A stretch of 64,000 nucleotides of DNA from a bacterium (GTDB lineage Bacteria > Gemmatimonadota > Glassbacteria > GWA2-58-10), in contig JAJFUG010000073.1 of the NCBI GenBank assembly GCA_021372515.1, positions 25,796-89,795 of the forward strand. The letters run 5' to 3'. The notes under the pieces are model-generated. The model worked only from the letters and a program-made list of their open reading frames with translations, did not search any database and had not been told where the DNA came from. A program made the translations under genes and the position numbers. This document shows, piece by piece, positions 1 through 64,000 of this stretch; positions within the stretch are counted from its first letter, which is position 1, and every line of letters begins with the position of its first letter.

Positions 1-377
1 TGGAGGAGGTGCTGCCGCTGATGCGCTGGCGTCAACGCTACCTGCGCTACAGCCTGGAGCCTTTCGGGCTGGTGCTCGGGCGAGCCGCCGCCGTGGCTTG
101 CGGGGCGAGGCCGGTGGAATACCTGGAGCGCGGACAATTGAGCCGCAACGCCGGGGAGAGGTTCTTCCAGCAGAGCCGTGGGGAGCGTACTCTCTGGAGC
201 ACGGAGCGGGAATGGCGACTGCGGGGCGATCTGGACCTTAACCTTTTCGCTCCCGGAGAGGTCCTCCTGCTGGCCGCCGACCCGCCCTCGGCGGCTGAGC
301 TTCAAGCCGCTGCCGGGGGGAGGTTCGCCGTGGAGCCGGTTTTCACCGCCGGGGTCAGGGCGCGTCCGCGGGGTTGA
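1..377 (+). CDS. hypothetical protein, 3' part of a gene that starts upstream of the window
   Basis: The reading frame is open to the window edge (frame of ORF 9..377) with coding-like GC3 skew. The stop is TGA at 375-377. No recognisable motif. Confidence 0.4.
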   Translation, partial: EEVLPLMRWRQRYLRYSLEPFGLVLGRAAAVACGARPVEYLERGQLSRNAGERFFQQSRGERTLWSTEREWRLRGDLDLNLFAPGEVLLLAADPPSAAELQAAAGGRFAVEPVFTAGVRARPRG

Positions 378-1920
378 TTCCGGTGCTGTCCGGGGCCTGG
401 GTCCCGAACGAATCCTGCGGTAAGCCCTGAAAGTCGGAAGCGTGGCGCACGCGGTAAAGCTTGTACTGGAACGGGAACCTCTGGGGCTCGTAGAGCGTGC
501 TGTCCTCCGGGCTGAAACCCAGGCGTGTCATGAACCCGGGATCGATCACGTAATCCGCCTCGGATACTATCAGGCTGTCAATATCGAGCCCGCGGTACTG
601 CAGCACGTGTGGTTCCACGCGGCCGGTAAGGTCCAGGACACGGCTGCCGGCGAGGAAACGGATCGCTCCAGGCTCGTAAGTCGCAACCACCGCCCCTGAC
701 GGCAGGTTCGTCCCGACCCATTTCGCCATGGAAACCGTACTGTAGAAGCACTGCGTGTTTAGCGACTGGTAAACTGCCTGGTAGAATATGACCGCGGACC
801 CCTGAAGCACCACGACAGCCACCGTGGGCAGCACGGCCGCGGTGGCGGCCAGCAGCGCCGAGCGCCGTTGCAGCCGTTCCGAGATGTCGCGGATCATCAG
901 CGCGGCCAGCACATAGACGAAAGCCAGGTCGAGCATGAAAAACCGGTCGGCCTCGCCTGTCTGTCTCGTCCCGGCGAGGCACAAGGCCAGGTGCAGTACG
1001 ATGAACAGCGCCGGGACAGCCGCCGCCCTGAACCGGTGGACCAGCAGGGACCAGATCACCGGCAGCACGGCCCAGGGGAGAAAGTCGATCCAGCCGGGGG
1101 TCCCAGCCAGGCCGCCCAGCCCCTGGTACATCTGCTCCAGGCTTTGCGGTCCGCGCTGCACGGCCCAGTCGTACAGGAAAGTCAGGATTCCGGGACGTTC
1201 CGCCGCCGATCCGAGCATCGCCGCGGTGGGGTTGGGGAAAATAGTGCCGTTCTGGGAAATGCAGAACAGCATCCAGGGCAGCACCGGTACGGCGAAAGCG
1301 ACCAGGGCCAGACGGAACGCGGAGCGGTCCTCCGGCGTGCCGCTGCGGCACTGGTTGCGTCTGCACCAGAGCGCCAGGCCTGCCAGGATCCAGCCGGCCG
1401 GCTGCGACAGCACGGCCAGGGCGGCGCAAAGCCCCAGCAGCGCGCCGGGCACCACGGGCTCCAGCACCAGCAGGGTGAGCGCCAGGCCGCTGAAAGCCAG
1501 GCTCAGCCCCCCCAGGCCCGAGGCCATGTTGAACCCCACTACGCCGCTGGAGAACCAGAACGCGGCCGCCACGAACGCCGCAGCCCTGACGCGCGGCACA
1601 TCCCCGGCCAGGCGCAGGCTCAGCCGCCAGATCAGCCAGCCACAGCCGATAAAAAGAAACTTGCTCAGCACGGCGCTCGCCGCAAATGGGTCGAGGCTCA
1701 GGCGGCAGAACAGCGACAGCACCAGGGCGTAGAGCGGCGAATCGCTGCCCGCCGAGATCTCACCCGGATTGAAAGCGAAACGGAAAGAGTCGGCCATGTT
1801 GCCGGCCAGGACCAGATTGACGAACCCGGCGTCGAAAGGGAAAAGTTTCAGCAGGTGGAAACCTTCTGAGACGTAGAGGAACAGCAGGATCAGAAATCCA
1901 GGAGCGAGGGCTTTTTTCAT
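355..1920 (-). CDS. polytopic membrane protein, putative GT-C-type glycosyltransferase (ArnT/PMT-like)
   Basis: Start reassigned to the ATG at 1918-1920 (MKKALAPGFLILLFLY...). The protein has more than 10 hydrophobic helices followed by a roughly 120-aa soluble C-terminal domain. The family call rests on architecture only. It converges on and overlaps the previous gene by 23 bp. Confidence 0.45.
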   Translation of the reverse strand: MKKALAPGFLILLFLYVSEGFHLLKLFPFDAGFVNLVLAGNMADSFRFAFNPGEISAGSDSPLYALVLSLFCRLSLDPFAASAVLSKFLFIGCGWLIWRLSLRLAGDVPRVRAAAFVAAAFWFSSGVVGFNMASGLGGLSLAFSGLALTLLVLEPVVPGALLGLCAALAVLSQPAGWILAGLALWCRRNQCRSGTPEDRSAFRLALVAFAVPVLPWMLFCISQNGTIFPNPTAAMLGSAAERPGILTFLYDWAVQRGPQSLEQMYQGLGGLAGTPGWIDFLPWAVLPVIWSLLVHRFRAAAVPALFIVLHLALCLAGTRQTGEADRFFMLDLAFVYVLAALMIRDISERLQRRSALLAATAAVLPTVAVVVLQGSAVIFYQAVYQSLNTQCFYSTVSMAKWVGTNLPSGAVVATYEPGAIRFLAGSRVLDLTGRVEPHVLQYRGLDIDSLIVSEADYVIDPGFMTRLGFSPEDSTLYEPQRFPFQYKLYRVRHASDFQGLPQDSFGTQAPDSTGINPADAP

Positions 1921-2113
1921 TGTCACGCTTTCCGGTTCACGGTGGCGGCTGGCCGTGCTGTCTGCCTGGATACTTGCGATATATATAAAGGAGTGTTCAG
2001 GTTCTGTAAAGTGGCATGACAATGTCTCCGCCCCCTTGCGCCGGGGTGCGAATTTCGCCACCTTTCAGTTTTCGGCTGAGGTCTGAGGCTTTCGGTAAGC
2101 AAAGGAGAGGCAG

Positions 2114-2986
2114 ATGAAAACAGGGTTCGCCGGTCTGGGGCTGATGGGCGCGTCGATGGCCGGCCATCTGGTGCGCGCCGGCCTGGAGGTGGCGGTGTAC
2201 AACCGCACGCGTGAGAAAGCTCTGCCCCTGGAAAAGGCCGGGGCGGTTGTCTGCGACAGCCCGGCCGCGCTGGGCCGGCTCTGCGATGTGGTCATGCTCT
2301 GTGTGAGCGACACGCCGGATGTGCGCCAGGTGGTGCTGGGTGAGGATGGAGTGGCCTCAGGCATGGCCCCCGGCGGGCTGATTGTCGACCACTCTACGAT
2401 CAGTCCCACGGCCAGCCGCGAGATCGCCGCCGAACTGGCCGCACGCGGGATCGGCTTTGTGGACGCCCCGGTGTCGGGCGGCACCAGCGGCGCGGCCGAG
2501 GGCACCCTGGTGACAATGATGGGCGGACGGGACTCTGACATCGCGCGCGCCCGCGAGGTGGTCCGGCATTACACCAGCCGCGCCGTGCATGTGGGCCCGG
2601 TCGGCCACGGCCAGTTGATGAAATGCTGCAATCAGGTGGTGACCGGCCTGCACGTGATCGCCCTGGCCGAGGGGTTCCGGTTCGCCCGCGGCCTGGGCCT
2701 GGATGAGAAAACCGCCTGGGAGACCCTGGACAGCGGCGCGGCCACCAGTTTCATCTGGCGCAAGTGGGGCGGACTGCTCAAAGAGGGCGACCTTCGCCCC
2801 GGGTTCAAGATCGGCCTGCACCTGAAAGACCTGCGCCTGGCCCTTCTGGAGTGCGAGCGCGCCGGGGTGGAGCTGCCCGGACTCAAGCTCACCGAGCATC
2901 AGTTCGAGAAAGCGGTCGAGATGGGATTGGGCGAGCTGGGGGACCAGGCCCTGGTGAAAATCCTCGAACCCGGGGGAAGAGCCTGA
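2114..2986 (+). CDS. NAD(P)-dependent 3-hydroxyisobutyrate dehydrogenase / tartronate-semialdehyde reductase family oxidoreductase
   Basis: It has the N-terminal Rossmann motif GLGLMGxxMAxHL and the 6-phosphogluconate-dehydrogenase-like fold signature typical of the MmsB/GarR family. The RBS AAGGAGAGG lies 6 nt upstream of the ATG. Confidence 0.85.
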   Translation: MKTGFAGLGLMGASMAGHLVRAGLEVAVYNRTREKALPLEKAGAVVCDSPAALGRLCDVVMLCVSDTPDVRQVVLGEDGVASGMAPGGLIVDHSTISPTASREIAAELAARGIGFVDAPVSGGTSGAAEGTLVTMMGGRDSDIARAREVVRHYTSRAVHVGPVGHGQLMKCCNQVVTGLHVIALAEGFRFARGLGLDEKTAWETLDSGAATSFIWRKWGGLLKEGDLRPGFKIGLHLKDLRLALLECERAGVELPGLKLTEHQFEKAVEMGLGELGDQALVKILEPGGRA

Positions 2987-3095
2987 GCGTGGCTTTGCGG
3001 GTGTGGTCAGGATATTGTTCGGACACGTGAACGATATTAGTTTATCTCCGAGCGACTATCATACTCTGACCGCAAATCTCAACCAGAGGCGCACG

Positions 3096-6000
3096 ATGTT
3101 ATTCAAAGCCCCCCTAACCGGCCTGGGCCTGCTGCTTGTCCTGATCGCCTGCAGTTTCTCGCTCCTTAGCGCCCAGGATGAGTGGGGCCAGTTACAGGAG
3201 TTCGAGGACGGCGACCTGTCGCGCTGGAGCGTCACCGGCGGCGCGCTGGCCCTGGACAGTGTCTACGCCACCGAGCGCAAACACGACCTGCGGGTGGAGT
3301 TCCAGGCCGGGGGCGTGCTGAGTGTCGAGCTGGGCGGCCTCTGGCGCATGGAACAGATAATCCGCGAGAAAGCGGGCGATGAGGGAGGCGGCGGCTGGAA
3401 AATCCAGGAGGCGATCTTTGTCGACCTGTACAGTCCGGTCCCGCTCAGCCTGCGCCTCACTTTCCGCGACAGCCTGGGCGGCAGTTGGAGCACCCTGCGC
3501 ACATTGAGCCAGGGCCTCAACCACGTTCAGTACCGGCGCGAGCAGCTGGCCGGGGTGGACTGGCTGGCCCTGCGGCGGGTGGAGTTCAGCCCCGCGGCCG
3601 CAGCCACGCTCTACCTGGACCACCTCCGCACCTGGGAGCACCAGCCCGAGCTGGACAGCCGCGGACGGATGGACATAGTCTACTCCGACTCGGTCCGGAC
3701 TCCGCACGTGGCCTGGCAGCGGCCGGATGCGGCGGGCCCCTTGCGCGGGCTGTTCGTGCCGCGCGCTGGCAGCGGCCGGGTGATGGTGGAGTTGATGCAA
3801 CGCTTCGAGCTGGAGCCGACCACTGTCACCTTCGAGCCGTCGCTGGGCCTGCACCGCTGGGCGTTCGGCGATTTCTACGGCACCCGCGCCCTCGAATACG
3901 ACCATGTCACCGACAAGTTCAGTGTCTCCTACACCGCCCTGACCAGCGAGCTGGAGAGCCCCCGCCGGTTCGAGGTGATCGCCTTGCCCAACCTGCGCTC
4001 CTGGGCCGATACGCCGCCCGAGCTGCGTAAGGTCCTGCTCAAGCGCGTGGCCGAGGGCTGCGGCCTGGTTTTGTTCCAGCCCGTGGCCGGTGGGCCGGCC
4101 CCGGACCTGGAGGAGCTTTCGCCTCTGGCCGGACAGACCCGCCTGGAGCTGTACAGCCCGCGCGCCGCGGACCAGCCCGAGGAGCGTCCGGCCGGCCTCG
4201 CTCCCGGCGGCGGCGCCTGGAAAGCCGACGATCCCGCCCACTACATCACGCGCGGCATCCCGCTGGAGCTGATCCCGGCCGCGGACATCCACCACGTGCG
4301 CTACACCGCAAAGCCGGGAGCCAGAGTGCTGATCTCGGCGGCGGACGGCAGCCCGATCCTGGCCGTGGGCAGCTACGGCAAGGGTCGCGTGGCGGTGTTC
4401 GCCTGGGAGGACCAGGGCATGTTCCCCCGCGTGGACCGTCCCCTGGAAGACAAGAACGGCCTGCCGTACTGGGAGTATCTCTACGCCCTGACCGGACGCA
4501 CCCTGCGCTGGGCCGCCGGGCGGGACGGCGCCGGGGGGTTCGGCGGCGTGGTCCTGGGAAAGGTGACAGGGGAGGGCCCGCTCGGGATTACCGGCGCCCT
4601 AACCTGCGCCCCCGGCGACAGCCTGCGCGTGGAAATCCGCGACCAGGAATACCGGGTGCTGGCCGAACGCAGGTTGCCCGCCTCCAGCGGCCCGCTGGAG
4701 CTGGCTTTCCCGGATCTGCCGTTCTGCACTCGGATGGTCGCCAACCTGTGGCTCACGCGCCGCGGCCGGGTGGTGGATTTCGCCTCCGCCGGGTGCAGCT
4801 TTTTCGGCTGGAACCGGATCGCATCCCTGGCCACCGGCCTGGACACCTACGAGCTGGGAGACACTGTCAGCGGGACAGTGCGCCTGGACCCGCACGGCCA
4901 ACCCGCGCGGGTGGCCCTGGAGCTGAGCGACAACCGTGGCCGCACGCTGGCCGTGGACACGCTGAGCCTCGGTGCCGGGCAGCCTGGCACATTCTCTTTG
5001 CCGACCGCGCTCTGTCTGGCCCGCCGGGCCGTGGTCACCGCGCGGGTGCTGGACGGCAACGGCCGGGCCGTGCATTCGTCCCGCGCGGAGCTGTTCATCG
5101 ACCGGCCCACGCCCTGGGATGACTACGAAGTGATGATGTACCGTTTCATGCCCCAGATCACGGCCGGGGAATGGCCGTTCCTGGACCGCTACATGGAGCG
5201 CCTGGGGGTGACCGCCTGGGCCGCCGTGCCGCCGGAGTTCGCTTTCCGCAGCAACCTGGAGCTTCAGGCCGAGACCCGTCTGGACACCGAGGAATCGCAG
5301 GACGGCGCGGGCGAGGTCCCCTACCGCGAGCAGAAAAAGAACTACGTAGCCACCCATGACAAGAAGTATCTCATCCGCCGGTACTGCCTGCACGACCCGT
5401 CCTACCTCAAGGAGCAGAAAGAGATCGTCCAGCGCCAGGTCAAGCAGTTCAAGCGGTTCAGCCCCTTGAGCTACTACTGCTACGAGGAGCCCTCGCTCAC
5501 GCATTACGGCGATGCGTTCGACCTGTGTTTCGGCCCGCACACCCTGGCCGCGTTCCGCGACTGGCTGAAAGGGCAGTACGGCTCGCTGGCGGCGCTCAAC
5601 GCCCAGTGGGGCGCCGCATTCACCTCCTGGGACGCCGTGACGCCGGATGACACCCCCGGAGCCCAGGCGCGCGGCAATTTCTCCAGTTGGTCCGACCACC
5701 GTATTTTCATGGAGAAGAGCTACGCCGACAACTACGCCTACGTCCGCCGCATGGTGCGCGAGATCGACCCCGAGGGCCGGGTGATGATGACCGGCACCCA
5801 GCGCACGGTGGCACAGAACGGCTACGACTACTACCTGCTCGACCAGACCATCGACCACACCCAGCCCTACGGCGAGCCGGAGCGCCACAAGGCGTTCATG
5901 CGCGCGGGGGGCAAGATCACCGGCTGCACGGGTTACGGCGTGTCGGGTGTCAAGCTGGACTACGAGCTCTGGGGCCGCCTGTTCGCCGGGCACACCGCCG

Positions 6001-7364
6001 GCAGCGCCATTTTCTGGCAGTTCTCGACCCTCGACCCCGACTACCGCCTCTGTAAGAGCGGGGCGGACATGCTGCGCATTTTCGGCGAGCTGCGCCACGG
6101 CGGAGTCGCGCGGCTGCTGACCACGGCGCACTGGACCCCCAGCGAGGTGGTGCTGTTCTGGTCCATGCCCGCGCTGCACGGAAGCTGGATCCAGGACGGC
6201 CGGATCGTGGAGCAGGACGGGGCCCCGAGCGCGGCGTTCGAGCGCTGGGAGTTCAACTACGAGAGCTGGCGCTGGCTGCTGGATGACCTGGGCGTGCCCT
6301 ACCGCGCCATGAGCTGGCAGATGCTGGAGCAGGGCTGGTTGGAGAAATCCGGGGCCAGGGTGCTGGTCCTGCCCGCGACAATCGCCCTTTCGGAAAAGGG
6401 AACCGCCGCGGTGCGGAATTTCGTGCAGGCGGGCGGCGCGGTGATCGCGGATGCCCAGCCGGCGGTGATGGACGGCCATTGCAAGTGGCTGGAGAAGGGC
6501 GGCCTGGATGGGCTGTTTGGCCTGAGCGGACAGCGCGCCAGGCTGATCCCGACAGTGGGGGATTATACGGAGGTGCGCGGCGCTGTGCACGGGCTGGCCG
6601 TGGCGGACAGTGGAGTGCAGCCCGCGGGCGCGAGTCGGGCCGACTACGGTCCGGGTCTGCCGGGCGTGCTCAGGGGTTCGGTCGGGCAGGGGCGGACTTT
6701 CTTCCTCAACGCCTGGCTGGCCGGTTACGGACGGCTCCGTCAGACCGGCGGTGGGGCCGAGGTGCGCCAGGGCCTGGCCGCTCTGCTCAAGGATGCCGGA
6801 TACAAACCGCTCATCGAGTTGCGGCCCTCCGCCGGCGGCGACCTCCAGGCCGTGCGCCTGACCTCCTACAACCTGGGCCAGGGCTACGTGCTGGGCCTGC
6901 TGAAGGACTACCGATCCGCCGACCCGCGCCAGGACCTCGACCTCACGCTGCCCGCGGCGGGCTACCAGTACGATGTCCGCGCCGGGCGCTACCTGGGCTT
7001 CGGCTCCGTGCTGCGCACGGACATCGCCCCGGGCGAGGTGCGGCTCGTGGCCAGCCTGCCCTACCGGGTGAGCGGCCTGGAGCTGAAAGGGCCGCAGACT
7101 GCGAGCCGCGGGCAGGCGGTGGAGTTCGGCGCGACCGTGCTGGCCGCGGAGGGAAAAGAGGCCGGGCCGCACGTGCTGGTGGCGCGCGTGTTCGACCCCT
7201 CGGGCGCGGCGGTGGACTACTACGGGAAGAACCTCAGTGCTCAGAACGGGCAGGCTTCTTTCAGCCTGCCTCTGGCGCTGAGCGATACGCCGGGGCGCTG
7301 GCGGGTGCGGGTGCGGGACGTGGTCAGCGGGGTGAGCGGCCAGTGGGCTTTCCAGGTGCAATGA
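3096..7364 (+). CDS. large secreted multidomain glycoside hydrolase with a GH42-like (beta-galactosidase family) central region
   Basis: Start moved to ATG 3096 (MLFKAPLTGLGLLLVLIACSFSLLSA, a signal peptide). The central region has GH42-like motifs (AFRDWLKGQYGSLAALNAQWGAAFTSWDAV) and a GATase1-like trimerisation-type segment (VLVLPATIALSEKGTAAVRNFVQAGGAVIAD). The N-terminal roughly 650 aa are uncharacterised. Confidence 0.55.
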   Translation: MLFKAPLTGLGLLLVLIACSFSLLSAQDEWGQLQEFEDGDLSRWSVTGGALALDSVYATERKHDLRVEFQAGGVLSVELGGLWRMEQIIREKAGDEGGGGWKIQEAIFVDLYSPVPLSLRLTFRDSLGGSWSTLRTLSQGLNHVQYRREQLAGVDWLALRRVEFSPAAAATLYLDHLRTWEHQPELDSRGRMDIVYSDSVRTPHVAWQRPDAAGPLRGLFVPRAGSGRVMVELMQRFELEPTTVTFEPSLGLHRWAFGDFYGTRALEYDHVTDKFSVSYTALTSELESPRRFEVIALPNLRSWADTPPELRKVLLKRVAEGCGLVLFQPVAGGPAPDLEELSPLAGQTRLELYSPRAADQPEERPAGLAPGGGAWKADDPAHYITRGIPLELIPAADIHHVRYTAKPGARVLISAADGSPILAVGSYGKGRVAVFAWEDQGMFPRVDRPLEDKNGLPYWEYLYALTGRTLRWAAGRDGAGGFGGVVLGKVTGEGPLGITGALTCAPGDSLRVEIRDQEYRVLAERRLPASSGPLELAFPDLPFCTRMVANLWLTRRGRVVDFASAGCSFFGWNRIASLATGLDTYELGDTVSGTVRLDPHGQPARVALELSDNRGRTLAVDTLSLGAGQPGTFSLPTALCLARRAVVTARVLDGNGRAVHSSRAELFIDRPTPWDDYEVMMYRFMPQITAGEWPFLDRYMERLGVTAWAAVPPEFAFRSNLELQAETRLDTEESQDGAGEVPYREQKKNYVATHDKKYLIRRYCLHDPSYLKEQKEIVQRQVKQFKRFSPLSYYCYEEPSLTHYGDAFDLCFGPHTLAAFRDWLKGQYGSLAALNAQWGAAFTSWDAVTPDDTPGAQARGNFSSWSDHRIFMEKSYADNYAYVRRMVREIDPEGRVMMTGTQRTVAQNGYDYYLLDQTIDHTQPYGEPERHKAFMRAGGKITGCTGYGVSGVKLDYELWGRLFAGHTAGSAIFWQFSTLDPDYRLCKSGADMLRIFGELRHGGVARLLTTAHWTPSEVVLFWSMPALHGSWIQDGRIVEQDGAPSAAFERWEFNYESWRWLLDDLGVPYRAMSWQMLEQGWLEKSGARVLVLPATIALSEKGTAAVRNFVQAGGAVIADAQPAVMDGHCKWLEKGGLDGLFGLSGQRARLIPTVGDYTEVRGAVHGLAVADSGVQPAGASRADYGPGLPGVLRGSVGQGRTFFLNAWLAGYGRLRQTGGGAEVRQGLAALLKDAGYKPLIELRPSAGGDLQAVRLTSYNLGQGYVLGLLKDYRSADPRQDLDLTLPAAGYQYDVRAGRYLGFGSVLRTDIAPGEVRLVASLPYRVSGLELKGPQTASRGQAVEFGATVLAAEGKEAGPHVLVARVFDPSGAAVDYYGKNLSAQNGQASFSLPLALSDTPGRWRVRVRDVVSGVSGQWAFQVQ

Positions 7365-7470
7365 TTCGGAAACCGCCGTTTCTTTGAGACAGCCGGAGAA
7401 TCGTGGAGCGTACCGTGCCGGGGCCGCGCGGAGTGTGCCGCCCCGCTGCGATGTGTCAGCCTGGAGGGGG

Positions 7471-8232
7471 ATGATGGCGGATAAGGCGCAGGCCGAAGCG
7501 GTGAAACTTTCGCGGATCGAGCGGCGGGTGCTGGCCTTGCTGGAGGGCCTGCCGCCGGGAGGGCGCGCCCTGGAGCTGGCCCCGGGCCGCGGGGCGCTCT
7601 CGCGGGCGCTTTCGGCGCGGGGCTGGAACGTGACCGCGCTGGACTTCCATCCCGAGAATTTCGGGCCGCGGGACGGCGCACACATATTGCGCGGCGACCT
7701 CGACCGTCCCCTGCCGTTCCGGGAGGGATCGTTCGACCTTCTGGTCTGCTGCGAGGGGATCGAGCACCTGGAGCACCAGTACGCCTTCGCCCGCGAGCTG
7801 GCCCGCGTGCTGCGCCCCGGAGGCCGGCTCGCCCTGACCACGCCCAACATCTGCAACGCCGCCAGCCGTCTGCGGTTCGTTCTCACCGGGTTCTACAGCC
7901 TGTCGGTGCGCCCCTCCAGCGAGTTCAGCCGCAACCGTTTCATCGAGCATATCTACTGCCTCACTTTCTGGCAACTGAGGCATATCCTCCATACGACCGG
8001 ATTGCAGATCGAGCGTGTGTCCACCGATCACATCCGGCGCAGCAGCCTGGCCCTGGCTCCGCTCTGGCCGCTCAGCCGCTGGTTCACCGGCGGCGCCCTG
8101 CGCAGCGAGGAAGAGCCGCGCCAGCGTGAGGCCAACCTGGAGATACTGCGCCAGATGCACACGGCGGCCCTGTTCTTCGGCCGCACGACCATTGTCCTGG
8201 CCCGGCGGGGGGAGTCGACATACGGAGCCTGA
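7471..8232 (+). CDS. class I SAM-dependent methyltransferase (type 11-like)
   Basis: Start at ATG 7471 with RBS GGAGGGGG upstream. It has the SAM-binding motif LELAPGRGALS and the acidic loop DLLVCCEGIEHL. Confidence 0.75.
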   Translation: MMADKAQAEAVKLSRIERRVLALLEGLPPGGRALELAPGRGALSRALSARGWNVTALDFHPENFGPRDGAHILRGDLDRPLPFREGSFDLLVCCEGIEHLEHQYAFARELARVLRPGGRLALTTPNICNAASRLRFVLTGFYSLSVRPSSEFSRNRFIEHIYCLTFWQLRHILHTTGLQIERVSTDHIRRSSLALAPLWPLSRWFTGGALRSEEEPRQREANLEILRQMHTAALFFGRTTIVLARRGESTYGA

Positions 8233-8288
8233 AACCGGCCTCGGGAAAAAAGATACGGCCCTCTCCCGTTTTTTTGTCATCCCCCGGC

Positions 8289-8317
8289 TTGACCCGCCGC
8301 ACCGGGATGACTATCTT
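8289..8317 (+). promoter_or_regulatory. putative sigma70-type promoter of the purH-like gene (TTGACC, 17 nt, TATCTT)
   Basis: The hexamers have 17-bp spacing and sit about 55 bp upstream of ATG 8371. An RBS GGAGAG lies at -8. Confidence 0.3.
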
Positions 8318-8370
8318 GGCATATCCTCACAAAACAAGCCATATTCTGTCCGCATAAATGGAGAGCCCCC

Positions 8371-9486
8371 ATGAGCCAGAAAAGGTCCAGTATCTATTTC
8401 ACCGCCAGCGGTAAAGTTTTCCCGGAAAAAGTCGATTTCCTGGGACAGGCCTACGAGAAGATCGAGGACTTACGCTACGGCACCAACCCGAACCAGGGCG
8501 CGGCTTTCTACCGCCCGGCGGGGGCCGGACTGCTGGTTCTGGGGAGCATGCAGATACTGAAGAGCGGCAAGGGCGGCCTGAGCCAGACCAATCTTGAGGA
8601 CATGCACCACGCGCTGAACATAGTCAAGTATTTCGACCGTCCGGCCGTGGCGGTGATGAAGCACCTCAACCCCTCGGGCGCGGCGGTGCAGTTCCGCGGC
8701 GAGACGCAGGTGGAGGTCTACCGCAAGGCGCGGGATGCCGACAGCCGGGCGGCTTTCGGCTCGGTGGTGGCGTTCAACACCCAGGTCACAGCCGCCGCGG
8801 CCGAGGAGATCATGGGCACCGTGGTCGAGGCGGTGGTGGCCCCGGCTTACGAGAGCGCGGCCCTGGCGGCGTTCGAGGATTACCAGCGTTTCGGCCGCAA
8901 CCGCCACATCCGCGTGGTCAAGGTGGACAACCTGGACAAGCTGCCGCGTTTCGAGGGCGACAACACCGAGGGGCATCTGGAGGTGAAGGTGTTCGGCGAC
9001 GGCTCGCTGGTGCTGGCCGAGCCTTTCCTCAGCTCCATCCGCGGGCCGCAGGACCTCGTGCCGGCAGAGGCCGAGAACAGCGAAGGGCAGAAAATAGTCT
9101 GCGCTACCGCGCCGACCCCGGACCAGATGCAGGACCTGTTGTTCGGCTGGTACGTGAATTTCAACGTGCGCTCCAACGGGGTGATTATCGTGCGCGACGG
9201 CGTGACCCTGGCGGTGGGCACCGGCCAGCAGGATCGCGTGGGCGCGGTGGAGCAGGCCATCGAGAAAGCCGTCACCTACGCCGGGGCCGAGTCATTGCGC
9301 GGCTCGGCGATCTCCAGCGACGGGTTCTTCCCGTTCCGCGACTCCATCGACCGTCTGGCCGAGGCCGGTATCAGCTCGGTGATCCAGCCCGGCGGCAGCC
9401 TGCGCGACTGGGAGGTGGTCGAGGCCTGCAACGAGCACGGCATCGCGATGGTGTTCACCGGGGAGCGCTGTTTCTCGCACCATTGA
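8371..9486 (+). CDS. purH: phosphoribosylaminoimidazolecarboxamide formyltransferase (AICARFT domain only, no IMP cyclohydrolase domain)
   Basis: It has the conserved AICARFT motifs LRYGTNPNQ(G)AAFY, VMKHLNPSGAAV and the C-terminal SDGFFPFRDSIDRLAEAGISSVIQPGGSLRDWEVVEACNEHGIAMVFTGERCFSHH. The 371 aa correspond to the C-terminal transformylase half of bifunctional PurH. Confidence 0.85.
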   Translation: MSQKRSSIYFTASGKVFPEKVDFLGQAYEKIEDLRYGTNPNQGAAFYRPAGAGLLVLGSMQILKSGKGGLSQTNLEDMHHALNIVKYFDRPAVAVMKHLNPSGAAVQFRGETQVEVYRKARDADSRAAFGSVVAFNTQVTAAAAEEIMGTVVEAVVAPAYESAALAAFEDYQRFGRNRHIRVVKVDNLDKLPRFEGDNTEGHLEVKVFGDGSLVLAEPFLSSIRGPQDLVPAEAENSEGQKIVCATAPTPDQMQDLLFGWYVNFNVRSNGVIIVRDGVTLAVGTGQQDRVGAVEQAIEKAVTYAGAESLRGSAISSDGFFPFRDSIDRLAEAGISSVIQPGGSLRDWEVVEACNEHGIAMVFTGERCFSHH

Positions 9487-9564
9487 GAACCTTGCCGTGG
9501 GGCCGGTGTAAGCCGGGAGGGCGGTGTGATGCCAATCCTTGGCGCACAACGGTTGAATCCTCAT

Positions 9565-9588
9565 GGGCACGGCACTCCGTGCCCCTAC
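9565..9588 (-). repeat. REP-like element (GTAGGGGCACGGAGTGCCGTGCCC on minus strand)
   Basis: A 5'-GTAG head is followed by an 8-bp GC-rich palindrome. The same stem reappears as the terminator at 56889-56908. Confidence 0.5.
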
Positions 9589-9695
9589 ACGCAGGCTGGC
9601 AAAAAGACTCACAACCTGGGATGAATATCCCTGAACGCAAGCCGACTAAGATGTCAATCTGAACAGGTGACGGCCAAATTGTAAAGGTCTAACGG

Positions 9696-10649
9696 ATGCA
9701 AATGCTCGCAGCCTTGCGGGACAACCTCGGACGGATCGGCTTTTTCCTGCTGCTGGCCCTGGCCGGCGCGGCGGCGGTGGTCCTGGAGTTCCGCTACAGC
9801 TATGTCGAGGTGGCCATCGGCCGCTACCTGACCTGGCACAACGCCGAACGGACCGAGTTCGGCCAGGTCTGGGAGAACGTGACCGCCAGCGAGGATGTCC
9901 AGCAGCGGCTGGATGCCCTGGTGGTGAACCGACGCGAGCAGGAATCGCCCGACATCCGCGTGGATGACCTGGGCCAGTTGCTCGAGCTGGCCGCTGGGCG
10001 CGAGCGCCTGATCCTCACCCGCGAGCGTTTCCTGGACATCTATTCCCGCCTTCCTTATTACCAGAGCTCCATGCTTATCGAGCCGCTGCACCTGCTGGAC
10101 ATCAGCTCGCGGCTGGCCCAGTGGCAGCGCACGATGCTGACCCTGGAGCAGGGCGAGCTGAACGTGTTCCTGCTGGACGGCCAGAACGCGGTGCTCGAAA
10201 AAATCCTCCTCGCCCGCGAATATGTCGACTTTTTCCTGGACGGCCGCCGCACCCGCGGCCAGCCGCTGGAGGCCATACCCTCGCTCAACCAGCCGTTCTA
10301 CCCGGCGGATGTGTTTTTCGACTCCATGCTCTACCTGAGCGCGGATGAGCGCGAGGGGATCCCGGTTACGGCTGGCGAGCTGCTGCAATGGCGTTACCGC
10401 TTGCAGCGCGTGGCCGTGGCCCGCGACTCCCTGGTGGGGGACCGCATGGAGATGGCTTTCGAGCTGGGCGGGGTGGAGAACCAGACTACGGTGCGCGTGC
10501 TGGGGCGAAGCCTTTCGGTCCTGCAGTTGGCCCAGCGCATGGATGAGCTTCTTTACCAGCGTTACCCGGACCGCCGTCCCGGCGCCGACACCCTGAGCGC
10601 GCCGGCGGTGCCCCCCGCGTCCGGCGAAACCCCGGAGTCGAACCCGTGA
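9696..10649 (+). CDS. hypothetical membrane-anchored protein (N-terminal TM helix), co-transcribed with PBP1A
   Basis: It has the hydrophobic N-terminus RIGFFLLLALAGAAAVVL. Its stop overlaps the PBP1A start (ATGA at 10646-10649). The antisense ORF 9654..10388 is judged a GC shadow. Confidence 0.55.
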   Translation: MQMLAALRDNLGRIGFFLLLALAGAAAVVLEFRYSYVEVAIGRYLTWHNAERTEFGQVWENVTASEDVQQRLDALVVNRREQESPDIRVDDLGQLLELAAGRERLILTRERFLDIYSRLPYYQSSMLIEPLHLLDISSRLAQWQRTMLTLEQGELNVFLLDGQNAVLEKILLAREYVDFFLDGRRTRGQPLEAIPSLNQPFYPADVFFDSMLYLSADEREGIPVTAGELLQWRYRLQRVAVARDSLVGDRMEMAFELGGVENQTTVRVLGRSLSVLQLAQRMDELLYQRYPDRRPGADTLSAPAVPPASGETPESNP

Positions 10650-12733
10650 GGATGCTGCTCAAACTGGTCAAGGCCGCGTTCTACCTCGCGCTGATCCTGG
10701 CGGTGGCCGCTTTCGTGGCCGGGGTGGTGGTGGTGGTGAGCATGCGGGATGAGATACCCCAGCTTCCCGACCGTCTGGAAAAGCTGGTCCTCAACACCCG
10801 CACCGAGTTCTATTCCGGCTCGGGCAGCCTGATTTCCACGATCGGCGAGAAAAACCGCGTGCCCCTGGAGCGGATCAGCCCCAATTTCATCCAGGCCCTG
10901 CTGACCGCCGAGGATGACGAGTTCTACCTGCACCACGGCATCGACAAGAAAGGCATCCTGCGCGCCCTGCTGCAGAACCTGCGCGCCGGGCGGATCGAGG
11001 GGGGAGCCAGCACCCTGACCCAGCAGCTGGCCCGCAATTTCTTCTTCAGCCTGGAGCAGACCCATATCCGCAAGCTGAAAGAGATCCTGTTAGCCTGCCA
11101 GCTCGAATACATGTTCGACAAGAAAGAGATACTGGAGGCCTACTGCAATAACATGTATTTCGGCAGCGGAGCCTATGGCGTGGAGGCGGCCAGCCGGACC
11201 TATTTCGCCAGCCACGCCGACCAGCTCAGCCTGGGCCAGGCGAGCCTGCTGGTGGCGATCCTCAACGGCCCCAGCCTCTACAGCCCCTACCGTCACCCCG
11301 GGCGCGCCCGTACGCGCCAGCTCTGGATCCTTCAGCGCATGGTCGAGCTGGGTCTGCTCACACCCGAGGCGCGCCTGGCGGCCGAGAAAGAGGAAATCAC
11401 CCTGCGCCGCTACACCGAGGGCGCCGAGCGCAGCAGCTATTTCCTGGACTACGTGCAGGACCGCATCCGCGAGCAGTTCGGCGAGGAGTTCCTGTACTAC
11501 GGCGGGCTGAAAGTGTTCACCACCCTCGACCCGGCCCTGCAGTCGTCGGCGACCAGCGCGGTGCGCGGTGGCCTGCGCCGTCTGGACAGCATGCTCAGCC
11601 TTCCCGAATACGGGACGCGGGGCCAGTCCCCGGTTGATTACCCGCAGGGGGCGCTGGTGGCGGTGGAGACCGGCACCGGGGCGATCCTGGCTCTGGTGGG
11701 CGGGCGCGATTACTATGACAGCCAGTTCAACCGCGCCCTGCACCAGAACCGTCTGCCGGGAAGCTCGTTCAAGCCCTTCGTCTACTACACCGCCATGCGC
11801 GATCTGGGCCTCAGTCCGGCCTCCACCCTGGTCGACAGCGCGGTCACTTTCGTCCTGCCCAGCGGACAGACCTGGAGCCCGGGGAATTTCGAGCAGAATT
11901 TCCTCGGCCGGATGACCCTGAAAAAAGCGCTCACCCTGAGCCGTAACGTGATCTCGGCCGATCTGATCGAGATGGTGGGCCCCGACCGGGTGGTCGAGAC
12001 CGCGCGCCAGTTCGGCATCCAGGCGCCGCTCACGCCCACGCCCGCGCTCAGCCTGGGCGCGAGCGGGGTGAGCCCGCTGGAGATGGCCGGGGCCTACGCC
12101 GTGCTGGCCAATGGTGGCATTTACCACGAGCCTTACGCGATCCGCCGGATCGAGGACTACCGCGGCAACGTGATATACGACCCGGTGCCGCGCGGAAGGG
12201 ATGTGGCCAACCCGCAGGTGGTCTATCAACTGGTGGACATGATGCAGTCGGTCGTGGACCACGGCACCGGTCAGGTGCTGCGCCGCCTGGGGTTCATGCT
12301 CCCGGCCGCCGGCAAGACCGGAACCACCAGCGACTACCGCGACTCCTGGTTCGTCGGGTTCACCCCGGGACTGTCCTGCGCCGCCTGGGTGGGCTACGAT
12401 GACAACCGCGAGATGCGTTTCACCCAGAACGGACGCCGCCTGGGCGTGACCGGCGCGCGCGGTGGAGCGCCGATCTGGGCGCTGTTCATGAACCAGGCCA
12501 CCGCGGGCCGTCAGCGCCAGGAATTCCCGATCCCGCCGGGGATCGAGTTCCTGGAGGTCAACGCCTGGAGCGGCTTGCCAGCGGATGAGAGCACCGCGGC
12601 CGCGGACCGGATCACGGTCCCGCTGCTGCCGGAGCAGATAGAGGCTGTGCGCGGCGCGGCGGCTGGGGCTGATTCGGTCGGCACGGCCGACCAGACCGCC
12701 CCGCCGGCGGCGCTGGACACTCTGGAATTCTGA
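10646..12733 (+). CDS. mrcA: penicillin-binding protein 1A family (bifunctional peptidoglycan glycosyltransferase/transpeptidase)
   Basis: An N-terminal TM anchor is followed by a GT51 transglycosylase domain (EDxxFYxHxGID, GASTLTQQLARN, RKxxE) and a transpeptidase domain (SSFKP, SxN, KTGTT). Confidence 0.9.
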   Translation: MRMLLKLVKAAFYLALILAVAAFVAGVVVVVSMRDEIPQLPDRLEKLVLNTRTEFYSGSGSLISTIGEKNRVPLERISPNFIQALLTAEDDEFYLHHGIDKKGILRALLQNLRAGRIEGGASTLTQQLARNFFFSLEQTHIRKLKEILLACQLEYMFDKKEILEAYCNNMYFGSGAYGVEAASRTYFASHADQLSLGQASLLVAILNGPSLYSPYRHPGRARTRQLWILQRMVELGLLTPEARLAAEKEEITLRRYTEGAERSSYFLDYVQDRIREQFGEEFLYYGGLKVFTTLDPALQSSATSAVRGGLRRLDSMLSLPEYGTRGQSPVDYPQGALVAVETGTGAILALVGGRDYYDSQFNRALHQNRLPGSSFKPFVYYTAMRDLGLSPASTLVDSAVTFVLPSGQTWSPGNFEQNFLGRMTLKKALTLSRNVISADLIEMVGPDRVVETARQFGIQAPLTPTPALSLGASGVSPLEMAGAYAVLANGGIYHEPYAIRRIEDYRGNVIYDPVPRGRDVANPQVVYQLVDMMQSVVDHGTGQVLRRLGFMLPAAGKTGTTSDYRDSWFVGFTPGLSCAAWVGYDDNREMRFTQNGRRLGVTGARGGAPIWALFMNQATAGRQRQEFPIPPGIEFLEVNAWSGLPADESTAAADRITVPLLPEQIEAVRGAAAGADSVGTADQTAPPAALDTLEF

Positions 12734-12786
12734 AACCGTCCGGGCGTGTTCCCGGGTTTTCTAACGCTTGACCCTGGGGGTGCAAC

Positions 12787-13131
12787 ATGAAAAGCGTGGA
12801 CTACAGGACAGTGGAACTGGAGAAGTTCACCGGGGATGACTCGAAGGGGGCGGGCATCCGCTGGCTCGTGGCTGAAAAGGACGGGGCGCAGAATTTCGCC
12901 ATGCGCATGATCGAGCTGGAACCGGAGGGATACACCCCCTGCCACAGTCATCCCAACGAACACGAGATTTTTGTCTGGAAGGGCCAGGGCGTGCTCGACC
13001 TGGAGGGCCGTCAGCACAAGCTGGAACCGGGAGTGGTGGCTTTCGTGCCGGGTGGGGTCAAGCATCAGTTCCGGAACACCGCCCCGACCTCCAAGCTGGA
13101 ATTCATCTGTGTGATTCCGATAAGGAAATAG
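12787..13131 (+). CDS. cupin domain protein
   Basis: It carries the two-His cupin motif CHSHPNEHEIFVWKGQG ... VPGGVKHQFRN and is 114 aa long. Confidence 0.8.
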   Translation: MKSVDYRTVELEKFTGDDSKGAGIRWLVAEKDGAQNFAMRMIELEPEGYTPCHSHPNEHEIFVWKGQGVLDLEGRQHKLEPGVVAFVPGGVKHQFRNTAPTSKLEFICVIPIRK

Positions 13132-14583
13132 ATGGTTCAGTTTTTAAAATACGTCGCAGTGCGCCTGTTTCTCGGCACGTTCGTGGCCCTGTTCGCCGTG
13201 TACCGCCTTCTGTCCTGGGTCCACGAGTCGATGTACGCCGGGCAGACACTGGATGACAGCAGCTTGCTCATCTGGTCTTATCTCGTGTTGTTGCTGGCGG
13301 TCTCGCTGGGCATGAGCCTGTGGGGACGGGTGCGTTTCCGCTGGCTGCTGGAGCGGGAGCTGGACCGCCTCAGCCGCCAGTACCACCCCAAGCTGCTGGA
13401 GCGGGCCTGGCGGCGGCTTAACTCGTTCCTGGCGAGCAGCTTTTTTTTCAACACCTCGCGCGAGCGGCTCACCCGCCTGGTCAACCGGCGGTTCGGCGAT
13501 ATCCTGCTCGGAATGCGGGCCGAGGACGAGCGGGCCCTGTCCATTTACGAGCTGGTGCTGGCCGCGGATCCGGACAACGAGGCCTATTTCGCGTTCCTGG
13601 TGCGGGCCTGGAGCCGACGGCCGCGGCTTTCGGAGCCGAGCCTGGTGTTCGTGCGCCGACGCTACCACGAGCGCCCGGATGACCGTCTGGTGGGCATCCT
13701 CTCCCGCGAGTACACCCTGCGCGGGGTGCTCAATTTCGAGAGCGAGCGGGTGCTGGAGCGCTGCCTGCAGGTCTACCCGGAGCACAGCCAGAAAGTGCTG
13801 GAGTTCGTGATCCCGCGCCTGGTCAGTTTCCAGCGCATGGATGACAACGCGGCCCGGTTCTACCTGGCCGCCCTGGGCCGGGGCTGGGGTGAGCGGGTGC
13901 GGCCGCTGCTCGAGACCCTGAACAGTCGCTATCGCGAGAAAAAGCGCGCGGACGGCCTGGCCCTGGATATCGGCCGGGCGCTCAAGGAGGGTGTCAGACC
14001 CGCCCCGGCGGAGACAGCCGGCGGGGCGGGATTCTTCGAGGCGCCGGTGCGGCCGGCCGCCGCGCGGGAGAGCGCCGAGTCGTTCGACCTGGTGTTCTCG
14101 CCCGGGGAATCGGCCGGGAAGGGCCCACGCCTTAAGCCCGGGAGCCTGGTCTACCAGCTGGCCCAGCGTCTGCTCGCGGGCGGGCGGGGCGCGGTGGGCG
14201 GCGGCCTGGGCCGTCGCCTGCGGCTGGTCCTGCTCCTGGCGCTGAGCCTTGTCCTGGTGTTCCTGCTCGTCTCCTCGGGTAAAAGGCTGATCGAGGCTTT
14301 CGGTCCGGCGAGTAAAACAGTGAAAGAAACACCGGCTGAAGGTGCTTTCAGCGTGCAGGCCGGGGCGTTCAAGGACAGCCTTTCGGCCGTGGCCCTGTGC
14401 GAGAAACTCAAATCCGGCGGGGTCCAGGCGCGGGTAAGCCCGGTCCAGGTGGGTAAGAGCCGTCTGTTCAGCGTGCAGGTTGGCGCGTTCGCCTCGGACT
14501 CGGCCGCCACGGCCGAGGCGCAGCGCCTGGTCTCCGTGGGCCTGCTGAGTGACTGGAAAGTGGTGGGCGCGGCCGGGCAGTGA
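13132..14583 (+). CDS. SPOR domain-containing membrane protein
   Basis: An N-terminal TM segment is followed by a TPR/helical middle region. The C-terminal roughly 80 aa form a SPOR fold (FSVQAGAFKDSLSAVALCEKLK ... LFSVQVGAFASDSAATAEAQRL). The RBS AAGGAAA lies 5 nt upstream. Confidence 0.7.
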   Translation: MVQFLKYVAVRLFLGTFVALFAVYRLLSWVHESMYAGQTLDDSSLLIWSYLVLLLAVSLGMSLWGRVRFRWLLERELDRLSRQYHPKLLERAWRRLNSFLASSFFFNTSRERLTRLVNRRFGDILLGMRAEDERALSIYELVLAADPDNEAYFAFLVRAWSRRPRLSEPSLVFVRRRYHERPDDRLVGILSREYTLRGVLNFESERVLERCLQVYPEHSQKVLEFVIPRLVSFQRMDDNAARFYLAALGRGWGERVRPLLETLNSRYREKKRADGLALDIGRALKEGVRPAPAETAGGAGFFEAPVRPAAARESAESFDLVFSPGESAGKGPRLKPGSLVYQLAQRLLAGGRGAVGGGLGRRLRLVLLLALSLVLVFLLVSSGKRLIEAFGPASKTVKETPAEGAFSVQAGAFKDSLSAVALCEKLKSGGVQARVSPVQVGKSRLFSVQVGAFASDSAATAEAQRLVSVGLLSDWKVVGAAGQ

Positions 14584-14613
14584 GGCCGGCAGTAACTTAG
14601 ACGTATAACAGAA

Positions 14614-14652
14614 GCGGGGACGTCGAGGTACGCAGGCGTCTCCGTTTTTTTG
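14614..14652 (+). terminator. Rho-independent terminator downstream of the SPOR gene
   Basis: A GC stem (GGGGACGTC ... GCGTCTCC) is followed by T7 at 14645-14651. Confidence 0.55.
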
Positions 14653-14672
14653 TGGTAGGAAAGTGCGCTGGG

Positions 14673-14759
14673 GGGGCGGGCCGGCAGCCTTTTTGCGTGA
14701 CCCGCGGCCCGGGGGCGGGAACGTGTCCGGCGCGGGCAAAAAGGATGCCGGCCCGCCCC
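14673..14759. repeat. 87-bp imperfect palindrome with 24-bp arms (GGGGCGGGCCGGCAGCCTTTTTGC / GCAAAAAGGATGCCGGCCCGCCCC)
   Basis: The arms are 14673-14696 and 14736-14759 with a single mismatch. It lies between two convergent terminators. Confidence 0.6.
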
Positions 14760-14790
14760 GCACGCTGCTGAGACTTCTGCCAACCTCCCT

Positions 14791-14832
14791 GAAAAAAGGA
14801 CACGCCCCGCGTATCGAACGCAGGGCGTGTCC
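14791..14832 (-). terminator. Rho-independent terminator for the minus-strand symporter operon
   Basis: On the minus strand a GGACACGCCC ... GGGCGTGTCC hairpin is followed by a U-tract (A7 on the plus strand at 14791-14797). Confidence 0.6.
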
Positions 14833-14857
14833 TTCAAGGCTTTAAATCAACTAAGGC

Positions 14858-15082
14858 TCAGTCCTCGTTTTTGACCGGGCGCCCCGGGCGCTGGGCGTAC
14901 AGGAAAATCGCCCCGGTCACGATCAGCACAAGGCCCCAGTAGAAATCCAGGTGCAGCTCGGCGCAGGCCACCTGCGGCGGGTTGGAGAAATTGTAGATCC
15001 CCATGCCGGCTACCGCCAGCCCGTAGACAAAGATTATCAGTCCGCTTAAAAACCAGATCGTAATACGGCTCTTGCCTGCCAT
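14858..15082 (-). CDS. small two-TM membrane protein adjacent to the sodium:solute symporter (possible accessory subunit, DUF3311-like)
   Basis: The 74-aa protein has two hydrophobic helices and lies 18 bp downstream of the SSS transporter on the same strand. Confidence 0.5.
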   Translation of the reverse strand: MAGKSRITIWFLSGLIIFVYGLAVAGMGIYNFSNPPQVACAELHLDFYWGLVLIVTGAIFLYAQRPGRPVKNED

Positions 15083-15100
15083 AGCGTCACTCCTGTGGGT

Positions 15101-16789
15101 TTACCAGAAGATGATGTTCAGAACGATAAAGATCGCGAAGCTGACCACGCCCCAGAACCGCGGCTGCTTGTAGAACGGGGCAGCTTTCTCTTTCGGTATG
15201 TCGGTCACGCCGTAGACCAGGTTCTTGAGCTGGGCGTCGGTCTTGGGCGTGGTGAACAGGCTGATTACAATCGTGGCGATAAAGTTAACCAGGAACGCCC
15301 AGACCGCCTGCCACATGTTGAGCGCCATGGTGCTGGCGTGCTCACTCAGAGTGACCACGCTCGGGTCGAGCCAGTTGAATTTGATGCCCAGGAAAATGCC
15401 GATCGAAGTGAGCATGCCCAGGAGCAACCCCCAGAACCCGGCTTTCTCGGTCGTTCGTTTCCAGAACATCCCCAATAGCACCGTGGCGAACAGCGGGGCG
15501 ATGAAGAAGCTGAATAGGGCCTGCATGTAGTCCATGATACTGGAGAAACGCTTGACTATGTAGGTGGTGGCTATCGAGATCACCACGCCGACGATTGTGG
15601 ACCAGCGGCCCAGGACCAGGAGGTGCTTGTCGCTGGCGTCTTTCTTGATGTAGCTGCGGTAGACATCGTAAGTCCAGACCGTGGCGAACGCCGAGACGTT
15701 GCCGGCCATGCCGCTCATGAACCCGGCCAGCAGGGCGATCAGGCCCAGGCCGATCATCCCGGGGCCGAAATAGCGTTTCATCAGCAGGGGCAGCACGGCG
15801 TTGTAGGTGGTGGAGGGATTGACCCCCGCGCCCTCGGGCACCAGGCCCGGGATGAGGGCGAAACCGATCAGGCCGGGCAGGATCACGATCAGCGGGATCG
15901 CCATCTTGAAGAACGAGCCGATGATCGTGGCGTTTTCGGCGCTGCGCAGGTTCTTGGTGGTCAGCACGCGCTGGACGACCAGGAAATCGGTGGTCCAGTA
16001 GCCCATGCTCAGTACGAAACACAGCCCGAACGCGATCCCCAGCCAGTGCATGCCCATCGGGTTGTCCAGCGGCGAGGCCATGGTGGACCAGATATGCAGA
16101 CGGTCGAGCACCGGGGCGCCGGCCGGGGCCAGCTCGGCGGCGCGCTGGTTGACCATCGCCATCAGCTTGTCCCAGCCGCCCAGCTCGATCAGCCCGTAGA
16201 TCGGGATCAGCAGCGCGCCGGCCCAGATCAGGAAGAACTGCACGATCTCGTTGAAAATGGCCGAGGTCAGCCCGGCCATGCCGCAGTAGAGGGCCACGGT
16301 GATCGCGGTGACCCAGACCGAGGTGTCGAAATCCCAGCCGAAGAAGTTCTCCAGGATCAGGCCCATGGCGTACATGTTGATCCCGCTGGCCAGCACGGTC
16401 ATGATGACGAACGTGAAAGCGGACAGCCCGCGCGCTCCCTCACCGTAGCGCATCTGGAGGTAGCCCGGCACGGAGTGGGTCTTGCTGATATGGTAGAACG
16501 GCATCATGAACAGGCCGAGGAACAGGATGGCCGGGATGGCCCCGATCCAGTACCAGTGCACGGCCAGCATTCCGTACTGGTAGGTGGCGGCGCTCCAGCC
16601 CATCAGCTCCAGCGCACCCATGTTGGCCGCGATGAACGAGATGCCGGCGATCCAGGCGGTCTGGCTGCGGCCGGCCAGGAAGAAATCCTCGCCGGTCTTG
16701 GTGTAGCTTTTCAGGTAGTAGCCTACTCCTATTACGAAGAGGAAATAGAAAATGATGATGAAAAGATCAACTGCATGCAGTGTGAACAT
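15101..16789 (-). CDS. sodium:solute symporter family (SSS, TC 2.A.21) transporter
   Basis: The 562-aa protein has roughly 13-14 TM helices and SSS signatures (GRSQTAWIAGISFIAANMGALELMG; GYWTTDFLVVQRVL). Confidence 0.85.
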   Translation of the reverse strand: MFTLHAVDLFIIIFYFLFVIGVGYYLKSYTKTGEDFFLAGRSQTAWIAGISFIAANMGALELMGWSAATYQYGMLAVHWYWIGAIPAILFLGLFMMPFYHISKTHSVPGYLQMRYGEGARGLSAFTFVIMTVLASGINMYAMGLILENFFGWDFDTSVWVTAITVALYCGMAGLTSAIFNEIVQFFLIWAGALLIPIYGLIELGGWDKLMAMVNQRAAELAPAGAPVLDRLHIWSTMASPLDNPMGMHWLGIAFGLCFVLSMGYWTTDFLVVQRVLTTKNLRSAENATIIGSFFKMAIPLIVILPGLIGFALIPGLVPEGAGVNPSTTYNAVLPLLMKRYFGPGMIGLGLIALLAGFMSGMAGNVSAFATVWTYDVYRSYIKKDASDKHLLVLGRWSTIVGVVISIATTYIVKRFSSIMDYMQALFSFFIAPLFATVLLGMFWKRTTEKAGFWGLLLGMLTSIGIFLGIKFNWLDPSVVTLSEHASTMALNMWQAVWAFLVNFIATIVISLFTTPKTDAQLKNLVYGVTDIPKEKAAPFYKQPRFWGVVSFAIFIVLNIIFW

Positions 16790-16876
16790 TCTTGCCGGGC
16801 CTTTCTGCCTCTGAGGGTTAACGGCTTGACGGAATAATCCGGCGCTGACTGTCTATTTTCAGGTCTCTGTCTTGCC

Positions 16877-17374
16877 TCAGAATTTTTCCCAGTGCAGCAT
16901 CTCGGCCAGGGCGCGTCTCTGCTTGCGCGGGGGAAGGTCATCCGCGGCGTGGCCCACGGCCACCAGACTGATCAGCTTGCAGTCCGCGGGAGCGCCCACC
17001 AGTTCCTCGACTTTCCCGGCGTAATGCTTCTTGTCTCCGGCCACCCAGCAGGATCCCAGGCCCAGGGCCGTGGCGGCCAGAAGCATGTTCTGCGTGGCAG
17101 CGGCCCCGTCCTCCAGGTAATATTTGGTGTCCTTGCACAGCACCACGATACAGAGCGGGGCCTGCTCGATGAACTTGCCTGCGTCGCAGATACCGGCCAG
17201 TTTCTTGCGCTTTACCGGGTCGGTGACCAGGACGAATTCCCAGGGATCGACCCCGCGGCCCGAGGCGGCCAGCCGCCCGGCATCCACTATCGCCTCGGCC
17301 TGGCTGCGCTCGACCGGAGTGTCCTTGTAGCTTCTCACGCTTCTGCGTGTCTTCAACATTTCCATCGCGTCCAT
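16877..17374 (-). CDS. nitroreductase family protein
   Basis: It has nitroreductase motifs (RRSVRSYKDTPV..., DPWEFVLVTDPVKRKKL, LGLGSCWVAG). The start is ambiguous (ATG at 17374 or upstream ATG at 17410). Confidence 0.75.
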   Translation of the reverse strand: MDAMEMLKTRRSVRSYKDTPVERSQAEAIVDAGRLAASGRGVDPWEFVLVTDPVKRKKLAGICDAGKFIEQAPLCIVVLCKDTKYYLEDGAAATQNMLLAATALGLGSCWVAGDKKHYAGKVEELVGAPADCKLISLVAVGHAADDLPPRKQRRALAEMLHWEKF

Positions 17375-17446
17375 TCTGCCTGCCCTCCGGACATGAACAA
17401 ACCACTCCACAAATGCATACGGGATTTGGATCTCTCACCCGGTCTC

Positions 17447-18892
17447 TCAGAATATCGACTGCGCCCCGCCCGAGGACCGCAGCGTGAGCAGCGGCGGGAT
17501 ATCGGTTTCCCGGTAGCGGCGGTAGGCCTCCGGGTAGGTCTGGATCGCGTCTTCGAAATAGCGCCGGCGCACCTCGTCCAGGAAACTTTCCAGACGGTCA
17601 TCCGGCACCAGGCTCACCGTGCAGCCGCCGAACCCGGCCCCGGTGATACGGCTGCCAGCCGCCCCGGCCTCCAAGGCGATCGCCACCAGGTCATCGATCG
17701 CCGGGTGGCTCACCTCGTAGTTGTGGCGGCAGCTCAGGTAGGAGCCGTTCATGAACTCGCCCATCCGTCCACCGCCGCCCGAGCGGATATCGGCCAGCGC
17801 CTGGTCCACCCGCGCCGACTCGCTCACCACGTGACGGGTGCGGGCCAGGAGCTTGAAACCCTCCGCCGGCCCGGAAATGTGCTCACCGTTGACCGTGGTG
17901 CAGAACCGCTGGTTGAAATCATCCAGCGAGATGCCCAGCGCCTCCGCCAGCTCGGTCTTGGTGTAGCCGTGCCATTTCATGTGCTGCTTGCAGGCGGCCA
18001 GCATCCGGTCGCGGCCCAGGTGGAAATAGATGTCGCCCAGGCGGGGGTATTTGTGCGGGTCGAGCTCCAGGCGCTTGACCAGAAGGGCTGTGGCCATGCG
18101 GCAGACCGCATGGCGGGTGTTGTACTGCAAGCGGGCGTTCTGGCTCTTGGACGCCACCACCATCGAGTTGGCCACCACCACGGTGAAACCCTCGGGCAGG
18201 AACACCGGCTCGGCGCGCAGCGGGTAGAAATCGATCTTCAGCGCCTTGTCCCGCTCGGCCAGCAGCGAGGCGGCCTGGTCCATCCCGCCACCCTCGGTGC
18301 CCACGTACCATTCGGCATCCGCCAGGCGGTCGGCCAGCTCGCGGCGCTCTACCTGACGGCCTGCCGATTGCAACAGGGACAGAGCCGCCCCCACCACCAG
18401 GGCCGAACTGCTGGAAAGGCCCGCGCTCACCGGCACGGTGCCGTAGAAGCAGGCGTTCATCCCGCGCAGCCCGTCCGCTGACCCGAAATGGTCGATCAGC
18501 CCCTGGGCCGAGGCCTTCACGTAGTTACCCCAGTCGCCGGTCTCGAAATGCGGAATTTTCTTTTCGAGCTGGAACACCCGGTCCGGGAAATCCGGGTTGA
18601 CCGCCTTGACCACCGCGTCCTGGCGCGGCGCGAATGCCACCAGCATGTCGTAGTCGATGGCCATCGGCAGCACGGGAAGTCCATTGTAGTCGGTGTGCTC
18701 CCCGATCAGGTTCACCCGGCCCGGAGCACGCAGCACCGACACCTCCGGCTCGTCCGGGAAACGCTCGGAGAAAGTCTCCAGAAGGTGGATCAGGCGGTCG
18801 GTCGTATCCAGCGAGTAAATCTTTTCAAGCTGGCTGTTCAAACGGCTGTCACGCCGCCGCAGCCCCTGAAGCAGTGTGTCGATAAGGATCAT
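17447..18892 (-). CDS. galK: galactokinase-family GHMP sugar kinase
   Basis: It has the galactokinase signature APGRVNLIGEHTDYNGLPVLPMAI and the GHMP ATP motif PVSAGLSSSSALVVG. At 481-502 aa it is longer than canonical GalK. The start may be ATG 18892 or ATG 18955. Confidence 0.75.
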   Translation of the reverse strand: MILIDTLLQGLRRRDSRLNSQLEKIYSLDTTDRLIHLLETFSERFPDEPEVSVLRAPGRVNLIGEHTDYNGLPVLPMAIDYDMLVAFAPRQDAVVKAVNPDFPDRVFQLEKKIPHFETGDWGNYVKASAQGLIDHFGSADGLRGMNACFYGTVPVSAGLSSSSALVVGAALSLLQSAGRQVERRELADRLADAEWYVGTEGGGMDQAASLLAERDKALKIDFYPLRAEPVFLPEGFTVVVANSMVVASKSQNARLQYNTRHAVCRMATALLVKRLELDPHKYPRLGDIYFHLGRDRMLAACKQHMKWHGYTKTELAEALGISLDDFNQRFCTTVNGEHISGPAEGFKLLARTRHVVSESARVDQALADIRSGGGGRMGEFMNGSYLSCRHNYEVSHPAIDDLVAIALEAGAAGSRITGAGFGGCTVSLVPDDRLESFLDEVRRRYFEDAIQTYPEAYRRYRETDIPPLLTLRSSGGAQSIF

Positions 18893-18955
18893 TTGCCCGT
18901 CCCCGAGAGTATAATTGTCACCACCCACGACAAGCTGGCATTTGTAATTTGCCAA

Positions 18956-19236
18956 ACAGTAATTTTAAACCTGCGGCGCTCAGGCGCAAGTAAATAGGAG
19001 AATCGGAACACGGGTGGGACAATTCGTGTAATTCCTGAAAACCTTTTCTTGCGTGTAGCACATAAAAGTGAAATATTATTACCTCCCTTTTGATGCAACA
19101 TGCAAATCGAATGACCGTTAGGTTATATGGTATCTTGCGGACCACGGCGCCCGGGTGCGTGCAACAATCCGCGCTCAATTGCCGGGAGCGGCAATTTGAT
19201 GTCCCCCAATCCTGCAGGTAGCAGAGGAGAGGTCTG
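18956..19236. promoter_or_regulatory. AT-rich divergent promoter region between galK-like (minus) and Rrf2 regulator (plus)
   Basis: A 280-bp stretch of roughly 40 % GC stands in a 67 % GC background. It contains several TTGNNN/TANNNT-like hexamers and is a likely operator for the adjacent Rrf2 regulator. Confidence 0.4.
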
Positions 19237-19728
19237 ATGCATTTCAGCGCCCAGGAGGAATACGGTCTGCGCTGCGTGCTGCAGCTCGCCCGCCGTCACG
19301 GTGATGAGGCCCTGACCGCCCGGGAGATAAGCGAGAACGAATTAATCAGCCTCGATTACGTGCACAAGCTGCTCGGTATCCTTAAGCGCAAGGGCCTGAT
19401 CGAGAGCACGCGTGGGATTAAGGGCGGGTTCCGCCTGAAAAAGCCGCCCGAGGAAATCACGGTCTGCCAGGTCCTGAAAATGCTTTCCAGCGAGATCAAC
19501 GCGGACGGGCACTGTGCGAAGTTCGACCGTGAGAAGAGCCCCTGTCCGCGCGGCGGCGACTGCGAGATCAGGCTGTTCTGGGATATCGTGTTCCAGTTCT
19601 GCGAGGAATACGGCAAGCGGATCACCGTCCAGAACCTTATCGACCGCAAGGTGCCGAATGTGAGCACCGAGTTCAAACGCTGCTCCGAGAACCGGTGTGA
19701 GAGCTCTGCGCAGGCGGCGGGAAACTGA
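19237..19728 (+). CDS. Rrf2 family transcriptional regulator (IscR/NsrR-like, Cys-containing)
   Basis: It has the N-terminal wHTH YGLRCVLQLAR ... ISLDYVHKLLGILKRKGLIESTRGIKGGFRL and C-terminal Cys residues (CAKF...CPRGGDC) compatible with an Fe-S ligand set. Confidence 0.85.
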   Translation: MHFSAQEEYGLRCVLQLARRHGDEALTAREISENELISLDYVHKLLGILKRKGLIESTRGIKGGFRLKKPPEEITVCQVLKMLSSEINADGHCAKFDREKSPCPRGGDCEIRLFWDIVFQFCEEYGKRITVQNLIDRKVPNVSTEFKRCSENRCESSAQAAGN

Positions 19729-19761
19729 AAAAGCATTTTTTGTGCTAAAGGGAAAAAGAGA

Positions 19762-19795
19762 GGGGCCGACCGGAAGGTCGGCCCCTTTTCTGTTC
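19762..19795. terminator. bidirectional Rho-independent terminator between convergent Rrf2 gene and esterase gene
   Basis: The hairpin GGGGCCGACC-GGAA-GGTCGGCCCC has an A-tract upstream and a T-tract downstream. Confidence 0.7.
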
Positions 19796-19815
19796 TGGCG
19801 ACCGCTGCTGAACTG

Positions 19816-22035
19816 TTATTTGCCGTTCAGCAGCGTGGCGCAGGCCTGGGCCAGCCGCACTCCGGCCGGTCGCTCGGCCACCGCGGGCATCCCGGCGGCT
19901 CCCAGCAGACGGTAGCAGGCGGCGGCCTGGGTGAAACCGGCGCGCGCGCTGTCCGGCGGCACCGGGTGGCCCATCGCATCGGCCGGGCCCACCAGCATCA
20001 GCGGACGCGGGGCCAGCGCCGCAGCCAGCAGCGGAAGGTCATACTCGCGGTAGACTCCAAGGACCACGTTGTCCAGTTGCTGACGGTGCAGGTGCGAGTT
20101 CAGCATCGACTCCCACGAAACCAGGCCGCCGTCCAGCACCACGGCCTCGATCCTCTCATCCAGCACCGCGGCGTGAAGCAGCGGAATGCAGCCCGAGCCG
20201 CGTCCCACCGCCACCACCCGCGCGGCCTTGGTCTTCTCCCAGCCGGTCAGCACATCCACCGCCCGGACCAGATCCAGGGCGCGCATGCCCACCAGCGGCT
20301 TTTTCACCTGCAGGCCCATCAGGGCGATCTGCCAGTCGCGCGCGAACCACTGGGCGAACGTGTCGTTGACCTCGATGTACCCCCGCGCCAGCTCACCCTT
20401 GCCGCGCACGTCCGGCGCCAGCACGATGTGCCCGGCGGCCACCAGGGCCGCGATCTCGCTGGCGGCGTCATAGGCCTTGTTCTCATCCGCGGCGTAGAGC
20501 ACCGCCGGCCCCGTGGCCTCGCCCGAGGCCGGCCGGAACAGCAGGGCCGGGATCGTGATCCCCGGCTCGCTGCAGTAGGTGAGCATCTCCACTTTCATCC
20601 CGCCCTGGTCCAGGCTGCCGCGGTACTGGATATCCAGAGGGTTGTCGGCTTTCTGGAACGCGGTTGCCCGGCGCACCCGGGCCAGTATGTCCTCGCGGAA
20701 AGCCGGGAACGCCCCGGCCGTGGCGGGAATTACCGCCTTGTAGCGTACTGTGCGTGCATATTGGGCGTTGAGCTGGTCGATGGTGCGGCTGTCCGGGTAG
20801 CTGGTCATCACCTGGCCGGTGGGAGTCACCTGCAGGGTGCGGTCCAGCTCCACCGTGATCGGCGGCTCAGGGTCCGGCGCGTCCGGCCCGCCCTTGAAAC
20901 GGTTGTTCAGGAAGCCGTACAGCTGCTCGCGCATCGGCTGCCAGTAGCCGTGGCCGCTGTCGTACTCCACCTTGCGCAGGTTGTCCCCGGCCCCCAGGAT
21001 ACCGTAGATGCGGCTGGCTTTCTCATAGGTGTGGCGCGCCCCGACGATGCTGAAGAAGTCCTGGATCGCCAGGTTCATCTGGTAGGGCCGCGGGGCGAAC
21101 GGCAGGATGTAGTCCACGAAATCCAGGCCCGAGCCGACAAAGGGCAGCATGTTCTGCTCGGCGTCCTGCGGTCCCAGAGTGGTCCAGAGCTGCTCCCAGG
21201 AGTTCAGGTAGCAGTTGGGGATGCAGGCGGCCAGGCGGTCGTCCAGGGCGCCCAGGTAGGCGCTCTGCATCCCGCCACCCGAGTTGCCGGTCACGGCCAC
21301 GCGCCTGGGGTCCACCTCGGGACGGCCTATCAGGTAGTCCAGGGCGCGTATCTCGTCCCAGACAAAGTAATTGGCCGCGTTGGAGCCGGTCAGCAGGCAC
21401 TGGATGCCGGCCATGGTGTGCTCGGGCGTGGTGCCCTGGACCAGGCTTTCGCCCAGGTCCTGGTTCCAGTACATGAAACGCTCGCCCTGGCCCGGCGGGT
21501 CGAAGGTGAACACCACGTAACCCTTGCGCGCCAGTCCGATCCAGATGTGCTGGTAGGTCTCGCCGGCCTTGCCGTTGAGCGTGTGCCCGTTGACCCCCAG
21601 CACGGCCGGGAAAGGCTTGGCCCCCACCGTGGGAATGTAGAGGTTGCCGGTGACATAGAAGCCCGGGCGGCTCTGGAACAGCACGTTTTCCACCCGGTAG
21701 CCCTCGCGCTCGAACGAGCCGGTGGTGCGGGCCTTGAGCTCGGTGCGCTCCGGGAACGGCCCCAGGCAGTCCATGATCCGCTCGCGCACCAGGGCCTTGC
21801 GGGCGGCGATGTCCTCCGGGGTGACAAGGGCCTGTATCTCACGGTCCTGCTGCTCCAGGCAGCCCCGGGCGATGACGGTCAGATACTCGTAAAGCTGGCG
21901 GCACATCAGGTCGTCCTCGTACGGCATCTGCGAGCGGAAAACACGCAGCTCCTGGGCGGTCGCTGCTCCGTTAATCGCGAAAACCGTCAGGAGCGCGGCC
22001 AGAGCTGTCAGTGCGATGGATCGGGGGAATCTCAT
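19816..22035 (-). CDS. secreted tandem alpha/beta-hydrolase (acetyl-xylan-esterase / dienelactone-hydrolase-like) esterase
   Basis: Start at ATG 22035 (MRFPRSIALTALAALLTVFAINGAATAQE, a signal peptide). The nucleophile elbow GNSGGG sits in the N-terminal half and a second hydrolase fold in the C-terminal half (VAVGRGSG). Confidence 0.65.
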   Translation of the reverse strand: MRFPRSIALTALAALLTVFAINGAATAQELRVFRSQMPYEDDLMCRQLYEYLTVIARGCLEQQDREIQALVTPEDIAARKALVRERIMDCLGPFPERTELKARTTGSFEREGYRVENVLFQSRPGFYVTGNLYIPTVGAKPFPAVLGVNGHTLNGKAGETYQHIWIGLARKGYVVFTFDPPGQGERFMYWNQDLGESLVQGTTPEHTMAGIQCLLTGSNAANYFVWDEIRALDYLIGRPEVDPRRVAVTGNSGGGMQSAYLGALDDRLAACIPNCYLNSWEQLWTTLGPQDAEQNMLPFVGSGLDFVDYILPFAPRPYQMNLAIQDFFSIVGARHTYEKASRIYGILGAGDNLRKVEYDSGHGYWQPMREQLYGFLNNRFKGGPDAPDPEPPITVELDRTLQVTPTGQVMTSYPDSRTIDQLNAQYARTVRYKAVIPATAGAFPAFREDILARVRRATAFQKADNPLDIQYRGSLDQGGMKVEMLTYCSEPGITIPALLFRPASGEATGPAVLYAADENKAYDAASEIAALVAAGHIVLAPDVRGKGELARGYIEVNDTFAQWFARDWQIALMGLQVKKPLVGMRALDLVRAVDVLTGWEKTKAARVVAVGRGSGCIPLLHAAVLDERIEAVVLDGGLVSWESMLNSHLHRQQLDNVVLGVYREYDLPLLAAALAPRPLMLVGPADAMGHPVPPDSARAGFTQAAACYRLLGAAGMPAVAERPAGVRLAQACATLLNGK

Positions 22036-22145
22036 CCGGGCCTCCCTCTGCGAAAAGGGTTGGGGGTGGAATTGTGCTGCGGTGGAAAGCGAGTCGTTCC
22101 GGTCACGGCCAGCCGCGCAGGGCTGACCGGAGGGCGCTGGGCGGC

Positions 22146-22745
22146 TCAATACCCGGGGTAGCTGCCGGTCAGGGTGCGGCTGCCGGTCACGGTCAGCTCG
22201 AACTCCTCGATCCGTCCGGCCACGGCCACGTGACGGGCGCTTACCAGGCTGGGTTCCAGCACGAACTGGAAGCCGATGAAAAAATCTTCGCGCAGCAGGT
22301 AGGTGTTGAGCCTCTGGTCCTCGCCGCTCATATCGAACATGGCGGGGATGATCTTGCGCTCGGCGATCTGCACCGCCTGCGGATCGTTGAACACATCCAC
22401 CAGCGGGCTGACGAAGATGCGCACCTCGACCGTGCCGGTGTAATTCTGCGGCTCCATTTGCATGCGCAGGTGCAGCACGGAGTGCGACAGCGAGGAGAAA
22501 TCGTAGCCGCGCCGCACCAGGCTCATCTGGACAGGCTCGGTGCGGGTGGTGAACGAGAGGGTCCGGCTGGAGCCCAGGTCCTGGTTCAGCGGGATATCCT
22601 CCGGCACGGTGAACCCCACGCTCTGATAGTTGAGCAGGCTGGCATACAGGCTGCCGGCCAGGTTGACTATCTCGACCGCCTCTTTCTCCTTGCAGGAGAC
22701 GAGCGGAAGCAGCAACAGGGGCAGGAGGGCGATTATTCTTTTCAT
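22146..22745 (-). CDS. hypothetical lipoprotein
   Basis: It has a signal peptide plus lipobox (LLPLVSC). Its 199 aa overlap the downstream esterase by 4 bp. Confidence 0.6.
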   Translation of the reverse strand: MKRIIALLPLLLLPLVSCKEKEAVEIVNLAGSLYASLLNYQSVGFTVPEDIPLNQDLGSSRTLSFTTRTEPVQMSLVRRGYDFSSLSHSVLHLRMQMEPQNYTGTVEVRIFVSPLVDVFNDPQAVQIAERKIIPAMFDMSGEDQRLNTYLLREDFFIGFQFVLEPSLVSARHVAVAGRIEEFELTVTGSRTLTGSYPGY

Positions 22746-22888
22746 TTTTCCCGGTCTCCTTCGCCGGCTGAATTAGGCGGGGGGCCGCACTTTATTCGAA
22801 AGCACAGCGGATAAAACAGCCCAGGGGCACGGCAACTCGCGCACCGTACCCCTGGGGAAAGACTGAACCGGACAACTCCTCAAGCCGC

Positions 22889-23974
22889 TCAGGCCTGGAC
22901 TTTTTTACCCGCCAGCTCCTGTCCCTTGCCGAATTTCTCCTGCCAGTAGATCAGCACCGGGGCCGAGATGTAGATCGAGGAGTAGGTCCCCACGATGATG
23001 CCGATGGTCATGGCCAGGGCGAACGGGCGGATCACCTCGCCGCCGAAGAACAGCAGCACGATCACGGCCAGCAGCGTGGTGCCGGCCGTGATGATCGTGC
23101 GCGACAGGACATGGTTGACGCAGTTGTTGATGATGGTGTCCATCGGCAGGTGCTTGCGCTCCTTGGGATATTCCTCGCGCACCCGGTCGAACAGCACGAT
23201 CGTGTCGTTGAGCGAGTAGCCCACGATGGTCAGAAGCGCGGCGATGATGGTAAGGTCCACCTCGACGTTCATCAGGGTCAGCAGCCCGAGCGTGAAAAAC
23301 ACGTCGTGGATCAGGGCCGCGATGGCCCCGACCGCATATTTGAAATTGAATTTAACGCAAATATATGCCATTACCGCCAGCGAGCCGGCCATCAGCAGCA
23401 GGGTCAGGATGTCGGAGCTGAGGACCGCCTTGGCTTGACTGATCGACAGCACGATCAGCCCGAAGACCAGCGTGCCCAGCACTCCCAGGAAACTTTCGGC
23501 CTCGAAACGGATCGAGATGTAGATGATGATGCCGATCCAGGAGAACAGCAGGGCCAGAAGGGCTTTCTCACGCAACTCGGTCCCGATCTTAGGCCCCACC
23601 AGGTCGTTCTGGTCCACGGTGTAGGTGTTGCCTTGGAAACGCTGGTCGAACTGCTGTTGGATCGGGGTCAGGTAGTCACGGGTGGTGTCGAGCACCTTCA
23701 GACGGACCAGCACGTGGCGCTTGTCGCCGAAATGGGTCACCTCGTACGACTTCTCGCCCGCGGCGGCCAGGGCCTGGCGTACTTCCTCGGCGCTGACCTC
23801 CTGCTGGAATGAGAACGTTATGGCCGCGCCTCCGGTGAAATCGATCCCGTAGCGCGGGCCGCCGCGAAGGGCCAGGATCAGCATGGTCAGCACGATCACG
23901 GTCAGCGAGGCCCAGAGGGCGATCTTACGGAAGCCGATGAAATCGAAATTCGGGTTCTTGACGAGTTCAAGCAT
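22889..23974 (-). CDS. secF: protein translocase subunit SecF
   Basis: It has six TM helices and the SecF periplasmic-domain pattern (GIDFTGGAAITFSFQQEVSAEEVRQAL). Confidence 0.9.
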   Translation of the reverse strand: MLELVKNPNFDFIGFRKIALWASLTVIVLTMLILALRGGPRYGIDFTGGAAITFSFQQEVSAEEVRQALAAAGEKSYEVTHFGDKRHVLVRLKVLDTTRDYLTPIQQQFDQRFQGNTYTVDQNDLVGPKIGTELREKALLALLFSWIGIIIYISIRFEAESFLGVLGTLVFGLIVLSISQAKAVLSSDILTLLLMAGSLAVMAYICVKFNFKYAVGAIAALIHDVFFTLGLLTLMNVEVDLTIIAALLTIVGYSLNDTIVLFDRVREEYPKERKHLPMDTIINNCVNHVLSRTIITAGTTLLAVIVLLFFGGEVIRPFALAMTIGIIVGTYSSIYISAPVLIYWQEKFGKGQELAGKKVQA

Positions 23975-24028
23975 TGTTAAGGGCTCCTTTTATCGGTATC
24001 CACCCGGCCGCCTGAAGCGGCCGGCCTG

Positions 24029-25912
24029 TTATATCGAAATCGACTTGACACTCTTGCGTGCGGTCCAGAGGTCGAAAATCACGCGGGTAAAATACACGGC
24101 GGTAAACATGTTCGCCGCCAGACCGATGCTCAGAGTGACCGAGAAGCCCTTGATCGGGCCGGTCCCGAACTGGAATAGCACGATCGCGGTGATGAAAGTG
24201 GTCAGGTTGGAGTCGAGGATAGTCGAGAAGGCCCGCTCGTAACCCGTATCGATCGCCGCCCGCATCGATTTGCCGGTGCGCAGTTCCTCGCGGATGCGCT
24301 CGAAGATCAGCACGTTGGCGTCCACCGCCATACCGATGGTCAGGATCAGGCCGGCGATGCCGGGCAGGGTGAGCGTGGCGTTGAACCCGGCCAGCACGGC
24401 CAGGATCATCACCATGTTGAACACCAGGGCCAGGTTGGCCACCATCCCGCTGAACCGGTAGTAGACCAGCATGAACAGGGCCACTATTATCAGGGCCACG
24501 ATAGCCGAGAACTGGCCTTTCTGGATCGAGTCCGCGCCCAGCGAGGGACCCACGGTGCGGCTTTCGGCCAGGGTCAGCGGGGCGGGCAATGCGCCGGCGC
24601 GCAGCACGATCGACAGGTCGCGCGCCTTGTCCATGGTCGGCACGCCGGTGATCTGGGCATGGCCGTCCGGAATGCGTGAGATGATCCGCGGGGCGAACTT
24701 GACTATGTTGTCCAGCACGATGGCCAGGTCACGCTGCAGGAAACGCTCGGTTATCACCTCGAAACTGTCGGCGCCGGCGCTGGTCAGTGTCATCAGCACC
24801 AGCGGCTTGTTGGCTGTCTCGACATCGTTGCCGCTGCCCAGGGTGGCGCTGGCGTCCGCCAGGAACTGGCCGGTCATCTCGGGCTTTTTCTTCATCAAGA
24901 AGATACGCTTGTACTGGGTGCCGTCCGGCCCGACATAGTCGGTGGCGTCATCCCCCCACTCCACATCCAGGGTATCCGGCTCCGGGTCTTCGCCCGAACT
25001 CTTGTAGCGGGTGAAATCGATCGACCCGGCCACCTCGGCGTTCTGGACAGTCTGCCAGACCTGCGGCTTGGCCAGGTAGGCCTTGATCAGCGGGATGTTG
25101 TTGACCGGCACCAGGAGCTCGCCCTCGGGCTGCTGGCCGGCCCCGCGCATCGGGACCGAGGCGAACAAGTGGCTCACCGGGGCCTGGCGAGCATCTGCCG
25201 CGGCGGTCTCGCCGGGCAGGAGAGATTCGCTGCTCGTGTCCGCGGCCGCCGCCGAGCTGTCGGACTTGGCGGCCGTACTGTCGGGGGCCTGGGCGCTGGT
25301 GTCGGAGGAGGTGTTCTTGTTGAACAGGTCGCTCGGGTTGAAAGACTTGTCCTTCGCCTCCCCGACCGCAGGCTGAGCCTGACCGGCGGGGGTGCGGTCG
25401 GAGAGCACGTACAGATTGTTCTCGCGCACCACCTCATCCGCCTGGCGCAACACCTGGAGGAACTCGGCCTGGGGCTTGACCAGCTTGAATTCGAGGTAGG
25501 CGCTCTGCTGGACCAGGGCGCGGGCGCGGGAGGTGTCCACGATACCGGCCAGCTCCACCACGATCCGCTCATCCCCGGCTTTCTGGATCAGCGGCTCGCT
25601 CACGCCGAACTGGTCCACGCGGGTGCGGATGATTTCCAGGGCCCGGTCGATTGCGTCCTTGGCCTCGCTCCCGTTCATGTTGATCTTGCTTTTGTCCAGC
25701 TCCAGCACCATGTGCATGCCGCCCTGCAGGTCCAGCCCCAGCTTGATGCTGCGTTTCTCGAGATCCTCGAGGCGCTGTGGGTCGGACAGGGCCATCATCT
25801 CCTTTTTCTGCGGGGAGAGGCTGATCAGGTAGATAGTCGGGTACAGATAGTAAAGCGTGCCGATCAGGATAGCCAGGACCACGATCAGCCTGAAACGTAT
25901 ATTTTTAGTCAT
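24029..25912 (-). CDS. secD: protein translocase subunit SecD (with Ala/Ser/Asp-rich low-complexity insert)
   Basis: It has SecD motifs (LGLDLQGGMHMVLE; C-terminal 6-TM bundle FMLVYYRFSGMVANLAL...) and lies upstream of secF on the same strand. Confidence 0.9.
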   Translation of the reverse strand: MTKNIRFRLIVVLAILIGTLYYLYPTIYLISLSPQKKEMMALSDPQRLEDLEKRSIKLGLDLQGGMHMVLELDKSKINMNGSEAKDAIDRALEIIRTRVDQFGVSEPLIQKAGDERIVVELAGIVDTSRARALVQQSAYLEFKLVKPQAEFLQVLRQADEVVRENNLYVLSDRTPAGQAQPAVGEAKDKSFNPSDLFNKNTSSDTSAQAPDSTAAKSDSSAAAADTSSESLLPGETAAADARQAPVSHLFASVPMRGAGQQPEGELLVPVNNIPLIKAYLAKPQVWQTVQNAEVAGSIDFTRYKSSGEDPEPDTLDVEWGDDATDYVGPDGTQYKRIFLMKKKPEMTGQFLADASATLGSGNDVETANKPLVLMTLTSAGADSFEVITERFLQRDLAIVLDNIVKFAPRIISRIPDGHAQITGVPTMDKARDLSIVLRAGALPAPLTLAESRTVGPSLGADSIQKGQFSAIVALIIVALFMLVYYRFSGMVANLALVFNMVMILAVLAGFNATLTLPGIAGLILTIGMAVDANVLIFERIREELRTGKSMRAAIDTGYERAFSTILDSNLTTFITAIVLFQFGTGPIKGFSVTLSIGLAANMFTAVYFTRVIFDLWTARKSVKSISI

Positions 25913-26167
25913 CAGCCAGTGCTCCCAAACAGGTCAACGGTGCTTGGATCGGATGGTTATCTATTAAGCCGGGGTTTTCCGGCGGCCAATTTTCGAGTCT
26001 GCTCCCGGAAGGAACGTTAAACTAAAAAGATAGAAATTCAGGCGGGTCTTGTCAATATAAAAAAGGCCCGTATATTAAGGCCATACGGCCTTATGGTTGC
26101 TCAATCTACCAACAATCGGACCATTCTGCAACAGGGAAGGCCGGGTTTGTCTGGGGAGGACAGGTCG

Positions 26168-27169
26168 ATGGAGTATGACATTTACCGCGGGGCGCGCCTG
26201 GAGCGGCTGGCCCTCACGGCGATCGAGCGCGATGACCGGCGTTTCGAGCTGGCCTGGCCCGCGCGGCAGCAGCCGCCCCGGGACAGGGTGGGCCGTGCTA
26301 CGGCGGAGGTTCCACTCTGGGTGCAGGAGATTGCCGGCGGCAGATACCGCCTGGTGCGGGGTTTCAGCCGGTTCGACAGCTTGCGCGAGCTGGGCGCCGA
26401 AAGTTTCCCGGCCCTGGTGTTCGCCGAGGACTGCCCATCCCTGGAGCTTTTCCGGGCCCGCCTGTCCGGCCGCAGCGAGGAGCTTTCCGCGGTGGAGGCG
26501 TCGCGCGCGCTGAAATCTCTGGAGGCGCTGGACGGAGCGGAACAATCCGTCCTGACCGGCTTTCTGCCCCTTCTCGGCCAGCCCGCCACGGAGGGAGCGT
26601 TTTCCTCGTTGCGCGCGCTCGCAAACCTTGAGGAGCCGCTGGCCCGCTGGTGTGCGTCCCAGAAAGCCCCCCTGCCCGAGTGCGTGGTCCTGGCCGGACT
26701 GCCCCGCGAGTCCCAGCGCGGGCTTTTGGTGCTGCTGCGCGCGCTCAACCCCGGCGGGAACCTGCTGCGGCGCTGGCTGGGTTTTTTGACAAGCATATCC
26801 CGACGGAGCGGACAGACGTTGGAGGACATCCTGGCCGACAGCCGCATCACCGATATTCTGCTGGACGCCCAGACTGCGCGCTCGGCCGGGCGCGAGCTGG
26901 TGAGCCGCCGTCTGACCGAGCTGCGCTACCCCGAGAGCACCGCTCTGCGGCAGCGTTTCGCCGAAACGGTCAAAAGCCTGGGCCTGCCCGAGGGGGTGAA
27001 AGTGGAGCCGCCCGAGGCGCTGGAGGGGGATAGGCTTCGGATAAGCTTCGAGCCGGGCACGACCGAGGCCTGGAGCGGGGCCGCCGCGGCCTTGGCCCGC
27101 GCGGCACAGGGACCGGCAGCCGGAGAGCTGTTCCGCCTGCTGGGCGCGCCCGAGCCGGAGAACCGTTGA
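26168..27169 (+). CDS. hypothetical protein with ParB/Srx-like N-terminal domain
   Basis: Start at ATG 26168 with RBS GGAGGA at 26155-26160. The N-terminus resembles ParB-N (IERDDRRFEL ... PLWVQEIAGGRYRLVRGFSRFDSLRELGAESFPALVF). Its stop overlaps the start of the next gene (ATGA). The antisense ORF 26075..27229 is rejected as a GC shadow. Confidence 0.5.
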   Translation: MEYDIYRGARLERLALTAIERDDRRFELAWPARQQPPRDRVGRATAEVPLWVQEIAGGRYRLVRGFSRFDSLRELGAESFPALVFAEDCPSLELFRARLSGRSEELSAVEASRALKSLEALDGAEQSVLTGFLPLLGQPATEGAFSSLRALANLEEPLARWCASQKAPLPECVVLAGLPRESQRGLLVLLRALNPGGNLLRRWLGFLTSISRRSGQTLEDILADSRITDILLDAQTARSAGRELVSRRLTELRYPESTALRQRFAETVKSLGLPEGVKVEPPEALEGDRLRISFEPGTTEAWSGAAAALARAAQGPAAGELFRLLGAPEPENR

Positions 27170-28272
27170 TGCCCCGGCATTTCGATACAGTGTACGTTCA
27201 TCCCGAAATCTCCGCTCACCCGCGCACACGCAGGATCGTGGAGCGGGCCGGCGCGGCCCGGGTGATCGAGCTGCCTGTGGGTGCGGAGAGCCTGGAAAGC
27301 CTTCCGCCCGTGGAAAACCCCAAACGCAGCCTGGCCCTGTTGCCCTACCGCGGCGCGCGGGTGGAGGCCTGCCCCTGCTCCAAGGCCATGCGCTGCTGCC
27401 GCTACCGGGTGCTGCAGCTGGTGGAGGGCTGTCCCTTTGACTGCGCCTACTGCGTGCTGCAGGGCTACCTCAACCGTCCCGCCACCCTGGTCTACCCGGA
27501 ACTGGAAAAGGCCCTGGAGGAATTGGAGCGGGACATGGCGGTCGAGCGGGGCCACCCATCCCGCTACGGCACCGGTGAGCTGGCCGACAGCCTGGCCCTG
27601 GAGGAGCTTACCGGTTTCGTACCGGAACTGATAAGCTTTTTCGCCGCGCACCCGGGGGCCTGGCTGGAGCTGAAGACCAAGAGCGCCCGGGTGACCGAAC
27701 TGCTATCCGTGCCGTCTGTCCCGTCCAATGTGGTCGTGTCCTGGTCGGTCAACGCGCCGACTGTCTGCCGGGGGCTGGAGCACGGGGCCGCCGCGCTGGG
27801 GGCCCGGCTCGACGCGGCGCGCAAAGTTCTGGACGCCGGGTACAGACTGGGATTCCACTTCGACCCCCTGATACGCTTCCCGGACTGGGAGGACCAGTAC
27901 CGGCAGACAGTCGAGCGTATCTACAGCTTCGCCCGTCCCGGGGATATCGCCTGGATCAGCCTGGGCGGCCTGCGCTATGCTCCCTGGCTGGCCCCGTGCC
28001 TGGAGGGGCGGGGTGGGGCCGCGGCGGGCCTTTTGGAGGGCGAGCTTTTCCCGGTGCCGCCGGACGGCAAGTACCGCTACCCGCAGCCGCTGCGGGTGCA
28101 GATGTACCGTCACCTGCACGACTGTATCCGGCGCTTCGACAACCGGGCGTTTGTCTACCTCTGCCTGGAGAGTGAAACTGTCTGGCGCTGGGCGCTGGGT
28201 GTGGAACTGGACCCGCGGGATGAGCTGGCCGTGGAGCGCCTGTTCCCAGCTCCGCCGGGCCGGAGGACCTGA
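27166..28272 (+). CDS. spore-photoproduct-lyase (SPL) family radical SAM protein
   Basis: It has the CxxxCxxC motif GCPFDCAYCVLQ. Collinear matches to B. subtilis SplB blocks include VYVHPE..., LELKTKS, SWSVNAPTV and AGYRLGFHFDPLI. Confidence 0.8.
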   Translation: MMPRHFDTVYVHPEISAHPRTRRIVERAGAARVIELPVGAESLESLPPVENPKRSLALLPYRGARVEACPCSKAMRCCRYRVLQLVEGCPFDCAYCVLQGYLNRPATLVYPELEKALEELERDMAVERGHPSRYGTGELADSLALEELTGFVPELISFFAAHPGAWLELKTKSARVTELLSVPSVPSNVVVSWSVNAPTVCRGLEHGAAALGARLDAARKVLDAGYRLGFHFDPLIRFPDWEDQYRQTVERIYSFARPGDIAWISLGGLRYAPWLAPCLEGRGGAAAGLLEGELFPVPPDGKYRYPQPLRVQMYRHLHDCIRRFDNRAFVYLCLESETVWRWALGVELDPRDELAVERLFPAPPGRRT

Positions 28273-28389
28273 GATGGAATCCCGCTCTTGCCCGGCGGAC
28301 CGATCCGTGCGATAATGGAGTATTGCCTTGTTTATCCACAAAGAATAAATATACATATATTTTATGCTTCATGACCCGGAGGCGCGCCG

Positions 28390-29688
28390 ATGAAAGCGGA
28401 ATGCAGCTTTGTCCTGTTCTGGCTGATCCTGGCCCTGAGCCTTGTCCCCGCGGCCCTGTCCGCGCAGGAGGAGGAAAAGGCCAATTACGACGAGTCCAAG
28501 GTGCCAAAGTACACTCTGCCCGATCCACTGGTCTGCAACGACGGCGCCCCGGTGACAGACAAGGCGGCCTGGATCGAAAAGAGGCGGCCGGAAATTCTGG
28601 AGCTTTTCACCGAACAGGTCTACGGCCGTGCGCCCGGGCGGACCGAAAAAGTGAGCCGTACGCTTCTCGACAGCAGTCTCGCCCTGGGCGGCGCCGCCCT
28701 GCGCAAGCAGGTGGATATTACATTGGAGCAGGGGGGCCGCACGCTCACTGTCGGTGTGCTGATCTACCTGCCATCGAATGCCCCCGGCCCGGTCCCGGCG
28801 TTCCTGGGCCTCAATTTCGGCGGCAACCAGACCGTGAGCGATGATCCCGGCATTATCCTCAACACCAACTGGATGCGCCCCAGCCCGGACAAGGGCGTGG
28901 TGGACAACAAGGCCACCGAGGCCTCCCGCGGGACCGCGTCCTCGCGCTGGGACATCCCGGCCATACTTGCAAGCGGCTACGCCCTGGTCACCGCCTACTA
29001 CGGCGATATCGACCCGGACTATCCCGACAGTTTCGCCAACGGCGCGCACGGCCTGTTCCAGAGCCCGCCGCCCGAGCCGCGCCCGGCGGATGCCTGGGGC
29101 AGCCTCGCGGCCTGGGCCTGGGGCCTCAGCCGGATCCTGGATTACCTGGAAACCGACAGCCAGATTGACAGCCGGCACGTGGTGGTGCTGGGCCACTCCC
29201 GTCTGGGCAAGACCGCGCTCTGGGCCGGAGCGACCGACCAGCGTTTTGCCGGGGTGATCTCGAACAACTCGGGCTGCGGCGGCGCGGCCCTTTCGCGGCG
29301 GGCGTTCGGCGAGACTGTGGAGATAATCAATACCAGCTTCCCGCACTGGTTCTGCGGCAATTTCAAGCAGTACAACGGCCACGAGGACAAGCTGCCCGTG
29401 GATCAGCACGAGCTGATCGCCCTGGTCGCCCCGCGTCCGGTCTATGTGGCCAGCGCCACCGAGGACCGCTGGGCCGACCCGCACGGCGAGTTCCTGGCCC
29501 TGAAGGCGGCGAGTCCGGTCTACAAGCTCCTGACCGGAGACAGCCTGGCCGCGGCGGACTGGCCCGCGCCGGACAGCCCGGTGCGCGGGCGGATGGCCTA
29601 CCACCTTCGCACCGGCGGGCACGATGTCACCCCGTACGACTGGGCGCAGTATATCCGCTGGGCGGATGAGTATGTGAAGGGGAAGTGA
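28390..29688 (+). CDS. secreted glucuronoyl esterase, CE15 family
   Basis: It has a signal peptide (LILALSLVPAALSAQE). The CE15 catalytic region is VVLGHSRLGKTALWAGATDQRFAGVISNNSGCGG; the family motif G-C-S-R-x-G reads G-H-S-R-L-G here. Confidence 0.7.
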   Translation: MKAECSFVLFWLILALSLVPAALSAQEEEKANYDESKVPKYTLPDPLVCNDGAPVTDKAAWIEKRRPEILELFTEQVYGRAPGRTEKVSRTLLDSSLALGGAALRKQVDITLEQGGRTLTVGVLIYLPSNAPGPVPAFLGLNFGGNQTVSDDPGIILNTNWMRPSPDKGVVDNKATEASRGTASSRWDIPAILASGYALVTAYYGDIDPDYPDSFANGAHGLFQSPPPEPRPADAWGSLAAWAWGLSRILDYLETDSQIDSRHVVVLGHSRLGKTALWAGATDQRFAGVISNNSGCGGAALSRRAFGETVEIINTSFPHWFCGNFKQYNGHEDKLPVDQHELIALVAPRPVYVASATEDRWADPHGEFLALKAASPVYKLLTGDSLAAADWPAPDSPVRGRMAYHLRTGGHDVTPYDWAQYIRWADEYVKGK

Positions 29689-29750
29689 GCGGGGGAAAGA
29701 AGCTACAAATTGCAGGATTGAACAAAATAATTATATAGGATGAGGTGGAA

Positions 29751-29786
29751 AGAGAGGGCGGGCCTCCTGGCCCGCCCTCTCTTTCG
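29751..29786. terminator. strong bidirectional terminator hairpin at the left boundary of the low-GC islet
   Basis: A perfect 14-bp stem AGAGAGGGCGGGCC / GGCCCGCCCTCTCT with loop TCCT is followed by TTTCG. Confidence 0.65.
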
Positions 29787-29798
29787 TGGGCATATATT

Positions 29799-30572
29799 TT
29801 ACTTCGTTATCTCCTGCAGGTATCTTTCGATACGGTCACTGTTAGTTCCAAGACTTGAAAACTGTTTATCGCAAACATCGCTGAAACGAGCCAGCACCTT
29901 CCTGTTGATACATTCCTGATCCTCGAAAACGGCCATACTGCGAAACGGAAGTTGCCATTTTTCAAACTGGAGCATAGAAATAGTAGCATCTCGCGCTTTA
30001 TCGTCACCTGGCACGGCAAATACAAAAAGCGGACGCTCCATACCATTAATTTTACAATCTACACTATACATACCCTGTGTATCGTGTATAGGATCGTGCC
30101 AATCGAAAACTCTGCGGCTCTCCGGAATTTTATTAGTCATAAACGCACGAAAATCTTCCATAAATGTTGATCGTACGCGTTCTTTTAAAAGATAGGAGAT
30201 ATCGGTGATTTTCAACAATGCCTGAGTGAAAGAATAAAGCGCATTACCATATTGATCTTCCTGAATGGCAAGTACTAATTCACCATCTCGATCTTCAACT
30301 TTAAATACGGATAATGCATTGCTGATGATCTTTTGCCTGGTTCCTTTTAGAATGTCTTTCTCATCAATATCATACGTGAGGTGCATATAGGTATGTCCTT
30401 CGTCAGACAAAATCCAACTCGCATTATCTCTTTTGAGAGTAATTGCCAGATGGTCTCCGTCTTCAAACATAAAAGGAGTGAATACTCTAAAACGAGCCTC
30501 ACCCTCCTGCTCCAGGCGAATCTGCTCGCATACTCTATTGCGAAAATCTTGTCTAATTGTTTCGGTATTCAT
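29799..30572 (-). CDS. uncharacterised protein B of islet operon (257 aa; possible PD-(D/E)xK-like motif VPGDD...FEK in C-terminal half)
   Basis: Its ATG lies immediately after the TAG stop of the upstream gene, preceded by GAGGAGG. Composition is AT-rich. No confident family assignment. Confidence 0.55.
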   Translation of the reverse strand: MNTETIRQDFRNRVCEQIRLEQEGEARFRVFTPFMFEDGDHLAITLKRDNASWILSDEGHTYMHLTYDIDEKDILKGTRQKIISNALSVFKVEDRDGELVLAIQEDQYGNALYSFTQALLKITDISYLLKERVRSTFMEDFRAFMTNKIPESRRVFDWHDPIHDTQGMYSVDCKINGMERPLFVFAVPGDDKARDATISMLQFEKWQLPFRSMAVFEDQECINRKVLARFSDVCDKQFSSLGTNSDRIERYLQEITK

Positions 30573-31055
30573 CTATACCTCCTCAAACAAATTCTTTTGA
30601 GGATTTCTTGGAAGGTCAAAATTGCAATCGACAAATAAACATTTTACTGCTGAAGTGAAGTCTGAATATCGTTGTGTTGGCTCAGCATAGGTATCTTCTC
30701 TCGCTCCTAATTCTTGATACCGTTCTGTTGCTGAATGGATATGATAATCATAGAATGTGTCGGACTCTATTCCATTTGTGTGCTCGTGACTTTTCCCGTT
30801 GTATCGTCTCAAACGAAATATCTGATTGCTACCTGCTGGACAATGCGCAAGAATGATTGAGAAATCAAGTGCGTTAAAACTGTTTTGCCTCAAGATAAGA
30901 CGAAATTGATTCCCGTTCTCTCCAAAAAAATCAAATTCTTGTTCCTTGTGACCTCGCTTCTCGCGTAGCTTCATTTTATTTCGGTAATCACTCCCAAGGA
31001 CTTTTTTTTCTGAAATCAATTCTGTAATCTCGGTATCAGAGTATTTTGCAGCCAT
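30573..31055 (-). CDS. uncharacterised protein A of islet operon (160 aa; His-rich segment KSHEHTNG...YDYHIHSATE, possible Rx4-6H HEPN-like motif)
   Basis: The RBS GGAGGAG lies 10 nt upstream of ATG 31055. It is translationally coupled to protein B. Confidence 0.55.
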   Translation of the reverse strand: MAAKYSDTEITELISEKKVLGSDYRNKMKLREKRGHKEQEFDFFGENGNQFRLILRQNSFNALDFSIILAHCPAGSNQIFRLRRYNGKSHEHTNGIESDTFYDYHIHSATERYQELGAREDTYAEPTQRYSDFTSAVKCLFVDCNFDLPRNPQKNLFEEV

Positions 31056-31111
31056 TGTGATTTACTCCTCCAAGAATCACAGTATGTTTGGTTTAGAATT
31101 CTTGAGCCTTT

Positions 31112-31453
31112 TTACGGCACCAGGTCCGGGAAATAAGTGTAGCGCTCGTAATAGCCGAGCAGTTTCCCTTCGCCGTCCCGGATCGCGCGCATGTAGGTGC
31201 GCTGGCCGGGCTTTTCCGTGATCTGCACTTCCTCCGCCTCGCCCGCGGCCAGGCGCACCAGAATCCCATCCATTATCCGGCGCGACTTCTCGTTGTGGCA
31301 GTCGAACAGGCTCGTACCCTCCAGCTCGTGCCCACCCTTGAAGAAGTCCTTGGCCGCCCGGTTGAGCAGAAGCACCTTGTGGTCCGTGCCGGTGATCACC
31401 ACCGGGTCCGGGTGGCTGTCGAAAAACGCTTCCAGCAGGCCAAGCCTGTCCAT
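31112..31453 (-). CDS. small PAS domain protein
   Basis: It has a PAS-like fold pattern (VVITGTDHKVLLLNRAAKDFF ... LFDCH ... GEGKLLGYYERYTYFPD). The 113-aa gene returns to high GC. Confidence 0.6.
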   Translation of the reverse strand: MDRLGLLEAFFDSHPDPVVITGTDHKVLLLNRAAKDFFKGGHELEGTSLFDCHNEKSRRIMDGILVRLAAGEAEEVQITEKPGQRTYMRAIRDGEGKLLGYYERYTYFPDLVP

Positions 31454-31483
31454 CCCGCCGCCTTTCTCCTGTCCCGAACCGCT

Positions 31484-32530
31484 TCAGCTCCACGGCTCCA
31501 TGATCACCTTGATCGACTCGCCCGGGTTGGCCACCAGGTCGAACCCGTACTGGATTTCGCTCAGGGGCAGACGGTGGGTGACGAGTCGCGCCACATCCAC
31601 CCGCCGGGCGCGGATCAGCTCCAGGGCCAGCGCGGCGTCATACGGGCTGTTGGCATAACTGGGCATCACCCGGATCGAGTTGCGCCAGAACTCGTTGGCC
31701 GGGATGGGTATCTCCACGCCCGGGTCGGTGGTGGCGAAACAGAGCACCGTGCCGCCGCGGTCCACACTCCCCAGGCCCTGCTTGAACGCGCTCAGGGCCG
31801 CGGCGCAGACAACCACCAGGTCGCAGCCGTGGCCGTCGTTGAGCTGGCGCACCCGCGCGGGCACGTCCTCCCGGGCGTCCAATACATGATCCGCCCCGAA
31901 CTCGGCCGCCTTGGCCTTGCGGTAGTCGCTGATGTCCGTGGCGATGATCCGTCCCGCGCCCTGGGCCTTGGCCAGCATGATATGCATCAGGCCCGAGATG
32001 CCGCTGCCGATCACCAGCACGCTCTGTCCCGGCTGGAACCCGGCCGTGCGCTGGCCGCGCACCACGCAGGCCAGCGGCTCGATGAACGCGCCCTCCTCCC
32101 AGCTTACGCTGTCGGGAAGCAGAAGGGTGCCGCGGTCCACGTTGATCGCCGGGGCGCGCAGGTACTGGGCGAACCCGCCGGGGAAGAAATTCGTGGTGTG
32201 CAGGGTCTCGCAGACCGTGTGGTTGCCGGCCAGACAGTAGCGGCAGGTGTTGCAGGGTATGTGGTGCTCGACGAACACCCGGTCGCCCGGCTTGTAGCGT
32301 TTGACCGTCTCGCCCGTCTCCACCACCAGGCCCGCTATCTCGTGGCCCAGCACCAGCGGGGCTTTCTTGATCCGGTACCACTCCAGGACATCGCTGCCGC
32401 AGATACCGCTGGCCATGACCTTGACCAGCAGCTCATCCGGCCCGATCGCGGGCACGGGCAGCTCCTGAAGGCGGACATCCCGGTTGTTGTAGTACATCCC
32501 CACGCGCATGGGAGTGCCGGCCAGGCTCAT
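31484..32530 (-). CDS. zinc-dependent medium-chain alcohol/polyol dehydrogenase (sorbitol/threonine dehydrogenase-like)
   Basis: It has the catalytic-zinc motif GHEIAGLV, the structural-zinc Cys cluster CNTCRYCLAGNHTVC and the Rossmann motif VIGSGISG. The start ATG overlaps the aldolase stop, with RBS AAAGGAG. Confidence 0.85.
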   Translation of the reverse strand: MSLAGTPMRVGMYYNNRDVRLQELPVPAIGPDELLVKVMASGICGSDVLEWYRIKKAPLVLGHEIAGLVVETGETVKRYKPGDRVFVEHHIPCNTCRYCLAGNHTVCETLHTTNFFPGGFAQYLRAPAINVDRGTLLLPDSVSWEEGAFIEPLACVVRGQRTAGFQPGQSVLVIGSGISGLMHIMLAKAQGAGRIIATDISDYRKAKAAEFGADHVLDAREDVPARVRQLNDGHGCDLVVVCAAALSAFKQGLGSVDRGGTVLCFATTDPGVEIPIPANEFWRNSIRVMPSYANSPYDAALALELIRARRVDVARLVTHRLPLSEIQYGFDLVANPGESIKVIMEPWS

Positions 32531-33363
32531 CATTTCTCCTTTTTGCAATTGCACTTTTTGGCAGGAGCCTTGCTCTCCTCGGCCACCAGCTCCTGGAAAA
32601 GCTGGTTCGCCTCCCTGGGCTTGGCGTTGCCGTGGATCACGGCGTTGAGGGCGCGGATCACCGGCACCGGGTGGGCGTTCTTCCAGACATTGCGGCCCAG
32701 GTTGACCCCGATCGCACCTTTCTGGATCCCGTCATACACGAACTCGAACACCTCCAGCTCGGTCTCGCAGGCCGGTCCGCCGGCGATCACCACCGGCACC
32801 GGGCAGCCGCCGGTCACCTTGTCGAAATCCTTGCACCAGTAAGTCTTGACCACGCTGGCGCCCAGCTCGGCGCAGATACGGCTGGCCAGGGCCAGGTAGC
32901 GGGCGTCGCGCTTGTCCAACTCCTTGCCCACCGCGGTCACGGCCATCACCGGGATGCAGTAGTCTGCGCAGAGGTTCACCATCTCGGTCAGGTTGCCCAG
33001 GGTCTGGCCCTCCCACTGCGTGCCCACGAACACCGACACGCCCACGGCAGAAACGTTCAGCCGAAGGATTTCCTCGATGGAGGTGGTCAATATCTCATCC
33101 TCCAGGCCCGGGCCGACCACACTGGTGCCGCCAGAAACCCGCAGGATGATCGGTATCTGGATCGAGGCCGGCACGCAGGCGCGCAGCACCCCGCGGGTGC
33201 AAAACAGGGCATCCGAGTAGGGCACGAGCGGGCGGATCGTCTCGCCCGGCTGCTCCAGGCAGGTGGTGGGACCCTGGAAATAGCCGTGGTCGATGGGCAG
33301 GAAGAAACAGCGGCCATCCGCCGGGATCAGGCGGCTCAGGCGGTTTTGCAGTCCCCAGTCCAT
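32530..33363 (-). CDS. DhnA-type class I aldolase (FbaB/LsrF/ADH-synthase family)
   Basis: It shows DeoC/DhnA family patterns (FFLPIDHGYFQGP ... ILRVSGG ... VKTYW ... IAGG). The 277-aa protein ends in a Lys-rich tail. Confidence 0.75.
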   Translation of the reverse strand: MDWGLQNRLSRLIPADGRCFFLPIDHGYFQGPTTCLEQPGETIRPLVPYSDALFCTRGVLRACVPASIQIPIILRVSGGTSVVGPGLEDEILTTSIEEILRLNVSAVGVSVFVGTQWEGQTLGNLTEMVNLCADYCIPVMAVTAVGKELDKRDARYLALASRICAELGASVVKTYWCKDFDKVTGGCPVPVVIAGGPACETELEVFEFVYDGIQKGAIGVNLGRNVWKNAHPVPVIRALNAVIHGNAKPREANQLFQELVAEESKAPAKKCNCKKEK

Positions 33364-33718
33364 ATTTAAAGCCTCCGGTAAATAATTATTGAAAATTTCC
33401 TTCGGGCGATTTGCAAAGTGTTATTCTGCTTTGGTTTCGGCCAAAGCAGCAAAGCCAGCGGGGGCCGCGAACTCGTCCCAGCCACGTCAGTCTTTCAACC
33501 TGTAGCGTCACCGAAACGTCGATTCCGCTACCGCGTTGCAGCGGCGGCGCTGGCGCGAATCGCCGCCGAACCGCAGAGCACCTTCAGGCTTGGCCGTTTC
33601 GCCCCCCAACTTCACGCTACCCGTGGTGCAGGCTCAGACAGGCGCGGCCCCCAAAGGCAGAACTGCGGCGGCCTGACAGCCGCAAGCGGGTTTACCCTCC
33701 TGGGATGTCAGGCGGTGT

Positions 33719-33746
33719 CGTAGGGGCGAACCTTGTGTTCGCCCGT
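33719..33746 (+). repeat. REP-like element, 28-bp core CGTAGGGGCGAACCTTGTGTTCGCCCGT (copy 1 of 3 identical)
   Basis: It has a GTAG head and an 8-bp palindrome GGGCGAAC/GTTCGCCC. Identical copies lie at 56589-56616 (minus) and 61771-61798 (plus). Confidence 0.8.
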
Positions 33747-33790
33747 AAAGCTGATATGCAAAAACCTAACCGGACATCCATGCCTCGGTC

Positions 33791-33808
33791 CCCCTTTACG
33801 AAAAGGGG
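33791..33808 (+). repeat. second hairpin repeat family CCCCTTT-N-AAAGGGG(G)AGG (copy 1; copy 2 at 56791-56812)
   Basis: Both copies share CCCCCTTT..AAAGGGGGAGG and lie near the 28-bp REP. Confidence 0.5.
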
Positions 33809-33844
33809 AGGGATAATCGCGCCCCTGAGGTTCATGCGGGGCTT

Positions 33845-34054
33845 TCACCCCCGGCGCACGACCTCGTAGCCGTGCTGGATCAGCCAGTGATGGAACTCGT
33901 AGGTGCTGTGGATACACGCGCTCTGGCAGATCGAGCGGACTTGGTCGTAGCCTGCCGAACCCGCGGCCTGCTGGTCAAGAAGGACCTGCACCGGGCACTG
34001 GATGTCCTTGCAGTACTCCCGGCGCTGGTAGTCGATAAAACCCTCGATTGGCAT
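33845..34054 (-). CDS. small Cys-rich protein (69 aa, Cx4C...Cx3C)
   Basis: It has a strong SD (AAGGAG 7 nt upstream of ATG 34054) and GC-rich coding composition. Function unknown. Confidence 0.55.
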   Translation of the reverse strand: MPIEGFIDYQRREYCKDIQCPVQVLLDQQAAGSAGYDQVRSICQSACIHSTYEFHHWLIQHGYEVVRRG

Positions 34055-34314
34055 GTTGGCGGCTCCTTACGGTTGAACGTCGCCGGACTGCGATTGCCGC
34101 ATTCCGGCAGCGGGTGTTTCAGTCTTGCGCAGCTAAAAGATAGACCCACGCGCCTGGACAGTCAACAGGCATGCCGCCGGGTCGTGCTGTCTTCCGGTAG
34201 CCCCGCAAATGAATTCCTCACCATACGCCAAACCCCGGCTCACTATCCGGAGCTATGTTTATGCATCAGGCTGGATTACGTGTATTCAGACGCCACTGAA
34301 ACCCGGAGGACGGT

Positions 34315-36105
34315 GTGAAACTGATCGATATCCGCGGCGCCCTGGACCCGCGCGGCACCAACCGCGTGCGTGCCATCCTCGGCTCTCGTCTGGAGTCCAT
34401 TCTGGCCGTCTCCCGGCTCAACGACATCTACACCGGCCTCGACCTGAGCGCGCCGGAGCGCAGCTTTTTCCGCAGCAGCCTGGAGTTCATGGGCGTGGAT
34501 TACGACATCTCGCCCGAGGACCTGGAAAAAATCCCGGCTGCCGGCCCCCTGCTGGTGGTGGCCAACCACCCGTTCGGTGGGATCGAGGGCCTGGTGCTGG
34601 GCGACATTCTCACCCGTCGACGCCAGGACACCAAACTCCTGGGCAATTACCTTCTGCAGCGCATCCCGGAGCTGGGGCCCTACATCATCCCGGTGGACCC
34701 GTTCGGCGGGAGCGAGGCGGCGCGCAGCAACATCCGCGGGCTCAAGGCCTCGATCCGTCACCTGATCTCGGGCGGCGTGCTGGGGGCTTTCCCGGCCGGT
34801 GAGGTGGCCCACCTGGCCCTGAGCCGCCGTCAGAGCGGCGAGCGGGTCTGGAGCCAGCATATCGGCGCTCTGGTGCGGCATAGCCAGGCCACGGTGACGC
34901 CGGTCTATTTCCCGGGACGGAACAGCGCCCTGTTCAATCTTCTTGGCCTGCTGGACCCACGCCTTCGCACCGCGATGCTGCCGCGCGAATTGGTCAACAA
35001 GCGCAACCGCCGCCTGAGCGTGCTGGTGGGCCGTCCCATTCCCTGGAGCCGCCTGGAGCAGTTCGAGAGCGACCGTGAGCTGGCCGATTACCTGCGCCTG
35101 AGCACCCTGATCCTGGGCAACCGCGTACCGGCCCGGCCCAAGCGCGTGCACGGGTTCCGTTTCGCCCGCACCGAGCGTCCGGTGGCCACGGCCCGTCCCG
35201 CCGAGGCCATCGCCGCCGAGCTGGCCGCCCTTCCGTCCGACTCTTTCCTGGCCGAGGACAGTGAGTTCGCGGTCTACGCGGTTCAGCGGGAGCAGGCCCC
35301 GGCGCTGATCGAGGAACTGGGCCGTCTGCGCGAGATCACTTTCCGCCAGATCGGCGAGGGCACCGGCAAAAGTTCCGACCTGGACCGTTTCGACAATCAC
35401 TACATCCACCTGGTGCTCTGGCACAAGGCTGCCGCCGAGGTGGCCGGGGCCTACCGCCTGGGCCTGGCCGACCGCCTGATCGCCAGACAGGGCCGCGCCG
35501 GGCTGTACAGCGGCACCCTGTTCCGTTTCGGACCCGAGTTCCTGTCGCGCCTGGACAATGCCATTGAGCTGGGCCGCTCGTTCATCCGGCGCGAGTACCA
35601 GCGCCACCCCTCCAGCCTGGCCCTTCTGTGGCGCGGAATCGGCGAGCTTGTCTGCCGCGAGCCCTGGCGCTGCGTGCTGTTCGGCCCGGTCAGTATCAGC
35701 CGCGACTACCATGCAGTGTCGCGCCGGCTGATCGTGCAGTTCCTGAGCCGTAACCGTCTGGACCCCGATCTGTCGCGCCTGGTGCGGCCGCGCAAGCCGT
35801 TCCGCATCGCGGCCGGGGCCCTGGAGGGCGGCAGCCTGCGGGACATCGAGGATGTCTCCATGCTGGTCTCGGAGCTTGAGGCGGACGGCAAGGGTGTGCC
35901 GGTGCTGATAAAGCACTACCTGCGGCTGAACGCCTCACTGCTCAGTTTCAACGTGGATCGCAAGTTCTCGGACGTGGTGGACGGGTTGATCCGGGTGGAC
36001 CTGCGCACCACCGACCCGCGTATCCTGTCGCGGTTCATGGGGCGGCACGGTTTCGCCCGCTTCGCCGAGCACCACGGGCTGGAGCGGACGCGGCGCGAGG
36101 TCTGA
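34315..36105 (+). CDS. olsF: bifunctional acyltransferase, OlsF-like (N-terminal PlsC-type O-acyltransferase + C-terminal OlsB/GNAT-like N-acyltransferase) for aminolipid synthesis
   Basis: GTG start 34315 with GGAGGA upstream. The N-terminal region has the acyltransferase motif VVANHPFGGIEG. The C-terminal roughly 300 aa have an OlsB/hemolysin-like GNAT fold. Length is 596 aa, as for Serratia OlsF. Confidence 0.6.
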   Translation: MKLIDIRGALDPRGTNRVRAILGSRLESILAVSRLNDIYTGLDLSAPERSFFRSSLEFMGVDYDISPEDLEKIPAAGPLLVVANHPFGGIEGLVLGDILTRRRQDTKLLGNYLLQRIPELGPYIIPVDPFGGSEAARSNIRGLKASIRHLISGGVLGAFPAGEVAHLALSRRQSGERVWSQHIGALVRHSQATVTPVYFPGRNSALFNLLGLLDPRLRTAMLPRELVNKRNRRLSVLVGRPIPWSRLEQFESDRELADYLRLSTLILGNRVPARPKRVHGFRFARTERPVATARPAEAIAAELAALPSDSFLAEDSEFAVYAVQREQAPALIEELGRLREITFRQIGEGTGKSSDLDRFDNHYIHLVLWHKAAAEVAGAYRLGLADRLIARQGRAGLYSGTLFRFGPEFLSRLDNAIELGRSFIRREYQRHPSSLALLWRGIGELVCREPWRCVLFGPVSISRDYHAVSRRLIVQFLSRNRLDPDLSRLVRPRKPFRIAAGALEGGSLRDIEDVSMLVSELEADGKGVPVLIKHYLRLNASLLSFNVDRKFSDVVDGLIRVDLRTTDPRILSRFMGRHGFARFAEHHGLERTRREV

Positions 36106-36133
36106 TTACTGAACATGGAGTATTGACTCGAAA

Positions 36134-36165
36134 GGCCCCGCCGCTTTTCCGGCAGGGCCTTTGTG
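36134..36165 (+). terminator. putative terminator after the olsF-like gene
   Basis: The hairpin GGCCCCGCCG-cttttc-CGGCAGGGCC is followed by TTTGTG. Confidence 0.45.
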
Positions 36166-36281
36166 TCGGGTGGAATTCATTTGTTTCTTGACAGCAGTCG
36201 CATTCCGGGGGAAAATGGTCCCAGGGCTTGCAGTACGGCCCACCCACAACGGACGACCGAACTCTTCCCTGGAGGCCTTTG

Positions 36282-36734
36282 ATGCGCTGGTCTTATCTTG
36301 TCGTGGCCCTGCTGACGCTGCTGGTTCTGGGCTGGGCGATGCGGATGGGTGGGGAAATAATGATGGCCGTGGACCTGCCGAGCCTGGCGCTGGTGCTTGC
36401 GCCCGCTCTCCTGATGTCGCTCGCCACCCACGGTCCGGCTGAAATGGCGGGTTGTTTCGCAGTGGCCTTCAAAAAAGAGGGAGTCGAGCCGGCGGCGCTG
36501 GAGAAAGGGATTCTGTTTTTCAAGACCCTGCAGGCCTATTTCACAATCAGCGCCGTAATATCTTTCCTTATGGGTCTTATTATTCTTCTGGCTTCGGCGG
36601 AGGATTACGCGACAATCTGCCCCGGACTGGCCGTGTCGATTATTTCGGTGCTTTATGCCTACCTTCTGGCCCTGCTGGTCACGGTGCCGTTCAGGACCGC
36701 GCTCGAAAAGAAAAAGATCGAGTTGGGCCGCTGA
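36282..36734 (+). CDS. hypothetical integral membrane protein (about 150 aa, 4 TM)
   Basis: RBS GGAGG lies 6 nt upstream of ATG 36282. It has hydrophobic helices throughout. No family assigned. Confidence 0.5.
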   Translation: MRWSYLVVALLTLLVLGWAMRMGGEIMMAVDLPSLALVLAPALLMSLATHGPAEMAGCFAVAFKKEGVEPAALEKGILFFKTLQAYFTISAVISFLMGLIILLASAEDYATICPGLAVSIISVLYAYLLALLVTVPFRTALEKKKIELGR

Positions 36735-36860
36735 GTGTGGAATGAAAAATCTGTCTTGTATCTTGAGATTAATGTGAGCCTCGATGGAAGAAAGGTTCGC
36801 TTTACTGCGTTGTATTTTAAGAGGTTGGAATGAGCATGGTGGGAAATATGCTAATAAATC

Positions 36861-36889
36861 TTGACAAACAAGAGTAAAGGAATTATAAA
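36861..36889 (+). promoter_or_regulatory. consensus sigma70 promoter (TTGACA, 17 nt, TATAAA) inside the islet
   Basis: The -35 TTGACA is at 36861-36866 and the -10 TATAAA at 36884-36889, with an exact 17-bp spacer. Confidence 0.5.
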
Positions 36890-36895
36890 TTAAAC

Positions 36896-36954
36896 AATCC
36901 ACGTATGTGGAGGTGGATGGCTTTGCCATCGGAGCCCGCAAGGGCTCTTTTTTT
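36896..36954 (+). ncRNA. candidate small RNA (about 58 nt, three hairpins, intrinsic terminator GAGCCC-GCAA-GGGCTC + T7)
   Basis: A promoter lies immediately upstream. The hairpins are CCACGTATGTGG, ATGGCTTTGCCAT and the terminator stem at 36932-36947 with T7 at 36948-36954. No ORF is present. It converges on the 3' end of the DUF3800-like gene. Confidence 0.3.
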
Positions 36955-37825
36955 ATCCTATAAATTTTTTCCCAGAACCAGCTATCCTGCCGTTTGATTG
37001 ATAATATTTATTCTGCAATATCGCTACTATCTGTCTTGAAAATACTCCGAGCTCTCTCTCAAATAAATTTTGCTCAGACAAAATTTCACACCAGCTCGGG
37101 TGGGCAAGAAGATCAACTAATTGAAGACCTGCGATGTTATTGCTTTTCTGCTTGACTTTTAATTGTGAGCTTGTGAGGTGTTGTGTAAGATAACCTTTTT
37201 CAAGGTAATGAGTTCCTTTGTTGTAGAGATTGTTAAAGGCTTCTTTTAATTTCTTGTCCTCTTTTCCTCCTCTGGATTCTGCAAGAACATCCCCAGTAGC
37301 TCCTGTACTTCTTAGAAAGAAAATATATCTTTCAAGCATAACTTCCAAACAATAGTGGTAAGGATGATATATCCAAGTGGAATATGTTTCTTTATGTGCT
37401 TTCTTATCTATGCATATGGTTATAACTTTGAAATCCCACCTTCTCAAGCAATTAAGTAGTTCGGAATTGAATTGCTTTTCCGTTTCTGGATCAGAAAGCA
37501 CTGAGAATACATCTCGTTTGTTTACAATGTCTTTGCGATGCAAGATCACTGGATCATCAGGGTGCTGTCCGAAGAATCTTTTCTTTAGGGACTCCATTTC
37601 TGGAAATACGACATCATCAATGTGGTCTAATTTGAAAATGACACCAGTCAAACTTAAGAATCTATGAATGGGATTTGAGGAGCTTCCCAGGTCTGGATTG
37701 CCGACTTCATCGATATACATTCTGTATTTGGCTGCTGAATTCATGATGGTATCAATTCCACTGATGTTTGCTAATATAGAGAACCAAATTATGTCGTTCA
37801 TGTTTTGCTGTAAAACTGAATTCAT
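36953..37825 (-). CDS. DUF3800-like protein (N-terminal MYIDEVGNP motif)
   Basis: It is AT-rich. The motif RMYIDEVG sits near the N-terminus as in DUF3800 family members. The start is ambiguous (ATG 37825 or ATG 37720). It lies 2 nt downstream of the pyk stop. Confidence 0.55.
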   Translation of the reverse strand: MNSVLQQNMNDIIWFSILANISGIDTIMNSAAKYRMYIDEVGNPDLGSSSNPIHRFLSLTGVIFKLDHIDDVVFPEMESLKKRFFGQHPDDPVILHRKDIVNKRDVFSVLSDPETEKQFNSELLNCLRRWDFKVITICIDKKAHKETYSTWIYHPYHYCLEVMLERYIFFLRSTGATGDVLAESRGGKEDKKLKEAFNNLYNKGTHYLEKGYLTQHLTSSQLKVKQKSNNIAGLQLVDLLAHPSWCEILSEQNLFERELGVFSRQIVAILQNKYYQSNGRIAGSGKKFIG

Positions 37826-37827
37826 TG

Positions 37828-38847
37828 CTAAATATAAGCTTTCTCCGCTTCCTTTGTCACCGCGGCGGCAACCCGCACCACCTCGACTGGATAGCGGCCG
37901 CGGGCGGTCTCGCCGGTGAACAGCAGCCAGCCCGTGCCGTCCAGCACCGCGTTGTAGATATCGCTCACCTCGGCCCGGGTGGGCACAGGGTTAACGCACA
38001 TCGATTCGAGCATCTGGGTCGAGGTGATCGACTCCAAGCCCAGGGCGGCGGCCCGGCGCAGCACGTGTTTCTGGGCCGCGGGCACCCGCTCCAGACCGAT
38101 CTCGGCCCCCAGGTCGCCTCGCGCCACCAGGACACCGTCGGCTGCTTCCAGTATCCCCTCCAGGTTGTCTAAGGCCTCGGCGCGCTCGACCTTGGCGATC
38201 AGGCGCAGACTTGCTCCGCGTGCGGCCAGGTAATCCCGTACCTCCCGCACCGAGCCGGCATCCCGCACGAACGAAAGCGCCAGGCTGTCGAACCCGAGGG
38301 CGGCCAGGCAGTCCAGGTCGGCGCGATCCTTGGCGCTCAAGGCAGGGAGCCTGAGGTCGAGCCCCGGGGCGTTCACCCCCTTGCGCCCCTCCAGCGCCCC
38401 GCCGCGGACAATCCGGCAGCGCGCCTCCACGCCCGGTTCCAGTACTTCCAGCTCCACCGCCCCGTCGTTCAGCAGCACCCGTGCGCCAGGCACGAGCGCC
38501 CGGACCAGCTCCGGACAGTCGAGCGTTATCCGTCCGGCGCCGAGCGGCGCTTCGCCCGCGCAGAGGACAGTTTCCCGTCCTGCCTCCAGCCGCACGCCGC
38601 CCTCCGGGGCCGTGGCCGTGCGTGGTCGTGGCCCCTGAAGGTCGGCCAGCAGGCGGACTCGCTGTCCGCTGGCTTTCTCGGCTTGTCTGAGGGGAACGAG
38701 CAGGCGTTCGCATTCGCCGGGGGTAAGATGGGAGAAATTGACCCGCACCCCGCGCATTCCGGACTCGATCATGGCCTCAAGAATGGGCTGGGAGGCGCAG
38801 GACGGTCCCAGGGTGCACATTATTCCGGTGCGCAGCGGTGCGGTCAT
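37828..38847 (-). CDS. pyk: pyruvate kinase lacking the C-terminal (allosteric) domain
   Basis: A and B domains are present (MTAPLRTGIMCTLGP..., NFSHLTPGE, MVARGDLGAEIG). The protein ends at ...VVRVAAAVTKEAEKAYI* after 339 aa, where canonical PKs continue with a roughly 130-aa C domain. The ATG overlaps the pfk stop (ATGA). Confidence 0.8.
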   Translation of the reverse strand: MTAPLRTGIMCTLGPSCASQPILEAMIESGMRGVRVNFSHLTPGECERLLVPLRQAEKASGQRVRLLADLQGPRPRTATAPEGGVRLEAGRETVLCAGEAPLGAGRITLDCPELVRALVPGARVLLNDGAVELEVLEPGVEARCRIVRGGALEGRKGVNAPGLDLRLPALSAKDRADLDCLAALGFDSLALSFVRDAGSVREVRDYLAARGASLRLIAKVERAEALDNLEGILEAADGVLVARGDLGAEIGLERVPAAQKHVLRRAAALGLESITSTQMLESMCVNPVPTRAEVSDIYNAVLDGTGWLLFTGETARGRYPVEVVRVAAAVTKEAEKAYI

Positions 38848-40193
38848 CCGGCAGCCGCGCCGATCCGGCCCGGCTGCCCGGTGGCCGAGAGCACGCTGTT
38901 CCAGAGGCTGCTCTCCAGGGCCACCTTTTTCTTGCCGTGGGTGACCTGGCTTAATGGCACGTGGGTCATCACATTGTGCCACAGGCCGACCACCATGTCG
39001 GTCTTGCCGGCCATGGCGGCGTGCACCGCGGCGCGGCCCAGGTCGTTGCAGAACAGAGCGTCCCCGGCATCCGCCGGCACGGAGCGCACCACGTAACTCG
39101 GGTCGATGTACTTGAGGTTCACCTCGTGGCCGCACCCGGCGAAATGCGCCTTGATCCTGTCGCGCAGGAACGTGCCCACATCCCGGGACATCTGGCTGTA
39201 GGCGATGTTGCCGCTCTTGTCGCGCATGATCTCGCCGCTGTCGACCAGGTCGAGTCCCGCGCCCTCGGCGGCCACGATTACGGCGTGGTTGCGCCGCACC
39301 AGGCGTTCCTCCAGCAGCTCGAACAGGCCGCCCGGTCCCTCCAGGCTGAACGGGCACTCGGGGATCAGGCAGAAATTGACCACCATGCTGGCCAGCGTGG
39401 CGTGGCAGGCGATGAACCCGCTGTCGCGTCCCATCAGCTTGACCAGGCCCACGCCGTTGGGCGCTCCCTCGGCCTCGTTGTGCGCGCCCAGGAGTACCTG
39501 CCGCGCGGCCTGGACCGCGGTGTCGAACCCGAAAGTCTTGTAGACGAAAAGGATATCGTTGTCGATGGTCTTTGGCACGCCGATCACGGACAGCTCGTAG
39601 CCCTGGCGCAGGGCCTCCTCGGCCACGCCGTGCGCCCCTTTCAGGGTGCCGTCCCCGCCGATCGTGAACAGGAGGTTCACTTTCCAGCGGCGGCAGGCCT
39701 CCACGATCAGCGCCGGGTCGACCGCGCCGCGCGAGGAGCCGAGGAACGAGCCGCCGTTGCGCTGAACGCCCTCCACCCGCTGGGGGGTGAGCTCCAGCGG
39801 GGTCTGGGCCGAGGCCATGTCGAACCCGGCGTAGCCGTAACGCACCCCCAGCACCCGTCGCACCCCGTAGCCGTGGTACAGCTCCAGGAAAATGGACTGG
39901 ATGACGTTGTTGATCCCCGGGCAGAGTCCGCCGCAGGTGACAATGGCCGCCCGGGTGCTCTGCGGGTCGAAATAGATACGCCGCCGCGGCCCGGCGCACT
40001 CGAAAGAGGCCGGTTCCCCGGGGCCGTTCTTCCGGGGCAGGTAGACATCCAACGGGATACGCCGGTCATCCGACTTGTAGTCCGGCAGCCCGTCATCCGG
40101 ACGGGTCGAGAGCCCGAGCGGTGAATCGAGCTGCGGAGCGCCCAGGCTCAGCACCTCCAGGTCTTTCCTCTCCGGCTGGAAATCTATTGCCAT
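38844..40193 (-). CDS. pfk: 6-phosphofructokinase
   Basis: It has PFK motifs GGDGT, PKTIDNDI and MGRDSGFIA. The 449-aa gene overlaps the glgP-like stop by 10 bp. Confidence 0.85.
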   Translation of the reverse strand: MAIDFQPERKDLEVLSLGAPQLDSPLGLSTRPDDGLPDYKSDDRRIPLDVYLPRKNGPGEPASFECAGPRRRIYFDPQSTRAAIVTCGGLCPGINNVIQSIFLELYHGYGVRRVLGVRYGYAGFDMASAQTPLELTPQRVEGVQRNGGSFLGSSRGAVDPALIVEACRRWKVNLLFTIGGDGTLKGAHGVAEEALRQGYELSVIGVPKTIDNDILFVYKTFGFDTAVQAARQVLLGAHNEAEGAPNGVGLVKLMGRDSGFIACHATLASMVVNFCLIPECPFSLEGPGGLFELLEERLVRRNHAVIVAAEGAGLDLVDSGEIMRDKSGNIAYSQMSRDVGTFLRDRIKAHFAGCGHEVNLKYIDPSYVVRSVPADAGDALFCNDLGRAAVHAAMAGKTDMVVGLWHNVMTHVPLSQVTHGKKKVALESSLWNSVLSATGQPGRIGAAAG

Positions 40194-42751
40194 AGGATCA
40201 GCCCCAGCTCGTAGGGGTGGACCATGTCGACATGGCGCGGCAGCACGCGCAGGGTGAACCCGTGCCTCCCGCTGTGGGAGCAGCGCACCAGCCCCTCGAA
40301 GCGGTGCACACCGTCGCCGCCCGCGCCCTTGTGCTCCATGACCACCGTGTTCGACCCGGTGATCTCGCGCCGCTGGTTGAGTGTGCCGTAATAGACCTCC
40401 ACCGAGATATCCTCGGGCGTGAGCGAGCCCAGGCGCACCTCGGCCCGGACTTTCATCTCCGTGCCGACCAGGTACTCGCGGTCGACCTCCGCTTCGGCTT
40501 TCTCGATGCGCACACCACCCCAGGCCTCCCGGACCCGTCTGGTCCAGGCGGCCAGTTCCCTGGCGCGGGCGTAGTTGTCGGCCGAAAGGGTGACCGTGCT
40601 CTCGGCGGCGGGCAGGTAGAAACGCTCCAGGTATTCCTGGACCATGCGGTTGGTGTTGAACACCGGCCCGAGCTTGGAGATCGAGGCGCGCATCTTGTCG
40701 ATCCAGCGGCGCGGCTGACCGTTCTCGCTGCGCTGGTAGAACTGCGGCACCACCTCGTTTTCCAGCAGGTTGTACAGGGCGTTGGACTCGATCTCATCCT
40801 GAAGGGCCAGGTCGGTGTATTCCTCGCCCTTACCGATGGCCCAGCCGGAGTCGCGCTCCAGCTCGTAGGCCTCATCCCACCAGCCGTCCAGGGTGCTCAG
40901 GTTGAGCGCTCCGTTGTAGACCGCTTTCATGCCGCTGGTGCCCGAGGCCTCCATCGGACGGCGCGGGTTGTTCAGCCAGACATCCACTCCCTGGACCATG
41001 TAGCGCGAGACCACCAGGTCGTAGTTTTCGAGGAACACGATCCGGCGGCGCACCTCGGGGTCGTTCGAAAAATGCACGATCTGGCGGATGAAAGCCTTGC
41101 CCTCCTCGTCCCGCGGATGGGCCTTGCCGGCGAAGATGAACTGGACCGGGCGGTCCTTGCTGTTCATGATCCGTTTCAGGCGCTCGACGTCTTTCAGCAG
41201 CAGAGTGGCGCGCTTGTAGGTGGCGAAACGGCGGGCGAACCCGATGGTCAGCAAGCCCGGCTCCAGCACCTCATCCGCCAGGGAGATTTCCTGGGCCGAG
41301 GCCCCGCGCTCGGAAAGCTGTCGCTTCAGGCGCTTGCGGGCGAAAGCCACCAGGCGCTCGCGGCGGCGCTCGTGGGTGCGCCAGATTTCCTCGGCCGGAA
41401 TCTGGTCCACCCGGTCCCAGACCGCCGTGTCCGTGGGGTTCTCGCGCCAGCGGTGCCCCAGGTAGCGGTCGTAGAGGGAGGCGAAATCGCGGCTCAGCCA
41501 GGAGTGGATATGCACGCCGTTGGTCACGTGGGTGATCGGCACGTCCTCCAGGGGCACGCCGCTCCAGACATTCTGCCACATGTTGCGGCTGACCGCGCCG
41601 TGAAGGCGGCTCACGCCGTTGTAGTAGCCCGAAAGCCGGAAAGCCAGGTAGACCATGTTGAACGGTTCGAGGTCGTTATCCGGGTTGCGGCGCCCAAGGG
41701 CCAGAAAGCGGCGTTTGTCCAGGCCGAGCTGCCCGTACAGCGGCGAGAAATAGTAGTCCACCATGGCCGGGTCGAACGTGTCGATGCCGGCCGGGACCGG
41801 GGTGTGGGTGGTGAAAATGGTGCCCGGCCTCACCGCGGCCAGGGCCTCATCGAACGAGAGCTTTGCGTCGGTGGTAAGCCTCCGGATACGCTCGATGCCC
41901 AGGAACGCGGCGTGGCCCTCGTTCATGTGGCAGACATCCGGGTCGATCCCGATGGCGTCCAGCGCGATCAGCCCGCCCACGCCCATCAGGATTTCCTGCT
42001 GGATGCGCATCTCCTTGTCCCCGCCGTAGAGCTGGTAGGTGATCGCCCGGTCGGAGGGGCTGTTGGCCGGGACATTGGTGTCCAGCAGATACAGCGGCAC
42101 CCGGCCGACCTGGGCTTTCCAGATGCGGGCGCAGACATTGCGGCCGGGGAACGGCACGCAGATCACGATCTGTTTGCCCTGGGCGTCGTTGACCGGGGCC
42201 ACCGGCAGCTTGTAGGGGTCGTTGTCGTAGTAGGATTCCTGCTGGTACCCGTCGATATTGAGGTACTGGCGGAAATAGCCGTGCTGGTACATCAGGCCCA
42301 CCCCCACCAGGGGGGCGCCCAGGTCGCTGGCGCTTTTCACGTGGTCGCCGGCCAGCACGCCCAGGCCGCCGGAGTAGATCGGCAGGCACTCGGAGATGCC
42401 GAACTCGGCGCTGAAATAGGCCACGGTCATCTTGTAGTCCTGGTCACCGTGGGCTTTCTGGAACCAGGTGCGCGTGTCGGCCAGGTACTCTTCCAGACGC
42501 TGACGGGCCGAGTTCAGGTGGTCCAGGAACCCGTCATCCACGGCCAGCTTGTCCAGGGTGGTCTGGTCGATCGTGTCCAGGATGAGCGAGGGGTTGTGGC
42601 GGGTCGCTTCCCAGAGGTTGGGGTCCATGCGCCGGAACAGCTCGATCAGGTCATGGTCCCAGGCCCAGTACAGGTTGCCGGCGATCTCGCGCAGCACGCG
42701 GAGTTTTTCGGGCAGCGCGGGGACAATCGAAAACTCGGTGATGTTTTTCAT
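40184..42751 (-). CDS. glgP: alpha-glucan (glycogen/maltodextrin) phosphorylase, GT35, DUF3417-type N-terminus
   Basis: The 855-aa protein has the N-terminal block LYWAWDHDLIELFRRMDP, SAEFGISE..LPIYSGGLGVLAGDH and the PLP-binding region in the C-terminal half. Confidence 0.85.
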   Translation of the reverse strand: MKNITEFSIVPALPEKLRVLREIAGNLYWAWDHDLIELFRRMDPNLWEATRHNPSLILDTIDQTTLDKLAVDDGFLDHLNSARQRLEEYLADTRTWFQKAHGDQDYKMTVAYFSAEFGISECLPIYSGGLGVLAGDHVKSASDLGAPLVGVGLMYQHGYFRQYLNIDGYQQESYYDNDPYKLPVAPVNDAQGKQIVICVPFPGRNVCARIWKAQVGRVPLYLLDTNVPANSPSDRAITYQLYGGDKEMRIQQEILMGVGGLIALDAIGIDPDVCHMNEGHAAFLGIERIRRLTTDAKLSFDEALAAVRPGTIFTTHTPVPAGIDTFDPAMVDYYFSPLYGQLGLDKRRFLALGRRNPDNDLEPFNMVYLAFRLSGYYNGVSRLHGAVSRNMWQNVWSGVPLEDVPITHVTNGVHIHSWLSRDFASLYDRYLGHRWRENPTDTAVWDRVDQIPAEEIWRTHERRRERLVAFARKRLKRQLSERGASAQEISLADEVLEPGLLTIGFARRFATYKRATLLLKDVERLKRIMNSKDRPVQFIFAGKAHPRDEEGKAFIRQIVHFSNDPEVRRRIVFLENYDLVVSRYMVQGVDVWLNNPRRPMEASGTSGMKAVYNGALNLSTLDGWWDEAYELERDSGWAIGKGEEYTDLALQDEIESNALYNLLENEVVPQFYQRSENGQPRRWIDKMRASISKLGPVFNTNRMVQEYLERFYLPAAESTVTLSADNYARARELAAWTRRVREAWGGVRIEKAEAEVDREYLVGTEMKVRAEVRLGSLTPEDISVEVYYGTLNQRREITGSNTVVMEHKGAGGDGVHRFEGLVRCSHSGRHGFTLRVLPRHVDMVHPYELGLILWQ

Positions 42752-42861
42752 TGGGTGTCCCTTGTAGTCCAGCGTCTTGGGCGGATTGAAAGCATGAGCG
42801 CGGCTCCCCGTGCGGGCGCTTTGCTCCGGAGATTGTCGGGTTTCAGCGGCTGCTCTGCGGC

Positions 42862-43638
42862 TCAGCCGCTCTCTTTCTGTATCTGCAACAGCGAGCTGAG
42901 TCCCACATCCAGATGAATGTCGGTGAACTTGTCGAACACGGCGCGCGAGCTGCGCCGTGTCTTGATCCCTTCCTCGGTCAGCGGCAGGTCGCTGATCAAC
43001 AGCAGCGCCCCCACTCTTAGCCCCAGGGCGAACCCGACCGCGAACACGGCGGCGGTCTCCATGTCGATGGCCCGGGCGCGCTCGGCCAGCAGCACCTCGC
43101 GGAACGACTGGTCGAACTCCCAGAAACGGTACCCGGTAGTGTGGATAATGCCATGGCGGCAGGTCAGGCCCCGCCGGTCGAGTTCGAGACTCAGGTGGCG
43201 CTGGATCAGGAAATAGGGCAGGGCCGGCACCCGCTCGGGCAGGTAATGGTGGCTGGCCCCGTCATCCCGGATCGCCGCGGTGGGCAGGAAGAAATCTCCC
43301 ACCCGGTGCTTGGCGCTCAGGCCCCCGCACAGGCCCAGGAACAGCAGCGCCCTCGGCTCCACCGCGGTGAGCACATCCACGATCAGGGCGGCATTGGGCG
43401 AGCCGATGCCGAAACAGACCAGGCTGATCCCGGCGGAGGGATCATGCGCGGCGCTCATGGCCGAGCCGCGCTGGCTGGAGCGCCCGGCGCCCGCGGCGAA
43501 ACGCTCGGCGTAGAGCTGGAAATTGGTCAGAAGGACATAGGGTTGAAACAGGTCCGGCGCGCTGCCTGTGTAACGCTCCAGGGTTTCGCGGGCAATCTGT
43601 CGTTTCCGGGAGCGCTTGTCGGGCGCTGGCTGATCCAT
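42862..43638 (-). CDS. nucleoside phosphorylase family 1 protein (PNP/MTAP/AMP-nucleosidase-like)
   Basis: It has PNP_UDP_1 patterns (LFLGLCGGL ... IDMETAAVFAVG). The N-terminal roughly 60 aa are unrelated. Confidence 0.6.
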   Translation of the reverse strand: MDQPAPDKRSRKRQIARETLERYTGSAPDLFQPYVLLTNFQLYAERFAAGAGRSSQRGSAMSAAHDPSAGISLVCFGIGSPNAALIVDVLTAVEPRALLFLGLCGGLSAKHRVGDFFLPTAAIRDDGASHHYLPERVPALPYFLIQRHLSLELDRRGLTCRHGIIHTTGYRFWEFDQSFREVLLAERARAIDMETAAVFAVGFALGLRVGALLLISDLPLTEEGIKTRRSSRAVFDKFTDIHLDVGLSSLLQIQKESG

Positions 43639-43905
43639 CCGGTCTCCACCTTTCTTGCCTCTGTGCCGGTCCAGTCAAAATTAATTTAAACTTCCCGGGC
43701 CGGATAAGCAACAGCGGATTCAGCTTTAAACGCGCCTGGGGCCTGTCCTGGGCCGCAAGAGCCGCGGGAAAAACGCGAAAATCCTCATGGGAATCGGGCT
43801 TGCCTCATCCCCCGCCTGGGGGCTATTTTTATCAACACCGCCGGAGCGAGAGGGAACGGCTGCGCGGCGGGAGATTTTTTCAACCTTGAGACGAAAGGAA
43901 CTGTC

Positions 43906-44907
43906 ATGGAACCCTTGCGTGTAGGACTGGCCGGACTGAATTTCGGCAAGAAACTGGCCCTGAGCGGCACGAAAAACCGCAGCATCCAGGTGGTGGCCTG
44001 CTACAGCCGCACTGCGGCCTCGCGCGAGAAATTCGCCGCCGAGTTCGGCTGCACCCCCTGCGAGAGCTACAACCAGATGCTGGAGCACCCGGAGCTGGAG
44101 GCGGTGATTGTCGCCACGCCCAACCACAATCACCTGGAACAGGGCTACGAGGCCGCGGTGCGGGGTAAGCACGTGTTCGTGGACAAGCCGATCACCAACA
44201 GCATCAAGGAGGGCGAGGCCCTGGTCTCGGTCTGCCGCGATAATGGAGTGAAGCTCTGCGTGGGCCACAGCACACGCTTTTCCGGATCGTACACCAAAAT
44301 ACGCGAGCTGGTGCAGGCGGGCCGGATCGGACAGCCGCTGGTCGTGGAGGCGCATTTCGGGTCGAGCAACGCGTTCGGCCTGCGGCCCGGAGACTGGCGC
44401 TGGAGCCAGGCCACCTGCCCCAGCCAGTCGCTCATCCAGATGGGCATCCACCTTCTTGACGTGATGCGGGCCACCCTCGGCGAGGTGGTGAGCGTGAGTT
44501 CGCATTTCGAGAACGTGATGCTGGACATGGACAACCCCGACCTGAGCGCCACGCTGCTGGAGTTCGAGTCCGGGGCCACCGGGGTGCTGGTCTCGAGCTA
44601 CATCCACAACGACTGCTACAGCGTGTGGCACGGAAGCGAGGGCCTTCTGCGCTACATGTACTGGGTGGATGACGGGCGCATCGAGCGACTGGACAAGTTC
44701 GGGCACGTGGATGAGAGCGACCACTGGATCGATTTCGAGCCGCAGGACAGCCTGGCTGTGGAGCTGAAGGATTTCCAGGGCGCGGTGCGCGAGGACCGCG
44801 AGCCGATTGTCAACGGCGAGGAGGGCCTTCGCAGCCTGGCCCCGGTTCTGGCCGCGGTGATCAGCGCCCGCGAGGGACGGCGGGTGTATATAGACGAGCT
44901 GCTGTAA
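43906..44907 (+). CDS. Gfo/Idh/MocA family NAD(P)-dependent oxidoreductase
   Basis: It has the Rossmann N-terminus LRVGLAGLNFG and the EKP motif (FVDKPI). Confidence 0.85.
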   Translation: MEPLRVGLAGLNFGKKLALSGTKNRSIQVVACYSRTAASREKFAAEFGCTPCESYNQMLEHPELEAVIVATPNHNHLEQGYEAAVRGKHVFVDKPITNSIKEGEALVSVCRDNGVKLCVGHSTRFSGSYTKIRELVQAGRIGQPLVVEAHFGSSNAFGLRPGDWRWSQATCPSQSLIQMGIHLLDVMRATLGEVVSVSSHFENVMLDMDNPDLSATLLEFESGATGVLVSSYIHNDCYSVWHGSEGLLRYMYWVDDGRIERLDKFGHVDESDHWIDFEPQDSLAVELKDFQGAVREDREPIVNGEEGLRSLAPVLAAVISAREGRRVYIDELL

Positions 44908-45000
44908 AGATGACGCTGCGGGAGGGGTCGGGGAAAAGGCCTGCACACGTTGCGAGCGGATGAATGCTGAGCTGGCTGTTCATTCAAGCGGGAGATCAGG

Positions 45001-45438
45001 ATGAATAAATTGATAGTTGCCGCGCTGTCGCTGCTGTTGACGGCTGGAGCCCTTTTGGCCCAGGGCGCGGAGAAAACGGAACAGAAACCGGAGCCGCCTT
45101 TCTCGAACGCGGTCAAGGCCCAGGGGCTGGTTTTCGTGGCCGGACAGATCGGCGCGGAGCCCTCCAGCGGCAAGATGGAGCCGGAGATCCGCGCCCAGGT
45201 GCGTCAGGCGCTCCAGAACATCAAGGCTGTCCTGGAGGCCAACGGCTCCGGGATGGACCGGGTGGTCAAGACAACCGTGTTCCTGACAGATATCGACTAT
45301 TTCGGCGCGATGAACGAGGAGTATGTCAAGTTCTTCCCGGGCGCCAAGCCCGCCCGCTCCACGGTGGCCGTGGCGGCCCTGGCCCGCGGCGCGCTGGTCG
45401 AGATCGAGGCCGTTGCGGTGGATGGGCAAGCGAAATAG
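45001..45438 (+). CDS. RidA (YjgF/TdcF) family protein with N-terminal signal peptide
   Basis: It has a signal peptide (LLLTAGALLAQGAE) and the RidA core (RSTVAVAALARGALVEIEAVAV). Confidence 0.8.
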   Translation: MNKLIVAALSLLLTAGALLAQGAEKTEQKPEPPFSNAVKAQGLVFVAGQIGAEPSSGKMEPEIRAQVRQALQNIKAVLEANGSGMDRVVKTTVFLTDIDYFGAMNEEYVKFFPGAKPARSTVAVAALARGALVEIEAVAVDGQAK

Positions 45439-45463
45439 ACAGGCTGGGATTGCCGTAAGCACT

Positions 45464-45490
45464 GTAGGGGTGGGTTTCAAACCCGCCCCC
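45464..45490 (+). repeat. REP-like element GTAGGGGTGGGTTTCAAACCCGCCCC
   Basis: A GTAG head is followed by an imperfect 10-bp palindrome. Confidence 0.5.
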
Positions 45491-45504
45491 CGCATTATGA
45501 TGCT

Positions 45505-46563
45505 ATGCGGTTTTACCGCGGGTTAGCTCATTCGGAGGCAGGCCGGTTGAGTGGTACGAACGAGACATACAAGCCCGGCTGGCTGGCCCTGGCCGCGAGC
45601 GGCGAGCTGACGAATCGTGCGGAACGCGCCCTGGAGCTGGCCGCAGAGTGCCGTCTCTGCCCCCGCGCCTGCCGGGCGAAGCGTTCCGGGGGACAACGGG
45701 GGGCCTGCGGGGCGGATTCAGTTATCAGCGCCCCGGTGGCGAGCGCGGTGCCCCATTTCGGCGAGGAGCCGCCGCTCGTGGGCACGGGGGGCTCGGGCAC
45801 GGTGTTTTTCGCCGGTTGCGGCCTGCACTGCCTGTTCTGCCAGAACTTCCAGATATCGCACCTTCCCCCGGGAGGGGCCGCGGACAGCGGGGTGCAGGAA
45901 CTGGACGCCCAGGGCCTGGCCGGGCGCTTCCTGGCTCTTCAGCGGGCCGGCTGCCACAACCTGAACCTGGTCACCGCCAGCTCGCACCTTCCGGTCGTGC
46001 TGGCCGCACTGGAGCTTGCGGCCGCCTCCGACTGCCGCTTGCCCGTGGTCTGGAACAGCGGCGGCTACGAGACCGCCGAGACCCTGGCCCTTCTGGATGG
46101 GGTGGTGGATATCTATCTGCCCGACATGAAATTCGGTTCGGATGAGGCGGCACAGCGCCTGAGCGAGGGGCGCGGCTATGTGGAGCTCAACCGCGCGGCG
46201 GTGTCCGAGATGTTCCGTCAGGTGGGGCTCCTGGAACTGGATGCACGCGGTGTCGCTGTCCGAGGGCTGATCGTGCGCCACCTGATCCTGCCCGGCGGCC
46301 TGGCCGGCACCCGCCAGGTGCTGGAATTTCTTTCCCGCGACATCTCCCGCTACGTGCAGCTCAGCCTGATGTCCCAATATTTCCCCTCCTACCGGGCCAC
46401 AGTCACCCCCGGGCTGGAGCGGCCGATCACTGTCCGCGAGTACGAGCAGGCCCTGGCCCTGGTCGAGGAGTTCCGCCTGGAGAATGTCTGGGCCCAGGCC
46501 CTGGAGAGCCGGGATAACTACTGCCCGGATTTCGAGCGGGACCAACCGTTCCAGGGGCTTTGA
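45505..46563 (+). CDS. radical SAM protein, pyruvate-formate-lyase-activase-like (AmmeMemoRadiSam/YjjW-type)
   Basis: It has the Cx3Cx2C motif GCGLHCLFCQN and an N-terminal extra Cys cluster CRLCPRAC...GACG. An alternative TTG start at 45547 is preceded by GGAGG. Confidence 0.7.
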   Translation: MRFYRGLAHSEAGRLSGTNETYKPGWLALAASGELTNRAERALELAAECRLCPRACRAKRSGGQRGACGADSVISAPVASAVPHFGEEPPLVGTGGSGTVFFAGCGLHCLFCQNFQISHLPPGGAADSGVQELDAQGLAGRFLALQRAGCHNLNLVTASSHLPVVLAALELAAASDCRLPVVWNSGGYETAETLALLDGVVDIYLPDMKFGSDEAAQRLSEGRGYVELNRAAVSEMFRQVGLLELDARGVAVRGLIVRHLILPGGLAGTRQVLEFLSRDISRYVQLSLMSQYFPSYRATVTPGLERPITVREYEQALALVEEFRLENVWAQALESRDNYCPDFERDQPFQGL

Positions 46564-46615
46564 GGGGAACGGTCAAGAACTTGTTATGTTCGACCGTAAG
46601 GAGAGAATAGATACC

Positions 46616-46641
46616 GTAGGGGCGGCCCCCCGTGGCCGCCC
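46616..46641 (+). repeat. REP-like element GTAGGGGCGGCCCCCCGTGGCCGCCC
   Basis: A GTAG head is followed by a GC palindrome. It belongs to a three-element cluster. Confidence 0.5.
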
Positions 46642-46650
46642 GGATAAAAA

Positions 46651-46676
46651 GGGCAGGCACAGGGGTCTGCCCCTAC
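46651..46676 (-). repeat. REP-like element (minus strand GTAGGGGCAGACCCCTGTGCCTGCCC)
   Basis: It lies in inverted orientation relative to its neighbours, a BIME-like arrangement. Confidence 0.45.
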
Positions 46677-46745
46677 GCGGACCGACGTCAGGAAGCACGC
46701 CTTTGGGATGAAATGCCCAGCGGTAGAGCCGTGAGGTGTCCATAT

Positions 46746-46771
46746 GTAGGGGAGGGTTTTAAACCCTCCCC
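46746..46771 (+). repeat. REP-like element GTAGGGGAGGGTTTTAAACCCTCCCC
   Basis: A GTAG head is followed by a perfect 10-bp palindrome. Confidence 0.5.
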
Positions 46772-46890
46772 TAAGTTTTTTCGATGGTTTTGAGCCCTGC
46801 GAATAACCGCGCGGAATTCCTGATGGAATAGAGAATCCTGATGGCAAACTGAATTACCGGGGTATCGGAAAGGAAAGACTGAACGAAATC

Positions 46891-48327
46891 TCAGCGGCGG
46901 CCGTTCTTGGAAGCCGGGGCCGCGGCGGCGCCCCCGCTGAACACGCGCAGGAACAGCTTGAAGACCCAGGTGAAGAAGATCACGATCGGCTCGAAGATTT
47001 TCAGCAGGCCGATCTGCATGTTCTCACGGCGCACTTTCTGCACGCGGAACACCTTGTAGAGCTGTTCGATGTCCGCGCTCAGGTCGGGGTTGGCGCGCTC
47101 GATCTGCTCGAGCTGCTCGCGCAGGAATGTGGCGATCCCGGGAAAGCTCACGGCGTTGATGCCGTAGCGGGAGCAAAAATTCCTCAGGCGCTTCAGGTTA
47201 GAGCGCAGGGGGCTTTCCGAGTAATCGCTCATCAGGGTGCGCAGGGCCTCGATTTTCAGCTCGTCGGTCAGCATGTCCTTCATCTTCATCTTCTCGGCCA
47301 TCTCGATCGCCTGTACGTAGAAACGGCTTTCCTTGAGCGAACCGATATGGTCGAGGAAGATCGCATCGAAGGCGAGCATGCCCTCCAGCGCGGTGGACAG
47401 GTTGCGCGCCTCATCGAAACGGGTTTTGCCCAGCAGGTTGCGGATCAGCTCGTTGAGCGATTCCCGCACATCCGGGCTGCTCATGTAGTTGGCAAACAGC
47501 TCCGGGCTTTCGTTCCTGAATTTCAGGGTGGCGGGGTTGTTCTTGAACTGCTCGATGAACTTGACCAGCTCGGCCGTGTTGTCGATGTCGGTGCGCTGGA
47601 CCAGCTCCTTGAAATACAGGACCGCCGCGCTGACCAGGCTGGAGTCGGTGATCAGTTCCTGCTCCGGAAGGTAGGAACTCATGATGTTGGCCAGCAGGAA
47701 CGCGTTGCGGGCGAAAGCATAGCCCTGGTTCTGCCCCTCCAGGCGTGAGGTCTCCTCGGAGTAGGCCGCGAACAGCATCCGCCCGATCTCCTTCGCCACG
47801 CCCTCATCCGAGATCAGGACATTGTTCCGCACTGCGCCGTTCTCGGCGCCCAGGGCCGCCACGGTACGGGAGGTCTCGTCCAGGCGTTCGAAGATGCGCT
47901 GGACCTTGGCATATTCCCGTTTGCTGAGGAAATGGTCGATTGTCTTGAACAGCAGGCGGCGGTCGGCGTGCAGGCTGGAGGCGGCCAGAAGGCCGGCGTA
48001 GAGCTGGATTCCCCCCGCGATCCGTCCATTGGCCGAATCGTTAAGGTCGCGCGAGAATTCCTTGAAAAATTCCGGATAGTAGTACTCAAGCTGAGTGATC
48101 TGCTTGTAGTTCAATATCTCCTGGAATTTATCGAAATTGTTCTCGGCGCAGAAAAGCAGTTCCTCCAGCTTTTCCCGGATCGGCTTGTAGAAACGGGAGA
48201 TGATGTCGTTCTTGGACATGTACTCCGAAATCAGGGCCTTCACCTTGGCGGCATCCACAATGGAGCCGCGCGAGATAAGAAGGTCGTGATTGCGGATCAG
48301 TCCTTCGAGTTCTCCAACAACTGCCAT
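46891..48327 (-). CDS. hypothetical protein with C-terminal membrane anchor, atypical (lower-GC, Lys/Asn/Phe-rich) composition
   Basis: Start at ATG 48327 with RBS GGAGGGA 6 nt upstream. The C-terminus has a hydrophobic helix (LKIFEPIVIFFTWVFKLFLRVF). Local GC is roughly 50 %. Confidence 0.55.
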   Translation of the reverse strand: MAVVGELEGLIRNHDLLISRGSIVDAAKVKALISEYMSKNDIISRFYKPIREKLEELLFCAENNFDKFQEILNYKQITQLEYYYPEFFKEFSRDLNDSANGRIAGGIQLYAGLLAASSLHADRRLLFKTIDHFLSKREYAKVQRIFERLDETSRTVAALGAENGAVRNNVLISDEGVAKEIGRMLFAAYSEETSRLEGQNQGYAFARNAFLLANIMSSYLPEQELITDSSLVSAAVLYFKELVQRTDIDNTAELVKFIEQFKNNPATLKFRNESPELFANYMSSPDVRESLNELIRNLLGKTRFDEARNLSTALEGMLAFDAIFLDHIGSLKESRFYVQAIEMAEKMKMKDMLTDELKIEALRTLMSDYSESPLRSNLKRLRNFCSRYGINAVSFPGIATFLREQLEQIERANPDLSADIEQLYKVFRVQKVRRENMQIGLLKIFEPIVIFFTWVFKLFLRVFSGGAAAAPASKNGRR

Positions 48328-48570
48328 CAAGGCTCCCTCCAGAAAAAACAAGCCCCCAGCCGGCGCATTCATTCCCTGTATTATTGCGAATTCTTAGAGT
48401 TTACGCAAGTATGGAATGCATGGGCCGCTGCAAGGCGTACAACCTGATTATCGACCCTGCGGGCAAAGGGGTTTAGTTTTTTCCGGATCGGGGCGGCCGG
48501 CTGTCTTGCCGGAGCGCACACCCGGTTGTAGATTGAGTCCCGGCGTACACCGCCGGAAGGGATTCACACT

Positions 48571-49404
48571 GTGAAAGTCCTGTATGTCACCGATCTCCAC
48601 GGCCGCAAGGCGGCGTATGAGAAAGCCGCCGAGCTGGCGCACGGCTGCGGTGCGCGCGCGATTGTCAACGGCGGCGACCTCTATCCGCTGGGACCGGACC
48701 TGTTCGCGGTGCAGAAACAGTTCCTCGAGGGCTGGTTCAGGCAATACCTCGATTCGCTGTCAAGCCGCGGAATCCTGTTCCTGGCCACCCTGGGCAACAT
48801 GGACCTGGCCGGCCTGGACGGGCTGTTCCGCGAGGTCATGGCCGGGTCGGGCTGCGGGCGGGTGTTGCTGGATGAGGCGGTGGAACTCGATGGCTGGTAC
48901 TTTATCGGCTCGCCCCTGACCACGGATGCGCCGTTCGCCCTCAAGGACCGCTGCCGCCGCGACCGCCCGGACTCCACTCCGCCGCCGGTATCCCGCACTC
49001 CGCTGCTGTCCGGTCCGGATGGCCTTTACCCGGCCCCGGACTGGAACGAGCGCTGCCTGGCTCTGCCCGACCTTGGCGCGAGCCTCGACCGTCTCCCATG
49101 CCCGCCCGACCAGTCGCGCGCGGTCTATGTGCTGCACCAGCCGCCGCAGGGCCTCGGCCTGGGGATAATCGAATCCGGCGCGGATGTCGGCTCGCTGGCG
49201 GTGCGTTCTTTCCTGGAGCGTGTCCAGCCCCGGCTCTCCCTGCACGGCCATATCCACGAGTCGCCCTCCGCGGGAGGGCGTTGGCGCGCGGCCCTGGGCC
49301 CGACTGTCTGTGTCCAGCCGGGCCAGCTCCCCGGCGACAGTCTGGTCACGGTCACCCTGGAGCTGGAAAGCCTGGCCATGAGCCGCAAGGTCCACGACCT
49401 TTGA
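48571..49404 (+). CDS. metallophosphoesterase (calcineurin-like)
   Basis: GTG start with RBS GGAAGGGA. It has the motifs DLHG, GDLY, GNMD and LHGHIHE. Confidence 0.75.
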   Translation: MKVLYVTDLHGRKAAYEKAAELAHGCGARAIVNGGDLYPLGPDLFAVQKQFLEGWFRQYLDSLSSRGILFLATLGNMDLAGLDGLFREVMAGSGCGRVLLDEAVELDGWYFIGSPLTTDAPFALKDRCRRDRPDSTPPPVSRTPLLSGPDGLYPAPDWNERCLALPDLGASLDRLPCPPDQSRAVYVLHQPPQGLGLGIIESGADVGSLAVRSFLERVQPRLSLHGHIHESPSAGGRWRAALGPTVCVQPGQLPGDSLVTVTLELESLAMSRKVHDL

Positions 49405-49408
49405 GGCC

Positions 49409-49831
49409 TCAGCCTTTCTCGATCCGGACCTCTGTGCTCACCGCCACCGGCTGGCGCAGGGTGGCCATCACGCCGCAGTATTTCTCGCTGCTCAAGTCCA
49501 CGGCCTTTTTAACCTTATCCTCGGGTATATCCTCGCCCCTTAGGACATAGGTCACCTTGATGCTGCGGTAGTACTTCGGGTGCTCCTCGGCCTCATCCGC
49601 GCTGACTGTCATCTCGAAGGCTTTCACCTGCACTTTCATCTTGTTCAGGATCGAGATGACATCCATCCCGGTGCAGCCGGCCACGGCGCACAGCAGCAGC
49701 TCCTTGGGGTGCACGGCGCTGTCGGCGCCGCCGCCCGGCCCGGCGCCATCCAGCAGGATCGCATGGTTGGAGGGCGGGTTGGCCACGAACTGCAAACCCT
49801 CGACCCAACGGACAGTGGCTTTCTTTTCCAT
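49409..49831 (-). CDS. OsmC/Ohr family peroxiredoxin-like protein
   Basis: It has the OsmC fold pattern with two Cys residues (LLLCAVAGCTG ... YCGVMATL). Confidence 0.8.
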   Translation of the reverse strand: MEKKATVRWVEGLQFVANPPSNHAILLDGAGPGGGADSAVHPKELLLCAVAGCTGMDVISILNKMKVQVKAFEMTVSADEAEEHPKYYRSIKVTYVLRGEDIPEDKVKKAVDLSSEKYCGVMATLRQPVAVSTEVRIEKG

Positions 49832-50068
49832 TGTCTTTCCTCCTTCGTACTAACGATATGGAGTCGAGGCAGGCTTGTCCAGAGAGCGAGGCCACGGTGC
49901 GGAGCGGGGGGCCGGCGCCGCGTTTCACGCGGGGCTGGCCGCGCGCGGGGGCAGGGAGAAGACAAGGGTGGAGGTGAGGAAAGTGTCGAGGGAGTGTTAC
50001 GATCCTGCGGGTTCCCCCGCGCGGCCGGCCGGGCGCTTTGCGCCCCGCCGGCCCCCCCTGGCCCCGGG

Positions 50069-51718
50069 CTATTGCGCCAGGTCCAGGCCGAAACCGTAGG
50101 GCAGGCTGCGGTCCAGGGTGATCGGCAGCTTGCCCTTGACCGGCATCACCAGCTTGCCGAACAGGTCGTTGACCAGGGCGCACTGGCTGGCGCGGCAGGA
50201 GGAGTAGAGGCAGAGATAGCAGTCGATCTCCGGGAAAAGGCAGATCACCCGCGGGTCGCCGAACGAGGCCATAATGACTGGCTTGTCCATCTCGATCAGG
50301 CGGCGAACGAATTCCACCTGGGTCGGGCTGAAACCGTGGGCCGAATATTTCGGTCCCTGGTTAGTGAACATGCAGCAGAGGATCACCTCGGCCGACTGGG
50401 CCTCGACCCAGGCCTCATCCAGCTTGGCCGAGTCCACCCGGCTGTCCAGCTGACGGCTGCTGACACGCTCGAAAGTTTTGCTCAGGCAGTCATGGAGGTC
50501 TTTCTCCATGTCCGGCTCGAAACGCGCGGTGAAAGTCAGGTTGAGCAGCGAGCGGCGCAGCGCCGGGTCGAGCGGCAGGAGGTGGCGGCGGTCGCGCAGA
50601 AGGGTGATCGAGTCCTCGGCCACCCGGTCGGCCACCTCGAGGTTGGCCGGGCTGGAGACCTTGCGGTCGATCTCCTCAGGGATCATCACCGGGCGGGTGT
50701 TCTTTTTCAGGCGCAGGCGCAGGGACAGCACGCGCTCGGCGGACTGCTCCACCCGGGTGATCGGGATACGCTCACGGTAGACCGCGTCCAGCAGGGTCCG
50801 GGTCACCGCCTCCGGGTCGGGCACCCCGGCCAAGACATCCACCCCGGCGTTGACCATCGCCACCAGCGACTCCGGTTCGAGCAGATGTTCCATGTGACGT
50901 TCCGACAGGTCGGGTGTCATGGCCACGCCTTTGAACCCCAGGACCTCGCGCAGGAAAACCTCCACCAGGTTGCGGTCGGTGATCGCCGGCACCATCTTGC
51001 CCGAGATCAGGTCCGGCATCTCGCGCCAGTCCACGATCAGCGCGGCCAGGCCGGCCTCGCTCAGCAGCTCGAACACACCCAGCTCGGTGTCGACCAGCAG
51101 CTTGCGCAGATGATACAGCCAGCGGCTGCCGGTGAACTCGCCCTTGCAGATCGCCTCGGTGCCCGGGAAATAGCGCGGGGCCGCCACAGCGCCGCCGGTG
51201 TGCACGCCCTTGATAAAAGCCGTGGACAGACGGGTCACCAGGTGCAGTTTCTCACCGTACGATTCCACCCTGGGCAGGCCCTCGGGGATCGCCACACCCA
51301 CCCGGGAGCAGGTCGGGCCGATGATCGTGTTGATTCCAACGGCCCGGCATTCCTCGGCCGTGATCTTGCCGGCCAGGTAGGCGTATTCTCCGCTGCGTGT
51401 AGCCCCGAACGCCATGTTGCTCGGGAAATGCGTGCCCCGGGAAAGAAGCGAGCCGAGTCCGTTTTCCACCTCGGCCGCCACGGCCAGGGGCAGCTCCAGA
51501 CCCTGCTGGATTTTCTGGATGCGTGTGGCTGTCTCGTACAGCTCTCCGCATTTGAACAGCATGCCTCCCAGAGCGCCGCTGCGGGCCAGATCCTCACCCT
51601 GGGCGATCTGTCTGTCCTTGAGGGAGTTGTGGAAACCGCAGAGCGGGCACCAGATCATCTGCCCGATTTTCTGCTCGAGGCTCATTCTTTTGAGAATGGC
51701 TTTAATGTCGATGGGCAT
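50069..51718 (-). CDS. glycoside hydrolase family 3 protein (NagZ/BglX-like)
   Basis: It has the GH3 N-terminal domain (LEQKIGQMIW...). ATG 51718 (RBS GGAG) is preferred over ORF start 51820 because 51719-51820 is AT-rich and promoter-like. Confidence 0.7.
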   Translation of the reverse strand: MPIDIKAILKRMSLEQKIGQMIWCPLCGFHNSLKDRQIAQGEDLARSGALGGMLFKCGELYETATRIQKIQQGLELPLAVAAEVENGLGSLLSRGTHFPSNMAFGATRSGEYAYLAGKITAEECRAVGINTIIGPTCSRVGVAIPEGLPRVESYGEKLHLVTRLSTAFIKGVHTGGAVAAPRYFPGTEAICKGEFTGSRWLYHLRKLLVDTELGVFELLSEAGLAALIVDWREMPDLISGKMVPAITDRNLVEVFLREVLGFKGVAMTPDLSERHMEHLLEPESLVAMVNAGVDVLAGVPDPEAVTRTLLDAVYRERIPITRVEQSAERVLSLRLRLKKNTRPVMIPEEIDRKVSSPANLEVADRVAEDSITLLRDRRHLLPLDPALRRSLLNLTFTARFEPDMEKDLHDCLSKTFERVSSRQLDSRVDSAKLDEAWVEAQSAEVILCCMFTNQGPKYSAHGFSPTQVEFVRRLIEMDKPVIMASFGDPRVICLFPEIDCYLCLYSSCRASQCALVNDLFGKLVMPVKGKLPITLDRSLPYGFGLDLAQ

Positions 51719-51973
51719 CCGGCGCTCCGGGGACAGAGAAGGTTGGTCCTGCGGCCTGACCTTAATTGTCAGTGCTGTAAGCGTAATGAGAATAATAAGA
51801 CCCGTGCGAAAAAACAGCAAATATTTCTTTTTCCCGCCTGGGCCGGGTTTAAGACCGCCGCGAGTGCGGAAAAGCTTGTACGACTGTTTCCGAGTGGTTA
51901 GAATCGTTTTGCGGAGAACTCAATTTATATCCGGTTATCTCAGCCGTAACGCTCAAACGGAGGGACGGTGGCG

Positions 51974-54616
51974 ATGCAAATGTTCGTTTTCAGGTACCTG
52001 ACGGCCGGCCTGGCCGCGTGTGTGCTGGCCCTGGCGGCTGGTTCCTGTGCGCCCAAGGAGAAAAAAATGGCGTATCTCGACACCGGATTGCCTTTCGCGG
52101 ACCGGACCGCGGACCTGGTCTCGCGCATGACCCTGCCCGAGAAAATCTCGCAGATGGGGCACGACGCGCCGGCAGTAGACCGTCTGGGCATCCCCTCCTA
52201 CAACTGGTGGAACGAGGCCCTGCACGGCGTGGCCCGCAACGGCATCGCCACCGTGTTCCCTCAGTCCATCGGTCTGGCCGCCGCCTGGGACACCGACCTG
52301 CATTTCCGCCTGGCCACGGTGATCTCGGATGAGGGCCGGGCCAAGCACAACGAGGCCATGCGCAACGGCGACCACCGGATCTACACCGGCCTGACTTTCT
52401 GGTCGCCCAATATCAACATTTTCCGCGACCCGCGCTGGGGCCGGGGCATGGAAACCTACGGCGAGGACCCGTTCCTTACCGCGCGCCTGGGCGTGCAGTT
52501 TGTCAAGGGCCTGCAGGGCGATGACCCCAAGTACTTGAAAACAGTGGCCACGCCCAAGCACTACGCCGTGCACAGCGGCCCGGAGCCGGAGCGCCACCGT
52601 TTTGACGCCGTGGTGGGGGACCGCGATTTCCTGGAAACCTACCTGCCGGCTTTCCACGCCTGCATCGTCGAGGGCGGCGCCTGGAGCATCATGGGAGCCT
52701 ACAACCGTTTCCGTGGCCATCCCTGCTGCGCCAGCCCCACCCTGCTGGTCGATATCCTGCGCAACGAATGGCATTTCAAGGGTTACGTGGTCAGCGACTG
52801 CTGGGCGATCCGCGATTTCTACCAGGGCCACAACGTGGTCGCCAACGCGGCCGAGGCCGCCGCGCTGGCCGTACGCACCGGCTGTGACCTCAACTGTGGC
52901 GAGTCCTACCAGGAGGCCTTGGGCGAGGCGGTGGAAAAGGGCCTGCTCACCGAGGCCGAGATCGACTCCGCGGTCACGCACCTGTTCCTGGCCCGTTTCA
53001 GCCTCGGGATGTTCGACCCCGACAGCATGGTTCCCTACGCACAGATTCCCGTATCGGTCAACGACAGCCCGGAGCACCGCGCGCTGGCCCTGGAGGCGGC
53101 GCACAAGTCCATCGTTCTGCTGAAAAACGCCGGCGGGATGTTGCCCCTGGACCGCAACAAGTACAAGAAAGTGGTCGTGCTCGGGCCCCAGGCGGTTTCG
53201 TTGGACTGCCTGCTGGGAAACTACAACGGCCATCCCTCGGCCTACACCACGGTGCTGGACGGTATCCGGGCCAAGCTGCCACCGGAGGCCGAGGTCACCT
53301 ACCGCACCGGCTGCGGCATCGCCCAGAATTTCGAGAACTGGGAAATGGTCCCGCCGGAGGCCATTCAGCCGGTCGAGGGCTGGAACGGCAAGCTGAAAGT
53401 GGAGCATTTCGCGGGTGAGGCGGTCTCCGGCGAGCCGGTGGCGGTCACGGACGCCCCGTTCATCGGTTTCCAGTACCACCGTTTCCACTGGCCGATGGTG
53501 CCGCAGCTGGAGGGCCAGGTGCACTCGGCCCGGATCAGCGGGAAAGTGCAGGCCCCGGTGGACGGCCGCTACAAGCTGCGTCTTTCCTGCCGCGACAAGT
53601 TCGCCCTCAGCCTGGATGGCGCCGCGCTTGTCCAGTCGGACACCAGCGCCTGGACCGAGAAGAGCGCCGAGGTCGAGTTCGAGGCCGGCAGCGTGCACGA
53701 GCTGCAGCTCGAGATGACCGGGATGAAGGGTGACGGCAACGTGGTGCTGGAGTGGAGCCTGCCAGTGCAGGCCGATATCGCCCCGGTCATCAGGCAGGCC
53801 GACCTGATCGTGCTCTGCCTGGGGCTGTCGCCCAATCTGGAGGGCGAGGAAATGCCGGTCGAGGTGCCCGGGTTCTCGGGCGGCGACCGCACCAGCCTCG
53901 ACCTTCCCGCCACCCAGGAGGCCCTGCTCAAGCAGGCCGTGGCCTCGGGCAAGCCGGTGGTGCTGGTGCTGATGAACGGCAGCGCGCTGTCGATCAACAG
54001 CGCCGACAAGAGCGTGCCGGCCATAGTCGAGGCCTGGTACCCGGGCGAGGAGGGCGGAAAGGCCGTGGCGGATGTGCTGTTCGGTGATTACAACCCGGGC
54101 GGACGCCTGCCGGTGACTTTCTACAAGTCGGTCGACCAGCTCCCCTCGTTCGAGGACTACAACATGCAGGGCCGCACCTACCGCTATTTCAAGGGTGAGC
54201 CGCTCTACCCGTTCGGCTTCGGCCTCAGCTACACCACGTTCGAGTACGGCGAGCTGAGCGTTCCCGCCGAGATCGTCGCCGGCGACTCGGTCAAAGTGGC
54301 GGTCACGGTCAAGAACACCGGCAGCCGCGCCGGGGATGAGGTGGTCCAGGTCTACCTGTCCGACCTGGAGGCCTCGGTGCCCGTGCCGCAGCGCGCCCTG
54401 GTCGGGTTCAAGCGCGTCTCGCTCGCCCCGGGCGAGAGCGCCCGCTGTGAGTTCAGCCTCGCGCCGGATGCCTTCACCATCATCAACGACAACGGTGTGC
54501 GCGTGGCCGAGCCAGGCGCGTTCGAGATCACGGTGGGCGGCAAGCAGCCCGGTTTCAAGGGCTCGGCGGATGCCGCCACCACCGGCGCCGTGACCGGCCA
54601 GGTCACCTTGCGCTGA
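51974..54616 (+). CDS. glycoside hydrolase family 3 beta-glucosidase/beta-xylosidase with PA14 and Fn3-like domains (lipoprotein)
   Basis: It has a lipobox (LAAGSC). GH3 motifs include LTLPEKISQM, KHYAVHSGPE and GYVVSDCWAI. A PA14 insert (VEHFAGEAVSG...) precedes a C-terminal Fn3-like domain. The RBS is GGAGGGA. Confidence 0.85.
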   Translation: MQMFVFRYLTAGLAACVLALAAGSCAPKEKKMAYLDTGLPFADRTADLVSRMTLPEKISQMGHDAPAVDRLGIPSYNWWNEALHGVARNGIATVFPQSIGLAAAWDTDLHFRLATVISDEGRAKHNEAMRNGDHRIYTGLTFWSPNINIFRDPRWGRGMETYGEDPFLTARLGVQFVKGLQGDDPKYLKTVATPKHYAVHSGPEPERHRFDAVVGDRDFLETYLPAFHACIVEGGAWSIMGAYNRFRGHPCCASPTLLVDILRNEWHFKGYVVSDCWAIRDFYQGHNVVANAAEAAALAVRTGCDLNCGESYQEALGEAVEKGLLTEAEIDSAVTHLFLARFSLGMFDPDSMVPYAQIPVSVNDSPEHRALALEAAHKSIVLLKNAGGMLPLDRNKYKKVVVLGPQAVSLDCLLGNYNGHPSAYTTVLDGIRAKLPPEAEVTYRTGCGIAQNFENWEMVPPEAIQPVEGWNGKLKVEHFAGEAVSGEPVAVTDAPFIGFQYHRFHWPMVPQLEGQVHSARISGKVQAPVDGRYKLRLSCRDKFALSLDGAALVQSDTSAWTEKSAEVEFEAGSVHELQLEMTGMKGDGNVVLEWSLPVQADIAPVIRQADLIVLCLGLSPNLEGEEMPVEVPGFSGGDRTSLDLPATQEALLKQAVASGKPVVLVLMNGSALSINSADKSVPAIVEAWYPGEEGGKAVADVLFGDYNPGGRLPVTFYKSVDQLPSFEDYNMQGRTYRYFKGEPLYPFGFGLSYTTFEYGELSVPAEIVAGDSVKVAVTVKNTGSRAGDEVVQVYLSDLEASVPVPQRALVGFKRVSLAPGESARCEFSLAPDAFTIINDNGVRVAEPGAFEITVGGKQPGFKGSADAATTGAVTGQVTLR

Positions 54617-54626
54617 TCCACGCTCA

Positions 54627-54669
54627 GGGAGCGCCGGGGTTATGTCCCAGCCCGGCGCTCCCTTTTTTT
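54627..54669 (+). terminator. Rho-independent terminator after GH3 gene
   Basis: The stem GGGAGCGCCGGG ... CCCGGCGCTCCC is followed by T7. Confidence 0.8.
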
Positions 54670-54692
54670 GAGCGCCGCCCCTTTATCTGTCC

Positions 54693-54721
54693 TTGACAAA
54701 GGATTATTGTTTAAATATAGT
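54693..54721 (+). promoter_or_regulatory. sigma70-type promoter for gcvH-gcvPA (TTGACA, 17 nt, TATAGT)
   Basis: The hexamers have 17-bp spacing and sit about 85 nt upstream of gcvH ATG 54809. Confidence 0.55.
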
Positions 54722-54808
54722 AGCGGGCCTGTAACAGATACCTGCGCGCCTGAAACCCCGCAGCGAGCTCGAGGATACCTTTTTCACAATTCGGAAGAGG
54801 AATGCAAG

Positions 54809-55183
54809 ATGAAAATCCCGAAGGATTTGAAGTACACCAAGGAACACGAATGGGTCCGTTTCGAGGAGGATGACCTCGCGGTGATCGGGATCACTGATTA
54901 CGCCCAGAACGAGCTTGGTGACATCGTCTATGTCGAGCTGCCCGAGGTGGGCGACCAGGTCGAGACAATGGAAAGCTTCGGCACAATCGAGGCGGTCAAG
55001 ACCGTGGCCGACCTCTACAGCCCGGTCACCGGGACCGTGGATGAGATCAACGACACCCTGGCCGATGAGCCGGAGCTGGTCAACAGCGACCCGTACGGTG
55101 ACGGCTGGATGATCAAGGTCAGGACCAAGGAAGCCCCGGACGATCTTCTGACCCCGGAAGAATACAAGGACATGATCGGCTGA
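54809..55183 (+). CDS. gcvH: glycine cleavage system H protein
   Basis: It has a lipoyl-lysine motif (ESFGTIEAVKTVADLYSP). RBS GGAAGAGGA lies 7 nt upstream of ATG 54809. Confidence 0.9.
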   Translation: MKIPKDLKYTKEHEWVRFEEDDLAVIGITDYAQNELGDIVYVELPEVGDQVETMESFGTIEAVKTVADLYSPVTGTVDEINDTLADEPELVNSDPYGDGWMIKVRTKEAPDDLLTPEEYKDMIG

Positions 55184-55205
55184 GGCCGGAAAGCGCGCGC
55201 AGAGA

Positions 55206-56549
55206 ATGAGATATACGCCACACACCGAGGCCGATGTCAAGAGGATGCTCGAAAGCCTCGGCCTGAATTCGCTGGATGAGCTTTTCCGTTCCATCCCGGC
55301 CGAGGTCCAGGCCCGCTGCCGTCTGAGCCTGCCCGAGCCCTTGACCGAGATGGAAGTCACCGCCCTGGTCGAGGAGGTGGCCGCCGCCAACTGCGACCCC
55401 TTCGCCACGCTCAGTTTCCTGGGCGGCGGGGCCTGGGACCACTACATCCCGGCCGCCACCTGGCAGCTCCTTTCGCGCTCCGAGCTCTACACCTGCTACA
55501 CGCCCTACCAGGCCGAGGTCAGCCAGGGCACGCTCCAGGCGATCTACGAGTACCAGAGTCTTGTCTGCCGCCTGACCGGCATGGACATCGCCAACGCCAG
55601 CGGCTACGACGGCGGCTCGGTCACGGCGGATGCCGCCCTGATGGCCGCCGCGATCAATGATGAGCGTTCGGTGGTCCTGGTCTCGGACACGGTGAACCCG
55701 GCCTACCGTCAGGTGGTGGAAACCTACAATTCCGGTGGGCGCTGCACTGTGCGCCGGGTGCCGTCGAAGAACGGCGCCACCGACCCTGAGGCCCTGGCCG
55801 CGGCCCTGGATGAGGACACGGTCTGCGTTATCGTGCAGAGCCCCAATTTCCTGGGAGCGCTGGAGGACACCGCAGCCCTCTGCGCCCTGGCGAAAGAAAA
55901 GGGTGCGCTCTCGGTGGTGGTCTGCGACCCGGTGGCCCTGGCCCTGACCACCTCGCCCGGCGAGGCGGGGGCCGATATCGCAGTGGGCGAGGGCCAGCCC
56001 TTGGGCGTGCCGCTCAGTTTCGGCGGACCGTATCTGGGCTTTTTCGCCACGCGCGAGGGCTACAAACGCCAGCTCCCGGGCCGTCTGGTCGGCATGACCG
56101 AGGACGTGAACGGCAAGCCGGGCTACGTGCTCACCCTTCAGACCCGCGAGCAGCATATCAAGCGCGAGCGCGCCACCAGCAACATCTGCACCAACCAGGC
56201 CCTTCTGGCCCTGGCCGCCACGATCCACCTGACCCTGCTGGGCCGCGAGGGCCTGACCGAGGCGGCGAACCTGAGCCTGCAGAAAGCCCACTATCTGGCC
56301 GAGCGTATCGCGGCCCTGCCCGGCTGGAGCCTGGCGTACCCGGAGCAGCCGTTCTTCCGCGAGTTTGTGCTGCGGCCGCCCAAGCCGCCGCGCGAGGTGA
56401 TCGAGAAAGCCCTGGCGCGCGGGTTCCTGGCCGGGATCGACCTGGGGCGTCTGGACAGTCAGTGGGAGGGCCTGCTTCTCACCGCGGTGACAGAGAAGCG
56501 GACAAGAAAGCAGATGGACAGCTTAGTGGAAACCCTGGCCTCGCTGTGA
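55206..56549 (+). CDS. gcvPA: glycine dehydrogenase (decarboxylating) subunit 1
   Basis: The sequence is typical of the P-protein N-terminal subunit (TCYTPYQAEVSQGTLQAIYEYQ). Length is 447 aa. Confidence 0.9.
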   Translation: MRYTPHTEADVKRMLESLGLNSLDELFRSIPAEVQARCRLSLPEPLTEMEVTALVEEVAAANCDPFATLSFLGGGAWDHYIPAATWQLLSRSELYTCYTPYQAEVSQGTLQAIYEYQSLVCRLTGMDIANASGYDGGSVTADAALMAAAINDERSVVLVSDTVNPAYRQVVETYNSGGRCTVRRVPSKNGATDPEALAAALDEDTVCVIVQSPNFLGALEDTAALCALAKEKGALSVVVCDPVALALTTSPGEAGADIAVGEGQPLGVPLSFGGPYLGFFATREGYKRQLPGRLVGMTEDVNGKPGYVLTLQTREQHIKRERATSNICTNQALLALAATIHLTLLGREGLTEAANLSLQKAHYLAERIAALPGWSLAYPEQPFFREFVLRPPKPPREVIEKALARGFLAGIDLGRLDSQWEGLLLTAVTEKRTRKQMDSLVETLASL

Positions 56550-56568
56550 AGCGGGGCCTTTTGGTTTT
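56537..56568 (+). terminator. Rho-independent terminator after gcvPA
   Basis: The stem GGCCTCGC-tgtgaa-GCGGGGCC is followed by TTTTGGTTTT. Confidence 0.6.
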
Positions 56569-56588
56569 CAGATAGCAGGCAAAAGTAA

Positions 56589-56616
56589 ACGGGCGAACAC
56601 AAGGTTCGCCCCTACG
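56589..56616 (-). repeat. REP-like element, 28-bp core (copy 2, inverted)
   Basis: It is the exact reverse complement of the 33719-33746 copy. Confidence 0.8.
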
Positions 56617-56880
56617 GTAGGCCCGCGCTGCCTGCGACTCCTGGAATCCGCTTTGATTCTCGATCCCCGGCGTAGGGGGGGCCGGGGGGATTTAATCAGA
56701 CAGTCCGTTTTACCACCTCTTTCGCGATATCCTCCCGCCAGACAAGGCAGTGGAAAGAAAGGATTAGATAATATCAAATCTCCCCTCAATCCCCCTTTTT
56801 CAAAGGGGGAGGCAGAGACTGCCCCTTCCATACCTCATGCAGTCAGACCCAATCCGGGCCTCCCGTGATTCTGATGTCAA

Positions 56881-56912
56881 AAAGAAAAGGGCACGGCAGG
56901 CCGTGCCCTTAC
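56881..56912 (-). terminator. Rho-independent terminator of accA (REP-related stem GGGCACGG/CCGTGCCC with GTAA head)
   Basis: On the minus strand AAGGGCACGGCCTGCCGTGCCC is followed by TTTTCTTTTT. Confidence 0.75.
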
Positions 56913-56942
56913 AGTAAAATCCATAGCTTAAACAGCCCCACC

Positions 56943-57899
56943 TCACTCCTCGTACGCACCCATGTGGCTGAACTTGTCGATCCGCTGGCGCACCAGCTCC
57001 TCGGGCTTGACCTTGCTGAGCTGAGCCAGGTGGCGCGAGAGCACCTCTTTCAGGCTGGCCGAGGAGGCGGCCGGGTCCATGTGCGCCCCGCCGTTGGGCT
57101 CGGGGATTATCTCGTCGATTATGCCGAACCCGAACAGGCTTTTAGCGTCCAGCTTGAGCGCTGCGGCGGCTTTCTCCTTCTCCGCGTCATCGCGCCACAG
57201 GATCGAGGCGCAGCCCTCGGGCGAGATAACCGAGTAGGTCGCGTTCTCGAGCATCAGCACCCGGTTGCCCATGCCCAGGGCCAGGGCCCCCCCGCTTCCG
57301 CCCTCGCCGATAATCACTGAGACCAGGGGCGTGCGCAACAGGGTCATCTCGCGCAGGTTGCGGGCGATCGCCTCGGCCTGGCCGCGCTCCTCGGCCCCCA
57401 GGCCGGGGTAGGCGCCCGTGGTGTCGATCAGGGTCACCACCGGACGGCTGAACTTCTCGGCCAGGTACATCAGGCGCAACGCCTTGCGATAGCCCTCCGG
57501 GTGCGGCATCCCGAAATTGCGGTAGATTTTCTCCTTGGTGTCGCGGCCTTTCTGCTGGCCGATCACCATCACGGCCCGGCCCTCGAACCAGGCCCAGCCG
57601 GCCACGATGCTCGGGTCGTCGCGGAACTGACGGTCGCCGTGGAGCTCCACGAACCCCTCGAACACTGAGCCGATGTAGTCCAGGGCGTAAGGGCGCTGCG
57701 GGTGACGGGCCAGCTGGACCCGCTGGTAAGGTGTGATCTTGCGGTATATTTCCTCCCGCAGGCGCGCCAGTTTTTTCTCCAGCTTGCCGATCTCGGAACG
57801 CAGGTCCAGGCCCTGGCTCTCCGACAGACGGTCCAGTTCGGCGATCCTGTCCACCAGGTCGTGGATCGGTTTCTCGAAATCGAGGTACTGACCGTTCAT
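56943..57899 (-). CDS. accA: acetyl-CoA carboxylase carboxyltransferase subunit alpha
   Basis: Start at ATG 57897-57899 ([12 protein letters not shown]...). AccA motifs are present ([50 protein letters not shown]). Confidence 0.9.
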
Positions 57900-58035
57900 C
57901 GTGGCATTCTCCGCTCGTGAATCCGTGGTCCGGGCGGCATGCGCGCCGGGATTGGTCTTCCAGTCCAGTTTGCGGGGACAATAAGCCCCATTGCGGTGTC
58001 GCACAAGCCAGGCCCGCCGTGAGCGCTCCAGGCGC

Positions 58036-59244
58036 TCAGTCCAGTCCGAGCAGCCCCTTGGCCACGTCGCGGCAGAACTTCTCGAGCACTGGCTTTTCCA
58101 GCCCGAGCCCGTCAACCAGCCAGTCACCCTGGCCGGGATAGAAGCTGGCGAACGTATAATCGATGTCCTTCCTGGTCGTGCGCAGGTAGAGCGACCAGAC
58201 CTTGTACAGCTTGTCCGTGGGCAGCATGTCCGTGCCCCAGATCACCTTGTGCGGCATGCGGTTGATCAGCTCGCGGGTCTTGGCCGTGCGGTTGTCGCGC
58301 TCATGCCCCAGCCATTTGCCCCGGCCGGTCTCGGCCATGCGGCCGCTGATGTCGCTGTACAGGTTGGGAGTCCGTTCCAGGATCCGGAAATACTCGTCGA
58401 TCCGGTCCCACGGATAGTTGGCGAAATGCACGGCGTTATAGTTGGTCTGCGGCGTGGACTCCACCAGATTGAAGAAGTCCTCGTGCAGCTGCCAGGCGTC
58501 GCGGTCGGTGAAATTCTTGGCGTAGAGGTGCCAATCCGGGAAGCAGGTGATCTCGCGCAGGCGCTCGTTGCCCTCCAGGGGCATCAGGAACATCCAGGGA
58601 TCGCCGTAGTGGATCCAGATCGGCATGCCCAGGTCGCCGGCGTGGCCGAACAGCTCCTTGATCCGGGTGTCGTTCAGACGGGCGCGCTTGCCGTGGGTCT
58701 GCACATCCACGCCCAGGGCCTTGTGCACCTTGACCCCGCGCACGTTCAGCTTGCGGGCGCGATCCAGGTACTTGCAGGCTTTCTCGACCCAGCCCGGCTC
58801 GTCCAGCTTCCAGTCGAACGTGGTCAGGTTGACCACACGCTTGGCCAGACGGCTTTTCAGCCAGCCTTCCTCGACCTCGCGCAGGTACTCGTCCCAGTAG
58901 ACTTCCAGCGAGAGGTTGATGATGTATTTGATCCCGGCGCTGTCCAGCACCTGTTCCAGCATTTCCATGTGCTTCGGGCTGGAGGGATAGCCGGCCAGGT
59001 GGCTGTGCCCGTCCACCGCGTCTTTCACTCCCAGCGCGGTTTCCGGGGCCCGCCAGTCGATGGCCGGGGCCTCCAGTTGAAGACGCGCCATGCGCTGGTA
59101 GCTCGAAACCTTTTTCCGAGTCTCGGCCGGGACCTCGACCCATTCCCAGCCCGGATATTTGGGCGCCTGCTCACCCCAGAACTCCTCGACCTCCAGTATT
59201 TCCTTCTCTGTCCGGTCGTCCTTTGCCGCCTCGATTTTAAGCAC
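58036..59244 (-). CDS. amidohydrolase-2 (TIM-barrel metal-dependent hydrolase) family protein
   Basis: It has the metal-binding motif VDGHSHL and further His/Asp positions (IWIHYGDPW ... WGTDM). Confidence 0.65.
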
Positions 59245-59477
59245 CTCTCATCTCCCCGCGCAATGTGTTACGGCAGAAACATGCCCCCCGTGAACACCGC
59301 TGTCGGGGGGACGACAATTAAGTATCATAATAATACGCAGGGGGATAAAAGGCAACTTAAAGGATTGGCCGGTCCGCGGGGGGATGTCCGATTGGGCTTG
59401 CCCCCCGGGACAGGCGGGCTTAATTTACTGAGCCAGAATCCGTTATTCGCCGTAAACTGAGCCAAAGGGGGCGGAGT

Positions 59478-60524
59478 ATGTCGGTGGGCGTGCTGGTGGC
59501 CGCGCCGGGCTGGGTGGCGGGTGAGCATATCCGGGCTTTCCAGGCCGACAGCCGCAGCCACGTGGCGGCAATCTGGGCCGGGCGCGATTCCGAGAGAGCA
59601 CGGGCCGCGGAGTATGCCAGACGGTTCAACCTGGACTGCGTGATTACGGACGATTACGAGGCCGCGCTGGCCCTGAGCGCGGTGCAGGCGGTCACGGTCT
59701 GCTCGATCAACTGTTTCCACTACGGGCAGGCGCTGGCCGCGATCCGCGCGGGCAAGCACGTGCTGGTGGAAAAGCCGGTGGCCCTCAGCCTGGACGAGGT
59801 GCGCCGTCTGGCCCTGGAGGCCGGACGTGCCGGAGTGCTCACCCACGCCGGGCACATCGTGCGCTATTACCCGGCGATCCGCGCGCTCAAAGGCCTGATC
59901 GAGCGCGGGGCGCTGGGTGCTGTCTACCACGCCGAGGCGGATTACTGGCACGCGCTCTCGGGCGGCTGGAAAGTGAAAAAGGACACCGCGGGCAGCGCCA
60001 TGCTGATGGGCGGCATCCACGCCCTGGACCTGGTGCGCCACCTGCTGGGCGAGACCCGCAAGGCCGAATGGGTGAGCGCCGTGGCGAGCGGCCCGTTCCT
60101 GCGCCAGGATTTCGACTATCCGCCCAATGTCGAGGCCCTGATCCGCTACGAGGACGGGGCCACCGCGCGGGTGGGGGTGGGCCTGGAGGCGAACATGCCC
60201 TACGTGTTCCACCTTCAGGTCAACGGCAGCGGCGGCACGATCCGTCAGAACGGCATCCACTCGCCCGGGTTTTTCCCTGGAGTGAGCCGCTTCGTGGAGA
60301 TACCCTCGCACTACCCGGATGACTGGGACGTGGCCGGGCACCCGTTCGGCGAGGAGGTGGCCGATTTCCTGGACGCGGTGGAGAGCGGCACGCCCTCCAT
60401 GTTGGATTTCCGGCACGCCCTGGCCACCTACGAGCTTCTGGAGGCGATCGAGCGCTCGGCGGCCACGGGCCGTCCGGTGCGGCCCGGCTCGGCCGGGGAT
60501 GTACCCCTGTGCATGCCGTTCTAA
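59478..60524 (+). CDS. Gfo/Idh/MocA family oxidoreductase
   Basis: It has a Rossmann N-terminus and the EKP motif (LVEKPVAL). Confidence 0.85.
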   Translation: MSVGVLVAAPGWVAGEHIRAFQADSRSHVAAIWAGRDSERARAAEYARRFNLDCVITDDYEAALALSAVQAVTVCSINCFHYGQALAAIRAGKHVLVEKPVALSLDEVRRLALEAGRAGVLTHAGHIVRYYPAIRALKGLIERGALGAVYHAEADYWHALSGGWKVKKDTAGSAMLMGGIHALDLVRHLLGETRKAEWVSAVASGPFLRQDFDYPPNVEALIRYEDGATARVGVGLEANMPYVFHLQVNGSGGTIRQNGIHSPGFFPGVSRFVEIPSHYPDDWDVAGHPFGEEVADFLDAVESGTPSMLDFRHALATYELLEAIERSAATGRPVRPGSAGDVPLCMPF

Positions 60525-60548
60525 CGAAAGCACACTTGCGGAGCGGGG

Positions 60549-61616
60549 ATGAAAGTCGGCATACTGGAATTCCGGGACACCAACGGACGCTATCTCAAGG
60601 CCCTCCAGGCCTATGAGACGATCCTGGAGCACAACGGCATCGCCTGCGAGCGCCTGAGCCCCAGCGACCCGAGTCTGCTGGAGCGTGTGCGCGGCCTCGA
60701 CCTGTTCATCGCGCGCTGGGGCCTCTACGACCATGACCGTCAGCTTGTGCGAAGTCTGCTCCCGGCTGTCGAGGAGCAACTGGGCGTAAAATGTTTCCCG
60801 GACCGCGCCACCTGCTGGCATTATGACGACAAGATCGGCCAGTGGTACCTGATGCAGGCCCGCGGGTTCCCGATGGTGGATACCCGCGTTTTCTGGGAGC
60901 GCCGGGCGGCCCTGGGCTGGCTGGAGCGCGAGGCCGAATACCCCCAGGTGTTCAAGCTCACCGGGGGGGCGGGCTCGCAGAATGTGCTGCTGGTGCGGGA
61001 TGCCGCCCAGGGCAAGCGCCTGGTGCGGAGGATGTTCGGCCGGGGGATACTGCCGGGCGGGTTCCTGCCGGGAGGGGTGCGGCTGGCGCATTTCAACCTC
61101 TACCGTGAGCTGCGCCGCGCCGGGGGCGACATGCTGCGCCGTCTGCGCGGCCTGGATGCCTCCCCCTGGTGGGTCTGTCAGAAGAACTACGCCCTGTTCC
61201 AGCGGTTCCTGCCTGGGAACGAGTGGGACACGCGGGTCACGGTGATCGGCGGACGGGCGTTCGCTTTCCGTCGCCTCGTGCGCCCCGGCGATTTCCGGGC
61301 CTCGGGCAGCGGGCGGATCGACTACGACCCCGCGGGCGTGGACCCGCTCTGTGTGCAGATCGCCCTGCGCGCCTCACGCGAGCTGGGGTTCCAGTCGATG
61401 GCCTATGATTTCCTGTTCGACCCGGCTGGTGGGCCCTGTTTCTGCGAGATAAGCTACACCTATGTCTCGCGGGCGGTCTATGACTGCCCGGGCTGGTGGG
61501 ACAGGGATCATCGGTGGCATGCGGGCCATCTCTGGCCGGAGTGGTGTCAGTTGGCCGATTGCCTGTCGCGGCCGGACTTGAAAGCGCCGGACCTGAGCGG
61601 GCTGGGTAAATTCTGA
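60549..61616 (+). CDS. ATP-grasp domain protein
   Basis: It has ATP-grasp core patterns (VFKLTGGAGSQNVLLVRD ... WDTRVTVIGGRAFAFRR ... DFLFD). Confidence 0.65.
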   Translation: MKVGILEFRDTNGRYLKALQAYETILEHNGIACERLSPSDPSLLERVRGLDLFIARWGLYDHDRQLVRSLLPAVEEQLGVKCFPDRATCWHYDDKIGQWYLMQARGFPMVDTRVFWERRAALGWLEREAEYPQVFKLTGGAGSQNVLLVRDAAQGKRLVRRMFGRGILPGGFLPGGVRLAHFNLYRELRRAGGDMLRRLRGLDASPWWVCQKNYALFQRFLPGNEWDTRVTVIGGRAFAFRRLVRPGDFRASGSGRIDYDPAGVDPLCVQIALRASRELGFQSMAYDFLFDPAGGPCFCEISYTYVSRAVYDCPGWWDRDHRWHAGHLWPEWCQLADCLSRPDLKAPDLSGLGKF

Positions 61617-61770
61617 AAGCCTGGCTGGCGCGGCTCGTTGGAAGCGTTGGCTGCACGTATGATTTGGATGGCAGTATCAGTTTTCAATGCGGGGCAAGGC
61701 GCGCCGTGCCCCTGTGCTGGCCGTCCTCGTTGGCGATGGTGGGTGTCAGCCACGGATGCCCTGGGCCTGC

Positions 61771-61798
61771 CGTAGGGGCGAACCTTGTGTTCGCCCGT
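61771..61798 (+). repeat. REP-like element, 28-bp core (copy 3)
   Basis: It is identical to the copies at 33719 and 56589(rc). The left flank GGGCCTGC is shared with the 56589 copy. Confidence 0.8.
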
Positions 61799-61861
61799 GG
61801 GTTGTATATAAGGGTTGTTAAAATTTCAGACTGAAATTCACCTTAAAACACAGTCGCTGAC

Positions 61862-63379
61862 ATGCTGGAAGCCCTGACCTCGAAAACAGTAGGCATCTAC
61901 CGCGACCGGAGCGTGACCGGTTATGACCCGGCTCCGCCGTTCGGGCCCGCCGAGCGCTACCCGGAGTACCCGTTCGCCTGGGAGGACTCCCCGCGCGGCA
62001 GCGGGCAGGTCTACGCCATGCTGCGCGGGCTGTTCCGGAGCATGGGGCTGGACAGTGAGCGTTTCGGGCGGAAAGAGTGGAACCCGCTGGGCGAGGTGAT
62101 CCGCCCCGGCGACCGGGTGCTGGTCAAGCCCAACTGGGTCCGTCACGCCCTGCCCGGCGGGGCGGGCGCCGAGGCGCTGCTGACCCATCCTTCGCTCCTA
62201 AGGGCGGTCCTGGATTATGTGGCGATCGCCCTGGACGGCGAGGGCGGCATCGTGCTGGGTGACTCGCCCATGCAGACCGCGGATTTCGATGTTCTGCGCA
62301 GCCAGTGCGGGATCGACAGCCTACTCGAATGGTGGCGCTCCCGCTCCAGGGTCAAGCTGGAGCTGGTCGATTTCCGCCGCAGCCTGATCGTGGCCGAGCG
62401 CGGCGACCTGATCCGCGAGCGGCGGGTCCTGCCCGGCGACCCCGGCGGCTACCGGGCGGTGAACCTGGGCCTGCGCAGCTATCTCACCCCGCTGGATGAA
62501 AACTGGCGTCGCTACCGCGTGACCGACTACAACCCGCGCCAGATGCGGGAACACCACAATGCCATACGCCACGAGTACCTGGTGCCGGATTCGCTGCTGG
62601 GTTCGGATGTGCTGATCAGCCTGCCCAAGCTGAAAACCCACCGCAAGGGCGGCCTCACCTGCGCGCTCAAGAACCTGGTCGGAATCAACGGCAACAAGGA
62701 CTGGCTGCCGCACCACCGGGCGGGAAGCCCCGCCGAGGGCGGGGACGAGTACCCGCGGCGGAGCCTGCTGAAACACCTGACCATGAGTCTTGGTGACAGA
62801 CTGGCAGTCACCCGGCCGGGGCTGGGCTATGACCTTCTCTGGCACCTTCGCCGCCTGATCGCGGCCGCGGCCCGCAGCACCGGGGCCGGTCCGGTCTGGG
62901 AGGGGAGCTGGTACGGCAACGACACGCTCTGGCGTATGGTCCTGGACCTGATCACGATCATGCTCTACGGCGACCAGGAGGGCCTTCTCGAGGTGGCCCC
63001 GGTGCGCAGCCATTTCGCGGTGGTGGATGCTGTGGTGGCCGGTGAGGGCGAGGGCCCGCTCAGGCCCAGCCCCCGCACCGAGGGCATTCTCCTGGCCGGG
63101 GCCAATCCCCTGGCCGTGGATGCAGTGGCCGCCAGCCTGGCCGGACTGGACCTGCGACGCATCCCCATGCTCGGCGCGGGGTTCCGGGTGGCACGGGGCG
63201 GCAACAGCCTGCCGCTGGTCAGCTATAACTGGGATGAGATCGAGCTGCGCTCCAACGAGCCGCAGTGGGACAACCGCCGCCTGGGTGAGCCGGAGAGTCT
63301 GCCCGGACGCCTGGATTTCCGGGCCCCGGAGAGCTGGGCCGGCCGGGTGGAGCTGCCGCGCGCCGGTGAGAGCCGATGA
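61862..63379 (+). CDS. DUF362 domain-containing protein
   Basis: It has the DUF362 signature (LISLPKLKTHRKGGLTCALKNLVGINGNKDW). Length is 505 aa. Confidence 0.7.
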   Translation: MLEALTSKTVGIYRDRSVTGYDPAPPFGPAERYPEYPFAWEDSPRGSGQVYAMLRGLFRSMGLDSERFGRKEWNPLGEVIRPGDRVLVKPNWVRHALPGGAGAEALLTHPSLLRAVLDYVAIALDGEGGIVLGDSPMQTADFDVLRSQCGIDSLLEWWRSRSRVKLELVDFRRSLIVAERGDLIRERRVLPGDPGGYRAVNLGLRSYLTPLDENWRRYRVTDYNPRQMREHHNAIRHEYLVPDSLLGSDVLISLPKLKTHRKGGLTCALKNLVGINGNKDWLPHHRAGSPAEGGDEYPRRSLLKHLTMSLGDRLAVTRPGLGYDLLWHLRRLIAAAARSTGAGPVWEGSWYGNDTLWRMVLDLITIMLYGDQEGLLEVAPVRSHFAVVDAVVAGEGEGPLRPSPRTEGILLAGANPLAVDAVAASLAGLDLRRIPMLGAGFRVARGGNSLPLVSYNWDEIELRSNEPQWDNRRLGEPESLPGRLDFRAPESWAGRVELPRAGESR

Positions 63380-63723
63380 GCGGACAGCCGGCATACGGCA
63401 CGCTCAGCCCGGAACTGGCCGAACGGGTGCGAATGGTGCTGGAGTTCCACCGCTGGGGCGCGCGGCCCGAGGGCGTGACCTCGGGGGGCACGTTCTACGA
63501 GACCGCCCATGCGAGGCTGCGGCGCGAGAGCATCGAGATGGAGGCTCTGCTGGCCGAGATCGGCCGTCACTGGGCCGGCAAGCTCCCCGGGCCGGTGGAG
63601 ACCCTCGTCTCGGCCGGGCGGATGTACCGTCGCGCGGCGGATTTCGTGAAGGCGGAGGAATATTTCCTGCGCGCCCTGGAGCTGGTCTACGACAGCGGCG
63701 AGCGGCACGGGGAGAGCGCTTGA
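63376..63723 (+). CDS. hypothetical protein (115 aa), translationally coupled to DUF362 gene
   Basis: It has an ATGA overlap at 63376-63379 and coding-like composition. Confidence 0.5.
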   Translation: MSGQPAYGTLSPELAERVRMVLEFHRWGARPEGVTSGGTFYETAHARLRRESIEMEALLAEIGRHWAGKLPGPVETLVSAGRMYRRAADFVKAEEYFLRALELVYDSGERHGESA

Positions 63724-63728
63724 GGCTC

Positions 63729-64000
63729 ATGCACCTGACAACCGCGGGCGGCTGGGGCGGCCGCGAAATGTACCCGCCCGAGGCGGCCCAGCTCCAGCGT
63801 AGGCGCGGTCACACGGTCAGCGTGCTGGCCAAGGTCAACACACCGCTGGCGAAGCACCTGGAATCCACCGACCTGGACTATGACCTGCTGCGCGCGGGTC
63901 CCTATTTCGACCCGGCGGCGATTGTCCGTCTGAGCCGTATCCTGCGTCGGCGAAACCCGGAGGTGATCCAGGTTCACCTTTCGCGCGACCTCCTGCTGGT
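63729..64000 (+). CDS. glycosyltransferase family 4 (GT4), N-terminal part; continues beyond window
   Basis: It has a GT4 N-terminal domain pattern (HLTTAGGWGGRE ... GHTVSVLA ... PEVIQVH). Confidence 0.55.
   Translation, partial: MHLTTAGGWGGREMYPPEAAQLQRRRGHTVSVLAKVNTPLAKHLESTDLDYDLLRAGPYFDPAAIVRLSRILRRRNPEVIQVHLSRDLLL

Follow-up and report, generated by a model that had tools for sequence, protein, structure and literature searches.

Do the two overlapping genes of this locus, one for a ParB-like protein (ORF1) and one for a radical SAM enzyme resembling spore photoproduct lyase (SPL; ORF2), form a unit that acts on DNA? The original prediction for the window (the whole stretch of 64,000 nucleotides analysed here) was that they do. 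A module for DNA repair or modification is still a reasonable inference. Our best explanation, which we hold tentatively and at slightly under even confidence, is a chromosomal, vertically inherited operon in which a ParB-family DNA-binding partner and an SPL-clade enzyme work jointly on a nucleic acid, which is most likely DNA. The function is inferred.

Layout of the locus

ORF1 was called on the forward strand at 26168–27169 (ATG at 26168, TGA at 27167–27169; 333 aa). ORF2 was called on the same strand at 27169–28272 (ATG at 27169, stop at 28270–28272; 367 aa). The ORF1 product is identical to NCBI protein LLH00_07790, which is labelled 'hypothetical protein'.

The junction reads ...CGT TGA TGC..., and the ORF1 stop and the ORF2 start (27169–27171) have one base in common. 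The predicted overlap is thus real, but the junction is TGATG and not ATGA. A Shine-Dalgarno-like GGAGA inside the end of ORF1 (27157–27161) precedes the TGATG, and together they were read as a putative coupling junction (27157..27171, + strand). An in-frame TTG at 27166 is an alternative start of ORF2; homologues begin at the ATG instead. The overlaps in relatives of the pair are 1 nt or 4 nt.

A consensus scan placed a sigma-70-like promoter candidate (26049..26076, + strand; TTGTCA, 16 nt spacer, TATATT) in the divergent secD/ORF1 intergenic region, ahead of the two-gene operon. The scan gave three sites, with 0.3 expected. A block of the promoter region, CTTGTCAATATAAA...CGTATATTAAGGC, is kept in L001 and L003, two relatives with protein identities of only 47–79%. 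The conserved blocks upstream of ORF1 are best read as divergent promoters, with their promoter function being putative. A Shine-Dalgarno-like GGAGG (26155–26159, + strand) lies 8 nt before the ORF1 start. No operator, parS-like palindrome or inverted repeats were found upstream of ORF1 in the window, L001 or L003. Rfam gave no riboswitch or other RNA element in the ~90-nt leader or anywhere in the window, and a search of the window found no tRNAs.

The neighbours of the pair in the window are secD and esterase genes, and a secDF/esterase context also occurs in relatives' contigs. The context of the pair is therefore chromosomal and housekeeping. Among the other neighbours, GHMP kinase genes occur near the pair in relatives' contigs, and a SpoU-type methylase adjoins the pair in locus L087 and is nearby in L086.

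ORF2 and the SPL superfamily

Judged by its sequence, ORF2 is a full-length, divergent member of the SPL superfamily and falls into a distinct clade. It passed the Pfam SPL model PF20903 (88 bits, cutoff 27). The score against the generic PF04055 was only 13.3 bits because the SPL-specific model covers that region. Both NCBIfam equivalog models were missed (TIGR04070: 90.7, cutoff 400; TIGR03886: 44.6, cutoff 437.55). The family profile matched the SPL of Geobacillus thermodenitrificans (4FHC) at E 1e-40 over positions 4–325 of 372, and this alignment spans the N-terminal domain, the core and the C-terminal region. The SPL motifs quoted in the original prediction are all there: C88PFDC92AYC95, ELKTKS, SVNAP and AGYRLGF.

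The radical SAM cluster motif, C88-x3-C92-x-Y94-C95 (27430..27453, + strand), corresponds to C90, C94, Y96 and C97 of SPL. It was invariant in 78 full-length sequences, and the test for the radical SAM superfamily (CxxxCxxC) was met. The SAM-binding residues Y96, K174, S195 and R273 of SPL are kept as Y94, K171, S193 and R269. In SPL, the dinucleotide lesion is gripped at its phosphate bridge by Lys309 and Arg273 (PMC3467042). Arg273 aligns with R269 of ORF2, and Lys309 aligns with K301 in the segment D299-G-K301-Y-R303-Y304 (28063..28080, + strand), which is at least 95% conserved and lies in the region of the SPL beta-hairpin.

The family has seven invariant cysteines in all, four of them beyond the cluster motif. 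Three of the four are in a cysteine-rich segment, C68-P-C-S-K-A-M-R-C76-C77 (27370..27399, + strand), where the conservation of C68, C76 and C77 was 100%, 99% and 100% (78 full-length sequences). C68 aligns with Ser76 of the G. thermodenitrificans enzyme, and directly so in the S76C mutant (4RH0). In Clostridium SPL, this position is occupied by the alternative H-donor cysteine (PMC3467042). The C76-C77 pair belongs to a 7-residue insertion that is absent from SplB and from the TIGR03886 protein. The fourth extra cysteine is C332 in the C-terminal strand Y330-L-C332-L-E334 (28156..28170, + strand), in which Y330, C332 and E334 were each found in at least 95% of the sequences. Y330 was not placed by the aligner; that it is the equivalent of the substrate-binding Tyr339 of SPL was inferred from the order of secondary structures.

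Several residues of SPL are missing. Cys140 is replaced by an invariant Glu137, and the invariant C68 stands at the Clostridium-type donor position, with its donor role being inferred. In place of the radical-relay residue Tyr98, ORF2 has Val96, at a position that is Ile or Val across the family. For the thymine-binding residues, Arg193 aligns with Ser191 and Glu268 falls into an unaligned insertion, and neither is conserved. As Arg193, Glu268, Cys140 and Tyr98 are not conserved, the substrate of ORF2 is unknown, and the best reading is that it is not the spore photoproduct itself.

That ORF2 is nevertheless a genuine SPL, repairing 5-thyminyl-5,6-dihydrothymine in a non-sporulating organism, is hardly credible to us. 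The Pfam score above threshold, the full-length alignment and the cysteine at the Clostridium-type donor position would fit, but the scores are far below both NCBIfam cutoffs, the four residues named above are not conserved, and the CC insertion and the C-terminal segment are additional. The carriers are also not known to have endospores or the SASP-bound A-form DNA that gives rise to the spore photoproduct. The test for an splA-splB operon was not met either, since the upstream gene encodes a 333-aa ParB-like protein and not a small SplA.

For ORF2, the best explanation is that it represents a third clade of the SPL superfamily, one not described before, with its own cysteine signature. The family comprises more than 1,500 protein clusters, and the taxa closest to the window are Glassbacteria- or Gemmatimonadota-labelled MAGs. 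No fusions of the ParB-like protein and the enzyme occurred among the matches listed. The median predicted pI of the enzyme family is ~7, which gives no hint of a strongly basic DNA-binding protein and counts against the DNA reading.

ORF1 and the ParB family

By sequence profile and predicted fold, we place ORF1 in the ParB family (Noc, Spo0J, KorB). The homology was visible only with a family profile and a structure model, because the searches with the single sequence were uninformative: Pfam gave 0 hits, and NCBIfam gave SbnI at E 0.03 and nothing useful. Relatives of ORF1, unlike ORF1 itself, had weak matches to PF02195. A word-indexed search returned only 9 relatives, and an exhaustive profile search returned 355 representatives at E 1e-30 or better. 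The family profile (positions 33–181) matched Noc, Spo0J and ParB in the PDB at E 8e-9 to 4e-8. The AlphaFold (AF2) model had a pLDDT of 84.3, and its best Foldseek matches were Noc, ParB, KorB and PadC (probability 1.00; E 3e-6 for Noc/ParB), with a VirB structure also among the fold matches. One orthologue, P0137, passed TIGR00180 parB_part (61.6, cutoff 58.45).

The predicted protein begins with a ParB N-terminal domain, continues with a helix-turn-helix region of the ParB type and ends in a C-terminal domain specific to the family. The profile alignments run through the helix-turn-helix region of Noc/ParB, to positions 156–190, and P0137 covers positions 10–166 of the 186-position TIGR00180 model. 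The helix-turn-helix residues are poorly conserved between phyla.

Alignments and a motif census identified a degenerate ParB box II, R64-G-F-S-R68 (26357..26371, + strand). This box reads GERR in ParB and G-x-[KR]-R in most orthologues, and in the window Ser replaces the first Arg. G-x-[KR]-R was retained in 39 of the 61 orthologues; both it and the E-N of box III were intact in 24 of 61, all from other phyla. ORF1 of the window failed the ParB CTPase motif test (box II GxRR, box III ENxxR) with RGFSR and LSGRS..EELSAVE. The E-N of box III is lost in the window clade, and the CTP motifs are also lost in Marinimicrobia. With these losses, specific DNA binding and clamp activity cannot be taken for granted. 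This counts against the DNA reading, as does the poor conservation of the helix-turn-helix.

The C-terminal domain (residues 185–333; 26720..27166, + strand) is modelled as a helical bundle with a small beta-alpha unit and carries the family motifs PGGN, RYP and PPxxxEG. It has no solved relative, and structure comparison gave no ParB-like match for it. ORF1 does not fit a ParABS system: it is flanked by secD and the radical SAM gene and not by a ParA gene, no inverted repeats were found upstream, and the C-terminal domain had no ParB-like match.

The partner had been described as ParB-N/sulfiredoxin-like. The ParB half of this description holds and can be sharpened to the ParB family proper, with a predicted helix-turn-helix region, but the likeness to sulfiredoxin exists at the fold level only (Srx structures at E 0.02 or weaker). 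The segment equivalent to FGGCHR reads RGFSR, without a cysteine, and the sulfiredoxin test was not met.

Conservation of the pair

An ORF1 homologue was found directly upstream and on the same strand in 51 of the 70 genome loci with enough upstream sequence, and the gap was ≤20 nt in 39 of these 51 pairs. The enzyme had no adjacent partner in 16 of 70 loci. The pair was also seen in all 8 of 8 metagenome contigs reached through the radical SAM protein. Seen from the partner, the enzyme lay downstream in 19 of 21 loci with enough downstream DNA. The pair occurs in Glassbacteria-like lineages, Thermodesulfobacteriota, KSB1, Marinimicrobia, Aminicenantes, Spirochaetota, Binatia, Caldithrix and Aerophobus. 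It spans at least ten bacterial phyla while the flanking genes changed, and the partner occurs in every major clade of the enzyme tree. The pairing of ORF1 and ORF2 is far beyond chance.

The original prediction would have been refuted if the upstream protein had no ParB-like structural similarity and the pair were not conserved in other genomes. It survived on both points: the first by the family profile, Foldseek and TIGR00180 on the orthologue, the second by the genome loci of many phyla and the metagenome contigs. The non-sporulating context that it had assumed is borne out by carriers from Glassbacteria, Thermodesulfobacteriota, KSB1, Marinimicrobia, Aminicenantes and Spirochaetota, which are non-endospore-forming.

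In the loci without the partner, the upstream genes were checked for an alternative one. They were inconsistent (THEP1-like NTPase, DnaJ-like protein, aldo-keto reductase, HD response regulator, LAM-like radical SAM protein), and they pointed to no other partner.

Such loci bear on the question of whether the enzyme needs its partner. The ParB-like protein might only be the transcriptional regulator of the operon, as an analogue of SplA in splAB or as a KorB-like repressor, with the enzyme working alone. The ParB family includes CTP-dependent transcription regulators, with KorB and VirB among the fold matches. Moreover, the partner evolves faster than the enzyme (20–25% and ~40% identity between phyla, respectively), it is not adjacent in the 16 loci mentioned, and canonical SPL and the TIGR03886 protein function without a ParB-like neighbour. 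We still regard this explanation as quite unlikely. In most lineages the stop and start overlap or nearly do so, which suggests that the two proteins are made in stoichiometric amounts, and a well-folded, conserved C-terminal domain with invariant motifs would be needless in a simple repressor. No conserved palindromic operator was found upstream, and the pairing outlasted the change of the flanking genes across the phyla.

Glycosyltransferase and other neighbours

A GT2 glycosyltransferase gene lies immediately upstream of the pair in 24 of 62 paired genome loci, including the sister clade of the window, and also in L087 and L089. The GT2 is specific, soluble and highly conserved, with ~50% identity across phyla. 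In the reverse direction, the ParB-like gene came next in 32 of 65 GT2-anchored metagenome loci with enough sequence. A conserved GT2 neighbour means that a biosynthetic or modification role fits better than repair. A small Rho_N-domain protein upstream of the GT2 was considered as a fourth component; it is confined to one Syntrophales-like clade and hence not part of the core.

Accordingly, the pair might serve the hypermodification of DNA or RNA bases and not repair. The enzyme would activate or rearrange a base radical, the GT2 would add a sugar, and the ParB-like protein would bring the enzymes to DNA; in the lineage of the window the GT2 step would have been lost or moved. The linkage in both directions and the SpoU-type methylase adjoining or near two of the pairs agree with this, and an SPL-fold enzyme, gp53 of phage M6, installs a DNA modification (PMC8989533). 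However, the GT2 is encoded neither anywhere in the 64-kb window nor in its closest relatives, L001 and L003, and it is missing beside most of the pairs in Marinimicrobia and several of those in KSB1. Of the GT2 orthologues, half show no linkage to the pair. The best PDB match was a chondroitin synthase domain (E 1e-37), i.e. the GT2 resembles an ordinary polysaccharide glycosyltransferase. A restriction partner is also lacking, as is any association with phages or defence. We consider hypermodification possible but unlikely.

The substrate might not be a nucleic acid polymer at all. It could be a nucleotide or nucleotide-sugar bound by the ParB/Srx-type domain, or the ParB-like protein itself, modified post-translationally. 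The ParB/Srx fold includes small-molecule kinases, with SbnI and SerK as weak matches, and GT2 and GHMP kinase genes are among the neighbours. The four extra invariant cysteines imply a chemistry unlike that of SPL, and the invariant Pro- and Gly-containing motifs of the partner (RYP, FEG) could be modification sites. This is improbable in our view: the whole SPL architecture is kept, including R269, K301 and the loop of the N-terminal domain in which the 3' base is held, the partner appears to have kept the helix-turn-helix region of ParB besides the NTP-binding domain, and the NTP motifs are dispensable in several clades that are still paired.

Defence, mobile elements and literature

The ParB-like domain had been taken as a pointer to DNA modification and defence modules, and for defence this could not be upheld. 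PADLOC-DB gave 0 matching families for ORF1, ORF2 and the associated GT2. No relatives of the family were found in IMG/VR viral contigs, and plasmid and phage collections gave only remote SPL matches (~24% identity in phage records).

A literature search for a pairing of ParB with SPL or radical SAM enzymes found nothing relevant. As radical SAM enzymes described as DNA-acting, only SPL and gp53 of phage M6 were found in the literature. The two genes are currently labelled 'hypothetical', 'ParB N-terminal domain-containing', 'radical SAM', 'DNA photolyase' or 'spore photoproduct lyase'. The last of these labels is probably wrong for the ORF2 family.

Proposed mechanism and significance

Under our preferred explanation, a joint action of both proteins on nucleic acid, ORF1 and ORF2 would be co-transcribed from the sigma-70-like promoter and translationally coupled; the overlap is observed and the coupling is inferred. 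The ParB-like protein would bind DNA via its N-domain and helix-turn-helix, and its C-terminal domain would recruit or position the enzyme, all of which is inferred. Orthologues with all three ParB CTP motifs may form a CTP-gated clamp. ORF1 of the window, with its degenerate motifs, is more likely a passive adaptor.

The enzyme is expected to bind SAM on a [4Fe-4S] cluster held by C88, C92 and C95. These residues are conserved from SPL, and the chemistry is inferred. A dinucleotide-type substrate would be held by its phosphate through R269 and K301, again with inferred chemistry. The 5'-deoxyadenosyl radical would then abstract a hydrogen atom from the damaged or target base, and C68 would presumably give a hydrogen atom back after bond scission or rearrangement. 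C76, C77 and C332 could take over from the missing Tyr98 as a thiol relay, or they could coordinate an auxiliary Fe-S cluster. For the substrate, our leading guess is a base lesion, methylene-bridged or cross-linked in some other way, whose formation requires neither light nor oxygen. It counts against the preferred explanation that UV lesions are irrelevant in the dark sediments which many carriers inhabit.

A bolder proposal, which we rate as a long shot, is that a ParB-type, originally CTP-gated clamp carries the radical SAM enzyme along the chromosome for oxygen- and light-independent base chemistry, with the extra cysteines as an auxiliary Fe-S cluster or thiol relay unseen in SPL. This chemistry could be the direct reversal of methylene-bridged or cross-linked lesions formed under anoxia. 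Alternatively, together with the GT2, it could yield a glycosylated hypermodified base, an anaerobic counterpart of base J.

The newly defined SPL clade is large and taxonomically broad and has a near-obligate ParB-family partner in uncultivated anaerobic phyla without spores. If the pair acts on DNA, its reaction would be new in either case, whether it repairs DNA in the dark and under anoxia or modifies chromosomal bases. It would also be the first example of an enzyme that is delivered or targeted by a ParB-type subunit. That the CTP motifs were lost repeatedly while the pair stayed together is a natural experiment on the use of the ParB fold beyond CTP switching.

Comparison with known systems

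The ParB, Noc and KorB CTP clamps (7NFU, 7BNK, 6SDK, 8QA9) have the N-terminal ParB domain and, judged by alignment, the helix-turn-helix region in common with ORF1. DndB of DndABCDE phosphorothioation is a ParB-superfamily protein that is co-encoded with an Fe-S enzyme altering DNA (PMC10853773), and it offers a conceptual parallel for a ParB-type protein that assists DNA chemistry. However, DndB represents another branch of the superfamily, and DndC is a PP-loop enzyme, in contrast to the radical SAM TIM-barrel. Unlike the ORF1-ORF2 pair, Dnd systems form mobile islands linked to defence.

SplB (TIGR04070; 4FHC) has the same architecture as ORF2, with ~320 residues aligned at E 1e-40. The CxxxCxYC motif, the SAM ligands K174, S195 and R273 and the phosphate ligand K309 are common to both, and ORF2 has a cysteine at the Ser76 position. 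The identity is only ~24%, and ORF2 lacks Cys140, Tyr98, Arg193 and Glu268. Unlike SplB, ORF2 has the 7-residue insertion with CC, a longer C-terminus with an invariant YLCxE, and seven invariant cysteines. It is paired with a ParB-like gene in place of SplA and occurs in non-sporulating, mostly anaerobic phyla; no ParB-like gene was found beside SplB. The TIGR03886 protein (Aureimonas sp. AU20, WP_061978232) is an SPL relative in non-spore-formers with ~29% core identity. In contrast to ORF2, it has a cysteine at the Cys140-type position and lacks the CP...CC and YLC cysteines, and no ParB-like neighbour was found for it.

Gp53 of phage M6 is an SPL-like radical SAM isomerase in thymidine hypermodification (PMC8989533). 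Unlike ORF2, it is phage-encoded within a cluster of kinase, aGPT-Pplase and PLP-enzyme genes and has no ParB-like partner. It is nonetheless a case of the SPL fold acting on DNA for a purpose other than spore photoproduct repair, and hence a precedent for modification.

Organization and conservation of the gene pair

Both genes were found on the + strand where the original prediction had placed them. By ORF call, the gene of the ParB-like protein (ORF1) runs from an ATG at 26168 to a TGA at 27167–27169 (333 aa), and the gene of the radical SAM enzyme (ORF2), which is of the spore photoproduct lyase (SPL) type, runs from an ATG at 27169 to a stop ending at 28272 (367 aa). The NCBI MAG protein 'hypothetical protein LLH00_07790 [bacterium]' is identical to ORF1. 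The junction had been described as ATGA and has to be corrected: it reads CGT-TGA-TGC, with a single A common to stop and start (TGATG). GGAGG is located 8 nt 5' of the ORF1 start and GGAGA 7 nt 5' of the ORF2 start, within the 3' end of ORF1. The overlap together with the internal GGAGA is the layout expected of translational coupling.

Upstream of ORF1, secD-secF are in divergent orientation, separated from it by an intergenic region of 255 nt. A sigma-70-like promoter candidate in this region (26049–26076; TTGTCA, 16 nt spacer, TATATT) falls in a block conserved among relatives whose proteins are just 47–79% identical. Two strongly conserved AT-rich blocks, AACGTTAAACTAAAAAGATAGAAAT and CTTGTCAATATAAA..CGTATATTAAGGC, were seen at 26015–26090 and at the equivalent places of two related loci, L001 and L003. 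Such blocks between secD and ORF1 fit overlapping divergent promoters, and a regulatory site could also be present. The ParB-like partner might be an operon regulator and nothing more, which we regard as quite unlikely. Neither a ParA gene nor a parS-like palindrome was found near the pair, and neither Rfam nor tRNA scans gave a match anywhere in the window.

The pair, first noticed in this one sequence, is conserved across genomes. Relatives of the enzyme numbered at least 581 in a one-genome-per-species scan. The 80 that scored best made up the locus sample, and pairing was counted in the 70 of these whose upstream sequence extended for 1 kb or more. An ORF1 homologue was located directly upstream of the enzyme on the same strand in 51 of the 70 loci, with an approximate gap of ≤20 nt in 39 of the 51 adjacent pairs. 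Genes were inserted between a same-strand homologue and the enzyme in two loci, 16 loci had no ORF1 homologue, and in one (L073) the only ParB-like match was weak and lay some 2.5 kb away on the opposite strand. All eight metagenome contigs retrieved via the enzyme carried the pair, and there the flanking genes varied while the pair was constant. No ParB-like neighbour was found beside one canonical splB or one TIGR03886 gene.

Carriers are labelled as Glassbacteria/Gemmatimonadota, Thermodesulfobacteriota, KSB1, Marinimicrobia, Aminicenantes, Spirochaetota, Binatia, Caldithrix, Aerophobus and others. When the enzymes were placed in a neighbour-joining tree, the ParB-like partner appeared in each major clade; the lineages that have lost adjacency are chiefly Nitrospinota and a small number of deltaproteobacteria. 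The taxonomic labels of the MAGs are unreliable. Contigs titled 'Chloroflexi', 'archaeon', 'Cytophagia' or 'Clostridia' (L011, L012, L016, L018, L026, L043) nest within Glassbacteria-like or KSB1-like clades of the tree, and this placement by sequence suggests mis-binned or mislabelled MAGs.

Some loci deviated in structure. In L014 (2862–5611), the ParB-like and radical SAM genes were separated by two genes on the opposite strand (474 and 412 aa), and L013 had a 1.4-kb insertion at the same site. In two deltaproteobacterial loci without a ParB-like partner, the gene immediately 5' of the enzyme encodes a THEP1-type NTPase that scores above the PRK13695 cutoff (L017 5398–5976, L027 5240–5998). 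This NTPase may stand in as a nucleotide-dependent partner, or its position may be coincidental.

The ParB-like protein

ORF1 alone had no match in Pfam, and its sole NCBIfam match was SbnI, a ParB/Srx-fold protein (E 0.03). A profile built from nine close relatives matched PDB structures of Noc, Spo0J and ParB (E about 1e-8), and the alignment spanned the N-terminal domain and entered the helix-turn-helix region. With the AlphaFold model (pLDDT 84, pTM 0.71), Foldseek placed Noc, ParB, KorB and PadC on top (probability 1.00); SbnI, SerK and sulfiredoxin were weak, fold-level matches only. A more typical orthologue, P0137, scored above the cutoff of TIGR00180, 'ParB/RepB/Spo0J family partition protein' (61.6 vs 58.45). 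Profile, structure search and orthologue score thus agree on the ParB-like nature proposed for the upstream protein.

In a census of 61 orthologues, ParB box II (G-x-[KR]-R) was kept by 39, the E-N of box III by 25 and both together by 24, mainly from Thermodesulfobacteriota, KSB1 and Caldithrix. The box III E-N is absent from the clade of the window, where ORF1 has RGFSR at box II, and Marinimicrobia orthologues have lost both boxes. As the motifs are kept in some clades and lost in others, the ancestor was probably a CTP-binding ParB-type protein. It is inferred from the same census that nucleotide switching is dispensable for the family and pairing with the enzyme is not.

The radical SAM enzyme

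ORF2 scored 88 bits against Pfam PF20903 (SPL), above the cutoff of 27. The scores for NCBIfam TIGR04070, the true SPL equivalog (90.7, cutoff 400), and for TIGR03886, the 'SPL family' of non-spore-formers (44.6, cutoff 437.55), were far under the cutoffs. A family profile of 16 sequences matched the solved Geobacillus thermodenitrificans SPL over profile positions 4–325 of 372 (E about 1e-40).

The functional residues of SPL were mapped onto the family as described by Benjdia et al. (PMC3467042). Conserved were the cluster cysteines C90, C94 and C97 (C88, C92 and C95 in ORF2), the SAM residues Y96 (Y94), K174 (K171) and S195 (S193), R273 for SAM and lesion phosphate (R269) and K309 for lesion phosphate (K301), each in ≥95% of 78 full-length members. 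Lost were the H-donor Cys140 (an invariant Glu137), the radical relay Tyr98 (Val96; Ile or Val across the family) and the thymine contacts Arg193 (Ser191) and Glu268 (within an unaligned insertion).

Seven cysteines are invariant in the family: C68, C76, C77, C88, C92, C95 and C332. C68 corresponds to the Geobacillus Ser76 position, as the alignment to 4RH0, the S76C/C140A mutant, shows directly. This position is the site of the alternative H-donor cysteine of Clostridium SPLs, near the 3' thymine (PMC3467042). C76-C77 sit within a 7-residue insertion missing in one canonical SplB and one TIGR03886 protein. C332 is part of a C-terminal YLCxE strand, and its equivalence to the SPL strand with the substrate-binding Tyr339 is only inferred.

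Judged by its residues, ORF2 is an SPL-fold enzyme that keeps the putative SAM machinery and dinucleotide-phosphate ligands and has exchanged those for base recognition and radical relay. It should not be labelled 'spore photoproduct lyase'. The loss of thymine-specific contacts and the dark, anoxic habitats of many carriers argue against the spore photoproduct (SP) as substrate. A true SP lyase is scarcely credible. We also hold a non-polymer or protein substrate to be very unlikely.

Neighbouring genes

One specific GT2 glycosyltransferase, a highly conserved soluble protein of about 285 aa with about 50% identity across phyla, emerged when the neighbours were clustered; its best PDB match was a chondroitin synthase domain (E 1e-37). 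Among 62 paired genome loci, 24 have it immediately 5' of the ParB-like gene (L005 6149–6913, L087 5097–5963, L089 5116–5949 and 21 others), and the sister clade of the window carries it (L005, L007, L009, L012, L089). A GT2-anchored metagenome search gave 80 loci. The ParB-like gene was directly next in 32, with the enzyme also visible in 19 and most others truncated; the pair was missing in 33 loci having enough downstream sequence. GT2 was not found in the window or in its closest relatives, L001 and L003, and is therefore an accessory or ancestral neighbour outside the core. A base-modification pathway involving GT2 is judged unlikely.

In one Syntrophales-like clade only, a small, very basic Rho_N (SAP-like) domain protein was located 5' of the GT2/ParB-like/radical SAM cluster (L153 1222–1581; also L028, L048, L058, L061, L070, L071). 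In two related metagenome contigs (L118 6812–10762, L129 3908–7861), the stretch of about 4 kb after GT2 and the ParB-like gene contains almost no ORF >100 aa, and neither a radical SAM gene (tblastn) nor an Rfam match was found.

Elsewhere in the window, two low-GC islands were seen on the - strand. The first (29799–31055; about 51% GC vs 63–67% around) comprises a DUF1828 protein matching the PADLOC candidate defence family PDC-M24B (70 bits) and a 160-aa protein without family. L003 also has this gene pair, and in L001 the corresponding site between the esterase and PAS genes is without it, which gives the pair the look of a small cassette, either mobile or for defence. The second (36177–37825; about 48% GC) comprises a 254-aa protein without family and a DUF3800 protein and adjoins a pyruvate kinase gene.

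Proposed function and known systems

Both parts come from DNA-directed families and the enzyme retains the dinucleotide-phosphate residues; the pair is therefore most economically read as two components of a module that carries out radical chemistry on DNA. The ParB-like protein would bind or target DNA, acting in some lineages as a CTP-gated clamp and in the window as a passive adaptor. The enzyme would follow an SPL-like course in which H is abstracted, bonds rearrange and H is returned, Cys68 being the putative donor. Tentatively, we suppose the repair of another cross-linked or bridged lesion. The original prediction of such a module was real and its interpretation is essentially supported: anatomy, family placement and conservation of the pair were observed, and all functional statements are inference.

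PADLOC models had no match to ORF1, ORF2 or GT2, no relatives were found in IMG/VR, and plasmid and phage collections gave remote SPL matches only. Full-text literature searches found no description of a ParB + SPL or ParB + radical SAM pairing. The module combines two known families. It is widespread and unannotated, and within the literature searched it has not been described. Conceptually closest are DndB, an accessory from the ParB superfamily in an Fe-S-dependent DNA phosphorothioation system (PMC10853773), and gp53 of phage M6, an SPL-like radical SAM isomerase installing a DNA modification (PMC8989533).

Follow-up and report, generated by a model that had tools for sequence, protein, structure and literature searches.

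The REP/BIME elements of E. coli with RayT (YafM) and the REPIN-RAYT systems of Pseudomonas (Nunvar 2010; Bertels & Rainey 2011; Messing 2012) resemble the locus described here in combining a GTAG with a palindrome, in being extragenic, in occurring as inverted pairs, if only incompletely so here, and in differing by presence or absence between relatives. In these systems a single-copy domesticated Y1 transposase is flanked by its own REPs. Their RAYTs belong to subclasses 2.2 and 2.5 (Groups 2 and 3) and not to 2.4, and their REPs are species-specific with hundreds of copies per genome, whereas the repeat described here is common to phyla. In Quentin et al. (2018, BMC Genomics 19:475, PMC6006769), the TnpA_REP proteins of subclass 2.4 are characterised by the motifs NH[IFV]H, WQ and YIxNNP, by a distribution over Cyanobacteria, Bacteroidetes and scattered phyla, and by REPs of either a long type, whose stem base has three G-C pairs, or a 'double foot' type; unique to this subclass are REPs placed in frame within tnpA_REP, between HuH and Y. 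Subclass 2.4 equals RAYT Group 4, which Bertels et al. (2017) record from 61 species in 17 classes, with flanking 16-mers of low abundance (~14 per replicon).

The wider GTAG superfamily, as set out by Di Nocera et al. (2013), comprises 24 families; it shows GYAG/GTRG as head variants, forms HH/TT dimers and has tandem clusters into which flanking DNA is drawn. Its terminal GTAG, its head variants, its stems of 6-13 bp and the G-T pairs within them recur here, as do dimers and intragenic copies, and its tandem clusters have a counterpart in the array in L175 described below. The subterminal hairpins of IS200/IS605 elements (IS608, ISDra2) are also alike, as single-stranded DNA hairpins for an HUH-Y1 enzyme with an adjacent guide/target tetranucleotide. 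The present repeat differs from them in its 28-bp, non-autonomous unit, with no transposase or tnpB between paired ends, and the enzymes linked to it carry the class 2 signature Y...NP, as opposed to the Y...Q of class 1.1.

A scan of the window, by which we mean the whole 64-kb stretch of DNA analysed, located the 28-mer CGTAGGGGCGAACCTTGTGTTCGCCCGT exactly at 33719-33746 (+), 56589-56616 (-) and 61771-61798 (+). The initial annotation had reported three intergenic copies with 100 % identity, and both points were confirmed; 100 dinucleotide-preserving shuffles of the window gave a chance expectation of 0 copies, and all three copies, like their relatives in the window, lie between ORFs with coding-like GC3. 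The window held no further match to the 28-mer with three or fewer mismatches, and no diverged copy or intermediate of its 25-nt core with up to eight mismatches allowed. The copies are spaced 5-23 kb apart in both orientations, a modest density for 64 kb. As single-stranded DNA, the 28-mer is predicted to fold (-9.8 kcal/mol, z = -5.3) into an 8-bp G+C stem, GGGCGAAC/GTTCGCCC, with the 5-nt loop CTTGT; the stem base consists of three G-C pairs (GGG/CCC), and the 5' GTAG head lies unpaired at the foot of the predicted hairpin. Since the three copies have flanks that cannot be aligned with one another, the repeat unit is about 28 bp, and a larger mobile unit (MITE) around it is ruled out on the same ground; copies 2 and 3 have 36 bp in common, i.e. 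eight bases beyond the 28. An Rfam scan of the whole window returned no family at gathering score. The copies and the elements paired with them are:

33719-33746 (+): REP copy 1, C-GTAG-GGGCGAAC-cttgt-GTTCGCCC-GT, an exact match with fold, between a small minus-strand ORF (~33846-34055) on one side and the start of a deoC-like gene (33363) on the other
56589-56616 (-): REP copy 2, past the gcvPA terminator (56537-56558), with the gcvPA stop 40 bp upstream of it
56617-56689 (+): a 56-nt spacer and a truncated second REP head, GTAGGGGGGG, at 56672
61691-61715 (-): degenerate inverted partner of copy 3, ACAG-GGGCACGG-cgcg-CCttGCCC, with a weak fold
61771-61798 (+): REP copy 3, in the interval between a 355-aa gene (end 61616) and a DUF362 gene (start 61862)

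Copy 1 is a singleton, and copies 2 and 3 both form heads-inward pairs in which the partner is truncated or degenerate. The partner of copy 3 points its head toward that copy from 55 nt away, and its GGGCACGG stem immediately adjoins the 28-mer in L148, L157 and L178. Copy 2 and the truncated head at 56672 make up a heads-inward dimer with 56 nt between them. Only copy 2 has a REP-spacer-REP block (~70 nt) in common with a locus in L210, where the block at 12050-12125 is ~80% identical, and REP-spacer-REP dimers can therefore also be the unit. The right end of the block at 56617-56689 runs into sequence homologous to L208.

The same hairpin is found far beyond this lineage. Scanning one genome per species for GTAGGGGCGAAC-N3-8-GTTCGCCC gave at least 120 loci in at least seven phyla, with a locus G+C from 25% to 68%; hosts among the matches listed include Cyanobacteria, Clostridia, Bacteroidota, Chloroflexota, Desulfobacterota, Deinococcota, Armatimonadota, Planctomycetota, Gammaproteobacteria and others. 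The loops of the 158 matches listed are far from random (TGT in 21, CTTGT in 16, GGCC in 15, CTATGT in 11), and the cases with a GGCC loop are mostly perfect 'double-foot' palindromes GTAG...CTAC, a form that occurs in L013, L022, L042, L060, L065 and L075. Metagenome data contain the exact 28-mer in 79 contigs (35-69% G+C) whose flanks are unrelated, while by our own arithmetic ~10^-5 chance occurrences are expected in the ~10^12 bases concerned. No conserved insertion target was visible beside the 28-mer in 86 metagenomic copies. When viral contigs were scanned for the hairpin without its head, GTAG stood directly 5' of it in 6/6 matches (~4 independent), in all six on the strand with the CTTGT loop, which indicates that the head is part of the element. 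Together, the head, the non-random loops and the chance estimate argue for a specific entity common to phyla and not a random G+C-rich hairpin. The accessible portions of Quentin 2018 and Bertels 2017 contain no statement that one 28-mer is exactly identical across phyla, and a full-text literature search with the 28-mer string and its peptides (GEHKVRPY, GRTHRFAPT etc.) found no paper.

These data also bear on whether the copies might be chance or convergent G+C-rich hairpins of a 64% G+C genome, or parts of a CRISPR-like or other array. The window does contain 56 hairpins with a stem of at least 7 bp, but the shuffles gave an expectation of zero for the 28-mer, its loop and unpaired bases are identical between copies, and the GTAG is obligatory. 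A CRISPR array consists of regular direct repeats with unique spacers, whereas the copies in the window are dispersed in both orientations, the spacers of L175 are identical and Rfam gave no match. We regard such an origin as extremely improbable and as refuted by the shuffles, the obligatory head and the spacers of L175. In L175 itself, a 58-bp unit made up of the 28-mer and a constant 30 bp is repeated 10.5 times in tandem at 2901-3509. It shows six exact repeats at a spacing of 58/116 bp, and an inverted REP with a GAAT stem comes after the array. This locus was ruled out as a CRISPR array because its 30-bp 'spacers' are all the same, which points to tandem duplication of a REP with its flank.

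That the window holds no RAYT gene, as annotated initially, was borne out by a six-frame search with E. coli RayT and a subclass 2.4 RAYT profile, which found neither a gene nor a fragment in the 64 kb. E. coli RayT (NC_000913) served as the first probe and a small profile built from the first matches as the second; the former alone is too distant a probe, with E = 3e-8 to 2e-4 against REP-linked RAYTs. Elsewhere, ~1.3 Mb of DNA selected solely for holding the REP contained seven RAYT-like ORFs (in L006, L028, L039, L060, L075, L167 and L181), each with the REP within it or at its end. The REP is read there as VGAN..., GEHKGSPL, GRTMCAPT etc., with the REP peptides placed between the HuH motif (MPNHIH) and WQRNYYEHIIR / YIxNNP. 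The RAYT-like proteins, including that of L167, exceed the cut-off of Pfam Y1_Tnp; among NCBIfam models they match REP_Tyr_transpos best, at scores below its equivalog cut-off. In-frame REP copies occur in L006, L028, L039, L060, L075, L167, L205 and L207.

A REP identical to that of the window both flanks and sits inside Y1/RAYT genes in L207, L167 and L205. The RAYT of L167 has an internal GEHKVRPY, which is the window REP read on the reverse strand (RRGEPCVRP is the forward frame), with more REP copies directly downstream. A homologue search with this protein found at least 8,000 sequences, of which the best 120 were inspected; many of its homologues are named 'REP element-mobilizing transposase RayT'. 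Among these best 120, GEHKVRPY is present in 26 and RRGEPCVRP in 10, and of the 113 in which the motifs are recognisable, 97 carry REP-like peptides in the interval from HuH to Y. A textbook REPtron is seen in L207, whose RAYT gene (6176-6826) has inverted cGTAGGGGCGAACcttgtGTTCGCCC pairs upstream, inside and downstream, and more pairs nearby. These are clean symmetric REPINs, whereas the copies in the window are singletons or have degenerate partners only.

The earlier interpretation of a GTAG followed by a palindrome as a RAYT-type REP is thus supported both by the anatomy of the element and by the identical REP at or in RAYT genes elsewhere. The 28-mer is of the type of REPs that go with the HUH-Y1 RAYT/TnpA_REP subclass 2.4 (Bertels Group 4). 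Compared with this subclass as presented in Quentin 2018, the 28-mer is alike in its 5' GTAG, its three-G-C-pair stem base and its patchy spread over many phyla, and the REP-linked RAYTs found here are alike in their motifs, in-frame REPs and double-foot variants. The window differs from described subclass 2.4 systems in showing REPs only, without a RAYT, and in its host, which is an uncultured lineage.

Two RAYT neighbourhoods contain other gene systems. In L205 (10001-19582) and L206, a RAYT with an internal REP pair lies directly upstream of a complete type I-E cas operon (cas3, cse1, cse2, cas7, cas5, cas6e, cas1, cas2), a proximity that is probably coincidental. At 1200-2850 of L167, a RAYT fragment carrying two exact REP copies adjoins a gene that by eye resembles a type I restriction-modification specificity (HsdS-like) gene and lies downstream of the intact RAYT.

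Contigs of close relatives, reached through cluster members at ≥90% identity, comprised L208, L212 and L214 (one JGI sample) together with L209/L210. Jointly they cover the window almost completely in collinear order, at a nucleotide identity of 87-95%, falling to 82% over the radical-SAM gene at 45.0-46.6 kb. These ~90% relatives have neither any of the three 28-mers nor the 46.6-kb REP cluster, i.e. the elements show the presence/absence at orthologous sites by which we judged mobility. Around copy 1, the 398 bp of 33385-33782 are matched by no more than 89 bp in L214 (~90%), which has no 28-mer at this site but a GCAG-headed GGGCAC-type hairpin instead. The orthologous site of copy 2 bears a decayed older REP in L208 and GTAGGGGCGCGGCTTGCTGAGCCCGT in L122 (83% GcvPA identity), and no REP in L124/L125 (76% GcvPA identity). 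The intergenic region of copy 3 measures 244 bp as against 34 bp in L208, where the REP-bearing segment is missing, and 46569-46890 (322 bp, with the elements at 46616, 46651 and 46746) is represented by only 41 bp in L209/L210. The GcvPA of the window is 100% identical to MCE5271195.1; its next homologues are at 83% and 76%, and those beyond are ~67% identical and named Glassbacteria or Gemmatimonadota.

As the collinear ~90% relatives are without the 28-mers, we conclude that the three copies were gained after that split, and their restriction to the lineage of the window explains their perfect identity. These sequence comparisons suggest that REPs turn over rapidly and that each of the three 28-mers is confined to the lineage of the window. 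Where the window has the 28-mer, the relative shows a different REP-like hairpin at two of the three sites. This suggests that new copies were inserted beside existing REPs or replaced them, either of which fits; replacement may have proceeded by recombination or gene conversion instead of de novo insertion, which is compatible with the other hairpins at these two sites. A loss of the REP system in the relative was ruled out, since L214 and L208 carry canonical GTAG REPs with other stems; L210 carries REPs of the GGGCACGG type. Taking this evidence together, we consider it probable that the 28-mers are RAYT-type GTAG REPs that were dispersed recently. Points that count against this reading are the lack of a RAYT in the 64-kb window, the modest density of copies, their missing or degenerate partners and the low abundance of the 16-mers that flank Group 4 RAYTs.

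REP-like hairpins with GCAG heads occur at orthologous sites in L212 (11191-11218) and L214 (~9070-9094). Such heads could represent the GYAG head variant (Di Nocera et al.) rather than simple decay.

Several other features of the window emerged from the same comparison. A second hairpin motif, (T)CCCCCTTT-N3-4-AAAGGGGGAGG, is present twice in the window against an expectation of 0.01 (33786-33822 and 56788-56826), each copy ~50-200 bp from a 28-mer, with the hairpins:

33791-33808: CCCCTTTacgaAAAGGGG
56792-56808: CCCCTTTttcAAAGGGG

Unlike the REPs, this motif is kept at both orthologous sites (L214, L208). The Logan contigs L122, L123 and L125 break at it, which suggests a multi-copy repeat in the lineage. 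A 1.4-kb island of low G+C at 29690-31110 contains the minus-strand ORFs 29799-30572 (DUF1828) and 30573-31055 (no Pfam match); at its site L214 has a 248-bp intergenic region with an inverted GTAG REP pair (GGGCACGC and GGGCGAGAC stems), and the island resembles foreign DNA inserted at a site of REPs. A second low-G+C insertion at 36741-37837 (~1.1 kb vs 20 bp in L214) includes a DUF3800 ORF at 36953-37825 (minus). An apparent small ORF of ~69 aa at 33846-34055 (-), MPIEGFIDYQRREYCKD..., was missed by the 100-aa ORF list; its 3' end is closely alignable with that of an 86-aa gene in the same place in L214.

Besides the 28-mer, six relatives in the window had been listed initially. They are:

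9565-9588 (-): REP of the GGGCACGG stem type, GTAG-GGGCACGG-agtg-CCGTGCCC, a clear hairpin
45464-45488 (+): hairpin downstream of a RidA-like gene, GTAG-GGGTGGGTT-tca-AACCCGCCC, clear
46616-46641 (+): REP of the GGGCGGCC stem type, GTAG-GGGCGGCC-ccccgt-GGCCGCCC, a clear hairpin
46651-46676 (-): degenerate REP, GTAG-GGGCAG...CTGCCC, with a clean stem of only 6 bp
46746-46773 (+): GTAG hairpin, GTAG-GGGAGGGTT-tta-AACCCTCCC-CTA, clear
56887-56912 (-): accA terminator hairpin, GTAA-GGGCACGGC-ct-GCCGTGCCC-TTTTCTTTTT

Those at 9565, 46616, 46746 and 45464 are real GTAG hairpins, whereas that at 46651 is degenerate and that at 56887 is headed by GTAA. The view that all belong to one family needs qualification: most are GTAG-headed intergenic hairpins, but they represent several stem types and not a single one. 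Beside the three exact copies of the 28-mer, the window has about 7 related hairpins. The elements at 46616 (+) and 46651 (-) form an inverted, near-adjacent pair. The element at 46746-46773 (+), a near 'double-foot' palindrome (G)TAGGGGAGGGTT-tta-AACCCTCCCCTA with a T-run after it, is both REP-like and terminator-like. In L212 the orthologous place of 9565-9588 holds a degenerate version with a GCAG head. The hairpin at 45464-45488 is kept in L209/L210, where its head is GAAA and not GTAG, and it is probably an old REP or a terminator-like hairpin. The L208 orthologue of the accA hairpin (~91% relative) reads GTAG-GGGCACGGC-ag-GCCGTGCCC-TTTT, and this canonical head marks 56887-56912 as a member of the REP family with one head substitution. 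GTAGGGG occurs at 13 sites on both strands of the window, eight of them in the ~12% intergenic share as estimated from a rough gene map (binomial p = 3e-5); a ninth, at 45464, fell under coding sequence only through a spurious antisense ORF there. The other GTAG hairpins of the window are presumably older or sister REP types of the same superfamily, and one of these now appears to act as the terminator of accA.

The initial annotation further proposed that several of the elements double as terminators. This applies to 56887-56912 (-) and 46746-46773 (+), the only ones with a proper T-run, but not to the others and not clearly to the 28-mer, which is not directly followed by a T-run on the same strand as an intrinsic terminator would be: a T-run is missing at copies 1 and 3 and weak at copy 2 (GTTTACTTTT). 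Rho-independent terminators are likewise G+C hairpins downstream of genes, like the two relatives with T-runs, but the 28-mer differs from them in its conserved unpaired GTAG head and in lying in either orientation to neighbouring genes. The three copies might nevertheless be hairpins with a host function (terminators, mRNA-stabilising 3' hairpins or protein-binding sites), their identity reflecting constraint and not mobility. The two terminator-like relatives, the conservation of the accA hairpin in L208 and the known influence of REPs on mRNA decay and termination in E. coli fit such a role. It is contradicted by the lack of a T-run at copies 1 and 3, and by the position of copy 2 behind a separate gcvPA terminator (56537-56558) that is conserved in all relatives. 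The 28-mer is moreover missing at all three sites of the relatives though the flanking genes are conserved, and constraint does not account for its occurrence within RAYT genes and, across many phyla, in contexts that are unrelated. We thus deem an origin through host function very unlikely; secondary co-option is compatible with these observations.

Returning to the 28-mer as a RAYT-type REP, its dispersal can be pictured by analogy with E. coli RayT and IS200/IS605 elements. The element would fold into the 8-bp hairpin on single-stranded DNA, a RAYT would recognise this hairpin together with the unpaired 5' GTAG, and the enzyme would then cleave and rejoin the strand. REP copies, single or as inverted pairs, would in this way be seeded at new intergenic sites, often beside existing hairpins. 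Work attributed to Ton-Hoang (in 2012) on E. coli RayT and IS200/IS605 reportedly lies behind the recognition of hairpin and GTAG, the cleavage and the rejoining. E. coli RayT also provides the basis for these steps on single-stranded DNA in Messing 2012, and REP insertion mediated by a RAYT of subclass 2.4 would be analogous to it.

The cognate RAYT is presumably encoded, now or until recently, elsewhere in the source genome. The copies could also be orphans, that is, genuine GTAG REPs in a genome without a functional cognate RAYT which merely drift there, stemming from past activity, from a RAYT that has meanwhile disappeared or, by way of recombination, from foreign DNA. The 64-kb window is without a RAYT, REPtrons are missing from some REP-bearing strains according to Di Nocera 2013, and the other REP-like hairpins of the window and of the relative look decayed. 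Yet the three copies are identical over all 28 nt, unpaired positions included, and all are absent from the ~90% identical relative; dispersal later than that split needs an enzyme active at that time. Orphan REPs are accordingly an unlikely explanation, and we think it fairly likely that an intact cognate RAYT is present in the source genome today.

As a REP family, the repeat is ordinary and belongs to an already recognised class; its identity across phyla is the only unusual point and a modest curiosity, and current understanding is not overturned. For annotation, the hairpins of the window are to be treated as REPs and not as terminators or unknown motifs, and their presence predicts a subclass 2.4 RAYT in an uncultured lineage. 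The window and its ~90% relative provide a clean natural case of recent REP gain at defined sites, and the spread of the 28-mer together with the in-frame copies in RAYT genes offers a tractable system for the co-transfer of REP and RAYT and for the fixity of REP sequences. More tentatively, and with some doubt on our part, the REP may be pan-bacterial: it is carried in its own RAYT as an in-frame intragenic inverted pair (RRGEPCVRP ... GEHKVRPY), and horizontal transfer of this one gene would bring along the enzyme together with a master copy of the substrate, which could seed identical REPs across phyla, the window representing an early stage of such seeding. The identity of the 28-mer between phyla would then probably result from the REP travelling inside its own transposase gene. 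If this is true, REP and RAYT of subclass 2.4 would be horizontally spreading two-part elements, in contrast to the vertically inherited, species-specific pairs of Pseudomonas and E. coli.

Follow-up and report, generated by a model that had tools for sequence, protein, structure and literature searches.

Within a 64,000-nt stretch of a metagenome-assembled contig (hereafter the window), a pyruvate kinase (PK) gene without a C domain is followed directly by a low-GC islet holding a DUF3800 gene and a predicted small RNA (sRNA). Our best explanation, which we consider quite probable as a whole, is that two independent things meet here at one site: a minimal PK proper to the lineage and an acquired DUF3800/sRNA cassette. 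A sequence-only reading had described a low-GC DUF3800-like gene at the 3' end of a pyk lacking its C domain, and this was confirmed by Pfam searches, the GC profile and alignment with E. coli PykF. The same reading had offered two explanations, namely that an insertion had replaced the C domain or that the islet had landed just behind a naturally minimal PK. The features of the locus are listed in Table 1.

Table 1. Features of the pyk–DUF3800 locus (positions are those of the window)
Feature	Position	Strand	Remarks
glgP	40184-42751	-	operon with pfk and pyk
pfk, 449 aa	38844..40193	-	upstream operon gene; Pfam PFK, E 6e-51
pyk, 339-aa pyruvate kinase	37828..38847	-	A and B domains, without C domain; Pfam PK barrel without PK_C
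Low-GC inserted islet, 1,097 bp	36741..37837		junctions by DNA alignment with L001/L002
AT-rich leader, pyk stop to probable DUF3800 start	37745..37837	-	no similarity in other loci
DUF3800 gene, probable CDS of 263 aa from M28	36953..37744	-	predicted RNase H-like nuclease
sRNA, 59 nt, predicted	36896..36954	+	convergent with DUF3800; conserved structure in metagenome loci
sRNA promoter, predicted	36861..36889	+	-35 TTGACA 36861-36866, 17-nt spacer, -10 TATAAA 36884-36889
sRNA P1	36898-36911	+	
sRNA invariant core GGAGGUGGAUGG	36909-36920	+	
sRNA P2	36916-36930	+	
sRNA terminator hairpin	36931-36948	+	followed by U-tract to 36954; flagged by terminator scan
AT-rich islet tail	36741..36860		no similarity to any other DUF3800 locus (blastn)
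Membrane-protein gene, 168 aa	36228..36734	+	convergent; native right-hand neighbour of pyk; ORF

As had also been proposed, pyk lies in a glgP-pfk-pyk operon on the minus strand, and in the sequence the TGA stop of pfk and the ATG of pyk overlap as ATGA; the pfk-pyk arrangement is repeated in two related loci (L001 and L003). Against the Pfam PK barrel (PF00224) the protein matched profile positions 3-328 of 328 (E 1e-88), so the barrel with its A and B domains is complete, and the PK_C domain (PF02887) was absent from the 339-aa protein in the Pfam search. The PK was aligned to residues 3-336 of PykF (470 aa) and also to solved PKs; since the alignment covers PykF 3-336, the enzyme stops at the A/C domain boundary. 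The earlier statement that canonical PKs run on for about 130 aa from this point holds, as seen from the PykF alignment and from homologues of about 470 aa. The catalytic and cation-binding residues R33, N35, D67, K217, E219, D243 and T275 were invariant in the PK alignment, full-length PKs included. The dN/dS ratio of pyk was 0.22-0.25 overall and 0.20 across the last 40 codons. When remnants of a PK C domain were sought by tblastn, none was detected in the 64-kb window or in the loci of relatives (best E 0.18).

We compared pyk length and synteny with those of relatives, as the sequence-only reading had suggested, and the outcome spoke against loss of the C domain by insertion. Barrel-only PKs of 340 aa, ending at the same alignment column as the window PK, occur in relatives at 83%, 74% and 71% identity, and the PK_C domain was absent from these three closest orthologues too; the homologues that come next, with identities of at most 48%, have a length of about 470 aa and carry PK_C. 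In L001 and L002 the gene order is PNP-glgP-pfk-pyk, after which come the convergent membrane-protein gene and a gene for an acyltransferase. The interval between pyk and the convergent gene measures just 16 nt in these two loci, which have no DUF3800 gene and so represent the empty site. A Gemmatimonadales MAG (L003) has glgP-pfk-pyk, again with a 340-aa PK and no DUF3800 gene. Islet-free loci were examined for two of the three 340-aa relatives (L001/L002 and L003).

That the islet cut off the 3' third of a pyk that had been full-length, so that a truncated and possibly crippled enzyme was left, might be suspected from the fact that it begins within the last codons of pyk, at the point beyond which canonical PKs continue for about 130 aa. 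However, relatives without the islet have an equally short enzyme with the same end, and hence the PK was not truncated by the insertion; the replacement of the C domain is refuted by these orthologues. The dN/dS of 0.2 right to the end of pyk and the lack of any PK_C remnant downstream or elsewhere in the window also stand against such a loss, and we regard this explanation as almost certainly wrong. It is unlikely that the 340-aa relatives are independent truncations because they share an endpoint and are under purifying selection.

The short PKs and the islet-free synteny of the relatives support the other explanation, in which the PK is minimal by nature and the islet landed right behind it. 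The lineage, which is related to Gemmatimonadales MAGs, has a PK of about 340 aa that comprises the catalytic A barrel with its B lid; its gene closes the glgP-pfk-pyk operon, is translationally coupled within it and is under purifying selection. Judging from sequence, the short PK is most probably an active kinase that does without C-domain allostery and is controlled at the level of the operon. In canonical PKs the C domain provides the effector (allosteric) pocket and the C-C tetramer interface, which is half of the tetramer contacts. The window PK is 42-48% identical to canonical bacterial PKs (E. coli PykF, 470 aa; Geobacillus stearothermophilus PK, 587 aa) and resembles them in its complete A barrel and B lid, in the retention of all catalytic and metal/K+ ligands and in its glycolytic operon with pfk; unlike them, the PK of this clade ends at the last A-domain helix, without the C domain of about 130 aa. 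A limited literature search, confined to the top results, returned no description of a natural PK without a C domain. A small clade in which such a PK is conserved offers a natural test of what the barrel is capable of alone.

The islet differs sharply from its surroundings in composition. Its GC content is 0.37 vs 0.64 for the window; along the sequence the values were 0.35-0.40 over 36750-37800 and 0.62-0.73 in the flanks, and GC3 was 0.35 for DUF3800 vs 0.80 for pyk. DNA homology with the islet-free L001 and L002 extends through ...GAGAAAGC. It had been claimed that six AT-rich codons at the end of pyk came from the islet, but the alignment with L001/L002 reduced them to the last two codons (TAT ATT, Tyr-Ile) and the TAG stop. 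In all, the islet replaced only about 20 nt, namely these two codons, the stop and a short spacer. On the other side, the 3' end of the membrane-protein gene aligns with the 151-aa gene of L001, the end of which is 16 nt away from pyk. A promoter-like GTGACA-18-TATATT (37860 to 37831), a consensus match only, spans the junction of pyk and the islet.

According to ORF and Pfam analysis DUF3800 and the sRNA are the sole contents of the islet, which has neither an integrase nor a transposase. At its ends, terminal inverted repeats and target-site duplications were looked for and only short matches of chance size were found. The window contains no tRNA, hence no tRNA target for the islet. A second small low-GC insertion was noticed 6 kb from the islet on the same contig. 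When the islet was compared by blastn with all the DUF3800 loci collected, homology was confined to about 36878-37729.

Could the islet be an assembly chimera, foreign low-GC reads having been joined into a high-GC MAG contig? The contig is indeed metagenome-assembled (MCE5271181/2) and its GC content shifts abruptly. On the other hand, native syntenic sequence returns on both sides within 1.1 kb, at the very point where pyk and the convergent gene meet in the relatives, and a chimeric join would not restore synteny. Solitary DUF3800/sRNA cassettes of the same size also lie among housekeeping genes in other assemblies and the same contig carries the other low-GC insertion, so that a chimera is hardly credible. 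In the preferred explanation, the low-GC 1.1-kb cassette was acquired horizontally and inserted into the spacer of about 16 nt between pyk and the convergent membrane-protein gene. In doing so it swapped the last two codons and the stop of pyk for Tyr-Ile-stop, in a tail that is variable among relatives. The filled and the empty site can be compared base by base, which shows that the cassette is transferred whole, as a piece of about 1 kb, with no recognisable recombinase.

The longest ORF of the DUF3800 gene spans 36953-37825 on the minus strand and matched Pfam PF12686 with 50.2 bits vs a cut-off of 21. Its first ATG does lie 2 nt past the pyk stop, as had been stated, but members of the family begin at MKYRIYIDEVGN, and for this reason the real start is probably M28 (37744), 83 nt past the pyk stop. 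The NCBI annotation gives a 282-aa product instead. The protein of 263 aa is soluble, with a modelled RNase H-like fold of the RNase HII/PIWI-like kind. The N-terminal DE motif (YIDEVG) and the C-terminal QxxD motif (GLQLVDLLAH), both known as DUF3800 motifs (PMC7736814), are present, and the set DE...D...E...QxxD is intact; D12, E13, Q208 and D211 were invariant in 24 DUF3800 sequences. Searched against PADLOC 2.0, the protein matched no family at E <= 1, and against PHROGs there was no match. Plasmid-borne DUF3800 proteins are only 26-30% identical to it, and the module of DUF3800 and RNA was found across phyla at about 60% identity.

The second part of the cassette was recognised as a conserved structured element on the strand opposite to DUF3800, and its 3' end reaches into the stop codon of that gene (36953-36955). 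It follows this stop codon in 77 of the 80 homologous metagenome loci, and in the other three the contig ends within about 35 nt of the DUF3800 gene, so the sRNA is carried by 77 of 77 assessable loci. The promoter hexamers stand at a fixed register in 74 loci, where the successive bases of TTGACA were counted 55, 61, 44, 42, 43 and 39 times and those of the -10 hexamer TATAAT 45, 67, 45, 39, 41 and 64 times; the -10 hexamer of the window itself fails a strict consensus promoter scan. Of the alignment cells in the three helices, 98.6% were canonically paired. At P1 positions, 29 and 20 double substitutions were found among 74 sequences, and the observed values of pairing and covariation were reached by none of 500 shuffles, while slid controls collapsed. 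RNAalifold returned the same fold, and the minimum free energy was -28.1 kcal/mol (z -4.4). The sRNA occurs as a single copy and is nearly invariant save for two P1 base pairs and loops of 3-7 nt. We also considered a peptide gene, with GGAGGUG preceding an AUG, and rejected it because loop lengths differ by 1-4 nt among loci and no frame is kept.

A covariance model of the sRNA gave one match in the window (70.4 bits). Among loci that had not been used for building the model, it found the element beside DUF3800 in L124/L127 (82 bits) and in Geothermobacter ehrlichii (L128, 78 bits), and also in L122/L123 (40 bits), where the DUF3800 protein is only 30% identical. The G. ehrlichii locus is situated at about 158.4-159.3 kb of VNIB01000001.1. 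In the 19 loci of PK relatives, the model found nothing below E = 0.7. Searching Rfam 15 with a 116-nt element gave no family at E <= 10, and Rfam searches of the islet and 34 related loci returned only noise for the sRNA element. With the sRNA consensus as blastn query, neither the PLSDB plasmids nor the INPHARED phages yielded a match, and the element was absent from both plasmid DUF3800 loci searched (Methylorubrum and Burkholderia). In three viral contigs the sRNA was present with its promoter and terminator and without DUF3800, which implies that its function need not depend on the nuclease.

Since the element lies directly 3' of the DUF3800 stop codon, its hairpins could instead be a structured 3' UTR or bidirectional terminator of the DUF3800 mRNA, or a protein-binding site in DNA; on the minus strand P1 is followed by a U-rich stretch that looks terminator-like in the scan. 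We consider this unlikely. On the opposite strand the loci share a TTGACA-17-TATAAT promoter at a constant distance, and the U-tract is found on the plus (sRNA) strand only. The stems contain 77 G·U vs 3 A·C cells, a ratio which fits only the strand antisense to DUF3800, whereas the DUF3800-sense strand would bear 77 C·A mismatches. The occurrence of the element with promoter and terminator in viral contigs, apart from DUF3800, is a further argument against it. A binding site in DNA is contradicted by stems that covary without their sequence being kept, unlike operator half-sites.

The view that DUF3800 genes typically occur as isolated, horizontally transferred genes was broadly right and yet incomplete, as the conserved convergent sRNA travels along and at least 10 of the 80 loci, as well as that of G. 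ehrlichii, have the cassette inside type I restriction-modification (R-M) operons. In these, hsdR overlaps the start of DUF3800, and hsdS and hsdM follow past the sRNA. In L031 the neighbours are Fic, MazG-like, Schlafen-like helicase and RhuM genes. Housekeeping genes, and not a defence island, surround the cassette in the window and in L124.

In our explanation the cassette consists of a gene for a predicted DUF3800 nuclease of the RNase HII/PIWI-like type and a convergent 59-nt sRNA with its own sigma-70 promoter and intrinsic terminator, both predicted. The two parts are inherited together, and the sRNA would be the dedicated partner of the nuclease; it could act as an antisense or as a protein-binding, antitoxin-like regulator of a toxic enzyme. 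Tentatively, the pair may be a small defence (abortive-infection) or addiction module, a possibility to which we give somewhat less than even weight. A bolder combination would be a new two-part immunity or addiction module, in which an RNase H/PIWI-fold nuclease is restrained or armed by an sRNA with an exposed invariant GGAGGUG, often within type I R-M operons and with the phage orphan RNAs as decoys, and, separately, the first natural C-domain-less, non-allosteric PK; in that full form we think it rather doubtful.

DUF3800 and its RNA might also form a self-mobilising element, with an RNase H-fold recombinase or nuclease guided by the flanking RNA (cf. IS110 bridge RNA and TnpB omega RNA). 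The fold class is common to DDE transposases, RuvC and PIWI, the insertion is small and precise in spite of lacking an integrase or transposase, the RNA gene is always attached, and copies of the module in different phyla are about 60% identical. However, terminal inverted repeats and target duplications are lacking, and the conserved unit (about 36878-37729) falls short of the islet ends, with flanks that differ at every locus. Guides for target or donor that could be programmed find no place in the near-invariant RNA, and neither identical cassette ends nor loop matches to flanking target DNA were seen in 74 loci. With no stretch of the RNA that is both variable and long enough for a guide, and no conserved ends to the cassette, a guide-RNA transposon appears very improbable.

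Taken as a defence or addiction module, the pair can be set beside known systems. Type I toxin–antitoxin (TA) systems combine a small hydrophobic membrane-peptide toxin with a 3'-overlapping antisense RNA, type III systems (ToxIN) employ a processed repeat-array RNA, and the gene for the PrrC anticodon nuclease is embedded in a type I R-M operon. The cassette resembles RNA-antitoxin TA systems in the close linkage of a putative nuclease gene with a convergent gene for a small RNA, which abuts the stop codon of the former at every assessable locus. Like these systems and prrC the DUF3800 module is compact, mobile and solitary, and like prrC it recurs within hsdR/hsdS/hsdM operons; the orphan sRNA copies in viral contigs recall phage pseudo-antitoxins. 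It differs from type I TA in that DUF3800 is not a small membrane peptide, and from type III TA in that one copy of the sRNA stands in place of a processed repeat array.

DUF3800 has been tied to retron type VII and Cas12a2/VI-F loci (PMC7736814, PMC10910872, PMC12669027). The protein of the window shares with those accessory proteins the Pfam family, the RNase H2-like fold and the N-terminal DE motif, as well as the pairing with a partner that produces non-coding RNA and a defence context. Those loci differ from the present one, where reverse transcriptase, TPR domain, Cas gene and CRISPR array are all missing; in particular, no retron type VII reverse transcriptase with its msr/msd, nor any other ORF, was found in the islet. 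The QxxD motif is kept in the window protein, while the retron-linked clade lacks its Q.

The closest known RNAs are the DUF3800-I to -XI motifs, structured RNAs found beside DUF3800 genes (Weinberg et al. 2017, PMC5737381; e.g. Rfam RF02969, RF02964 and RF02968), of which at least 11 unrelated ones have been known since 2017. Like them, the predicted sRNA is structured, lies beside DUF3800 on the opposite strand, ends in a Rho-independent terminator and occurs in several phyla. It matches none of the DUF3800 motifs in Rfam 15, a comparison made through Rfam, so that it may equal a motif absent from that database. As a positive control, the same tool found DUF3800-V in L031, about 45 nt upstream of the sRNA element and on the same strand. 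The predicted sRNA is thus an additional, very simple DUF3800-linked RNA, absent from Rfam and linked at every assessable locus to a widespread DUF3800 subfamily. Its presence in the cultured G. ehrlichii makes the question of the DUF3800 RNAs experimentally approachable.

The pyruvate kinase encoded in the window naturally lacks the C domain and is under purifying selection. It covered the whole Pfam PK barrel (positions 3–328 of 328, E 1e-88), and no PK_C domain was found in it with Pfam. The protein aligned with residues 3–336 of the 470-aa E. coli PykF and 4–338 of the 587-aa Geobacillus enzyme, so in comparison with these canonical enzymes it stops at the last A-domain helix, as the sequence-only reading had described. 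The active-site residues R33, N35, D67, K217, E219, D243 and T275 were invariant in the alignment with full-length PKs, and dN/dS among three pyk genes was 0.22–0.25 (0.20 across the last 40 codons).

That reading had left two explanations for the short protein: an insertion replaced the C domain, or a minimal PK is native to the lineage. Relatives were sought among 5.8 billion protein clusters; apart from NCBI's own model of this gene (339 aa, MCE5271182.1), the closest were four proteins, of which three (83%, 74% and 71% identity) have 340 aa and the barrel only, and the fourth, P0005 (293 aa), breaks off inside the barrel. All matches at ≤48% identity had about 470 aa or more, with PK_C in nearly all of them. 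The short enzymes share their end column in the alignment, and the last three or four residues vary (KAYI, KALA, QDIG, RSIL). The contig that encodes the 83% relative (L001, 106 kb) has the gene order PNP, glgP, pfk, pyk (340 aa), a convergent 151-aa gene, an acyltransferase gene, DeoC and ADH, which is the order of the window except that DUF3800 is absent and 16 nt lie between pyk and the convergent gene; a second locus, L002, is arranged in the same way. In the Gemmatimonadales MAG locus L003 (74% identity), glgP-pfk-pyk (340 aa) was also found with DUF3800 absent. A foreign gene directly at the 3′ end of a pyk without PK_C may suggest truncation by the insertion, but this is very unlikely: the 340-aa relatives share the endpoint and L001–L003 have no DUF3800, selection extends over the last codons, and no PK_C-like sequence was detected across the whole window or in the loci of the PK relatives. 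The comparison of pyk length and synteny thus gave the outcome that had been named in advance as refuting replacement of the C domain. The minimal PK is native to this lineage; it would be active without C-domain allostery and would probably be controlled at the level of the glgP-pfk-pyk operon. Such a rare, naturally minimal enzyme is modestly novel, while the original finding is largely ordinary, a small foreign islet beside a gene.

The low-GC DUF3800 islet itself is real. GC content was 0.35–0.40 across about 36750–37800 and 0.62–0.73 on both flanks, the islet has a GC of 0.37 compared with 0.64 for the window, GC3 was 0.35 for DUF3800 and 0.80 for pyk, and Pfam identified DUF3800 in the next ORF. 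Homology with L001 and L002 extends on the pyk side through GAGAAAGC and restarts on the far side at CCACACTCA, where the convergent gene ends; these breaks define the islet, which took the place of about 20 nt. In pyk, just the final two codons (TAT ATT) and the TAG stop are derived from the islet, fewer than the six codons supposed earlier. No terminal repeats or target duplication were seen at its ends, and the insertion had neither a tRNA nor a recombinase gene. Similarity to other loci is limited to about 36878–37729, the AT-rich ends of 120 nt and 93 nt being unique. A two-gene cassette, DUF3800 and a small RNA, was acquired horizontally and inserted into the spacer between pyk and the convergent gene; that the islet is an assembly chimera is very unlikely.

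Features of the pyk region and the islet (window coordinates)
Feature	Position	Strand	Remark
glgP	40184-42751	-	operon with pfk, pyk
pfk	38844-40193	-	stop overlaps pyk start as ATGA
pyk	37828-38847	-	PK barrel, no PK_C
DUF3800, longest ORF	36953-37825	-	next ORF after pyk, same strand
Islet	36741-37837		1,097 bp; junctions from alignment with L001 and L002
sRNA -35	36861-36866	+	TTGACA (predicted)
sRNA -10	36884-36889	+	TATAAA (predicted)
sRNA	36896-36954	+	U-tract overlaps DUF3800 stop codon (36953-36955)

A promoter-like site, GTGACA-18-TATATT (10/12 matches; 37831–37860, - strand), spans the pyk/islet junction, its -35 being native pyk sequence and its -10 the islet-derived codons TAT ATT, and it could drive DUF3800. 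We also noticed a second low-GC islet (29740–31100, GC 0.40) with two - strand ORFs. The genes on either side of it, for an esterase and a PAS protein, are neighbours in L001, which marks the islet as a further small insertion. It is probably defence-related; its 257-aa product, a DUF1828 protein, gave a PADLOC match to the candidate system PDC-M24B (E 5e-20), and no family matched the 160-aa product.

The ATG noted earlier 2 nt past the pyk stop is present, although it is merely the start of the longest ORF: the DUF3800 family begins with MKYRIYIDEVGN in the alignment, which makes M28 at 37744 the likely start. On the - strand the 10-nt string ATGAATTCAG is present both at the first ATG of the long ORF (37816–37825) and, 81 nt further on, at this probable start (37735–37744). 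D12, E13, D113, E156, Q208 and D211 were invariant in a 24-sequence alignment, which agrees, at the level of sequence, with the RNase H-fold nuclease described for DUF3800 in the literature, where the family also appears in fusion or linkage with type VII retron reverse transcriptases and as an accessory of Cas12a2 and VI-F loci (PMC7736814, PMC10910872, PMC12669027). A literature search found no functional test of DUF3800.

We compared 80 metagenome loci with close DUF3800 homologues (55–60% identity, about 256 aa) on contigs with unrelated flanks. The sequence directly past the DUF3800 stop was conserved in all assessable loci: the 12-mer CCATCCACCTCC (≤1 mismatch) lay about 40 nt downstream of the stop in 77/80, and in the remaining three the contig breaks off within about 35 nt of the gene. 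The element, taken from the opposite strand, is TTGACA, 17 nt, TATAAT, 6 nt, AAUCC-NN-loop-NN-GGAGGUGGAUGGC-loop-GCCAUCG-GGCCC-loop-GGGCC-UUUUUU. In 74 distinct sequences, pairing was canonical in 98.6% of 1,258 pair cells, with 29 and 20 double substitutions in the two inner pairs of P1; 0/500 shuffles reached the observed values, pairing fell to 53–56% when partners were slid by one column, and RNAalifold gave the same three helices. The pair alignment held 77 G·U cells vs 3 A·C cells; read as the DUF3800-sense strand, it would contain mismatches. The promoter hexamers stood at fixed register (counts out of 74: TTGACA 55/61/44/42/43/39; TATAAT 45/67/45/39/41/64); the window copy folded at -28.1 kcal/mol (z = -4.4), and a terminator scan flagged its terminator. 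This is evidence for a structured RNA from the strand opposite DUF3800, with predicted promoter and terminator; an RNase H-like gene is tightly co-inherited with a putative antisense-strand sRNA.

A covariance model built from the 74-sequence alignment gave one match in the window (70.4 bits) and none in 19 PK-relative loci searched. Outside the training set it matched the DUF3800 loci L124/L127 (82 bits), L066, L073 and L128 of Geothermobacter ehrlichii (78 bits), and even L122/L123 (40 bits), although the DUF3800 protein there is merely 30% identical; L121, with a 48%-identical homologue, carries a variant with compensated P2 (GACGGU...GCCGUC). In L052 (~2772–2859) and L053 (~2011–2130) a tandem unit of about 24 nt, GAAGTCGGCCACCCAATCCGGGC, which includes the 5′ end motif CAATCCGG, replaces the 5′ part of the sRNA and its promoter.

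Weinberg et al. described eleven unrelated RNA motifs, DUF3800-I to -XI, beside DUF3800 genes, several with terminators, on either strand and with no function assigned (PMC5737381). Our element likewise adjoins DUF3800 genes, but Rfam 15 models did not match it at E ≤ 10 on 1.6 kb or on 116 nt, nor in 34 related loci, whereas the same search detected DUF3800-V in L031 as a positive control. We therefore call it a DUF3800-associated RNA without Rfam representation, probably an additional motif as compared with Rfam 15 models only; a simple uncatalogued sRNA accompanying a widespread DUF3800 subfamily in all assessable loci is modestly novel. In L031, the sRNA (6777–6836) has a degraded form of its usual -35 box, and DUF3800-V (RF02964, 63.5 bits, 6880–6976) is located about 45 nt upstream of it, also on the - strand; the two may form one longer transcript.

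Since a canonical terminator is missing from the sense strand ahead of the sRNA gene, DUF3800 transcripts would run into it, and the two RNAs could therefore pair. The sRNA might then regulate the nuclease or act as its partner, either as an antisense RNA of the antitoxin type or by binding to the protein, and the two would form a small defence or addiction module; we put this forward tentatively, as possible but somewhat short of probable. The retron and CRISPR links, the embedding in restriction-modification operons and orphan phage copies of the sRNA fit such a module. The sRNA with promoter and terminator occurs without DUF3800 in three viral contigs, possibly as decoys. In the near-identical IMG/VR contigs L118 (67–127) and L120 (8969–9029) it scored 68.8 bits and has a TTGACA/TACACT promoter as well as a terminator; a 71-aa Cys-rich ORF flanks it on one side and an HTH_3 gene on the other, and no DUF3800 gene is nearby. 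In L113 (1652–3806) a phage-borne Ro60 orthologue (TROVE and Ro60 vWA) has an sRNA variant just downstream on its own strand (32 bits, 1923–1985); a Y RNA match comes next (25 bits, 1652–1727), a weak one that stays under the gathering score.

In other genomes, as in the window, the cassette is solitary amid housekeeping genes, and in L031 its neighbours are Fic, MazG-like, Schlafen-like helicase and RhuM genes. Its embedding in a type I restriction-modification operon was seen in G. ehrlichii and in 10 or more of the 80 metagenome loci (L094, 620–6749; L040, L049, L052, L053, L060, L085, L086, L097, L100 and L128). There the 3′ end of hsdR, stop codon included, shares 4 nt with the DUF3800 start, and the sRNA is followed by hsdS and hsdM; the upstream gene in L094 has ResIII and EcoEI_R_C domains (PADLOC REase_I, E 4e-91). 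This embedding resembles that of prrC, which is located within the type I restriction-modification operon EcoprrI.
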